39,203 bases of DNA from an uncultured Candidatus Saccharibacteria bacterium. Its GTDB lineage: Bacteria; Patescibacteriota; Minisyncoccia; Phycocordibacterales; UBA9973. Shown in pieces: positions 1 through 39,203 of this stretch; the stretch's first letter is position 1; every line of letters starts with the position of its first letter. The stretch lies in the NCBI GenBank assembly GCA_964354935.1, contig CAYHBT010000004.1:1-39203 (forward strand), written 5' to 3'. The notes below the pieces were generated by a model, which saw nothing but the letters and a program-made list of their open reading frames with translations, was not told where the DNA came from and did not search any database. Position numbers and translations under genes: made by a program.

Positions 1-450
1 GAAGTTTATAAAAAAGTATCAAAAGATATAGGTAGTATATCAAAAAGAGATTTATTTTTGGCTGGATTATTTTTATATTGGGGAGAGGGGACAAAAGCGC
101 AAAAAGGCTCAGTAAATCTTACTAACACAAATCCTTCCATGCTTAAATTTTTCTTGAAATGGCTAGAATTATTTGATGTAAAAAGAAAAAATCTAAAAGT
201 TAAATTACATCTTTATTCTGACATGGACATAAAAAAATATGTTGCTTTTTGGTCAAAAGAGCTTAAAATACCAATAAGCCAGTTTCGAAAGTCTTATATC
301 AAAAAAACACAGTTAAAGTCTATAACTTATAAAAATGGTTTTGGCAAAGGGACTTGCTGTGTTATGTTTGAAAATAGAGATTTATGGGAATATATAATTA
401 TGAGTTTGAAGTATATTTCCGAAATTAGCGATAAAAATCTCCACCCTTAG
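1..450 (+). CDS. LAGLIDADG-like protein, 5'-truncated by the window edge
   Basis: Frame is open from base 1 (EVYKKVSK...). AGLFLYWGEG helix followed by xNTNPxML resembles a LAGLIDADG motif. The stop codon lies inside the downstream tRNA. Confidence 0.55.
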   Translation, partial: EVYKKVSKDIGSISKRDLFLAGLFLYWGEGTKAQKGSVNLTNTNPSMLKFFLKWLELFDVKRKNLKVKLHLYSDMDIKKYVAFWSKELKIPISQFRKSYIKKTQLKSITYKNGFGKGTCCVMFENRDLWEYIIMSLKYISEISDKNLHP

Positions 451-513
451 CTCAGTTGGTAGAGCGAGCGCCTTATACGCGCCAGGTCCTTGGTTCAAGT
501 CCAAGAGGGTGGA
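441..513 (+). tRNA. tRNA-Ile (anticodon UAU)
   Basis: Acceptor CCACCCT/AGGGTGG, D arm GCTC/GAGC, anticodon loop CTTATAC (TAT at 474-476), T arm CTTGG-TTCAAGT-CCAAG. CCA is not encoded. Confidence 0.9.
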
Positions 514-573
514 CAACTTGAGACTTCTTCTTTTGGGCTTGAATATCCAAAACGAAGGAATATAATTAAAATA

Positions 574-3483
574 ATGCGCACGCTTAAACATAAATATTTA
601 TGTTTTTTGTTTGTGATATTTTTGATTACAATCGGATTTTCTTTTTTAAAACCGCAAAGCGTTTTCGCCACGGACAATTATATTGAAATACCCGCAACCT
701 CAATTTACTCTATTTCTCCGAATTATTTTGCAAAATTTTCAACCGAAGCTGATGATGTTTATCATTTGTCCGCCCTGTCTTATTTTTTTGGCACACGCAT
801 TACTTATTATAATCAATATCTTGGAACTTATCCCGATGCTTCCACAATAATCATAAGTGGAAGTGGCGATATGTTATTCTTACCTAACGAGATTCATGAT
901 ATAACATCTTTACAGAATTTTTATCTATCAAATGCTTCCACACCAGATGGCGATTATTGGATAAAATTCAATGTGACACATTCGGAAGGTGAGTGGACAG
1001 GTGTTGTGCTTCCGGATGTTTTGTATTGGAGATATTCTGTTGTAAACAATGTGCCGACGGCAGTTTCTTTTCCTCCCCAAACTTGTTCTGATGGAATAAA
1101 AAATCAAGATGAGGCGGATATAGACACAGGCGGAGTGTGCTATGTCGCTAGCGCAGAAAAATCAATTACCGCATTTGGTTTTCAAAGTTTGAGTCCTACA
1201 GTCGCTGGAGTTATTGATGAATCGAATCACACAATTTCTTTGACCGTCCCATTTGGCACAAACATCACCGCTCTCGCGCCGACCATCGCTCTCTCCACCG
1301 GAGCTTCCGTCAGCCCCGCGAGTGGAGCAGCGCAAGATTTCACCAACCCCGTCGTCTACACCGTCACCGCCGAAAATTCTTCAACGCAGGAATATACCGT
1401 GAGGGTGGTTATCGCGGATAAAATTCGCAATCCGGTGATCATTGTGCCAGGACTTTTGGGTACGGAAATAAGCAAACCGACAGAAAATGGATCGGAAAAA
1501 TTGTGGCTGGATATTTTGCGTAATATTGCCGATATCGGAGATTGGTTTATGGATTCACTACAGTTTAATGATGATTTGATTCCCTCGGATAAAAATTTAA
1601 CTATTGGAGATGTGGTTAGAAAAGCAACTACCGCTTTTGGAAATTTAACTCTTTTTGATTATAGTTTCAGCCTTGTCGAAGAATTCAAAACCCAAGGTTA
1701 CGCAGAAGGTACAGATCTTTTTCTTTTCCCATACGATTGGCGTTATGGAGTCAGTGAAAACAATGTAGATAAATTAAAACAAAAAATTTACGATGTTTTA
1801 AACGAAACTAGCGCAAAAGAAGTCGACATTATTGCTCATAGCACAGGCGGGCTTATAGTCAAAAAATATGTGGTGGAAAATCCTTCAGATAATAAAATTG
1901 ATAAGGCGGTATTTGTCGGCGTGCCAAACACTGGTGCTCCGAAAGCAATAAAAGCCTTAATTCAGGGAGATAGTTTCGGTGTTCCATTATTAGCCGACGA
2001 AGAAATGAAAAAAATTTCTAAAAATTTACCCGTTGCTTATGATCTCTTACCCAGCGAGCAATATTATAATGTCAAAGGGTCTTATGTAAAAATTATCACC
2101 AAACCTCTTTTCGCGCATACTCCCAAAGATTTAAATTTTGAAGAAGCCGACAGTTTTTTAGTCGATAATCATAAATTAAATTCTCAAGCATTGACCAATG
2201 CGCGCAATTTACACACTGCGGATTTTGATAATTACGATATGCGGACTGCCGGAATAGATTTGTACGCGCTTGATGGATGCAAGGAGGGCACGATAAGTAA
2301 ATTAGTAGAGGTGCGCCAAGATCCAGTCTTTGCCGATCCTTTTTCTACCAATCACCAGCTTGAACAAACTCTTTCTTATCAGCTCGAATATTCTCCCGGC
2401 GATAGCACTGTGCCGCTTGAAAGTTCCACAAATTTACCCATTAATACGGAAAATAAATATTACGCATTAAAAGGAAAACACAGTACAATGATGTCTCAAG
2501 AAGGGACTCGTCAAAAGATTGTAAACATCATTTCTGGGAGCGTTCTTTCTACAAAAGACAGTGAAGGGGACGATATTATCACCCAAGATATTTCAAAATG
2601 TGAACTTGACGGCCGAGCAATTTCTGTTTTCAGCCCTCTTTCGATTAGTGTCTTAGATCAAGACGGGAATCACTTAGGGCTGGCTTCAGACGGAGTAAGC
2701 ATCGAAAACGATATTCCAAATGCAAGTTTTGAAATTGTCGGCGAGCATAAATTTGTGTACTTACCGACAGATGAAGGTCAGACCTATACGATTTCTGTGG
2801 CTGGTACAGGCACGGGGACATTTACAATCACAGACGCGACAATTGTCGGAAACGACATCACTCAAACGCAGGTATTCAGCAATATTTCTGTCACACCGAG
2901 CTTGGTCGGGAATATCACTCTTTCAAATGATACCGACACAATCCTTTCGCTAGATATCGATAACAATGGAATGACCGATTTTACACTTGAACCGTCTTCT
3001 GTTTTGGATTCTACAGAATCTCAAAATTTTTTACCAGATGAGCCCTCATCTCAAAACAATTCTCAGGGAGACACATCTTCTTCGGGTTCAGGCTCAGGAT
3101 CTTTTGTTGGTGCGAGTTCTGTGTTTCCAGTTGTGCAAGACACTGCGACGATGGCAGACCAGACAGGGAATGAGCCCAGTGAACAAATAGTAGAAGTGGT
3201 TGTGGCAGAAATTGTAAAAGATAGCATAGAAATTCCTGCGCAAGTCTTGGTCGATGTAGCAGAAGGAGTTGTCATAAAAAGTACGATATCTACAAAAAAA
3301 GCAGAAAATACAGATATAAAAACAATGTCTGAGCCGGAACAAATAGAAAATTTATCTAAAGAAAATATACTTACAGCCAATGCTGCAGATGCTAAAATAC
3401 CAATAAACAATACTGTTGTTTTAATCACTATTATTGGCGCTGGCAGTATCTTTTTAGTGGCGAAAAATTTTATTAAGTTGTAA
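574..3483 (+). CDS. Large exported alpha/beta hydrolase (LCAT/PGAP1-like lipase or acyltransferase) with an Ig-like DUF5018-type domain and C-terminal membrane anchor
   Basis: Signal peptide from ATG 574 (the ORF-track start overlaps the tRNA). Motifs IIVPGLLG, FPYDWR, IAHSTGG nucleophile elbow, GxPxxG, GDSTVP. Ser-rich linker and C-terminal TM helix. Confidence 0.8.
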   Translation: MRTLKHKYLCFLFVIFLITIGFSFLKPQSVFATDNYIEIPATSIYSISPNYFAKFSTEADDVYHLSALSYFFGTRITYYNQYLGTYPDASTIIISGSGDMLFLPNEIHDITSLQNFYLSNASTPDGDYWIKFNVTHSEGEWTGVVLPDVLYWRYSVVNNVPTAVSFPPQTCSDGIKNQDEADIDTGGVCYVASAEKSITAFGFQSLSPTVAGVIDESNHTISLTVPFGTNITALAPTIALSTGASVSPASGAAQDFTNPVVYTVTAENSSTQEYTVRVVIADKIRNPVIIVPGLLGTEISKPTENGSEKLWLDILRNIADIGDWFMDSLQFNDDLIPSDKNLTIGDVVRKATTAFGNLTLFDYSFSLVEEFKTQGYAEGTDLFLFPYDWRYGVSENNVDKLKQKIYDVLNETSAKEVDIIAHSTGGLIVKKYVVENPSDNKIDKAVFVGVPNTGAPKAIKALIQGDSFGVPLLADEEMKKISKNLPVAYDLLPSEQYYNVKGSYVKIITKPLFAHTPKDLNFEEADSFLVDNHKLNSQALTNARNLHTADFDNYDMRTAGIDLYALDGCKEGTISKLVEVRQDPVFADPFSTNHQLEQTLSYQLEYSPGDSTVPLESSTNLPINTENKYYALKGKHSTMMSQEGTRQKIVNIISGSVLSTKDSEGDDIITQDISKCELDGRAISVFSPLSISVLDQDGNHLGLASDGVSIENDIPNASFEIVGEHKFVYLPTDEGQTYTISVAGTGTGTFTITDATIVGNDITQTQVFSNISVTPSLVGNITLSNDTDTILSLDIDNNGMTDFTLEPSSVLDSTESQNFLPDEPSSQNNSQGDTSSSGSGSGSFVGASSVFPVVQDTATMADQTGNEPSEQIVEVVVAEIVKDSIEIPAQVLVDVAEGVVIKSTISTKKAENTDIKTMSEPEQIENLSKENILTANAADAKIPINNTVVLITIIGAGSIFLVAKNFIKL

Positions 3484-3493
3484 TATTATATAT

Positions 3494-3793
3494 ATGAATA
3501 AAAAAATTATTTTAAATATAGTTTTATTACTTACAACTTATGTTGTGCCATTGTACACATTACATCAATATCGAAATGACTATCAAAAAATTGATTTAAG
3601 ACAATACACAGTATTTTTTATTTTATTGATTGGTTCAGTTTTGCTAACTTATTTTAATAATAAATACAGAAGACAAGAGAAGGGTCGTAAATGGCTTTGG
3701 GTAACTTTTGAGTTAGTTGGAATTTTTGGGCTACTTTTTTCTATTTTAGTTTTGTGTTTACTTTTCTCCCTAAGAAACTGCTGTGGTTTCTAA
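3494..3793 (+). CDS. Small membrane protein (about 3 TM helices)
   Basis: Hydrophobic segments; starts 10 bp after the hydrolase gene. Confidence 0.6.
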   Translation: MNKKIILNIVLLLTTYVVPLYTLHQYRNDYQKIDLRQYTVFFILLIGSVLLTYFNNKYRRQEKGRKWLWVTFELVGIFGLLFSILVLCLLFSLRNCCGF

Positions 3794-3919
3794 TTCACTT
3801 TAACTAATTAAAGTACTTTAGTTTGCTAAAGTAACTGGTGGTATGTTGCGGCGGGGTGATTTTGTGCTAGACTGCGCGGGATCAGCACCTTAATTTAACC
3901 CAAAAGAAAGGAGCCAGGT

Positions 3920-4384
3920 GTGGATTACCTTGAATTACTGGAGGGCATAAAAGCCCATCCATATGTGACCATAATCATGGCTTCCGTGATTAATGGTCGC
4001 GCCACCGCGCTAGTGGTGGGGGCGCTCGTAGGACAGGGTTTTCTCAATCCCATTGTAGCGTATTTTATTTTCGTTACGATGGATATTTTGGGAGATATCC
4101 TGTACTACTCATTTGGCCGCATCGGCCAGTTGAGCGGAACATTTCTCGTCAAAAAGAGTTGGCGAGAAAAGTTGGATCAGCTCAATGGTGGGCTGAAGAA
4201 AAATCTCTCCAAAGCACTTTTCTTTGGGAAGATCTCGATGGTCGGTTCGAAGCCGATCATAGTGGCAGCCGGCATAGCAAAAATGCCGCTGGTGAAGTTT
4301 TTAGGAATCAATGTGTCATGTACGCTAGTGTTGTTTGTAGTCTACATGCTCATTGGATACCTTTTCAGTCAATGGATTTTGTGA
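3920..4384 (+). CDS. DedA/VTT-family membrane protein
   Basis: GDILYYSFGR and VAAGIAKMPLVKF motifs; GGAG upstream of a GTG start. Confidence 0.7.
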   Translation: MDYLELLEGIKAHPYVTIIMASVINGRATALVVGALVGQGFLNPIVAYFIFVTMDILGDILYYSFGRIGQLSGTFLVKKSWREKLDQLNGGLKKNLSKALFFGKISMVGSKPIIVAAGIAKMPLVKFLGINVSCTLVLFVVYMLIGYLFSQWIL

Positions 4385-4421
4385 ACAGAGGGTTTACCTG
4401 ATGGGAACCCTCTGTTTTTTT
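4384..4421 (+). terminator. Intrinsic terminator between convergent genes
   Basis: AACAGAGGGTT...AACCCTCTGTT stem followed by a T-run. Confidence 0.75.
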
Positions 4422-4432
4422 GTTTCTTTATT

Positions 4433-4807
4433 TTATTTCGGATTATTTTCTTTCATCTGTTCTGCGCATAGAGCTATGTATTCTAATATTTTTCCCTTCC
4501 TTTCCTGTTTTTCTTGATTTTCGGGATCCTTGAGACAATCAACGAAAGCGACATAGGCATAATATAAAGCTTTTTCGAATTCTTGATTTTCTATCCTTAT
4601 ATCGATATATTCATCGACTATAGTCTGAAATTCTTTCAGTTCCAAAGGTTTTATTCTAGTTATCAATCGGGCGGTCGTGCTTATGACTCCCAAAGTACTC
4701 ATACCCTCGTTTGATACTAATTGTTCAAATTGTGAATCGATTCTGTTCTTCGGAAATGACTTGTCGTGTTTTTCTGTAAATTCATTTACAGGAAATGTAT
4801 CTTTCAT
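4433..4807 (-). CDS. Hypothetical helical protein
   Basis: 124-aa ORF with ATG start and a TATAAT just upstream; no recognised motif. Confidence 0.55.
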   Translation of the reverse strand: MKDTFPVNEFTEKHDKSFPKNRIDSQFEQLVSNEGMSTLGVISTTARLITRIKPLELKEFQTIVDEYIDIRIENQEFEKALYYAYVAFVDCLKDPENQEKQERKGKILEYIALCAEQMKENNPK

Positions 4808-4925
4808 ATGTTTATAATTATATACCGTATGAACAAATTTACAAACCGCTCGATTAAGAGTAAAACCAGCTAGGCAGGACCCAGCTAGTTTTTAATGCGA
4901 CGAGTTTCGGGTATAATGCGTTTTC

Positions 4926-5477
4926 ATGTTGCCTAAATTAAATTATATAAAATCAGATCAAATAGGGAGGGTGAGCATCGTGATTGGGTCTTCGAGCGAG
5001 GTCACCGTCAAGATGCCTTTGGGCGCCTCCCTTGAGCGGGCGAGAAGATTCGCGGAATCCAAAAGGGAATGGATAGAAAAAACTTTGGCGAAATTCAAGC
5101 GAAGAGAGAAAAGGCAAGAGGGTGCGCTGAAACTACCAAAGGGCAACAAAGCAGACTTGAAAATATACAAAGCAGAAGCGAAGAAGCTAGTGGAAGAAAA
5201 ACTTCTAGATTTTAATAAATCTTACGGATTTCAATACAAAAAGATAACCATAAGGAATACCAAGAGCCGCTGGGGTAGCGCTTCCAAAAAGGGGAATCTG
5301 AGTTTCAATTATAGGATTGCCATGCTCCCGCCCGAGCTTGCAGACTATCTAGTAGTCCACGAGCTCTGCCACTTGGGCGAGATGAACCATTCAGCCAATT
5401 TCTGGTCGCTGGTAGCAACGACCATTCCGGATTACAAAAAGAGAAGAAAAGACCTCCGCCGGGCGCGGAGTGTGTAA
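4926..5477 (+). CDS. YgjP/DUF45 (M48/SprT-like) zinc metallohydrolase
   Basis: KSRWGS and DYLVVHELCHLGEMNHSANFW (HExxH). Confidence 0.85.
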   Translation: MLPKLNYIKSDQIGRVSIVIGSSSEVTVKMPLGASLERARRFAESKREWIEKTLAKFKRREKRQEGALKLPKGNKADLKIYKAEAKKLVEEKLLDFNKSYGFQYKKITIRNTKSRWGSASKKGNLSFNYRIAMLPPELADYLVVHELCHLGEMNHSANFWSLVATTIPDYKKRRKDLRRARSV

Positions 5478-5524
5478 GGAGATTTGAATTTTGAATATTC
5501 TTAATTATCTAATATAATGAAAGT

Positions 5525-6358
5525 ATGCCTTTTCCTACTGAGCAAAAAGCAAAAAAAATTCTGGCTGATGTTAAAGTAAAACCTTATTTTAAAGATGATA
5601 ATTTCGTTTTATACAACGAAGATTCTCTTAGGGTGTTGAATGACTTAGAAGAAAACTCGGTGGATATGATATTTGCTGATCCACCATACAATCTTTCGAA
5701 TGGGGGATTTACAGTTCATGCTGGAAGAATGGTAAGTGTCAATAAGGGAATTTGGGATATCAGTAATGGTTTTGAGAACGATTATGCTTTTCACTACAAA
5801 TGGCTTGAAGCATGCAGAAGAGTCTTAAAACCCGGAGGAACTCTTTGGGTTAGTGGAACATACCATTCTATTTATCAATGTGGCTATGCAATGCAAGCTC
5901 TTGGGTACCACATACTCAATGATATTTCTTGGTTCAAACCAAATGCCTCACCGAATTTAAGCTGTCGTTTTTTTACTGCGAGCCATGAGACAATAATTTG
6001 GGCTAGAAAAGAAAAAAAAGCGAAACATACTTTCAATTATAGCGCGATGAAAGAGGGAAGTTGGCCTGAAGATCAATTAAAAAAGCCAGGGCTGCAAATG
6101 AGATCTGTTTGGTCTATGGGAACTCCAAAGCCTGCAGAAAAAAAATTTGGCAAACATCCAACACAGAAGCCCTTGGATTTACTTAAAAGAATTGTATTAG
6201 CAAGCACAAATAAGGGAGACATAATCGTTGATCCTTTTACAGGAAGTTCGACAACTGGCATAGCGGCAGCAATGCATGGCAGAAAATTCGTCGGTATTGA
6301 TACAGAAAAAAAATATTTGGATTTGTCGATTAAGAGGTTTAATGATATAAAGAAATAA
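5525..6358 (+). CDS. Beta-class N6/N4 DNA methyltransferase, DpnA(M.DpnIIB)-like
   Basis: DMIFADPPYNLSNGG near the N-terminus, HPTQKP, and DPFTGSSTTG near the C-terminus. Confidence 0.9.
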   Translation: MPFPTEQKAKKILADVKVKPYFKDDNFVLYNEDSLRVLNDLEENSVDMIFADPPYNLSNGGFTVHAGRMVSVNKGIWDISNGFENDYAFHYKWLEACRRVLKPGGTLWVSGTYHSIYQCGYAMQALGYHILNDISWFKPNASPNLSCRFFTASHETIIWARKEKKAKHTFNYSAMKEGSWPEDQLKKPGLQMRSVWSMGTPKPAEKKFGKHPTQKPLDLLKRIVLASTNKGDIIVDPFTGSSTTGIAAAMHGRKFVGIDTEKKYLDLSIKRFNDIKK

Positions 6359-6359
6359 T

Positions 6360-6887
6360 ATGAAAAAAGGAGGAGTTGGTGGCGGAAATACAAAAACAGG
6401 GATAAATTTTGAGGGCGAGGTTGATTTTTTAACTCTCATTAAAAAACAACCAGGCTATACTGTTGATGGGCATAATATCATTTATAATAAAGAAAATGTT
6501 GCGCAAGCATTTAAAAAGCATGATTTCTATGCTCATCTAAAGGAAAAGGGTATAGATTGGGAAAAACTTCTATCTGGCCAACTTCTACCAGATGATGCAA
6601 TATTTGTAATAACTAATAACACTTTTTTTATATTAGAAATCAAGTTTCAAGGTGGGTCTGGATCAACAGATGAAAAATTACAAACTTGCGATTTTAAAAT
6701 AAAACAATACCGAAAGCTTTTAGCCCAGCTCAATGTTGAGGTGCAGTTTATTTATGTACTAAATGATTGGTTCAAGGCTCAAAAATATAAAGATGTTTTA
6801 GATTACATAATAACAGTTCCCGGTTGCTCCTTTTATTTTAAATATTTACCATTACAAAAGTTGGGTCTACCAGTGCCTAAAAATTAA
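6360..6887 (+). CDS. Putative PD-(D/E)xK restriction endonuclease
   Basis: LLPDD...LEIKFQ...GSTDEKL; starts 1 bp after the MTase stop. Confidence 0.65.
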   Translation: MKKGGVGGGNTKTGINFEGEVDFLTLIKKQPGYTVDGHNIIYNKENVAQAFKKHDFYAHLKEKGIDWEKLLSGQLLPDDAIFVITNNTFFILEIKFQGGSGSTDEKLQTCDFKIKQYRKLLAQLNVEVQFIYVLNDWFKAQKYKDVLDYIITVPGCSFYFKYLPLQKLGLPVPKN

Positions 6888-6903
6888 TATTTAATTTAAA
6901 AAC

Positions 6904-7572
6904 ATGTCATCAAAAATTCAACAAACTCAAAAGAAATCATATAAAGAAATACTTAGTTCAACAGTTTCTTTTCACATACCAACTTTTCAGCGTGCATATA
7001 ATTGGAAACCAAAACAAATAGCCCAGCTATGGGATAGTGTGTTGGATAATGATAAACAATACTATATTGGTAATATTGTTGTAGTACAACACTCTACAGA
7101 AGATATTCAAGCGGGCTATTTAGTTATTGATGGTCAACAGAGATTAACTACACTTTCCCTTTTTTTAGTTGCAATAAGAAATTTTATTTCTCGTGACAAA
7201 GAAAAAGAAAAAAATAAACAACAGTTACAAAAACATAAGGATATGATGGAAGAGTTGCGTTCTTCTTTGATTTTTAGTACATCTTTTTCTGATGAGAGTA
7301 AGATAAAACTTGTTTTTTCGAAAGACAACTTATCAAGAATATATAAAAAATTAGTGTATGGTGAAACAGTAGATATTGCTTCTCTAGATGAAGCTCAGAT
7401 GAGATTTGTAAAGAATTTAAATTACATGGGGCAACTCCTGAAAGATTTTTTAAAAGAGAGTGGGGAATCGGCAAAAATAAATTCGCAAGAACGGTTCTTG
7501 CGAAAATGTTCTTGCGAAAATCTTTATACGTATCCGCCAGAGGCGGACAGGTATGCTAAAATTGGCGTGTGA
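6904..7572 (+). pseudogene. DUF262 (GmrSD-type) protein, probably C-terminally truncated
   Basis: IPTFQRAYNW and VIDGQQRLTT motifs. No DUF1524/HNH domain follows; the ORF runs into palindromic repeats at about 7482. Confidence 0.65.
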
Positions 7573-7727
7573 AAAAAACTCTCAAAAAATTCAAATTCCA
7601 AAGCAAAGTGATTGTGTGGAAAGCGGGGAATCGGGACGGGGAGGATAAGGGAGCTTGGAGGTTCGCGCGAGTGCCGGAGGATATATGTTGCGTTAGGCAA
7701 GACCTAACGCAGTCTTATTCTTCATAA
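7569..7727 (+). pseudogene. Short ORF resembling the N-terminal part of DUF1905
   Basis: GTG start after TGCTAAAAT. MKKTLKKFKFQSKVIVWK...GAWRFARVPE, interrupted at hairpin TGCGTTAGG-CAAGA-CCTAACGCA. Confidence 0.4.
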
Positions 7728-7793
7728 TTAAAATGTCAAATTTATCCACATAAATATGTTGCATATTTTGACATATTGGTGTACCATGTACTT

Positions 7794-8588
7794 ATGGCTA
7801 CAAAATATGCTTCTTTTTTAAAAAACTTACGAACAGAGAAAGGTTTTTCTCAAGAAGAAATTGCGAAAGAAATTAAAGTTTCCCGCAGTTCTTATATCAA
7901 TATCGAACAGGGCAAGAAAGAGCTTAGTCTATCGGAAGCGAGCAACCTTGCTCGCATTTTCGGTATTTCTATTGATGAATTATTAAACGGCAGGATGGAT
8001 ACTAATAAAATAATTTTCGAAAAAGATAATAAGAAAAGAGATTTAAAAGATTCAACGCCCAAAGATAGAATTTCTGTACCGCAGGAAAGAGTGGATAAAT
8101 TCAAACAAGTGTTTCTGTATATATTGTCAAAAGTAGGGGGCAAGCCAAACATCGGGCAAACTGTGCTTTACAAGTTGCTGTATTTTATTGATTTTGATTA
8201 TTATGAAAAATTTGAAGAGCAGTTGATAGGCGCTCGTTATATAAAAAATACTCATGGTCCTACTCCCGTGATTTTTCCTAAAATAATAAAAGAACTGGAA
8301 GCTAGCGGGGACATCGAAGCTATTAAAAGCAAATTTTATAAATATGATCAAACAAAATATTTAGTAAATCCAAATACTAATATTGACCTTTCAGCTTTGT
8401 CGGCGCAGGAACTAGCGCATATTGATGCGGAACTTGATAGATTGTCTGATATGACAGCAAAAAAAATATCTGACTTGTCGCACATCGATACTCCATGGAA
8501 AATAGCCAAAGAAAAGGAACAATTAGAATACGAATTTGTTTTTTATAGACCAGAAGAAACTTCTGTAGGAGAATATGAACCACTCTAA
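7794..8588 (+). CDS. XRE HTH plus Panacea (DUF4065/SocA-like) antitoxin
   Basis: N-terminal HTH (LRTEKGFSQEEIAKEI..SRSSY..IEQG). KLLYFIDF, HGPTP and SHIDTPW are Panacea motifs. Confidence 0.8.
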   Translation: MATKYASFLKNLRTEKGFSQEEIAKEIKVSRSSYINIEQGKKELSLSEASNLARIFGISIDELLNGRMDTNKIIFEKDNKKRDLKDSTPKDRISVPQERVDKFKQVFLYILSKVGGKPNIGQTVLYKLLYFIDFDYYEKFEEQLIGARYIKNTHGPTPVIFPKIIKELEASGDIEAIKSKFYKYDQTKYLVNPNTNIDLSALSAQELAHIDAELDRLSDMTAKKISDLSHIDTPWKIAKEKEQLEYEFVFYRPEETSVGEYEPL

Positions 8589-8913
8589 CTATCTGCCCGA
8601 GTTTGAAAAAGAATTTAGCAGGCTTCTCCGAAAATACAGGAGTCTAAATGAGGATATTAAAATATTCGAACGGTTTATTTTTGCGAATCCCACGGGATTA
8701 GGTAAGAATTTTGCCATTATGCACAGTGGCGAAAATTTAAAAATAGTCAAAGCTCGCATGATGTGCAAGTCTTTGCAAAATAGGAATATCAGAATTATTT
8801 ATGCGTACCATAATGATAAATTTGAATTTATGTATATCGAAATATATTGGAAGGGTGAAAAAGAGAATGAGGATAGGGAGCGTGTAAAAGACTACTTGAA
8901 AAAATTCAACTAA
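8575..8913 (+). CDS. RelE/ParE-fold toxin (putative)
   Basis: EFEKEFSRLLRKYRSL...IRIIYAY...IEIYWKG; overlaps the antitoxin stop. Confidence 0.65.
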   Translation: MNHSNYLPEFEKEFSRLLRKYRSLNEDIKIFERFIFANPTGLGKNFAIMHSGENLKIVKARMMCKSLQNRNIRIIYAYHNDKFEFMYIEIYWKGEKENEDRERVKDYLKKFN

Positions 8914-8972
8914 TTTCCAAATCTCCTTTCCTGCAAAAATCCGGTTCTAAATTTTAGTGCTATAATATCAAT

Positions 8973-9368
8973 ATGAACACATATAGTTGGTATTCACAAT
9001 TAATCAAACCCGCTTGGGCGCCGCCGAGCTGGATCTTTGGGCCGGTGTGGAGCGTGCTTTATGTTTTAATCGCTTTTTCTTTTGCTAAAGTTTTTTGGCT
9101 GGCTTGGAAAAAACGAATTCCGTTTGTCGTTGCTCTGCCTTTTATTTTAAATCTTGTTTTTAATTTTATTTTTACTCCGATTCAGTTTGGACTGCAGAAC
9201 AATCTGCTCGCAGGGCTCGACATATTGCTCGTTTTGGGGACGCTCGTCTGGGCGATGGTGGCGATATATAAATATGCGAAATGGATCACTTATATGCAAA
9301 TCCCATACTTGCTTTGGGTGAGTTTTGCTACAGTTTTACAACTGACAGTAACTTATCTTAATTTTTAG
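8973..9368 (+). CDS. tspO: TspO/MBR tryptophan-rich membrane protein
   Basis: WYSQLIKPAWAPPSWIFGPVWSVLY and PYLLWVSFA. Confidence 0.92.
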   Translation: MNTYSWYSQLIKPAWAPPSWIFGPVWSVLYVLIAFSFAKVFWLAWKKRIPFVVALPFILNLVFNFIFTPIQFGLQNNLLAGLDILLVLGTLVWAMVAIYKYAKWITYMQIPYLLWVSFATVLQLTVTYLNF

Positions 9369-9391
9369 TCTAAAAAGTTTATTTATTTTCT

Positions 9392-9886
9392 CTACTCCAA
9401 GATTTTAAATCTTTGGACGAGGGCGGTGCGGGACCAGAGGTTGCCGAAGCCGAAATATTTGCCGGAGTTGGTCGTCATTAAGATAAGCATCACTAATATG
9501 TATATGATGTGGTCGTCTATGAATGGATTATTTTCCGGTGGTAGACCGACGGCTAAATACATTAAAATTAATAGCGGAATTGCGGCTAGACTGCCGAGCC
9601 GGACGCAGATTCCCAATGTGAGAGTCGCTCCGATAAATAGCAAACCTGCCATAAACAGCCAATCGATTATCGGGAGTCCGGCGAGGCTGTGGAAAAAGTC
9701 CACGAAAGGTCCGTGCACGCCGAATTTTAGGAATCCGGTGGTAGGGGAGCCGCCCGCAAGCCAAGCTTTTTCGGCTGTGGTGGCAAAATTCAGCCCGAAT
9801 AATTTATCAAAAAACGCCCACAAAAAAATCAAACCCATACTAAGCCTTAAAATTCCTAATACTATTTTGTTTTTATTTGACTGCAT
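9392..9886 (-). CDS. DoxX/DoxD-like membrane protein
   Basis: LRLSMGLIFLWAFFDKLFGL; NPFIDDH. Confidence 0.8.
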   Translation of the reverse strand: MQSNKNKIVLGILRLSMGLIFLWAFFDKLFGLNFATTAEKAWLAGGSPTTGFLKFGVHGPFVDFFHSLAGLPIIDWLFMAGLLFIGATLTLGICVRLGSLAAIPLLILMYLAVGLPPENNPFIDDHIIYILVMLILMTTNSGKYFGFGNLWSRTALVQRFKILE

Positions 9887-9990
9887 ATTTTTATTATATC
9901 ATATTGATGAAATTTCGGTTATCCACTTTACATAAGAGAGCTATTTTCGTGTATAATGCATTAGCAGTTTCGTAATTATTTTTATCACTT

Positions 9991-10542
9991 ATGCAGGAAG
10001 AAAAACACAAAAAAAATTGGTTCAAATTTGCCATCGGCTTCGTTCTTTGCCTGATTTTTCGGCTCATTCCTTTCCGTCCGCCAAACATCGAACCAGTGCT
10101 AGCCACCCAAATGCCTTTCGCCAAGGCATACGGGAAGCTCGCCGGATTTTCTTTCGCATTTTTTGGAATGATTCTCTACGACATCGTCACTGGAAAAATA
10201 GGAATGTGGACATTTACTACTGCTACTGCCTACGGACTCCTCGGAATTTGGGCCTTTACATACTTTAAAAACAAAAAAAGCAGCCCCCTCAATTACGCCA
10301 AGTTTGCAATTATGAGCACCCTCGCCTTCGACGCCGTGACTGGGCTCTCTACCGGACCTCTCTTCTTTCAACAACCCTTTATGGGAGCTCTCCTCGGACA
10401 AATACCCTTTACCTTTTGGCATCTCGTCGGAAACATTTCTTTCGCTCTCGTCTTGTCTCCGGCAATTTACAAAATTGTGACTAAACCGAAGAAACAAGAA
10501 ACTATGACCCCCATTAATATCCTTAGCCCTAAAATAATCTAA
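9991..10542 (+). CDS. ECF-type S component, BtuM/CbrT-like putative cobalamin transporter
   Basis: About 6 TM helices, RLIPFRPPNIEP, PFxxxHxxGN; first gene of an operon with nrdJ and pduO. Confidence 0.6.
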   Translation: MQEEKHKKNWFKFAIGFVLCLIFRLIPFRPPNIEPVLATQMPFAKAYGKLAGFSFAFFGMILYDIVTGKIGMWTFTTATAYGLLGIWAFTYFKNKKSSPLNYAKFAIMSTLAFDAVTGLSTGPLFFQQPFMGALLGQIPFTFWHLVGNISFALVLSPAIYKIVTKPKKQETMTPINILSPKII

Positions 10543-10550
10543 AAAACAAA

Positions 10551-12845
10551 ATGAAAAAAACAGAAAAAATTTTAAAGAGCGAGCTGAATAAAATAAAATC
10601 TATTCGAAAGCGAAGCGGGGAAGTGGTTTCTTTTGATTTGGAAATTGTGGCACGGGCTATTTTCAAGGCTTTCGAAGTTTCCGGCGAGGGAGGTGAGGTG
10701 GAAGCGCACAAGATGGCCAACAGCGTCTTTCGCACATTGCTCGGCTTGCGGGGAGAGATAGTCGCTAGCAACAAAGATGCAAAATTCTTGCCGACGGTGG
10801 AGCTGGTGCAAGACTGCGTCGAGAAGGAATTGATGAAAAATAATTTTACCGATACCGCCAAGAAATATATCCTTTACCGCAACCGAAGATCGGAACTGCG
10901 TAAAGAATTCGGAATGGTGCCGGAAGCTATCAGACAAGCCGTCGAAGAATCGAGCAAGTATTTCGGGAGTCCGTATTCGGAATATATTTTCTACCAGTTT
11001 TATTCTAGGTGGGTGCCAGAATTAGGCCGTCGAGAGACTTGGATAGAGACGATCGACCGTTATATGGCTTATATGAAGGAGAATTTGGGCGACAAGCTCA
11101 CCACCAAGGAATACACTGAAGTTCGCGAAGCGATGCTCAATCAGGACATTTGCCCTTCGATGAGGCTTCTGTGGTCCGCTGGCAAGGCTTGCAGGCAGTC
11201 TAATGTCTGGGCATACAATTGCTCCTACATTGCGCCGACCTGTCCGCAGGATTTGGGTGAAATTATGTATATCTCGATGTGCGGAGCGGGGCTCGGTTTT
11301 GCTGTCGAATGGGAAAATGTCCAGCAATTTCCGCAGATTAAAAAACAAATAAAAGAAAAACCAACCGTTCATATTGTCAAAGACAGCAAAGAAGGCTGGG
11401 CAGATGCTTTTGTCATCGGCCTCAAGGCTTGGTTTGACGGTAAAGACATAAAATTCGATTATTCTATGATTAGACCGGCCGGCGCGCGCCTCGAAACTGC
11501 CGGAGGTAGAGCTTCCGGACCTCAGCCACTGATGGACTTGATGGAATTTGCCCGAAGAAAAATTTTGGCAAAGCAAGGACGCCGTCTTTCCAATTTGGAT
11601 ATGCACGATATTATTTGCCAAATCGGAATGATTGTCGTCGCCGGAGGAGTCAGGCGTAGCGCTCTCATCTCTATGTCTGAATTGGAAGATGTGGAAATGA
11701 GAGATGCAAAAAAAGGTCAATTTTATTTGACAGAAGGACAGCGCAGTATGGCAAACAATTCCGCAGTCTACAATTCCAAGCCTTCCGCCGAAGAATTCTT
11801 AGACGAGTGGACGGCTTTGGTGAAATCTAAATCCGGCGAACGCGGAATTTTCAACCGAGGCGGACTGGAGAAACAGTTGCCGGCGCGAAGATGGGCGGCT
11901 ATCAAAGATGAAAGACAAATCGGGCTCAATCCTTGCGGCGAGATTTATTTGCGCTCCAAACAATTCTGCAACTTGACCAGCATCGTGATTCGTCCGAAAG
12001 ACACGGTGGAGACTTTGAAAAGAAAAATGGAATTGGCGACCTTGCTCGGCACCTATCAGTCCACTCTGACCAACTTTGGCTACCTTTCAAAAAAATGGAA
12101 AGAAAATTGCGAGGAAGAAAGATTGCTCGGCGTATCGCTCACCGGCTACTACGACAATCCAATCATTCGCGATGACAAAATGCTCGACACCTTAAAGGCG
12201 GATTCTATCGAGACAAACAAAAAATATGCAAAGCGTTTTGGCATCAATGCTTCGACCGCCATCACTTGTGTGAAGCCTCACGGCAATTCCGGACAGCTCC
12301 TCGGTGTCGGCTCCGGTATGCACCCTTGGTATGCTCCATACTTTATTCGCCGAGTGCGCATCTCCCATACCGACACGCTTCTCAAAATGGCTCGCGACCA
12401 AGGAGTGCCTACATTGCCGGAAGTCGGTCAGTCGGAAAATACCGCTACCACTTTTGTTCTAGAATTTCCGGTCAAGGCGCCGCAAGGGGCGATTTTCAAA
12501 GATGAAGTCTCCGCCCTTGATTTGATGAAGGAATGGAAGAGGCTCAAGGAGCATTTCGTGGAACACAATCCGTCGGCGACTATCTATGTCGGCCCCGACG
12601 AGTGGATGGCAGTTGGTAATTTCGTCTACGAAAACTGGGATTGGATCGGCGGACTTTCCTTCCTTCCTAGATCCGAACATGTGTACCAGCTCGCTCCTTA
12701 TGAAGCAATTACCAAAGAAGAATACGAGAGGCGCGCTAAAGCAATCGGCAAAATAGATTTCTCTAAGCTTTCTCAATACGAAGCCGCCGACAACACAACC
12801 GGCGCCAAAGAGTTTGCTTGTGTGTCCGGACTCTGCGAAGTATAA
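10551..12845 (+). CDS. nrdJ: Class II (adenosylcobalamin-dependent) ribonucleotide reductase with N-terminal ATP cone
   Basis: ATP cone (IRKRSGEVVSFD), PSMR, YNCSY, GGVRRSALI, NPCGEI, TCVKP, C-terminal ACVSGLCEV; no NrdB or NrdG nearby. Confidence 0.9.
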   Translation: MKKTEKILKSELNKIKSIRKRSGEVVSFDLEIVARAIFKAFEVSGEGGEVEAHKMANSVFRTLLGLRGEIVASNKDAKFLPTVELVQDCVEKELMKNNFTDTAKKYILYRNRRSELRKEFGMVPEAIRQAVEESSKYFGSPYSEYIFYQFYSRWVPELGRRETWIETIDRYMAYMKENLGDKLTTKEYTEVREAMLNQDICPSMRLLWSAGKACRQSNVWAYNCSYIAPTCPQDLGEIMYISMCGAGLGFAVEWENVQQFPQIKKQIKEKPTVHIVKDSKEGWADAFVIGLKAWFDGKDIKFDYSMIRPAGARLETAGGRASGPQPLMDLMEFARRKILAKQGRRLSNLDMHDIICQIGMIVVAGGVRRSALISMSELEDVEMRDAKKGQFYLTEGQRSMANNSAVYNSKPSAEEFLDEWTALVKSKSGERGIFNRGGLEKQLPARRWAAIKDERQIGLNPCGEIYLRSKQFCNLTSIVIRPKDTVETLKRKMELATLLGTYQSTLTNFGYLSKKWKENCEEERLLGVSLTGYYDNPIIRDDKMLDTLKADSIETNKKYAKRFGINASTAITCVKPHGNSGQLLGVGSGMHPWYAPYFIRRVRISHTDTLLKMARDQGVPTLPEVGQSENTATTFVLEFPVKAPQGAIFKDEVSALDLMKEWKRLKEHFVEHNPSATIYVGPDEWMAVGNFVYENWDWIGGLSFLPRSEHVYQLAPYEAITKEEYERRAKAIGKIDFSKLSQYEAADNTTGAKEFACVSGLCEV

Positions 12846-12852
12846 TTTTCTT

Positions 12853-13410
12853 ATGCTCTACACTAGAAAAGGGGATACGGGGACGACCAAAACATTTGGT
12901 TGTGACCAGAGAGTGTCTAAAAGCTCGAGTATCGCCGAGGCTCTCGGCTCGCTTGATGAAATAAATTCTTTTCTCGGATTGATAAAAATAAAAGCGGATG
13001 GCTTGTCTTTGAAATTGTCCGCCACCGAAATTATTTTTTCGGAAGCGGTCGGACGGATCCAGCAAGACCTTTTCATCATTCAAGCTGAGCTCGCCGGTGC
13101 GCCGAAAACAATTGCTCAAAACAAAGTCTTTTGGTTGGAAGAAATTATTGATGGTATCGAGAAGAAACTTCCGCCGATAAAAACATTTTTTGTCTCCGGA
13201 GGGGTGGAGCTGGCTGCGCTTTCTGATATCGCCCGCACTATCGCTCGCCGAGCTGAGAGGCGGGTCGTCGGAGTCGTCGAAGAAGGGAAAACGACGGTCG
13301 GCAAGGACACGCTCGCATATCTCAATCGTCTTTCGAGCGTCTTGTACGCTTTTGCTCGCATTTTCAATCATCAAGCCAATGTGATAGAAGAAGCTCCACG
13401 ATATAATTAG
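12853..13410 (+). CDS. pduO: ATP:cob(I)alamin adenosyltransferase, PduO type
   Basis: LYTRKGDTGTT, GSLDEINS, RTIARRAERR, YLNRLS. Confidence 0.92.
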   Translation: MLYTRKGDTGTTKTFGCDQRVSKSSSIAEALGSLDEINSFLGLIKIKADGLSLKLSATEIIFSEAVGRIQQDLFIIQAELAGAPKTIAQNKVFWLEEIIDGIEKKLPPIKTFFVSGGVELAALSDIARTIARRAERRVVGVVEEGKTTVGKDTLAYLNRLSSVLYAFARIFNHQANVIEEAPRYN

Positions 13411-13414
13411 TTAT

Positions 13415-13548
13415 CCCCCACACCTTTCTTGGTATAATTCTGCTTTTTCAAAAAATAAAAACAAAAATAACAATATTTATCTAAAAGCCATTCTTCTTTA
13501 CTATCTTTATTGGCAGAATAAAAAGTAATACCAAGAAAGGTGTGGGGG
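13415..13548. mobile_element. MITE-like element, 134 bp
   Basis: Perfect 21-bp terminal inverted repeats CCCCCACACCTTTCTTGGTAT, flanked by TTAT on both sides. Confidence 0.6.
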
Positions 13549-13611
13549 TTATCCACATTTGCGACTTTTGACAGGAGGTATATGATATAGAGGTGTTCAA
13601 CAATTAAATAG

Positions 13612-13704
13612 TTTCATATTTGGGGAAGCGAGGTGTAAATCCTCCACAGTGCCGCTACGGTAAGCTCGATTTTAATCGGGCAAGTCCGAATACCAATTAT
13701 GAAG
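13612..13704 (+). promoter_or_regulatory. Cobalamin riboswitch aptamer (compact type)
   Basis: GGGAAgcgaGGTGtAAATCCtcCACaGtgCCGCtACgGTAA...AAGTCCGAATAC core, closed by TTTCATATTTGG/CCAATTATGAAG; located in a B12 gene cluster. Confidence 0.85.
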
Positions 13705-13740
13705 TAAGTCCCGAGCAGGAAAACCTTCTTTTTTGAAGCC

Positions 13741-13769
13741 AAAAATTCTGCCCGAGCAGAATTTTTTTT
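13741..13769 (+). terminator. Riboswitch expression-platform terminator
   Basis: AAAAATTCTGC-CCGA-GCAGAATTTTT followed by a T-run, immediately before ATG 13776. Confidence 0.75.
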
Positions 13770-13775
13770 GTTTAT

Positions 13776-14204
13776 ATGTTTAAAAATAAAAAAATCATTT
13801 TAATAATTTTGTTATCCTTGGGTATTTCGGGGTTATTCGTTTTTCCACCAAAAAAAATACCCCCACCCGACCTTCCCCTTATTAAGGGGGAGGAGCAAGG
13901 AGGGGGTCAATTTATCAAGACAGTTTTAGAAATAAATGGCGTCGAGTACAAAGGGGAAATTGCGGGGGTGGAGAGCGTTTACGAATTGATGGAAAAAATG
14001 CAAAGAGAAGGGAAGATAAGTTTTACTAAAAAGAATTACGCGGGAATGGGGCAATTTATCGAGACCATCAATGGCATCAAAGGCGGAGGAGGCAAGAGCT
14101 GGATTTATTATGTGAATAACAAAAAAGCGAGCGTCGGAGTTTCAAATTATAAGATAAAAGAGGGTGATGTCGTCTCTTGGAAATTAGAAAAGATATTTAA
14201 TTAA
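13776..14204 (+). CDS. Membrane-anchored DUF4430 (transcobalamin C-terminal-like) protein
   Basis: N-terminal TM; GQFIETINGI...WIYYVNNKKASVGVSNYKIKEGDVVSW. Confidence 0.8.
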   Translation: MFKNKKIILIILLSLGISGLFVFPPKKIPPPDLPLIKGEEQGGGQFIKTVLEINGVEYKGEIAGVESVYELMEKMQREGKISFTKKNYAGMGQFIETINGIKGGGGKSWIYYVNNKKASVGVSNYKIKEGDVVSWKLEKIFN

Positions 14205-14210
14205 AAAATT

Positions 14211-16028
14211 ATGAAAAAAAGAATTTTATTGATGGGTTTGCTAAGCGCTGTCTGTTTTGGTTTTTTTAATATTGCTTCCGCAGATACGACTATTCGTCTC
14301 AGTATCGAGACGGCTTCCGGTTCGCTTTATGATCAGGAAATCAATGTCGCGCCTTGCGACAGCGATAATGCGGGCACGATGTCTATCACCGCATATTGCG
14401 CTGTTTTGCAATCAGGTGTCGCGAATAATTGGAGCTGGTATGGCACGGACGCTTTTCTGAATTCTCTCGGCGGAGCCGCCAACGATTTTACCAATAATAT
14501 TTATTGGGGCTGGTTTCACGATTTGGTTTACGGAGATACTGCGATGAGCGCTTATACGCTTTCTTCCGGAGAAAATATTTTGCTTAATTTTGATATCAAT
14601 CCGCTCAAGCTCACGGTTTCCGATTCTAATCCGTCGGAACATTCGACCGTCGTCCTCACACTATCGGAATTTTCTTTGGACGAAAGTTTCAATCCAATTT
14701 GGAATCCGGCGGTTGGCGGATCAGTCGATATAAATGGCACCGTCTATCCGGTAGAAAACGATGGCACTTATTCTCTGACACTGAATTCGACGGACCCTTT
14801 TGTAATTTCCGGAACCAAAACCGGCTTCATCAATAGCGTTGTGCTCACTCTGAATCCGACTCGCGCTGTTGGTGGCGGAGGAGGCAAAGTGTCTCCATAT
14901 ACGCCTTCTTCGGTCGAAGTGGAAAAAGAAAAAGCGATAGAAATAGAAAAAGAAAAAGTGCCAGAAGTGGAAAAAATCGTCGGTTTTGACACAAAAAAAG
15001 CTTTCGATTTTCTGATTTCACAACAAAAGGAAAATGGATCTTTTGGGCAAGATTTATACACCGACTGGATCGCGCTCGCGCTCGCGTCGATGGAAAATCA
15101 AAATCAAAAAATACAATCCGTGATAAGTCTCGTCAGATATTTTGGAGAATTAAAAATTGCCGATATGTCTTTGACCAACCTAGAAAGGCATACGATGGCG
15201 CTCCTCGCGCTCGGACTCAATCCATACAGCACGAATGGAGAAAATTATATCCAAAAAATAGCCGACGCTTTCGATGGCAAGCAATTTGGCGATGTGAACG
15301 AAGACAATGACGACATTTTCGCTTTGATCGTGCTCTCGAATGCCGGATATTCCAAAGATGAAGACATAATAAAAAATACGATTGCATATATTTTATCCAG
15401 ACAGGGGGAGAACGGATCTTGGGACGAGTCTGTCGATATGACCGGCGCAGGGATACAGGCGCTCTCGATTTTCCACCAAGATGAGCAAATAAAAAACGCG
15501 CTTGCAAAAGCTAAAGAATTTTTAAAACAAAATCAAAAAGAAGATGGGGGATGGGGGAACGCGTCTTCGACCGCTTGGGCGATAGGGGGTATTTTGGCTT
15601 TGACCGAAAAGCCAGAAGATTGGATTAAAAAATCAGCGGATAATTTGATTGAAAATACTCCTTTGGACTTTTTAACCAAGAATCAAGACACGGATGGTGG
15701 AATAAAAAACGAAGCTATGCAAAATAAAATTTGGGAGACTGCCTACGCTCTCTCTGCCTTATCCGGTAAGCCGTGGAATCAAATAATGCAGAAATTTGAT
15801 AAGCCTGAATTGCCAAAAATAGTTGAAATTCAAGCGAAAAAAGAAGTTGTAAAAAAACAGGAAGTTAAAAAACAGGAAGTTAAAAAATCAAGAAATTTAA
15901 CTGTGGTACAAAATGTGGCGACTCCAATTGCAGCCATCGCTGATATTTCAGTCAAAGAAAAAACACCGGAACCCGCAAAAAATAAAAATTGGTTTGTGAG
16001 ATTTTGGGAAAGTGTTTTAGGTTTTTAG
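14211..16028 (+). CDS. Exported protein with a DUF4430-like beta domain and a prenyltransferase/squalene-cyclase-like alpha/alpha barrel
   Basis: Signal peptide; FLNSLGG..YWGWF..AMSAY.L..GENI; repeats QQKENGSFG, RQGENGSW, NQKEDGGWG, NQDTDGG. Confidence 0.7.
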   Translation: MKKRILLMGLLSAVCFGFFNIASADTTIRLSIETASGSLYDQEINVAPCDSDNAGTMSITAYCAVLQSGVANNWSWYGTDAFLNSLGGAANDFTNNIYWGWFHDLVYGDTAMSAYTLSSGENILLNFDINPLKLTVSDSNPSEHSTVVLTLSEFSLDESFNPIWNPAVGGSVDINGTVYPVENDGTYSLTLNSTDPFVISGTKTGFINSVVLTLNPTRAVGGGGGKVSPYTPSSVEVEKEKAIEIEKEKVPEVEKIVGFDTKKAFDFLISQQKENGSFGQDLYTDWIALALASMENQNQKIQSVISLVRYFGELKIADMSLTNLERHTMALLALGLNPYSTNGENYIQKIADAFDGKQFGDVNEDNDDIFALIVLSNAGYSKDEDIIKNTIAYILSRQGENGSWDESVDMTGAGIQALSIFHQDEQIKNALAKAKEFLKQNQKEDGGWGNASSTAWAIGGILALTEKPEDWIKKSADNLIENTPLDFLTKNQDTDGGIKNEAMQNKIWETAYALSALSGKPWNQIMQKFDKPELPKIVEIQAKKEVVKKQEVKKQEVKKSRNLTVVQNVATPIAAIADISVKEKTPEPAKNKNWFVRFWESVLGF

Positions 16029-16029
16029 C

Positions 16030-18360
16030 TTATTCAAAGTGGAATTCTGAAACTTTTTGTTTTACTTTAGATTTTAGCAGGGGATATTTAGAGAGCTCTG
16101 GATCTAGTGCAATCAGACGAGTGGCTTCGGCGCGGGCGGCTTCCACCATTTTGATATTTTTTATTGCTTCCATTCCTAGATCAGTGATGCCCCATTGCTT
16201 GGTGCCGCCGAGCTCTCCTGCGCCACGGAGGGTGAGATCGAGTTCTGCTAATTCAAAACCATTTTTTGCGGTCTTCAGCGCTTTTAGTCTAGCGATCGTC
16301 TTTTCACTTTTGGCGTCAGCAAAAATATAACAATAAGCCTGATGTGTGCTTCTGATTACGCGCCCGCGGAGTTGGTGAAGTTGCGCTAGTCCGAATCTTT
16401 CTGCTCCTTCGATGATTATGATGGTGGCGTTTGGGACATTGACGCCGACTTCCACTACCGATGTCGCACAAAGGATATGAATCTTGCCTTCGCTAAAATT
16501 CTGCATTACTTCTTCCTTTTTCTCTTTGCTCATTTTGCTATGCAAAATGCCTATTTCATATTCTCTAAATACTTCTTTTTTTAATCTTTTGGCTTCTGTC
16601 GTGACTGCTTTCATTTCCAGTTTCGCTCCGGCAGAATCTTTGAGAAGCTTCGACTGCCCAAATTTTTGCCCCCTGCGCCCTTCTTCGGGCGCTACGGGCT
16701 CAAAGCGGGACCCTCGGGGATCAAAAATTTGGGCAGTCTTTGCTTCTTCCTCCGCTTCGAAAATTCTCGGACAGATTACATACATCTGCCGTCCATTTTC
16801 TAATTCTTTTCTTATTACTTCGTAAGTTTCTTCGCGTTTATTTGGCGTTATTATTTCCGTAATTATTTGCTTTCTTCCGGCGGGCATTTCATCGAGAAGA
16901 GAAAGATCTAGGTCGCCATAGATTGTTAAGGCAAGGGTGCGGGGGATAGGAGTCGCCGTCATAGACAAGAGATGCGGGGCGACGCCGTCTTTGCGGACGA
17001 GTTTTCTACGCTGGGAAGTTCCAAATCTGTGCTGTTCATCAATCACAACCAACGCCAAATTTTTGAATTTTACGGTTTTTTGAATGAGAGCGTGCGTGCC
17101 AATCAATATCGGTATTTCGCCATTTGCTACCCATTTGAGAAGCTGGGCGCGGGAGATATCTGTCCAATCAGCGGGGTCTGTCTTTGAGGGAAATTTTCTG
17201 CAACCGCTTCCGGTGATTAATCCAACATTTATTGGCAAATGTTTAAAATACTGTATGAAAGATTCAAAATGCTGAGTGGCGAGGATTTCGGTGGGAGCCA
17301 TATATGCCACTTGTAAGTTGCCAAAACTTTGTCCATTTGGTCTTTGTTGTACTGTCACATAACTCGCCGTCGCCGCTACCGCTGTTTTTCCGCTTCCGAC
17401 ATCGCCTTCGAGCAGGCGAGACATGGGAAAATTTCTTGCCATGTCTTCCAAAATAGTCTCGATAGATTTTGTTTGGGAATTGGTAGCAGTAAACGGAAAT
17501 CTTTTTAGAAATTCCGCCGTACTTTTCTCATCTTTTTTTATCTGGAAAGATTTATTTTTCCTATATTCAAATTTGTCGTGCTGGCGTTCAAGCTGAATGC
17601 AAAATACTTCTTCAAAAGCGAATCTTTTGCGCGCGGACTCCGCATCATTTTTGTTTTTTGGCTTATGGATCCATATGAGAGATGTTTTGAGTGTCGGCAA
17701 ATTATATTTTTTCAGAATATCTGCCGGAATATAATCTTCTATTTTATCTAAAGTTTTTTCCCGCAGTATTTTTTCTATGGCGTGATAAAACCACTTGCTG
17801 GTAATCCCGCGTGTTTCGGCGTAGATAGGGTAAGAGAGACCACTCCCTACCCCCTCCTTATCAAGGAGGGGAGGAACCCTCTCCCCCTGCGAAGGGGGAG
17901 AGCCCGTAGGGCGAGGGGGTCTAAACAATGTTTCATGCGCATCTATCGGCATATCCATCATTTTTTCAAATTCCGGATTGGCTAAATATTTTCCGCTTTT
18001 GCTTTCTGTGACTTTGCCGGTCAATTTCACGCTGTCGCCCTCGTGTATCATTTTTGCCAAATACGCTTGGTTGTACCAGATGATTTTTATTTTTCCGGAA
18101 AGGTCTTCTATCGTACCTTCCGCCATCGGTATTTTTGAGCGCCAGCCTTTTTTGGTTTTTAAATTTGAAACTTTTCCATAAACGGTCGCCATATCTCCGG
18201 CCACCAATTCGGCAATTTTCTTTACTTCGCTGATATCGCTATACCGGATAGGGAAGTGAAAAAGCAAATCCGCCACAGAGAAAAGCTTAAGCTTATGCAA
18301 AGCCCTTTTTTGATTCACATCCAGCCTGAACTTTTCTTCTAATTTGTCGTGAAGTTCCAT
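16030..18360 (-). CDS. recG: ATP-dependent DNA helicase RecG
   Basis: RLLEGDVGSGKT, DEQHRFG, MTATPIPRTL, QLHQLRGRV; carries two in-frame palindromic insertions. Confidence 0.97.
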   Translation of the reverse strand: MELHDKLEEKFRLDVNQKRALHKLKLFSVADLLFHFPIRYSDISEVKKIAELVAGDMATVYGKVSNLKTKKGWRSKIPMAEGTIEDLSGKIKIIWYNQAYLAKMIHEGDSVKLTGKVTESKSGKYLANPEFEKMMDMPIDAHETLFRPPRPTGSPPSQGERVPPLLDKEGVGSGLSYPIYAETRGITSKWFYHAIEKILREKTLDKIEDYIPADILKKYNLPTLKTSLIWIHKPKNKNDAESARKRFAFEEVFCIQLERQHDKFEYRKNKSFQIKKDEKSTAEFLKRFPFTATNSQTKSIETILEDMARNFPMSRLLEGDVGSGKTAVAATASYVTVQQRPNGQSFGNLQVAYMAPTEILATQHFESFIQYFKHLPINVGLITGSGCRKFPSKTDPADWTDISRAQLLKWVANGEIPILIGTHALIQKTVKFKNLALVVIDEQHRFGTSQRRKLVRKDGVAPHLLSMTATPIPRTLALTIYGDLDLSLLDEMPAGRKQIITEIITPNKREETYEVIRKELENGRQMYVICPRIFEAEEEAKTAQIFDPRGSRFEPVAPEEGRRGQKFGQSKLLKDSAGAKLEMKAVTTEAKRLKKEVFREYEIGILHSKMSKEKKEEVMQNFSEGKIHILCATSVVEVGVNVPNATIIIIEGAERFGLAQLHQLRGRVIRSTHQAYCYIFADAKSEKTIARLKALKTAKNGFELAELDLTLRGAGELGGTKQWGITDLGMEAIKNIKMVEAARAEATRLIALDPELSKYPLLKSKVKQKVSEFHFE
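16652..16738. repeat. In-frame 87-bp hairpin element inside recG
   Basis: 17-bp inverted repeat GACTGCCCAAATTTTTG/CAAAAATTTGGGCAGTC with an internal GCGCCC/GGGCGC hairpin. Confidence 0.75.
17837..17922. repeat. Multi-hairpin palindromic element inside recG
   Basis: CCCCTCCTT-ATC-AAGGAGGGG and CTCTCCCCCT-GCGA-AGGGGGAGAG; related copies at 13871-13893 and 38474-38496. Confidence 0.75.
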
Positions 18361-18480
18361 CCCGTACGAAATAGGAAATCTTTAGATTTCCGTAATTAAT
18401 TTAATAATAACGACTATAACAAACTAATCTAAATATAATACTTTCCTTTAATTTAATAAACTGCATGATTTCGTACGGGA
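18361..18480. mobile_element. MITE-like element at the recG start
   Basis: Inverted ends CCCGTACGAAAT/ATTTCGTACGGG; TCCAT direct repeat at 18356-18360 and 18481-18485. Confidence 0.6.
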
Positions 18481-18566
18481 TCCATACCCGAATTATATGG
18501 TTTTTCTATAATCTAAGCTACTTAAACTCTGTGGTGATTCCAAGCTATTGGGATATTACGGAGAAG

Positions 18567-18595
18567 TTGACAGAAATAGCTTTTGGGTGTATAAT
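18567..18595 (+). promoter_or_regulatory. Consensus sigma70 promoter of the DGR target gene
   Basis: TTGACA-N17-TATAAT. Confidence 0.8.
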
Positions 18596-18679
18596 ATACA
18601 GTTAGTTTTGTACATTGATAAAACTTGCGAGTTCGCCATAGCTTTTAGCGTGCAAAATAAATTTTGTAAATTAAAAGCT

Positions 18680-19360
18680 ATGGTAGAACCAAATCAGGTT
18701 ACCGAGCTAGAAAATAATCAAAAGAAAGTTGATGACGCCATGGAAACCATGACCCCATCTAAAGAAATGACAGACGGACAAATCGATAAAGCTGTTGACA
18801 GCTATCGCGCGGTTCTGCGTAAGCATCGTTCAGAACTCGGTTCCGAAAATGTGCAATACATACTCGGTCAACCCGAATATGTGGCAGAACAGGTGTTGGT
18901 GCTTCGTCGGCGTGTCGAATCGGTTAGTGAAATGATTGTCCGTCATTTCAAGATCGACCCAAACAAGTCACCAAATCAAATGATCACCGCTTTGGGTCGC
19001 AAAGAGTATGTCAATGTTGACGTACTCTCAACGATGCCTGCGCCGGAATTGTTGGAGGGCGACCTCTACTTTTTTCCGGTGAAGAAAGTAATTCCAGTCG
19101 CAGAATATGATCGCGAATTCGAGATTCGCGGTTTGGTGCCTCACCCATACGCCCAAATTCAGGTGAACGCCGATGACCAGGCTTTCGCGGATGAACACCC
19201 GAACGGCGTTCAATGGAAAGACAAAGACGGCAATATTTGCTGTGCGTATTTCGACCGCTGGCTTGGCGAGCGCAAGGTGGACGTCAATCGCTACGACAAC
19301 CGCTGGGACGATGGCTGGTGGTTTGCCGGTGTTCGCAAGGATATTGTTCCTCAGGTTTAG
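18680..19360 (+). CDS. DGR target protein with C-terminal variable region
   Basis: The 3' end contains the VR. The start is placed downstream of the consensus promoter (ATG 18740 is an alternative). No signal peptide or TM helix. Confidence 0.88.
   Translation: MVEPNQVTELENNQKKVDDAMETMTPSKEMTDGQIDKAVDSYRAVLRKHRSELGSENVQYILGQPEYVAEQVLVLRRRVESVSEMIVRHFKIDPNKSPNQMITALGRKEYVNVDVLSTMPAPELLEGDLYFFPVKKVIPVAEYDREFEIRGLVPHPYAQIQVNADDQAFADEHPNGVQWKDKDGNICCAYFDRWLGERKVDVNRYDNRWDDGWWFAGVRKDIVPQV
19235..19338 (+). repeat. DGR variable repeat (VR)
   Basis: 104-bp ungapped match to 19800-19903 with 13 substitutions, all at TR adenines. Confidence 0.95.
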
Positions 19361-19799
19361 GTCTAGTTGGTTCTCTCGAACCTTTGGACTTAGTCCTGCA
19401 TTCGATTTTAAAATCAATAACTGTGGGTGCTTGTTATCTAACCCTCAAAAAGTCCTGCTTAACCACTTTAATGTGTATGCAGGCTTTTTCATTTGTATTT
19501 ATTTTTTGATATACTAAAAACGGTAGTAGGTGAATATCAGCAAGTGTTCACGGATGCTTGCCACCGAATCCAGTATCCATATATCGAGAATGTCTAAGAT
19601 CACGGTTTTAGACAGAGTGGTGTATGTAGCACTTCATCCTTCGATAAAAACTCAGGATGACCCTGAGTCTGTCGAATGGGTCATAAAAAATGAAAATACT
19701 TGGTATAGAATGCTGACGCATTATGATGCGAAATAATATTCAATCCTAAACTATTCCAAAAGAATTTTAAGGGGTGGTGGTAAAGATGGCATTCTGTAC

Positions 19800-19903
19800 A
19801 ATTGCTATGCGTATTTCAACCGCTGGAATGACGAGCGCAAGGTGAACGTCAATCGCAACGACAACAACTGGAACGATAACTGGTGGTTTGCCGGTGTTCG
19901 CAA
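19800..19903 (+). repeat. DGR template repeat (TR)
   Basis: Rich in in-frame AAC/AAT codons; has A at every position that differs from the VR; adjacent to avd and RT. Confidence 0.95.
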
Positions 19904-19909
19904 CTCTTT

Positions 19910-20275
19910 TCATTTCTCTCCCGACTTTTTGTCCGGAGAGTTTTGCTTTATGAGCTGTCCGTGCCAGCCGCCAAGCTGTTTCCCAGCTGACGCAAAGGGT
20001 TCTGATAAAGCAGTATATTTTTTAGTATCCAATGCTTTAATTTCCCAAAGTATATATAAAAGAAATTTAAGTGTATCCAGCGAGATGATAGCTTTCCGAA
20101 CAAACGGTTGTTTTTCTTGTTTTTCCAAAAAACTTGCTACTAAAATACTCTCGATAGTTTGAATAAAATATTTATCTATTGTTTCCGCTAGAGTATGGCG
20201 TGAAGTTTTTGGAACCGTCGGCAGATAACTTTGCCACAATATGTATGCTGACTTGATTATCTCCAAAACCGGCAA
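19910..20275 (-). CDS. avd: DGR accessory variability determinant (Avd-like four-helix bundle); true start may be ATG 20318 across a homopolymer frameshift
   Basis: Basic helical protein of about 120 aa; LDTLKFLL, GKQLGGW; lies between TR and RT. Confidence 0.85.
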   Translation of the reverse strand: MPVLEIIKSAYILWQSYLPTVPKTSRHTLAETIDKYFIQTIESILVASFLEKQEKQPFVRKAIISLDTLKFLLYILWEIKALDTKKYTALSEPFASAGKQLGGWHGQLIKQNSPDKKSGEK

Positions 20276-20354
20276 TATTTTCCAAGTGGGGGGGGGTCTT
20301 GATAGTTTCTTTTTGCATTTTTTGTATATTAATTTAATAAAGCAAAATCATAGC

Positions 20355-21377
20355 ATGAAATTAATTAAACCTATAAATTTTGAAGAAATAATTTCCGTGG
20401 AAAATTTACTTTTAGCTTGGAAAGAATTTCTGCGTGGGAAAAGAAACAAAAAAGATGTGCCAGAATTTCAACTACATTTAATGGACAACATTCTTTCTCT
20501 ACATAATGATTTAAAAAACAAGACATATATACACGGAGGATATTACGCTTTCAATATTTCTGACCCTAAACCTAGAAATATACATAAAGCTTCTGTGCGA
20601 GACCGACTTTTACATCATGCGATTTATAGGATTCTGTATCCATATTTTGATAAAAAATTCATTCACGATTCATATTCTTGCAGAATAAACAAAGGAACGC
20701 ATAAAGCGATAAACAGATTTCATTTTTTCTTCCGCAAAATTTCAAAGAACAATACAAGGTCTTGCCTTGTACTTAAATGCGATATCAGAAAATTCTTTGC
20801 GAATATCAACCACCAGATTCTCAAAAATATACTGTCAAAGTGTCTCTTTGACACGGATATTCTTTGGTTACTTTCGCAGGTGATAGACAGCTTTTCTTCA
20901 AATCCCATAGGTCAGACCTATGGGGCAATTTCAATATCAGCTATAGCTGATATGCGAAAAGGTCTACCACTCGGCAATTTAACCTCCCAGCTTCTAGTAA
21001 ATATCTATATGAATGAATTTGACCAGTTTGTGAAAAGGGAATTGAAAGTAAAATATTATATACGATATGCAGATGATTTTGTAATTTTGCAAAATAACAA
21101 AATCGAACTTTCAAATATTTTAGCTAAGATTTCAATATTTCTCAGTGAGAGCTTAAAGCTCTCACTGCATCCGGACAAGGTTTTTATTAAAACTGTTGCT
21201 TCAGGAGTGGATTTTCTAGGCTGGGTGAACTTTCCAAGACATAGAGTTTTGCGGAGGAGTACGAAAAGGAAGATGTTGAGGAATCTAACAAAAAATTCAA
21301 AGCCGGAAACAATCCCATCATATTTGGGAATGCTTAAACACGGGAACAGTTATAAATTGAAATTGATTTTAAAATAA
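20355..21377 (+). CDS. DGR reverse transcriptase
   Basis: KPRNI..ASVRDRLLHHA, KCDIRKFF, GLPLGNLTSQ, RYADDF, GVDFLG; no maturase or endonuclease domain. Confidence 0.95.
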   Translation: MKLIKPINFEEIISVENLLLAWKEFLRGKRNKKDVPEFQLHLMDNILSLHNDLKNKTYIHGGYYAFNISDPKPRNIHKASVRDRLLHHAIYRILYPYFDKKFIHDSYSCRINKGTHKAINRFHFFFRKISKNNTRSCLVLKCDIRKFFANINHQILKNILSKCLFDTDILWLLSQVIDSFSSNPIGQTYGAISISAIADMRKGLPLGNLTSQLLVNIYMNEFDQFVKRELKVKYYIRYADDFVILQNNKIELSNILAKISIFLSESLKLSLHPDKVFIKTVASGVDFLGWVNFPRHRVLRRSTKRKMLRNLTKNSKPETIPSYLGMLKHGNSYKLKLILK

Positions 21378-21417
21378 TAGCTTGTTATTTACCCATAAAA
21401 GAAATATAATATAAGAT

Positions 21418-21669
21418 ATGGACGCAATCTTGCAATCAGAAATATTTTTCTTCATTTCCTCCGTGGGGTTTGTTTTTCTGTGGGTTCTGGTCGCGATATT
21501 TTTAGTTTACTTGATTCGCGCCACGAGGACTTTTAATAGAATTATAAATCGAATAGAAAAAGATATAGATCAAATTGGCGATACGACAAAAGAAATGGTC
21601 GAAGATATGAAAGACAGTATGATTTTCAGATTTCTTTTCAAAAAGAAAAAAAAGACTCGCAAAGATTAG
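21418..21669 (+). CDS. Small single-TM coiled-coil protein (DUF948-like)
   Basis: N-terminal TM helix followed by a coiled coil. Confidence 0.6.
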   Translation: MDAILQSEIFFFISSVGFVFLWVLVAIFLVYLIRATRTFNRIINRIEKDIDQIGDTTKEMVEDMKDSMIFRFLFKKKKKTRKD

Positions 21670-21707
21670 AGTAGTTAAAAAGTTTATAAAGTAAAATAAA
21701 AAAAACT

Positions 21708-22031
21708 ATGAAAACAAAAAAAACATCAAAGATGTCTACAGCGAAAAAAGTGGTAATCGGGGCGGGGATAGCGGCAGCTAGCGCCGGAGCGTATTACTTG
21801 CTCGGACCGAATGCCAAAGCGCATCAGAAAAAAGCGGGAGCGCTATTGGCTAAAATGAAAAAAGAAGTGCAAAGCGAAATAAAAAAAGGAGAAGAAATGA
21901 CGGTCGCTTTGTATCATAAAGCAGTAGACACGATTGCTTCAAACTATAGCAAGCAATATAAACTGCACGAGAAAGACATAAAATCTTTTGCAAAGAAGTT
22001 GAAAAGTGAGTACAAGAAAGTTGTTAAATAG
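21708..22031 (+). CDS. YtxH-like protein
   Basis: GAGIAAASAGAYYLLGP followed by a Lys-rich helix. Confidence 0.6.
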   Translation: MKTKKTSKMSTAKKVVIGAGIAAASAGAYYLLGPNAKAHQKKAGALLAKMKKEVQSEIKKGEEMTVALYHKAVDTIASNYSKQYKLHEKDIKSFAKKLKSEYKKVVK

Positions 22032-22419
22032 CAGTATTGTTTTTCGCCATTTTCTCAAAAAATTTGTCCAAAGACCAATCGCTTGGTCCGGAGAGAAAGA
22101 TTGAAAAGAGAGCAATGGTGAGGCCAAAATCTCGCACACCAATCGGGCTATATCCGACGCTAAACACAATCCCAAGCAAGTGAAGGCTTAGCAGAAGGGC
22201 GACGATTCTAGTATAAAATCCGGCGATGAGGAGTGCGCCGAAAGTTAGCTCAAACCAGCCGTTTATGTATATAAAATCAATCTGGCTAATCGGCAGATTT
22301 TTTGTCCATTCCGGCAAGTATCCTACCCAAGCGGTGGGACTGCCCAATTGTTGCAGAGCAAACCAGAGCATCACTAAACCCATACCGAATCTTAAAATTA
22401 CCGGAGCCCATTTTTGCAT
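22024..22419 (-). CDS. DoxX-family membrane protein
   Basis: LRFGMG...E...G.LLIAGFYTR...VRDFGL...WSLD. Confidence 0.85.
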   Translation of the reverse strand: MQKWAPVILRFGMGLVMLWFALQQLGSPTAWVGYLPEWTKNLPISQIDFIYINGWFELTFGALLIAGFYTRIVALLLSLHLLGIVFSVGYSPIGVRDFGLTIALFSIFLSGPSDWSLDKFFEKMAKNNTAI

Positions 22420-22425
22420 AATGTT

Positions 22426-22806
22426 TTATTGAAGTTTACCGATCAAAAAACTGTCTAATTTTATTTCTTGCTTGGGCTGTCCGCCGTGCTTGCCTGTAAA
22501 TGCGCTTGTGCCGTCTTTCCCGCATAAGTACAGTATTGCGTCTTTGCCGCCAGGGTGCTGATTGACCCAAGAAGTCAGATCATAAACATTTCCGTTGATT
22601 GAAGTCCAACAGCTTTGCGCGTCAGCGTGTAAAGTGATATCACTCATCGAGTATGATTTCTCAGCCGGAGGGATAGCTTTTTCTTCTATCGCCGGCGCTA
22701 TTGCCGTGTTTGAATTTGGAGAACGAAGAGTAATAAAAAGTACTCCAAGAACAATTAAAAATAATATAACTGCGCCAAACTTTGTTTTTGAATTTTCCAT
22801 ATGCAC
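22426..22806 (-). CDS. Membrane-anchored cytochrome b5-like heme/steroid-binding protein
   Basis: CWTSINGNVYDLT..V.QHPGG...CGKDGT..F...H. Confidence 0.9.
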   Translation of the reverse strand: MHMENSKTKFGAVILFLIVLGVLFITLRSPNSNTAIAPAIEEKAIPPAEKSYSMSDITLHADAQSCWTSINGNVYDLTSWVNQHPGGKDAILYLCGKDGTSAFTGKHGGQPKQEIKLDSFLIGKLQ

Positions 22807-22843
22807 ATTATATTATAAAATTTTAAATAAACAAAAAGCTTGT

Positions 22844-24346
22844 TTAACCTAGACTTTTTCGCAAAATTCCGGTCTGTTCGATTATTCTTTGAACTTTTTT
22901 GTGATTAGTCTTTGAGCGGAGAAGTTCGCTAGTAAATTGAGAGTGCAATAATTCTTTTTCATTTCGAGGACCGAATTTAATTTTTAGCATCTTCTCCGCT
23001 TCCAAGATACCCTTTTCGACATTTTCCCAATTTTTATTTTTATGTGACAGATTTTTTAAGTTGCGCCAGTTTAAAAATTTGCCAGATTCCCGCAAGTTGC
23101 TGACATAGTTTCTGTAATACTTGTTGAGCAGGGAAAGGTCGCCTTGTTTTAGCTTTGCAAAGCCAATGATGCCTAAAAATTCCGGCGGAATTCCGAGAGA
23201 ATAAAAACTGCCGGTGAAGGTGATGGCTCGAGGCAGGGTCATTTTGCCTGTCTTTCGTCCGTAGGACAGGAGCCCGATGTGCAAATGCCTTTCACGGCGA
23301 CGAGGAAAGGCGCTAAAGACGAATTTCAAGTCCGGAAAGATTTTATTTAAAACCGATTGGTACTCTTCTTCAAATATTTTGATGATATGCATCAATTTCT
23401 TTCTGTCTGTTTTTAAAACAATTTGCGATTTTCCCGCCGGTTTTTGGTTGTGATATTCTATGGCTTTTTTGACTTTCGAGAGGGGATAATCATATCTAAA
23501 AGCGGACTGGATCGTGATCGTGGTCACCCCCGGATATTCCATATCGAATTCTTTGATTGAAAGGGGATTTAACCCGCCGCGGAAGGGCAGTGAGCCCGCC
23601 CCCAAAATTGGGAAAATCTTAATACCCGTTTCTTCTTCCAATTCTCGCAAATCGGACAAAATAATTTTGTTGGCTAGGACGGTCGGGATTATGCCGGAGA
23701 CCATCGCCGGATCGCTACGAGCGATAAAGACACGCATATGATCAGGCGGGCTCCCAAAAGCCTCTTTGTGCATTTTTAAATAACTCAAAAGTATTTTCTT
23801 GGCTTTGATTTGAGTGTCGACGCCTTCAAACAGGGGAATGATGCGCACATACTCGTTGTTTTTTTGAAACTTACTGAACATTTTGGATTTCAGTCGCGCT
23901 AATTCCCGAAAAGATTTCTGAATGAAAATTAATTGTTTAGCATTTTCCGTCATCGGCAAAATTACTTCAAAAATAGGCGGGTGATGAAATTTCAAATCGC
24001 GGGCAAAATCTTCGCTGGTCAAGACCACCATCAAAGAGCGAATCAAACTATAGCCATGTTCTTGCCAAATATTTGGAATGCGAAAAGTTAAAAATTTTTT
24101 GAGTCCGAGCGGATTTCTTTTGAAATAATCAAAGTAATGATGGAAAAGCCGATCAATGACCGCTTCGTCGGTAAATTTTCCTTCCCAGTCCCACATAAAT
24201 TCGGAGACGCCTAATTCACGAAAAGAATCTACACATTCAGCCGTCTCTTCGCTGGAACTGACAAATCCACTACCGTCTTTTTTCCAATACGGAGCTTGAG
24301 CATTGTCCGGATGCTGAGTCGCCATAGTTTTCGGAATTTTAAACAT
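22844..24346 (-). CDS. ppcA: Archaeal-type phosphoenolpyruvate carboxylase
   Basis: IPKTMATQHPDNA, MWDWEGK, RVFIARSDPA, GAGSLPFRGG, TIQSAFRYD, LPRAITF, RKSLG. Confidence 0.92.
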   Translation of the reverse strand: MFKIPKTMATQHPDNAQAPYWKKDGSGFVSSSEETAECVDSFRELGVSEFMWDWEGKFTDEAVIDRLFHHYFDYFKRNPLGLKKFLTFRIPNIWQEHGYSLIRSLMVVLTSEDFARDLKFHHPPIFEVILPMTENAKQLIFIQKSFRELARLKSKMFSKFQKNNEYVRIIPLFEGVDTQIKAKKILLSYLKMHKEAFGSPPDHMRVFIARSDPAMVSGIIPTVLANKIILSDLRELEEETGIKIFPILGAGSLPFRGGLNPLSIKEFDMEYPGVTTITIQSAFRYDYPLSKVKKAIEYHNQKPAGKSQIVLKTDRKKLMHIIKIFEEEYQSVLNKIFPDLKFVFSAFPRRRERHLHIGLLSYGRKTGKMTLPRAITFTGSFYSLGIPPEFLGIIGFAKLKQGDLSLLNKYYRNYVSNLRESGKFLNWRNLKNLSHKNKNWENVEKGILEAEKMLKIKFGPRNEKELLHSQFTSELLRSKTNHKKVQRIIEQTGILRKSLG

Positions 24347-24437
24347 GGCGGAGCCGGGCGGATTCGAACCGCCGAGGGGTTTTGAAGCCCCTGCCTCTTT
24401 AGCAAAGAGGTACGTTAGACCGCTCTGACACGGCTCC
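24346..24437 (-). tRNA. tRNA-Ser (GCU)
   Basis: GGAGCCG/CGGCTCC acceptor, CCTCT-TTGCTAA-AGAGG, long variable arm, G73, encoded CCA. Confidence 0.93.
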
Positions 24438-24518
24438 GTTGAACCTAATTACTTTAACATATTCCTGCCTTTTTTCCATTTTTTATGCTAAACTCGAAAT
24501 GTATTTTGAGAGTTTTTT

Positions 24519-24634
24519 GGACAGATGGGTGAGATGGGCTCGGACAGAACTGCTTCTGTCCGAGCCGGCGCAAGGCGCCGACCACGAACCCATTGATCCG
24601 CGTAGCGGGTCCTTTTGAGCGAAGCGAAATTTAA
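24519..24634 (+). repeat. 15-bp duplicate of the tRNA 5' end followed by a highly structured segment of about 100 bp
   Basis: GGACAGATGGGTGAG at 24519 and 24635; hairpins GGCTCGGACAGAA/TTCTGTCCGAGCC, GGCGC/GCGCC, GATCCGC/GCGGGTC. Confidence 0.7.
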
Positions 24635-24721
24635 GGACAGATGGGTGAGTGGTTTAAACCAGCGGTTTACTAAACCGCCGTTCCCTTAAAAGAACCGTGG
24701 GTTCGAATCCCACTCTGTCCG
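24635..24721 (+). tRNA. tRNA-Ser (anticodon ACU)
   Basis: GGACAGA/TCTGTCC acceptor, GCGGT-TTACTAA-ACCGC, long variable arm GTTC/GAAC, GTGGG-TTCGAAT-CCCAC, G73. Confidence 0.88.
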
Positions 24722-24873
24722 CTTTGATTTGTTCCCTTTACTTTTTTGCGGATATGATATAATAGAGAGGTCGATTATTAGAAACTTTAAAACTCAATTT
24801 ATTTATGATTGGAGGACACTAAAAGTGAATTATGTATTTTAAAAGAGACAGCATAGGCTGTCTCTTTGTTTTT

Positions 24874-26085
24874 ATGAAGACTATGACCGAATCACACCCG
24901 AAGATAAAGAAAAATTCTTGCTCCTATTGCGGCGATGCCCCCATCAATCACACTCGTTCTTTTTTAGAGAGTGCGGTCTTTGTCACCGTCGATAGCCATA
25001 TGAAAACGGTTATCAAGTTCGTTCCTTTTTTTATAAAACATTCGATTGATGTAATTCTAGAATTTTTTTTCAAAATACTTTTGTTTTTAAAAATAGCAAA
25101 ATTGTCCAGAGATATTGAGAAAGCTGGCACACTTCGTTCAAAAGTAATTTGGGAAGAAGCTAAGAGGAGGGGGATAGTGATGGAGCAGGTGATATTCCTC
25201 GGCAAACCTCTCGATCATTATCGCGCCAAAATCAGGATTGGAAAGAAAATTAAAGATATTTATTTTGAAAGTATTCCCATTCGACCGGAATTTTTGGATA
25301 TGGAAAAAAGTTGGGACGATAAAGCTGTGCTGAAAAGGGAATTTGAAAAAAATAATATTCCCGTGCCGGCTTATGTCGAATTGGCGTTTTTAAATTTTCA
25401 AAATTTGGAAAAAGTTTTTGCCAAACTCCGCAAACCAATCATTGTCAAACCCAGAGTGGGCTCGCGTGGACGACACACCGCTACCAATATACAAAATTTT
25501 GAGCAATTTAAAGAAGGTGTCAAGATCGCCAATCAAATATGTTCTTACCTAATCGCCGAAGAACATTTGGAAGGCAGTGTGTGCCGAGCGACTTTGGTAA
25601 ACGGCGTTCTCGCCGGATTTTATCAAGCGCAGGCGCCCGCTATCACAGGCGATGGTAAAAAAACGATTAAAGAATTGATTGAAGAAAAAGATACAAAACG
25701 CAACAGTCGAGTCGAACGCATAAATATTTCCGAAGAACTTCATAGCCATATCGCGCGCTCGGGATTTTCTATTTCAGATATTTTACCCAATGGAGTTCCA
25801 TTATCTCTCACACACCGAATGGGTAGGCTGTTTGGCGGCACGACGAGAGAAATGTTTGACGAGCTTCACCCGAGCTTTGTGCCTATTTTAGAAAAAGCGG
25901 CGAAAATCACCGGTCTTTCTGTTGTCGGGTTTGATTGCATTGTGCCGGACCCGACAAAAGATCAGGCCTCGCAAAGATGGGGAATCATCGAGTGCAATTC
26001 TTTGCCGTTTATTGACCTGCATTATTATGCACTAGAAGGCAAGCCGAAAAATATCGCTGGTATGATTTGGGATATGTGGAAATAA
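24874..26085 (+). CDS. ATP-grasp ligase resembling the cyanophycin synthetase N-terminal / GshAB C-terminal domain
   Basis: DDKAVLK, PIIVKPRVGSRG, ITGDGKKTIKELI, GFD, IIECNSLP; N-terminal CSYC. The start was moved past a terminator-like hairpin. Confidence 0.75.
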   Translation: MKTMTESHPKIKKNSCSYCGDAPINHTRSFLESAVFVTVDSHMKTVIKFVPFFIKHSIDVILEFFFKILLFLKIAKLSRDIEKAGTLRSKVIWEEAKRRGIVMEQVIFLGKPLDHYRAKIRIGKKIKDIYFESIPIRPEFLDMEKSWDDKAVLKREFEKNNIPVPAYVELAFLNFQNLEKVFAKLRKPIIVKPRVGSRGRHTATNIQNFEQFKEGVKIANQICSYLIAEEHLEGSVCRATLVNGVLAGFYQAQAPAITGDGKKTIKELIEEKDTKRNSRVERINISEELHSHIARSGFSISDILPNGVPLSLTHRMGRLFGGTTREMFDELHPSFVPILEKAAKITGLSVVGFDCIVPDPTKDQASQRWGIIECNSLPFIDLHYYALEGKPKNIAGMIWDMWK

Positions 26086-26114
26086 AAAGCTACACCTGCG
26101 ACGAGTTTTCTTTT

Positions 26115-26753
26115 TTATTTTTTCAAAAACAATTCCCAGTCTTTTTTGAATATATATTTGCAAATTTGGAAAATGCTGTAAGTGATAAAATATGCAGACA
26201 AGACATCAATCGAATAATGGATATGTCCGAGAAGCACAACGATTGCGAAAGTGACGGAGAAACCCAGAAATATTATTCTGATGTTTTTATATTCCCAAAA
26301 AATCAATGCCAAAAGAAAAGGCAGACCGGTGTGGCCGGAGAAAAATAAATCATTGCCGGTAAATATGCCATCAAATACACTCTTATTGAAAAACTCCGAC
26401 TCTATCACAATACGAGTCGGAAAAGAGCTGATGTGCGTAAGGGAAACAAAAAGTGATCTAATCAAGGTGAACGCCCCGACGCATTTCATAGCAAATGGCA
26501 TATAGTTTGGGCGCCTGAGGCCTACAGCAAGTCCTACAAAAAGCAGTAAGACTGAGCCATAAACAAAAATTCCTTCCACATCGTGCACCCTGATGTTGCT
26601 TAGTATTAAATCCTCCACCGGATTGGCAGGTAGGCTGTTCACATAGCCGGTCGCGAGAAATTGCGTAATCAGGCTCACTGCCAGTAAAATAAAACCGCCG
26701 AAAAACGATATGAGAAAACTTTTATTCGAAAAAAAATATTTGTAAGCTTGCAT
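26115..26753 (-). CDS. PAP2-superfamily membrane enzyme, sphingomyelin/IPC-synthase-like C-terminal motifs
   Basis: DLFFSGHT and HIHYSIDV motifs; about 6 TM helices. Confidence 0.75.
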   Translation of the reverse strand: MQAYKYFFSNKSFLISFFGGFILLAVSLITQFLATGYVNSLPANPVEDLILSNIRVHDVEGIFVYGSVLLLFVGLAVGLRRPNYMPFAMKCVGAFTLIRSLFVSLTHISSFPTRIVIESEFFNKSVFDGIFTGNDLFFSGHTGLPFLLALIFWEYKNIRIIFLGFSVTFAIVVLLGHIHYSIDVLSAYFITYSIFQICKYIFKKDWELFLKK

Positions 26754-26761
26754 ATGTTTGC

Positions 26762-27574
26762 CTATTCTAACAAATTTTTATTTGTAATGAAAGATTCGAT
26801 TGCTTCCGACACCTCTTTTATATTATTCAGCACCACAATATGGTCGGCATTGTCAAACAGCACAAGCTTTGAATTTTTTATTTTTTGGGATATTGCGATT
26901 GAATTTTTTACCGGCGACATGGTATCTTTCGCTCCATGTACAATCAAAACCGGTACCTGTATTTTTTCTAAAAAATATTCTTGCTTCGGTCGGAGCGAGT
27001 GTTTTAGACAATAAGAATAAGCGCGCAAAGTGGTGTTCCTAACATCGGTATAGCATCTACCCAGACTCCAATCTGTCGAATTCGGGAATTTGGCATAATC
27101 GACATGATGCCCTAGTTTGGGAGAAAACGGCAGCCAGTCGAAAATTTTAGAGAGTTTCAGGACGAATCTGCCGATTTTTGATAGGAAGGTTTTTTCTAAA
27201 TCAAAAATCGGCGAAAGGAAGACAGTTGCCGACACATTTTCCGGATATAATTTTATATATTCTGCGGCAATCAGGCTGGCGAATGAGTGGCTGATCAAGA
27301 CAAATTTTTTAATATTGAGATGCGAAATTAAGTTATGAAGATCTTCAGCAAAGTGTGTGATTTCGTAATCATAATAGTTTGGGAATTTTTTCGATTTTCC
27401 GTGTCCGCGGATATCCAGAGTCAGGAGATTGTATTTATGTTCGAATATTTTTTCATATGGCCACCAAGCGGAAGATGAGCCGGAGAGTCCGTGCACAAAT
27501 ATCAAAGTTGGTTTCCCAGATTTAAATTCATTCGTCCGGTAGTATATTTCGTTGTTAAAAAGATATTCCTGCAT
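26762..27574 (-). CDS. Alpha/beta hydrolase
   Basis: FVHGLSG, DIRGHGKS, ISHSFAS, HGAKD, ADH. Confidence 0.85.
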   Translation of the reverse strand: MQEYLFNNEIYYRTNEFKSGKPTLIFVHGLSGSSSAWWPYEKIFEHKYNLLTLDIRGHGKSKKFPNYYDYEITHFAEDLHNLISHLNIKKFVLISHSFASLIAAEYIKLYPENVSATVFLSPIFDLEKTFLSKIGRFVLKLSKIFDWLPFSPKLGHHVDYAKFPNSTDWSLGRCYTDVRNTTLRAYSYCLKHSLRPKQEYFLEKIQVPVLIVHGAKDTMSPVKNSIAISQKIKNSKLVLFDNADHIVVLNNIKEVSEAIESFITNKNLLE

Positions 27575-27581
27575 TTTCTAA

Positions 27582-28763
27582 TTATTTCCTCAGAGCCGAA
27601 TAATAAACTTCTTCCAACAATTCCGCACTCTTATGTATATCATATTTTTGGATATCTTGGAGACTTTTTTCTCCCATCTTTTTTCTTAAATCTATATCGG
27701 TGATTAGTTTCAAAGCTTGGCGCGCCAAGTCTTCGTGATCTTTCGCTTTAAATAGAAATCCGTTACCGTCCACAAAATATCTAGACGCGCTCATTTTTGC
27801 GTCCGCCACTAAAATTGGTTTGCCGCAAGCCATCGCTTCAAGCACCACCATTCCTTCGAGTTCAGCAAGCGAAGGCAAGACGAAAATATCGCAAGCGTTG
27901 TAAGCCAAGATTTTATCTTCCTCACTGACTAGCCCCAAAAAGGTGATATATTTATCAACTCCTAGATTCTCCGCCAGCTTTTCCAATTTTGATCTTTGGT
28001 GTCCGCCGCCAACTAACATCACATGAATGTCAGGATATTTTTTAATGATATATGGTATCGCTTTGATTAAAGTATCGATAGATTTTTCCGGAAACAATCG
28101 GCCAACGAAAAGTAATTTTACTTTTTCGGGCGGTATATTAAATCGCTCATAGAAATCTCCAATAGCCATCGGCTTGAATTCTTTCAAATCTATTCCGTTA
28201 CTAATTACCACCGAAGGGTGATTTTTGTTGTTTAATTTTTCCAGCAAGGTGCGCGCCATTTCCGAAGGATAAATCAACACTTCTGATTTTCCATAAACCC
28301 ACGCGAGCCATCTATTCCAAAGATTGGAGAGCGCAGGTTGAATTATTTTCGGCATATCCATAAATAAATTTTCCGGTTGAGAGTGCGAATGCGCGACTAT
28401 TTTTATACCGAGCGCCTTGGCGGCTTTGATTGCCACAATAGCGCCGGACATCGGCAAAATTATATGTACCACATCAATTTTTTCTTCCTGAAAAATTTTC
28501 TTTAATTCTTTAATTGTCGGGAAAGCCAAATTCCACCCGCCGGACTTGGGGACGGGGAGTGAGCGGAAACGGTAAGCTTTTACTTCGTTGTGATGGCTGT
28601 GGTCTTTGTGTTCGGCCGACCGCGCGCCGATGAAAATGACATGATGTCCGCGTTCTTTTAGTAATTTTGAAAATCGAATAGTGGAAACCACTACACCGGA
28701 TTTGTTGCTACCAATCGGGTCGCAGATCATCGCGATATTCAGTTTATTTTTTTCAGTAATCAT
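27582..28763 (-). CDS. GT4 glycosyltransferase, diacylglycerol glucosyltransferase-like
   Basis: SGVVVS, ISNGID, FVGRLFPEKSID, PSLAELEGMVVLEAMACGKP. Confidence 0.85.
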   Translation of the reverse strand: MITEKNKLNIAMICDPIGSNKSGVVVSTIRFSKLLKERGHHVIFIGARSAEHKDHSHHNEVKAYRFRSLPVPKSGGWNLAFPTIKELKKIFQEEKIDVVHIILPMSGAIVAIKAAKALGIKIVAHSHSQPENLFMDMPKIIQPALSNLWNRWLAWVYGKSEVLIYPSEMARTLLEKLNNKNHPSVVISNGIDLKEFKPMAIGDFYERFNIPPEKVKLLFVGRLFPEKSIDTLIKAIPYIIKKYPDIHVMLVGGGHQRSKLEKLAENLGVDKYITFLGLVSEEDKILAYNACDIFVLPSLAELEGMVVLEAMACGKPILVADAKMSASRYFVDGNGFLFKAKDHEDLARQALKLITDIDLRKKMGEKSLQDIQKYDIHKSAELLEEVYYSALRK

Positions 28764-29327
28764 TTAAGAAATTATTTTTTTTGTTATCTTATATTTTCGT
28801 ATAAGTATAAATAACAAAATGATAAACGCGATCACACTCGCTCCTGCTGCGTAATAATCCAGATATTTACCTATGACCACATACGCTTTTCCAAACAACA
28901 TTCCGATTGCAAGCAGAATAATCGCTTGAGCAGCGGAAATCAAAATGCAAGTTTTAAAATATTTCTTGTACGGCACATGCAATATGCCGGCGGTAATCAA
29001 GCCTGTGGTGCCGAGTCCATATACCACTTTGGAAAAAAAGATTGCTTTTCTGTGATTTTCATGAAAATACACTTTCGCTTTTTCTATTTTTTCATCAGAA
29101 ATTTTAAAATAATGCAGGAATCTTTTTCCAAAATATCCGAAACAATAAGCTATTCCGTCTCCGACGACATCACCCAAGACCACCACTAGATAAATAACAA
29201 GGGGATTGAAAATACTAAGCGTCACCAAAAATCCAGCCACCACGGTCAAGATCGGTCCTTCCATCACGGACAATGGAATGATTATCCAGTATTTATATGT
29301 CAGCAAAAGTTCCATCATAGATGTCAA
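28764..29327 (-). CDS. DedA/VTT-family membrane protein
   Basis: EGP...AGFL, GDVVGD..AY.FG, AG..HVPYKKY. Confidence 0.8.
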   Translation of the reverse strand: MTSMMELLLTYKYWIIIPLSVMEGPILTVVAGFLVTLSIFNPLVIYLVVVLGDVVGDGIAYCFGYFGKRFLHYFKISDEKIEKAKVYFHENHRKAIFFSKVVYGLGTTGLITAGILHVPYKKYFKTCILISAAQAIILLAIGMLFGKAYVVIGKYLDYYAAGASVIAFIILLFILIRKYKITKKIIS

Positions 29328-29343
29328 TTAATACTACCACATT

Positions 29344-30015
29344 CTAATGCGCCACGGTAAAGGCGATGATTTTGCGGGCGCCCTTTTTTTTGAGAGTCTT
29401 TTTGGCTTCGGTCAAAGTCGCGCCGGTGGTGGCGATGTCATCTATCAAAATTATATTTCTTTTTTGAATTGCTTCCGCATTTTTTACGGCAAACGAACCT
29501 ATGATATTTTTCAATCTTTGACTTCGGTCTTTGATGCGCGCTTGGTGTTCGGTTTCTTTTGGTTTGATTAAAACATTTTTCTTTAAATTAAAGTTTAATT
29601 TCTCATTTACGCTATAGCGTATATTGTCTAATCTGATTAATTCTTTACATATCAATTCCGCTTGGTTGTATCCGCGCTCGTGATATCTTTTTTTAGAAAG
29701 GGGAATGGGAATCAAGATAGGGTCCCTGAAATTTTCCATCACAGAAAGTTCAGACAACTCTTCCATAATTTTTTCATACAAGACTTCGGCAAAGACGCCT
29801 GCCAATCTTTTCTTGCCCCGATATTTTAGCAGCCATAGCGCTTTTTTGATGGGCGGGTGGCGATAGTCGTATAAAGGGAAAATCCATTCTGCTGTCTCGC
29901 GTTCTGCGGCTGGGCTTTCCGAAAGACATTTCAAGCAAAATACTTTTCTATTTTTTCCGCAAGAGACGCATTTGGTGGGGAAAACTATGTCTAATATGCT
30001 GTTTAAAAATCGCAT
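29344..30015 (-). CDS. comF: ComF-family phosphoribosyltransferase-like competence protein
   Basis: FPTKCVSC...CLKC, PIPLS...RGYNQA, ILIDDIATTGATL. Confidence 0.92.
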   Translation of the reverse strand: MRFLNSILDIVFPTKCVSCGKNRKVFCLKCLSESPAAERETAEWIFPLYDYRHPPIKKALWLLKYRGKKRLAGVFAEVLYEKIMEELSELSVMENFRDPILIPIPLSKKRYHERGYNQAELICKELIRLDNIRYSVNEKLNFNLKKNVLIKPKETEHQARIKDRSQRLKNIIGSFAVKNAEAIQKRNIILIDDIATTGATLTEAKKTLKKKGARKIIAFTVAH

Positions 30016-30038
30016 AGTGTGATATTATATTAACATAA

Positions 30039-31184
30039 ATGAATAATCCGTTTACAAAAATACTTGCCAGTATAGGTAGTTTGACGGGCGGGGCCGAGAC
30101 CAGCGCTGTCGGCATTGATATCGGTTCTTCGGCGATTAAGGTGGTTGAAATAAAAAAGAAAGGGGGACGCGCAATACTCGAGACTTACGGTTCGATAGCG
30201 CTCGGTCCTTATGCCGGTCTTGATACCGGACGAGTCACCAATCTTTCCGTAGAAAAAACCGCCGAGGCTTTGAAAGAAGTTTTAAAACAATCCGGAGTAA
30301 ATATGGTCTCCGGAGCTTTTTCTATTCCCGTGCAGTCGAGTTTGATTTTCACCATTGAGTTGCCGTCGCAAGTGGTGGGAAGCGACATGTCCGACATAAT
30401 TTCCACCGAAGCTCGCAAATATATTCCGGTGCCTATCACAGAAGTTTCCTTGGATTATTTTGTCTTACCAAAGAAAGAGGCCTCTTTTGAAGAAATGAAT
30501 ATTGTTCCAGATGAAGCCAACCTCGCGCCGAAACCGCAAGCTGGAGAAAAGACGAATGTGCTCGTCGTCGCCACCCAAAACGATGCGATTTCCAAGTATC
30601 GCTCGATTGTTTCTGAATCCGCTCTATCCTCTTCTTTTTTTGAAATTGAAATTTTTTCTTCAATCAGGTCAAATTTCGAACACGAGCTCTCGCCGGTCCT
30701 GCTCATAGATTTCGGCGCATCGCGCACCAAGCTTTCCATCGTCGAATTCGGTATGATAAAAAGCTATCACACGATAGACAGGGGAGGAGCGGATATTTCC
30801 GATTCTATTTCCAAATCCTTAAGCGTGCCTTTCTCTGAGGCGGAAAAAATGAAAAAAGATTTTGGTCTTTTTGGCAATCCGACCGAAAAAAGTTTATCCG
30901 ATATTATCAAAATTCACATCGATTATATTTTCTCCGAGACAAATAATGTTCTTTTAGGCTATGAAAAGAGATATAATCGCACAATCAGCAAAATTATATT
31001 TACCGGAGGCGGATCTCTCTTGAAAGGCTTGAAAGAAGTGGCAGAAGGAAATTTTCGGGTGCAAATCGAAGTCGGTATGCCTTTCAATAAGGTTCATTCT
31101 CCGGAATTTTTGGCAAAAGTGCTCGAGACGATGGGCGTCGAGTTCGCCGTGGCGCTTGGTCTCGCTCTTCGCAAGCTACAGTAG
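30039..31184 (+). CDS. pilM: Type IV pilus assembly protein PilM
   Basis: VGIDIGSSAIKVVE, IDFGASRT, TGGGS, VALGLALR. Confidence 0.92.
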   Translation: MNNPFTKILASIGSLTGGAETSAVGIDIGSSAIKVVEIKKKGGRAILETYGSIALGPYAGLDTGRVTNLSVEKTAEALKEVLKQSGVNMVSGAFSIPVQSSLIFTIELPSQVVGSDMSDIISTEARKYIPVPITEVSLDYFVLPKKEASFEEMNIVPDEANLAPKPQAGEKTNVLVVATQNDAISKYRSIVSESALSSSFFEIEIFSSIRSNFEHELSPVLLIDFGASRTKLSIVEFGMIKSYHTIDRGGADISDSISKSLSVPFSEAEKMKKDFGLFGNPTEKSLSDIIKIHIDYIFSETNNVLLGYEKRYNRTISKIIFTGGGSLLKGLKEVAEGNFRVQIEVGMPFNKVHSPEFLAKVLETMGVEFAVALGLALRKLQ

Positions 31185-31245
31185 GCAGAGTTATACACAC
31201 TATATTTCATTTAAACTCTTTTTTGTAATATAATAGTAGTGTACA

Positions 31246-31857
31246 ATGGAGCCGAATTTTCAAACATCATTTATACCCAAAAAACCGATGGTGGCCGAAC
31301 GCGCAGTGCAAACCCATTCAATCGGGATTTTTACTATTATCGCCCTGCTTATTTTATTTACGGTGGGTTTGGCGACTGGGGGTCTTTATTTATACAAGGC
31401 GAGTCTGAAAAAAAATATCGCGGATATGGAAAATACTCTCAAGATAGCTAAAAATCGTTTTGAGCCAGCCAAAATAGCGGAGTTACAACTTTTAGACAAG
31501 CGTCTAAAAGCGGCGACCGAAGTTTTGTCTCGCCATATTGTCATTACTCCGGTTTTTGAAGCGCTTTCCGCTATGACTATGAAGACAGTGCGATACACCA
31601 ATTTTAGCTATAATTTGGCGGATGATAAAAAATCAAAAGTCACTATCAAAATGAAGGGATTAGCGGTCGGCTATCGTTCGGTGGCGCTTCAGTCCGATCT
31701 TTTTGCCACCAAAGAAGAAGGCAAGAATTTTATTGATCCGGTTTTTTCCAACCTAACTCTAGACGAAAAAGGCAATGTGATTTTTGATTTAGAATTTTCC
31801 GTAGATCCTTCTTTTGTAGATTATAAGCAGATGCTTTTAACGCAAAACGCGCTTTAA
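31246..31857 (+). CDS. pilN: PilN-like protein
   Basis: SFIPK motif, TM helix, coiled coil; position after pilM. Confidence 0.7.
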   Translation: MEPNFQTSFIPKKPMVAERAVQTHSIGIFTIIALLILFTVGLATGGLYLYKASLKKNIADMENTLKIAKNRFEPAKIAELQLLDKRLKAATEVLSRHIVITPVFEALSAMTMKTVRYTNFSYNLADDKKSKVTIKMKGLAVGYRSVALQSDLFATKEEGKNFIDPVFSNLTLDEKGNVIFDLEFSVDPSFVDYKQMLLTQNAL

Positions 31858-31864
31858 ATTTTTT

Positions 31865-32488
31865 ATGATCCGATTCATTATGCCGACAATTTTAATAGGA
31901 ATCAGCGTCGCTGTATTTTTTATGTTTGCTAGTCCTATTTACAGCCAGATTGGCGATCTCAAAACTCAAGTCGATTCTTTCAATGAGGCTCTTGATAATT
32001 CTAAAGCGCTTGAAAGCGCGAAAGACACGCTGACTCAAAAAAAGAATGCTATTGATCCGGCAAATTTAACCAAACTCGAGAAGCTTTTACCTGAAAGTAT
32101 CGACAACATTCGTTTGATTTTGGAAATAGAGCAAGTCGCTTTGCCTTACGGTATGACGCTCAAAGATGTGAAATACAGTTCGACTGCTCAAGTTGCAGCG
32201 GCGAATAATCCTGTGCAAGCGGCGGGAACGACACAAGCCGCCGCGACGGTCCAACCTTCCGCTAACTCAAATAAAGGTTATGGTGTTTGGGATTTGTCTT
32301 TTTCGACTACCGGAAGTTATAATAATTTCTTAAATTTCACGAGAGATTTGGAAAGCAATCTTCGAATCGTCGATGTGTCCTCAATCCAATTCTCTTCAAG
32401 CATTGCCACCGGCACAACTTCTGGTCCCACTTCTTCCGATTCATACAAGTACGATTTTAAAATTAAAACTTATTGGTTGAAAAATTAA
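31865..32488 (+). CDS. pilO: PilO-like protein
   Basis: TM, coiled coil, KLLP, GSYNNFLNF..DLESNLRIVDV. Confidence 0.8.
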   Translation: MIRFIMPTILIGISVAVFFMFASPIYSQIGDLKTQVDSFNEALDNSKALESAKDTLTQKKNAIDPANLTKLEKLLPESIDNIRLILEIEQVALPYGMTLKDVKYSSTAQVAAANNPVQAAGTTQAAATVQPSANSNKGYGVWDLSFSTTGSYNNFLNFTRDLESNLRIVDVSSIQFSSSIATGTTSGPTSSDSYKYDFKIKTYWLKN

Positions 32489-32489
32489 A

Positions 32490-32876
32490 ATGCCAAAAAT
32501 AAAAAACATTCTAATATTCGTCGGGATTGGGGTGGCTCTTGTTGCCATTTATGTTTTCTTGATAAAACCAAAACCACCTGTCGATTCGCTCGTTTCTTCG
32601 ACACCTTCAACTGCAGTCTCAAATAGTGTTTCGACGGACGATAATTCTCTAATCACGCAAGATTTTTTGAATCTGCTTTTAAATGTTAAAAATATAAAAT
32701 TAAATGACGCCATTTTTTCTGATGTCGCATTTACTAATTTAGATGGTTCTCATAGTATTACTCTCACACAAGATGGAACTGAGGGCAGACCAAATCCCTT
32801 TGCTCCGCTTGGGAGTGATATTTCGGCTGCAGCAAATAATTCAATCGTCAATCCGATAGTTCCTACGACCCCTTAA
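32490..32876 (+). CDS. Small membrane-anchored pilus accessory protein (PilP position)
   Basis: N-terminal TM; GRPNPFAP motif. Confidence 0.6.
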   Translation: MPKIKNILIFVGIGVALVAIYVFLIKPKPPVDSLVSSTPSTAVSNSVSTDDNSLITQDFLNLLLNVKNIKLNDAIFSDVAFTNLDGSHSITLTQDGTEGRPNPFAPLGSDISAAANNSIVNPIVPTTP

Positions 32877-32882
32877 TTTATT

Positions 32883-34622
32883 ATGAGTTTCTTAGAAGAA
32901 TTAACAAAAGAAGGACTAATCGACAAGAACCAATTAGGCGATCTAAAAAATCGCGCCAATGATAAGTTTGGCGGCAACATCGATGAAGCCTTGGTTGAAG
33001 CCGGAATAACCGAGGAAAAAATTCTCGAAGCGAAAGGAAAATATCTGAATATGCCGATCAAGAAAGTGAATCTCGAACACGCTTCTTTTAATGCCCTTAA
33101 ATATATTTCAGAAGACTCGGCTAGACATTATCATTTTGCGCCCATTGAGCTTAATGAGGGGATTTTGGAAGTTGGCGTTGTGGACGGGGAAGATGTGCAG
33201 ACGATGGATGCGCTCCAATTTATTTCTTCCAAACTCGGTATTCCTTTTAAGATTTATCTGATTACCAAAAGCGATTATGAAGGAATTATGGGAGCGTACA
33301 AAGGGCTCGGAAGTCAGGTGGAAGAAGCGCTCGACGAGCTCAACCAAGAAGAGGTGAAAGGTGTGAGCGAAGAAAATTTAAGCAAAGAAATAAAAAATAT
33401 CAAGCCGGGCGAAGAGGCGAAGATTGTCGAAGATGCGCCAGTAATAAAAATCGTGGCGGTTATTTTACGCAACGCTATTGAGGGTGGAGCTTCCGATATT
33501 CATATCGAATTTGGCGGAGAAAAAGTGAAGGTGCGTTTTCGTGTGGACGGCACATTGCATACCACGATTGTATTACCGCCAAATATTTACAGCGGAATAG
33601 TGGCGCGCATAAAAATTTTAGCTAAATTACGACTTGATGAAAAAAGAAAACCGCAAGACGGCAGTTTCAGTGCGAATATCGATGGACGCAAGGTGGATTT
33701 TCGTGTCTCGACTATGCCGGCATATTACGGCGAGAAGGTGGTTATGCGTATTTTGGATTCGGAAAAAGGGGTAAAGCCTTTAGACCAATTAGGCTTGTCT
33801 CCGACAAATCTGAATATGATTCGAGAGGCGCTCAAAAAGCCTTACGGACTCATTTTAATCACCGGTCCGACCGGTTCCGGAAAATCCACCACTTTGTATT
33901 CAATGATGAACGAGCTTGATAAAGAAAAGAGCAACATCGTCTCTTTGGAGGATCCGGTAGAATATCATATGCCAGACATAAACCAATCTCAAATGATGCC
34001 GGAAATCGGCTATACTTTCGCTTCCGGACTTCGTTCCATTTTGCGTCAGGACCCAGATATCATTATGGTCGGAGAAATTCGCGACAAAGAAACCGCTCAG
34101 CTTGCTATTCAAGCAGCTTTGACGGGGCATCTTGTTCTCTCGACACTACATACCAACAACGCGATTGGCGCTGTACCTCGATTAGTCGATATGGGTGTCG
34201 ATCCTTATTTGATTGCGCCGACTCTTGTGCTTTCTATCGCTCAGCGTCTTGCTCGTATGACTTTTCCAAGTTGTCGAAAACTCGTGCCGATGGATCCAAG
34301 CATTAAAATGCAGATTGAAGACCAAATGAAAGATTTGCCAGACGAATTCAAAAAAGAAATCGCTGTGAAGGGTGAAATGTACGACACGGTTCCTTCTGGC
34401 GAATGTCCTTCCGGCACCAAAGGACGCATTGCTATTTTTGAAATGTTCAAGGTGGACAAAGAAATGCAGAATGTGATATTAAAGAGCCCGACCAATGGAG
34501 ATATTTATAAGATTGCTCGAGAGAAGGGAATGCTAATGATGAAAGAAGACGCGATGCTCAAATCCGTGCAGGGAATAATTCCTTTTACCGAAGTTTACAA
34601 TTTCAGTAATGAGAATGAATAA
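32883..34622 (+). CDS. pilB: Type IV pilus extension ATPase (PilB/GspE)
   Basis: ASDIHIE, GPTGSGKST, EDPVEY, LRQDPDIIMVGEIRD, TGHLVLSTLH. Confidence 0.93.
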   Translation: MSFLEELTKEGLIDKNQLGDLKNRANDKFGGNIDEALVEAGITEEKILEAKGKYLNMPIKKVNLEHASFNALKYISEDSARHYHFAPIELNEGILEVGVVDGEDVQTMDALQFISSKLGIPFKIYLITKSDYEGIMGAYKGLGSQVEEALDELNQEEVKGVSEENLSKEIKNIKPGEEAKIVEDAPVIKIVAVILRNAIEGGASDIHIEFGGEKVKVRFRVDGTLHTTIVLPPNIYSGIVARIKILAKLRLDEKRKPQDGSFSANIDGRKVDFRVSTMPAYYGEKVVMRILDSEKGVKPLDQLGLSPTNLNMIREALKKPYGLILITGPTGSGKSTTLYSMMNELDKEKSNIVSLEDPVEYHMPDINQSQMMPEIGYTFASGLRSILRQDPDIIMVGEIRDKETAQLAIQAALTGHLVLSTLHTNNAIGAVPRLVDMGVDPYLIAPTLVLSIAQRLARMTFPSCRKLVPMDPSIKMQIEDQMKDLPDEFKKEIAVKGEMYDTVPSGECPSGTKGRIAIFEMFKVDKEMQNVILKSPTNGDIYKIAREKGMLMMKEDAMLKSVQGIIPFTEVYNFSNENE

Positions 34623-34651
34623 ACACAAGGCAAAAAAGCCAATATAATTTT

Positions 34652-35575
34652 ATGTCAAATTGGTTTTTTATAGCATTAGGCGCGCCGTTTTTATGGGCAA
34701 TCGTGAATGTTGCCGACAATTATCTCGTTTCCAAATTCTCCACAAAAGAAAAAGAGCGTAGCTCGGGCGGCCTAGTTCTTTTTTCTAGTTTGATTGGCAT
34801 TTTTATCGCCTTTTTAATTTGGATTTTTGTTCCAGATGTTTTCAACATTCCGATTTTTGATAAGTTCCTGCTTTTTGTTTGTGGAATTTTAACTATTGTT
34901 TGGATAGTTCTGTATTTATTTTCTCTTGAGATAGAAGAAACTTCCTCGGTTGTGCCGTGGTTTCTTTCTGTTCCTGTATTTGGGTACATACTAGGCTACA
35001 TTTTTCTTGGTGAAATGTTGACCTTAAACCAATATATCGGTTCTGGAATAATTTTCCTTGGTTTAATTTTGATTTCTTTTAATTTTGAGCCGGAAAAAAA
35101 AGGTTTCAAAGGCAAACATATATTTTATATGCTCTTTGCTTGTGTTGCTATCGCTATTTCAGGAGTCATTTTTAAATATGTGACTATTGGAGAGAATTTT
35201 TGGGTTTCTTCTTTTTGGGAATATCTCGGTTTGGGAATTTCTGGTCTATTTATTTTTCTATTTATTCCGCACTATAGAGAATCTTTTCTGCATATGAATA
35301 GGACAGGAGGCAATACAATTTTAGCTGTAAATATTGTAAGCGAGCTGATGTCGATTGCTGGAAACTTGCTGACTAATTTTGCCTTACTTCTCGCGCCGGT
35401 TACTTTGGTATACCTTGTGTCTAGTTTTCAGCCGGCAATTGTCCTTTTCTTAACCCTCATTGCCACAAAATTCTTGCCGCATATAGCAAAAGAAAATATA
35501 ACGAAACACACCCTGCTGCCGAAAATCATCGCGATTGTGATTATGACAATCGGCAGCGCCGTCCTTTTTTTGTAA
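34652..35575 (+). CDS. EamA/DMT-family transporter
   Basis: About 10 TM helices in two repeats; FLGE motif. Confidence 0.8.
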   Translation: MSNWFFIALGAPFLWAIVNVADNYLVSKFSTKEKERSSGGLVLFSSLIGIFIAFLIWIFVPDVFNIPIFDKFLLFVCGILTIVWIVLYLFSLEIEETSSVVPWFLSVPVFGYILGYIFLGEMLTLNQYIGSGIIFLGLILISFNFEPEKKGFKGKHIFYMLFACVAIAISGVIFKYVTIGENFWVSSFWEYLGLGISGLFIFLFIPHYRESFLHMNRTGGNTILAVNIVSELMSIAGNLLTNFALLLAPVTLVYLVSSFQPAIVLFLTLIATKFLPHIAKENITKHTLLPKIIAIVIMTIGSAVLFL

Positions 35576-35719
35576 GAAATATGTTAAAATGGCTCTATGC
35601 GTGAGAGCGCAGTGTCCGAAAAATAATCCAAGAAGTTGTCCACAGTCTGTTCAAAAAAAAGTCAAGATATAGTATAATCAGTCGCAGTGGCGGTTTATTA
35701 ATTAAGAGGGTTCAAATAT

Positions 35720-36121
35720 ATGGACGGAGCAAAAAAGAAAATTTTAATAGTTGATGACGATTCATTTCTTTTGGATATGTATGCGCTCAAATTTAGCCAA
35801 AATAATTTTGAGGTTCATACGGCTGGCGGGGGAGCGGAGGCGATAGACAAATTAAAAGGCGGACTTGCTCCTGATGTGATGCTGATGGATGTAATTATGC
35901 CGGAGATGGACGGTTTTGAAATGTTGGCAAAAATAAATATGGAGAAATTGTGTGTAAATTGTGTAAAAATAATTTTGTCCAACAAAAGCCAACAGTCAGA
36001 TATAGATGAAGGAAGTAAATTGGGAGTAGCTGGATATATTGTGAAAGCGAATTCGACTCCGGTAGAGGTAATAACCCAAGTGGTAGATATTTTAAATAAA
36101 AAAACTGTTCAAAAACCATAA
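35720..36121 (+). CDS. Single-domain response regulator (CheY-like)
   Basis: ILIVDDD, MDVIMPEMDG, ILSN, YIVK. Confidence 0.9.
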   Translation: MDGAKKKILIVDDDSFLLDMYALKFSQNNFEVHTAGGGAEAIDKLKGGLAPDVMLMDVIMPEMDGFEMLAKINMEKLCVNCVKIILSNKSQQSDIDEGSKLGVAGYIVKANSTPVEVITQVVDILNKKTVQKP

Positions 36122-36124
36122 ATT

Positions 36125-37183
36125 ATGGATTATAAAGCAAAACTCGAAGAACTTATCTTGACCGTGATTCGCGAAGGCGGATCGGATTTGCATTTGGGCA
36201 CCAGCCGTGTGCCGGCTATTCGCGTATCGGGCGAGCTTATATTTCTAGTCAAACATCCGGTTTTTACTGAAGCCGACACCTTAGGCATTTTGGGTGAAGT
36301 TTTGGTAAAAGAAAAAATAACTCGATTTATGGAGACTCAAGAAGTTGATTTTTCTTACGATTTTCGCGGGGAAGCCAGATTGCGAGGCAATGCTTTTTTT
36401 CAGAAAGGTCTGATTTGCATAGTATTTAGATTGGTGCCGAAAGTGAAGACTATCGCGGAGTTGCACTTACCGGCTATTTTGGCTGATTTATCACGCAAAA
36501 AACAAGGTTTTTTCTTGGTAGTCGGTCCGGTCGGACAGGGGAAATCGACGACCCTCTCCGCAATGGTTGATCTCATCAATAATGAGCGAGCCTGCAACAT
36601 CATTACTATCGAAGATCCGATCGAGCATGTCTATGTGCCAAACAAATCCATCATCAATCAGCGCGAAGTCGGTATCGATACTTCGGATTTTCATATTGCC
36701 CTCAAATCGGTTTTTCGCGAAGATGTGAATGTGATAATGATCGGGGAAATGCGCAATCCGGAAACTATCGCGACTGCGGTAACGGCGGCGGAGACTGGGC
36801 ATTTAGTGCTTTCGACTCTGCACACCAACAACGCTTCGCAGACGATAGACCGAATCATCGATTCCTTTCCTGGAAATCAGCAAGACCAGATTCGCACCCA
36901 GCTCGCGTCTTCTCTCCTTGGTATTTTCTCCCAACGACTTATTCCTAGAATTACCGGAGGGCTTATTCCAGCTTATGAACTTCTCTTAAACAACAACGCC
37001 GTTTCAAATTTGATTCGCGAAAAACGCACACACGAAATAGATGTGGTCATCGAGACGGGTATGGAATCAGGAATGATTGATTTGAACCATTCGCTGATGG
37101 AGCTCGTGCGTGCCGGAGAAATTTCCATCGAAAATGCGCACCAGTATTCGCTTAACCCGAAAGGTCTTGAGAGAATGATGTAA
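36125..37183 (+). CDS. pilT: Type IV pilus retraction ATPase
   Basis: GSDLHL, GPVGQGKSTT, EDPIE, GEMR, AAETGHLV, AVSNLIRE. Confidence 0.93.
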   Translation: MDYKAKLEELILTVIREGGSDLHLGTSRVPAIRVSGELIFLVKHPVFTEADTLGILGEVLVKEKITRFMETQEVDFSYDFRGEARLRGNAFFQKGLICIVFRLVPKVKTIAELHLPAILADLSRKKQGFFLVVGPVGQGKSTTLSAMVDLINNERACNIITIEDPIEHVYVPNKSIINQREVGIDTSDFHIALKSVFREDVNVIMIGEMRNPETIATAVTAAETGHLVLSTLHTNNASQTIDRIIDSFPGNQQDQIRTQLASSLLGIFSQRLIPRITGGLIPAYELLLNNNAVSNLIREKRTHEIDVVIETGMESGMIDLNHSLMELVRAGEISIENAHQYSLNPKGLERMM

Positions 37184-37190
37184 AATAAGA

Positions 37191-37233
37191 CCACAGGTCA
37201 GACCTGTGGGATTCCCATAGGTCTGACCTGTGG
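37191..37233. repeat. REP-like palindrome doublet
   Basis: CCACAGGTC-A-GACCTGTGG followed by CCCATAGGTC-T-GACCTGTGG in inverted orientation; a related copy lies at 20904-20924. Confidence 0.7.
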
Positions 37234-37248
37234 AACGAAATAAAATAT

Positions 37249-38457
37249 ATGCTATTCAAATACAAAGCAATAGATGATGAAGGATCGAGCAAGACGGGCG
37301 AAATCGATGCGCCCAGCCGCGACATTGCCATCAGCGGTCTGCAAAGGCGCGGTTTGGTGATTATTTCGATTGAAAGCGAAAAAGAAAATCAATCCATTTT
37401 CTCGATTTCCTTTTTTGAAAAAGTGAAGACAAAAGATGTGGTGATTCTTTCCCGTCAGATTGCTACTTTGTTTGAATCTCAGGTTTCCGCGCTCAAAGCT
37501 TTCACCATACTTGCGACCAACACGGAAAATAAACTTTTAGGCAGGAAATTGAATCAAATTGGCGATGATTTGCAAGCTGGAATTTCCATTTCCGGCGCGC
37601 TCGCGAAACATCCGGATGTGTTTTCCAATTTCTATATAAATATGGTCAAGGTGGGAGAGGAGACAGGCAAACTAAACCAGACCTTTCTATATTTGTCTGA
37701 ATATTTAGATCGCCAGTATTCGCTGACTTCCAAGACTCGCAACGCGCTCATCTATCCGGTGTTCGTTATTTTTACTTTTTTGGTGGTGATGGGCTTGATG
37801 TTTGTGATTGTCATTCCGAAACTTTCCGCTATTATTCTAGATTCAGGTCAGACAGTGCCTTTTTACACAACGATTATTATTACAATTTCTAATTTTTTTG
37901 TGCATTATGGATTTTTGGTAATAATTTTCTTAATATTATTCGGCATTTGGCTTTGGAGAATGGCTTCCACCCCAAAAGGCAAAATATATCTCGATTCACT
38001 TAAGCTCTCATTGCCCGCAGCCGGCAATCTATACAAGAAGCTTTATCTTTCCAGAATTACCGACAACTTGAATACAATGCTTACTTCCGGTGTGCCAATC
38101 GTGCGAGCCATAGATATCACCGCCGAAGTGGTCGGCAGCCGAGTTTATGAAAATGTAATGGTAGATGTGGCAGATGCGGTCAAATCTGGCTTGGCACTCT
38201 CGGTGGCCTTTTCGAAACACAAAGCGGAAATCCCGAGTATTTTGTCGCAAATGGTGCTAGTGGGCGAGGAGACGGGTTCGATGGGGAGCATTTTAAAGAC
38301 TTTGACCGATTTCTACAAACGCGAAGTGGACGACGCTATCGACACATTGGTCGGGTTGATTGAGCCGGTGATGATCGTGGTTTTGGGTTTAGGCGTAGGA
38401 ATACTGCTCGTGTCTATCTTGATGCCTATATATAATCTAGCTGGAGGCATCAGTTAA
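37249..38457 (+). CDS. pilC: Type IV pilus platform protein (PilC/GspF)
   Basis: FKYKA, SRQIATL, GEETGKL, ALIYP, LIEP, ILMPIY. Confidence 0.93.
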   Translation: MLFKYKAIDDEGSSKTGEIDAPSRDIAISGLQRRGLVIISIESEKENQSIFSISFFEKVKTKDVVILSRQIATLFESQVSALKAFTILATNTENKLLGRKLNQIGDDLQAGISISGALAKHPDVFSNFYINMVKVGEETGKLNQTFLYLSEYLDRQYSLTSKTRNALIYPVFVIFTFLVVMGLMFVIVIPKLSAIILDSGQTVPFYTTIIITISNFFVHYGFLVIIFLILFGIWLWRMASTPKGKIYLDSLKLSLPAAGNLYKKLYLSRITDNLNTMLTSGVPIVRAIDITAEVVGSRVYENVMVDVADAVKSGLALSVAFSKHKAEIPSILSQMVLVGEETGSMGSILKTLTDFYKREVDDAIDTLVGLIEPVMIVVLGLGVGILLVSILMPIYNLAGGIS

Positions 38458-38610
38458 ATTAACCTCACCCCAGCCCTCTCCTTATTAAGGAGAGGGGGAA
38501 ATACAGGTGTGGATAACCCGCTTGCTCACTTTTTTATATCTATATGATACAATAAGCATATTAAAAATAAAAAATAAGTCGAAAGATTATTATTAAGTAA
38601 ATTATATATT

Positions 38611-39039
38611 ATGAAAAGAATGAATTTTAAAAAAGGTTTTACATTGATCGAACTCTTGGTCGTCGTCGCTATCATCGGTATTCTCGCTTCGGTTGTGCTT
38701 GCTTCTCTTAATACCGCGCGAGGTAAGGGTGCAGATGCGGCTGTTAAAGCAAACTTGGCAAATCTACGCGCTCAAGCTGAGATATTTTACGATGATACTG
38801 CTGGTGGTAACGGCACTTACACTGGTCTTTGTACAAATTCAACATTTGCTGCTGGGGTAGCTGCTGCTGGTTCTGCTGGTGCAGGTTCACAGGATTGTGA
38901 TGCTGATGATAATGAATGGGTTGTTTCTGCTAAAACAAAAACCGGCACTCCCGTATTTTGGTGTGTTGACTATAAAGGTAATTCAAAAGGAGAAGCCGCT
39001 GTTCATGCTCAAGTTAGTGGCTCTTACAACTGCCTTTAG
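38611..39039 (+). CDS. Type IV pilin
   Basis: KKG|FTLIELLVVVAIIGILASVV class III signal; four Cys. Confidence 0.92.
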   Translation: MKRMNFKKGFTLIELLVVVAIIGILASVVLASLNTARGKGADAAVKANLANLRAQAEIFYDDTAGGNGTYTGLCTNSTFAAGVAAAGSAGAGSQDCDADDNEWVVSAKTKTGTPVFWCVDYKGNSKGEAAVHAQVSGSYNCL

Positions 39040-39106
39040 TCTTGATAAAGTTATCTAAACTCAAAGACCACCCCGAGTTTACAGAGCTTTAGACTCTGCA
39101 ATATAT

Positions 39107-39143
39107 AAAAGAAAAAGTCATCTCAAAGATGGCTTTTTCTTTT
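39107..39143 (+). terminator. Intrinsic terminator after the pilin gene
   Basis: AAAAGAAAAAGTCATC-TCAAA-GATGGCTTTTTCTTTT. Confidence 0.7.
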
Positions 39144-39203
39144 CCACTCTTCAATTCAGAGCTTTAGACTCTGTTTTTTCAATATGATATACTTTCCAAA
39201 TGT

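Follow-up and report, generated by a model that had tools for sequence, protein, structure and literature searches.

The window analysed here, a 39,203-nt stretch of DNA, carries a diversity-generating retroelement (DGR) cassette whose features are collected in Table 1. The variable repeat (VR) lies within the target gene, the start codon of which is uncertain (the listed ORF opens at TTG) and for which a Pfam profile search returned no match. Of 102 positions, 12 distinguish the VR from the template repeat (TR), each of them a TR adenine. The avd gene sits between the TR and the reverse transcriptase (RT) gene on the opposite strand, and we placed the RT start at position 20355, since the RTs of paralogues and relatives begin at the equivalent methionine. 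Avd of the window matched the Pfam family bAvd (PF22296) with an E value of 2.2e-8 and 35 bits, which is under the cut-off of 40; it is, in addition, 80-93% identical to many four-helix-bundle proteins bearing PF22296, the avd paralogue on C32 scores 51.5 bits against the same profile, and the structural model of a relative (P0001) is predicted to form four helices. With its RT, adenine-only TR/VR differences and antisense Avd gene, the cassette is a DGR of the architecture TR-(avd)-RT. A promoter and terminator scan of 19700-20600 yielded nothing usable (seven weak promoter-like sites compared to 3.2 +/- 2.0 in shuffled sequences), and a search of Rfam gave sub-threshold matches only. Contigs from one RNA run covered 18823-18974 and 19107-19444, that is, the target gene only; they showed no indel and are uninformative on expression of avd and RT.

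Table 1. Features of the DGR cassette, in window coordinates
Feature	Position	Strand	Remarks
DGR target gene	18548..19360	+	ORF; contains VR in C-terminal part
Variable repeat (VR)	19237..19338	+	102-nt direct repeat, 88% identical to TR
Template repeat (TR)	19802..19903	+	Orientation same as VR and RT
avd core ORF (four-helix-bundle Avd)	19910..20275	-	121 codons from TTG 20275; stop codon 19910-19912
48-codon ORF from ATG 20318, C9 phase (proposed 'off'-phase product)	20172..20318	-	From ORF list
avd 5' leader	20276..20318	-	ATG 20318, seven sense codons, C tract, codons up to LPVLE
Homopolymer	20288..20296		C9 on avd strand, G9 on RT strand; proposed slippage site
AT-rich spacer (36 nt) between divergent avd ATG and RT ATG	20319..20354		
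DGR reverse transcriptase	20355..21377	+	340 aa from Met shared with homologues; Pfam RVT_1 E 3.2e-23

Reading the minus strand towards avd, we found an ATG at 20318-20316 followed by a run of nine cytosines, which corresponds to G9 at 20288-20296 on the plus strand. The frame of this ATG reads MQKETIKTPPH... and terminates after 48 codons, and the distance from 20318 to 19910 amounts to 409 nt (3n+1), which places ATG 20318 +1 out of the avd frame. In the avd frame as assembled, the first canonical start is TTG 20275, giving a protein of 121 aa, while skipping of one C produces the frame-corrected reading MQKETIKTPPTWKILPVLEII... with 135 aa from ATG 20318. Thus, the original prediction, according to which a G9 tract puts the avd ATG one base out of frame at 409 nt from the stop, the C9 frame closes after about 48 codons (ORF 20172..20318) and avd is left with an internal TTG only, was accurate in its coordinates and its arithmetic. 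The C9 run occupies codons 8-11 of the ATG-20318 reading and is translated as PP or PPP by in-frame homologous proteins; the repeat is long enough to slip and lies in the 5' coding region, as is characteristic of contingency loci. By chance, 0.07 G9 or C9 runs would be expected in the window, and 6 of 100 shuffles contained one or more. The prediction had also described a 5' extension of the RT frame from ATG 20241 through the tract. While this extension is indeed open, homologous RTs align from the Met at 20355, so it is probably untranslated, and we rejected ATG 20241 as the RT start. A general role of the G run as the Shine-Dalgarno sequence of the RT gene was discarded as well; the run is separated from the RT ATG by 7-37 nt in relatives and by 58 nt in the window.

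In-frame relatives, with the readings MTNKTPPTWKILPVLEII and MQNKTTEKTPPVWKILPVLEII, are collinear with the frame-corrected product of the window, and natural in-frame relatives that read M..KTPPTWKILPVLEII provide exactly the C8 reading from which a 135-aa Avd had been anticipated. In the repeat-free alleles L050, L058 and L065, one continuous ORF extends from the leader ATG. Homologues starting at the equivalent of TTG 20275, with neither homopolymer nor upstream ATG, had been named as the pattern that would speak against the prediction; we found the opposite, in that both the homopolymer and the ATG leader are kept. Among 21 close loci, the equivalent of TTG 20275 is TTG in only five and TTA, CTG, CTA, CTC or CTT in the other 16, and when start codons were counted without ATA and ATT, canonical starts were absent from 14 of 58 poly-C loci, both upstream in frame and in the 21 nt downstream. 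Judged by this homology, the tract lies inside the coding leader of avd. In the model of P0001, the leader equivalent is non-helical and helix 1 is predicted to begin one residue before the TTG-equivalent position; according to this model, a four-helix bundle that is almost complete could be initiated at TTG 20275, and an 'off' state may be leaky.

The length of the tract was reproducible. Three DNA runs (depths 5.6, 20.1 and 12.6), the samples of which may be the source of the window itself, had been assembled individually, and the contigs of each matched 18500-20846 with no indel. Since the three run-wise assemblies agree, G9 represents a reproducible consensus, and the uniform G8 that had been proposed as the mark of an assembly error was not what they gave. 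The finding of one G9 length in all three runs counts against switching, with the reservation that assembled contigs drop minority variants. Seven other species-level loci among the closest relatives likewise have C9 and are one base out of frame, and five of these (L117, L118, L123, L127 and L128) bear the window's own flanks. A metagenome scan with the 27-base flank of the window tract returned no matches from a collection in which records of this or near genomes were possibly excluded.

In the window genome, a 35-contig assembly of 669,818 bases with 86.7% completeness, C/G runs of at least nine bases occur only four times, and each lies at the 5' end of one of the four avd genes (runs of 5, 6, 7 and 8 bases number 411, 48, 3 and 2, respectively). 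Two of these cassettes, on C32 and on C31 (via one of two ATGs), are in frame, and the window and C19 need a shift of +1. Our survey of relatives comprised 92 avd loci from 201 genomes, 73 of which had a match. Within two related avd subfamilies, a simple repeat of the type C7-13, (CA)n, (CT)n or (CAGC)n was found at the avd 5' end in about 64-66 of 76 loci. The window-like subfamily has a repeat at the corresponding site in 23 of 30 loci (21 poly-C, one CA, one CAGC) and the L002-like subfamily in 41 of 46 (35 poly-C, three CA, three CT), the latter count excluding L053, an N-masked locus also with C11. A third subfamily is repeat-free in 14 of 16 loci, and 12 of 14 loci examined from it open with a short in-frame ATG leader (MND.., MNE.., MNQ.. 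or MDN..). The lengths of the 57 poly-C tracts were 7 (two loci), 8 (four), 9 (19), 10 (20), 11 (nine), 12 (one) and 13 (two). The tract site is taken by (CA)n, (CT)n or (CAGC)n in 10 of the 92 family loci, including a (CAGC)6 variant in L069, and such a mixture of mono-, di- and tetranucleotide units in one place speaks for selection on DNA slippage as such. In a phylum sample, 20 of the 60 best PF22296 matches (401 genomes) have an upstream repeat, 17 of them poly-C and three of other types. The homopolymer is always C on the avd strand, in 57/57 family loci and 17/17 loci of the phylum sample, and never G, and on the RT strand every type of repeat is rich in G; this C-only bias is not predicted by pure selection for mutability, and shared ancestry could explain it. 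Hence, the comparison of homologues that the original prediction had asked for revealed a conserved tract and short ATG leader, with length and frame variable across relatives.

An upstream ATG in the avd frame is present in 17 of 57 poly-C loci of the family, in 5 of 20 loci when the window and its closest relatives are considered and in 1 of 17 in the phylum sample. Based on the nearest upstream ATG, shifts of 0, +1 and +2 are needed in 17, 25 and 14 family poly-C loci, respectively, in 5, 14 and 1 loci of the window and its closest relatives, and in 1, 11 and 5 of the phylum sample. This gives a pooled count of 23, 50 and 20 out of 93 loci, which are related and hence non-independent, and an excess of +1 is also expected from a directional recoding mechanism. 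The leader ATG is ambiguous in loci whose leader overlaps, on the opposite strand, with the 5' coding part of the RT gene, since a conserved His codon of RT yields this ATG as its reverse complement. L030, L039, L060, L006/L112 and L036 are among the loci with two upstream ATGs that differ in frame, so that an Avd fusion results from two of three phases. The leader is read through by 45 of 120 public Avd protein clusters, in 42 cases via PP or PPP, and the remaining 75 are called from LPVLE or further downstream. In-frame and out-of-frame phases thus both occur naturally in an ORF that is otherwise intact and under selection, as would be expected of a contingency locus.

For out-of-frame alleles, we obtained dN/dS values of 0.02-0.09 at dS of 0.9-3.5 (27 computable of 28 pairs), and the proline codons remain CCC despite saturated synonymous sites. 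By this measure, purifying selection acts strongly on avd alleles that are out of frame. Over 2066 nt, L099 (in frame with C9) and L107 (out of frame with C10) share 99.13% identity, the tract being their single gap; within the window's own flanks, the run is C8 in L124 and L133, C9 in the window and five loci, and C10 in L136. A further 23 L002-type metagenome loci have C9 in 15 cases and C10 in eight. Tract length thus differs between close relatives with like flanks, another property of contingency loci, yet only one of five near-identical locus pairs differs in tract length, which counts against switching. Regarding repair, a profile search detected MutS (PF00488) in none of 31 genomes of the genus, 24 of them of high quality, and neither a MutL domain nor EF-P (PF01132) was found in the 86.7% complete window genome. 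EF-P is present in 24 of the 31 genus genomes and TrmD is present; on these grounds, we rejected missing EF-P as the cause of a frameshift trap at PPP.

Collectively, a conserved tract of variable length, the natural occurrence of both phases and purifying selection on out-of-frame alleles support reading the tract as a contingency locus, as originally proposed, and on balance we consider it slightly more probable than not that Avd translation, and with it DGR activity, is gated by a hypermutable repeat. According to this model, ATG 20318 would be the natural avd start. With C9, the ribosome would depart from the avd frame and terminate after 48 codons, while with C8 or C11 the same ATG would yield an Avd of 135 or 136 aa (M..KTPP(P)TWKILPVLEII...). 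In a genus in which MutS was not detected, a C/G run of 9-10 bases should often gain or lose a base at replication, and each population would hold a minority of cells in the other phase. Full-length Avd, an active RT-Avd complex and rewriting of VR 19237-19338 would be restricted to 'on' cells; the majority, including the cells represented by this consensus genome, would be 'off' or at most leaky via TTG 20275. That tract length switches within populations, at such a rate and with this effect on hypermutation, is what we infer. With two cassettes of the genome in frame and two +1 out of frame, cassettes could switch independently of each other. The dependence of the RT on Avd is assumed by analogy to the Bordetella phage system, for which the available part of PMC6182149 describes that bRT alone has no reverse-transcriptase activity and that Avd is required. 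More broadly, we tentatively suggest, as a proposal with slightly less than even chances, that about one third of Avd genes in Patescibacteria carry a hypermutable repeat in their first codons and that the DGRs of these bacteria, with their tiny genomes and presumed lack of mismatch repair, are thereby placed under a second heritable stochastic switch, with independent cassettes and most cells off. This would amount to two-tier bet-hedging, with a contingency locus set over a diversity generator. If true, one repeat would gate RT and Avd together wherever the RT start lies at or beyond the tract, and the lower apparent activity of CPR DGRs in metagenomes would also be explained.

The modal +1 configuration raises the question of whether the tract serves programmed recoding rather than DNA switching. 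In that case, +1 alleles would give a low, fixed Avd output in every cell, either by a +1 slip of the ribosome with tRNA-Pro on CCC-C or by slippage of RNA polymerase to transcripts that are one C shorter, and the +1 configuration would be the functional norm, with in-frame and +2 alleles as mutational noise. Programmed +1 frameshifting on proline codons is known to involve slips at CCC-N, as at the CCC-UGA site of Listeria phage PSA, and CCC-C in avd likewise permits perfect re-pairing of tRNA-Pro in +1: after ACC CCC CCC, the P-site tRNA would re-pair one base on, and the next codon, ACT, is in the avd frame. The length of C9 fits a transcriptional slippage site (a homopolymer of about nine or more), and the RNA:DNA hybrid has a length close to the modal run lengths of 9-10. 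The +1 excess itself (50 of 93 versus 23 in frame and 20 needing +2, and +1 : in frame : +2 = 14 : 5 : 1 for the window with its closest relatives), the strong purifying selection that out-of-frame alleles experience, the single consensus length in three samples and the invariable C on the coding strand are also in line with recoding. However, a conserved direction of the shift would be expected of a programmed site, and all three phases occur, in-frame readings being common (23 of 93 loci; 45 of 120 protein clusters). In contrast to proline +1 sites, which require four bases only, the avd run spans 9-13 bases, and the 0-frame codon that follows it in the window is an ordinary CAC, neither a stop nor obviously slow. 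The (CA)n, (CT)n and (CAGC)n repeats in 10 of 92 loci fit neither CCC-C slippage nor known transcriptional slippage. No hairpin was predicted downstream of the window run (-2.9 kcal/mol), CCC-C being slippery in itself, and with TrmD and, in 24 of 31 genomes, EF-P, suppressors of proline +1 slips are not missing from the genus. We regard recoding as unlikely.

We also considered whether the tract may lie outside the expressed avd coding sequence and act in cis, either in the divergent avd/RT control region or in an RT-sense DGR RNA (for example as a promoter spacer, a G-rich leader element or the partner of an adjacent hairpin), with Avd starting downstream at TTG 20275 and the upstream ATG being fortuitous or constrained by the opposite-strand RT gene. 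We judge this quite unlikely, even though the near-random phase of the upstream ATG, its identity in many loci with the complement of a conserved RT His codon and the G-richness of every repeat type on the RT strand would suit such a role. A GTG, TTG or ATG does occur within 21 nt past the tract in 33 of 58 poly-C loci, and the modelled bundle of P0001 starts essentially at the TTG-equivalent position, but conservation is missing: the codon is TTG in 5 of 21 close loci, and 14 of 58 poly-C loci lack any canonical start. The presence of a downstream start is also unrelated to phase, as it is found in 22 of 36 loci without and 11 of 22 with an upstream in-frame start. In L002-like loci, a hairpin adjoins the tract that is more stable in RT sense in 32 of 36 sequences, with G-U pairs making up 29 of 243 in RT sense versus 6 of 212 in avd sense. 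This preference, which derives from per-sequence folds, is suggestive only and may reflect nothing but G+T richness; consensus folding on a MAFFT alignment retained four pairs only, because that alignment is not structure-aware. Moreover, the tract lies at a fixed distance from Avd helix 1, whereas the predicted RT start is found at -12 to +59 nt from the tract, apart from one outlier at +151, and repeat-free and in-frame alleles translate straight through the region. A homopolymer sequencing or assembly error at C9, or drift of avd as a pseudogene, appears very improbable to us. Homopolymers are error-prone, the genome is an incomplete assembly of many contigs, and L119 and L057 resemble decayed alleles with interrupted tracts, but G9 was obtained in each of the run-wise assemblies, independent assemblies of other species show the same out-of-frame state, avd retains an intact ORF and a low dN/dS, and TR/VR differences are confined to adenines.

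Poly-G/C contingency loci of Campylobacter, Neisseria and Helicobacter undergo translational phase variation by slipped-strand mispairing. Similar to these, the avd tract is a G/C run, about 8-11 bases long, within the 5' coding part of an intact gene with natural in-frame and out-of-frame alleles, its length is polymorphic between near-identical loci, and MutS-type mismatch repair was not detected in this genus. On the other hand, avd encodes a DGR accessory subunit instead of a surface or restriction-modification function, so that one stochastic mutator would gate another, and its hosts are free-living or episymbiotic CPR bacteria and not animal pathogens. The lic1 and lic2 loci of Haemophilus influenzae combine tetranucleotide repeats with start codons in more than one frame; several avd loci share the two upstream ATGs in different frames, and L069 the tetranucleotide unit, whereas most avd repeats are homopolymers and graded expression would be only a guess here. 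There is also a resemblance to phasevarions as far as available descriptions of them go, in that a simple repeat in one gene would stochastically switch a genome-level variation programme, although for avd this programme would be targeted hypermutation of a ligand-binding protein and not methylation-dependent expression.

In its RVT_1 RT, four-helix-bundle Avd and adenine-only TR/VR differences, the window cassette resembles the BPP-1 DGR and CPR architecture B3 as described in the accessible parts of PMC5758913 and PMC6182149, in which no avd repeat or frame problem is mentioned. According to the part of Wu et al. (PMC5758913) available to us, avd lies on the opposite strand between TR and RT in 90% of a CPR set; avd of Bordetella phage BPP-1, as far as accessible accounts go, is by contrast co-directional and upstream of the TR (avd-TR-brt), and the 400-nt antisense-avd 'spacer' of the window is not known to have a studied counterpart. 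Our literature search, the scope of which ended short of the main CPR DGR survey and the survey supplements, revealed no printed description of an avd switch and no repeat, frameshift or phase variation tied to control of avd or DGRs ('poly-C' in PMC12875486 refers to library tailing). If the repeat gates Avd, a costly mutagenic retroelement would be confined to a subpopulation by a heritable and reversible switch, and contingency-locus biology would be widened from animal pathogens to environmental, mismatch-repair-deficient CPR bacteria. Such a switch may account for the lower-than-average activity of the CPR-restricted DGR clade 2 given in the accessible part of PMC8144416. Finally, in about 60% of the public Avd records of this group (75 of 120 clusters) the protein begins no earlier than the LPVLE position, apparently owing to the inability of gene callers to pass the tract, and DGR surveys that use called proteins may as a consequence mis-score these cassettes.

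The window contains a complete diversity-generating retroelement (DGR) with target ORF, template repeat (TR), avd and reverse transcriptase (RT) gene, and all 12 differences between TR and variable repeat (VR) over the 102 positions compared fall on TR adenines. The Avd ORF matched bAvd PF22296 with an E value of 2.2e-8 and 35 bits, which is under the cut-off of 40. The cassette order corresponds to the 'B3' architecture, TR-(avd)-RT with reversed avd, which, according to Wu et al. (PMC5758913), makes up 90% of their CPR DGR set. A sub-threshold Rfam match to RT-7 RNA lies between target gene and TR (19584-19639, plus strand; 25.9 bits vs a gathering score of 116.8, E 0.002).

DGR features of the window and C tracts at the four avd genes of the same genome (C19, C31 and C32 are further contigs)
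Feature	Position	Strand	Remarks
DGR target ORF	18548-19360	+	3' part is the VR
VR	19237-19338	+	differs from TR at 12/102 positions
TR	19802-19903	+	paired with VR
Avd-type gene	stop codon 19910-19912	-	bAvd PF22296 match
RT	20355-21377	+	RVT_1 match, E 3.2e-23
Window tract	20288-20296	C on avd strand (-)	C9, needs +1
C32 tract	C32:402-410	C on avd strand	C9, in frame
C31 tract	C31:141-149	C on avd strand	C9, in frame with one of two ATGs
C19 tract	C19:5932-5941	C on avd strand	C10, needs +1, no alternative start nearby

The original prediction held that a homopolymer puts avd out of frame with its natural ATG, and each of its elements was found in the sequence: on the minus strand, ATG 20318 is followed by seven codons and the C9 tract, its frame is a 48-codon ORF, the avd frame lies one base off, and TTG 20275 is the first canonical start in the avd frame. 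One four-base proline step in reading yields a 135-aa product, MQKETIKTPPTWKILPVLEII... The expected number of nine-base G/C runs in the window is 0.07. Assembly error had been named as one possible refutation; since the contigs assembled separately from three DNA runs, which may be the window's own source samples, all match the window over the tract with no indel, we regard G9 as a reproducible consensus.

The closest relatives of the window Avd (77-93% identity) came from a protein collection, with 120 of 136 matches listed, and from species-representative genomes (loci L117-L136). Among the 120 protein clusters listed, 45 read the leader into LPVLE, 42 of them via PP or PPP, as in MTNKTPPTWKILPVLEII and MQNKTTEKTPPVWKILPVLEII, and in the alignment these in-frame leaders are collinear with the window's corrected reading and both prolines are invariant. 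The remaining 75 have their called start at LPVLE (19) or beyond it (56), probably because gene callers are unable to read through an out-of-frame tract, although some may be contig-end fragments; the effect on CPR avd annotation is systematic. A few clusters (P0028, P0037) have an upstream extension in the other frame. Among loci that share the window's flanks, the tract is in frame at C8 (L124, L133), requires +1 at C9 (the window, L117, L118, L123, L127, L128) and +2 at C10 (L136). The possibility that homologues simply start at the TTG position was not borne out, because only 5 of 21 loci have TTG as the equivalent codon (the others TTA 8, CTT 3, CTG 2, CTA 2, CTC 1), which is thus no conserved start. 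Moreover, 14 of 58 family poly-C loci lack a canonical start both in frame upstream and in the first 21 nt downstream, and in the repeat-free alleles L050, L058 and L065 the leader ATG reads straight through. Structural modelling of P0001, an in-frame relative (mean pLDDT 82), placed helices at residues 11-31, 34-59, 63-89 and 95-112, and the leader (residues 1-10) is non-helical and hence looks like a dispensable tail; on this model, a TTG-initiated product, where the TTG exists, would comprise almost the whole bundle. The tract is interrupted or lost in L119 and L057, which are out of frame and look decayed (the RT match of L057 is also degraded), and in P0007, P0017 and P0025, which are in frame without PP and look locked on.

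Genome-wide, C/G runs of 5, 6, 7 and 8 occur 411, 48, 3 and 2 times in the assembly (35 contigs, 669,818 bases), and there are four runs of at least 9, one at the 5' end of each of the four avd genes. The tracts of these four avd/RT cassettes in a 670-kb genome differ in phase: two read in frame and the other two require +1; three of the cassettes, as numbered by contig, are affected by assembly, since three of them sit at contig ends, so the assembly evidently breaks on these paralogues. A family survey of 201 genomes gave 73 with an Avd match and 92 loci, with avd and RT divergent in every scorable pair. A repeat occupies the site in 23 of 30 window-like loci (21 poly-C, 1 (CA)n, 1 (CAGC)6) and in 41 of 46 loci of the related L002-like subfamily (35 poly-C, 3 (CA)n, 3 (CT)n), to which the N-masked L053 (C11) may be added. 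A third, more distant subfamily has it in 2 of 16 loci (1 poly-C, 1 (CT)n), and a short in-frame ATG leader opens 12 of its 14 repeat-free loci. Lengths of the 57 family poly-C tracts, like all tract lengths here assembly consensuses, were 7 (2 loci), 8 (4), 9 (19), 10 (20), 11 (9), 12 (1) and 13 (2). Upstream of its C11, L053 also has 27 consecutive Gs and T9, together with Ns, and in L068 the bases at the expected tract position read N, being either withheld or unresolved. In a survey of 401 genomes across the phylum, PF22296 hit 160, and in 20 of the best 60 hits the domain was preceded by a repeat at a distance of 30-110 nt (17 poly-C, 3 others); poly-G on the avd coding strand was found in none of these 60. 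The homopolymer is thus C on the avd coding strand in 57/57 family and 17/17 phylum loci, never G, and the di- and tetranucleotide variants of the family sample likewise contain C on that strand. Shared ancestry, proline tolerance or a G-rich requirement of the RT strand could explain this bias.

At 17 of 57 family loci, the avd frame is shared by an upstream ATG with an ORF running into the tract; this holds for 5 of 20 loci comprising the window and its closest relatives, and for 1 of 17 phylum loci. Taking the nearest upstream ATG, with ATA and ATT left out of the start-codon counts, the shift needed (0/+1/+2) was 17/25/14, 5/14/1 and 1/11/5, respectively; these loci come from related genomes and are not independent, so that a chi-square on the family loci overstates significance, and more than one leader ATG can be argued for where leader and RT 5' end overlap. 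dN/dS among out-of-frame alleles was 0.02-0.09 (27 of 28 pairs computable) with saturated synonymous sites; judged by substitution patterns, out-of-frame avd alleles are not decaying. Proline codons stay CCC throughout despite this saturation, and therefore the homopolymer itself is under selection. Searching metagenome contigs for the hairpin-plus-tract string found at the C32 paralogue, a pattern demanding at least 7 Cs so that shorter tracts could not appear, returned 23 loci with C9 in 15 and C10 in 8. Of two near-identical loci, L099 has C9 and is in frame, and L107 has C10 and is out of frame; over 2066 nt they share 99.13% identity, and besides 17 mismatches a single gap separates them, at the tract. 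Tract length was equal in four other near-identical pairs. MutS was not found in any of 31 genus genomes, nor a MutL domain in the window's genome (86.7% complete), and long G/C runs should therefore be unstable.

With moderate confidence, we propose that the tract is a candidate DNA-level switch in which a hypermutable repeat gates Avd translation and so DGR activity. Tract length would often change by one base through replication slippage; full-length Avd would be translated from ATG 20318 in cells with C8 or C11, whereas those with the C9 consensus would produce a 48-residue peptide and, at most, some Avd initiated at the TTG. The RT of the Bordetella phage system is without reverse-transcriptase activity on its own and depends on Avd (PMC6182149); if this dependence carries over, VR would be diversified in 'on' cells only. 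A published survey places a CPR-restricted DGR clade below average in activity (PMC8144416), which fits a mostly-off state only circumstantially. In seven loci (L033, L051, L062, L072, L076, L077, L089) the RT is predicted to begin at the G run or upstream of it; there the repeat would also be read within the RT gene, as glycine codons, and one tract could frameshift both divergent genes together.

The +1 excess (50 of 93 loci) and the exclusively C coding strand would also fit recoding, either by a +1 slip of tRNA-Pro on CCC-C or by polymerase slippage giving transcripts one C shorter. We consider this rather unlikely: all three phases are present, with in-frame alleles frequent, the run is followed in the 0 frame by an unremarkable CAC codon and far exceeds the length needed by a ribosomal site, and DNA slippage with an insertion bias would yield the same skew. 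Non-homopolymer repeats do not fit recoding either, and DNA slippage is favoured most strongly by the finding that repeats with mono-, di- and tetranucleotide units share one site across lineages.

That the tract is a cis element with Avd initiated downstream seems quite improbable, even though in the L002-like subfamily a hairpin of 5-11 bp with compensatory changes directly adjoins it (L002:372-405 and equivalents), with stem sequences differing between clades. In 32 of 36 sequences this hairpin folds more stably as RT-sense RNA, and G-U makes up 29 of 243 RT-sense vs 6 of 212 avd-sense pairs, but the RT-sense strand is G+T-rich, which tempers the folding preference; the window is without such a hairpin (20254-20289 folds at only -2.9 kcal/mol), and the tract keeps its place relative to Avd helix 1, not to the RT start. 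The hairpin could be an RT-sense DGR RNA element or a slippage stimulator, and the tract may also matter for RT-sense RNA. An artefact or pseudogene is highly improbable given G9 in three run-wise assemblies, the recurrence of out-of-frame C9 in relatives' loci and the low dN/dS.

Repeat-mediated phase variation is classical and DGRs are likewise known. Our full-text literature searches and the DGR papers covered contained no repeat, frameshift or phase switch in avd; an earlier remark elsewhere may exist. The avd repeat is widespread across a phylum and suggests a mechanism for regulating DGR activity, and its reading as a DGR switch is directly testable with read-level data.

Two further repeats were seen in this genome. 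Some 9 kb past the window's end, the same contig carries a (GA)10 repeat (48262-48281) with no ORF of at least 60 aa over it. The genome's G8 run (L146:802-809; contig C9:10601-10608) lies just before a TATAAT-like hexamer, between ORFs that by eye are peptidyl-tRNA-hydrolase-like and signal-peptidase-like. Both are possible further repeat-controlled sites.
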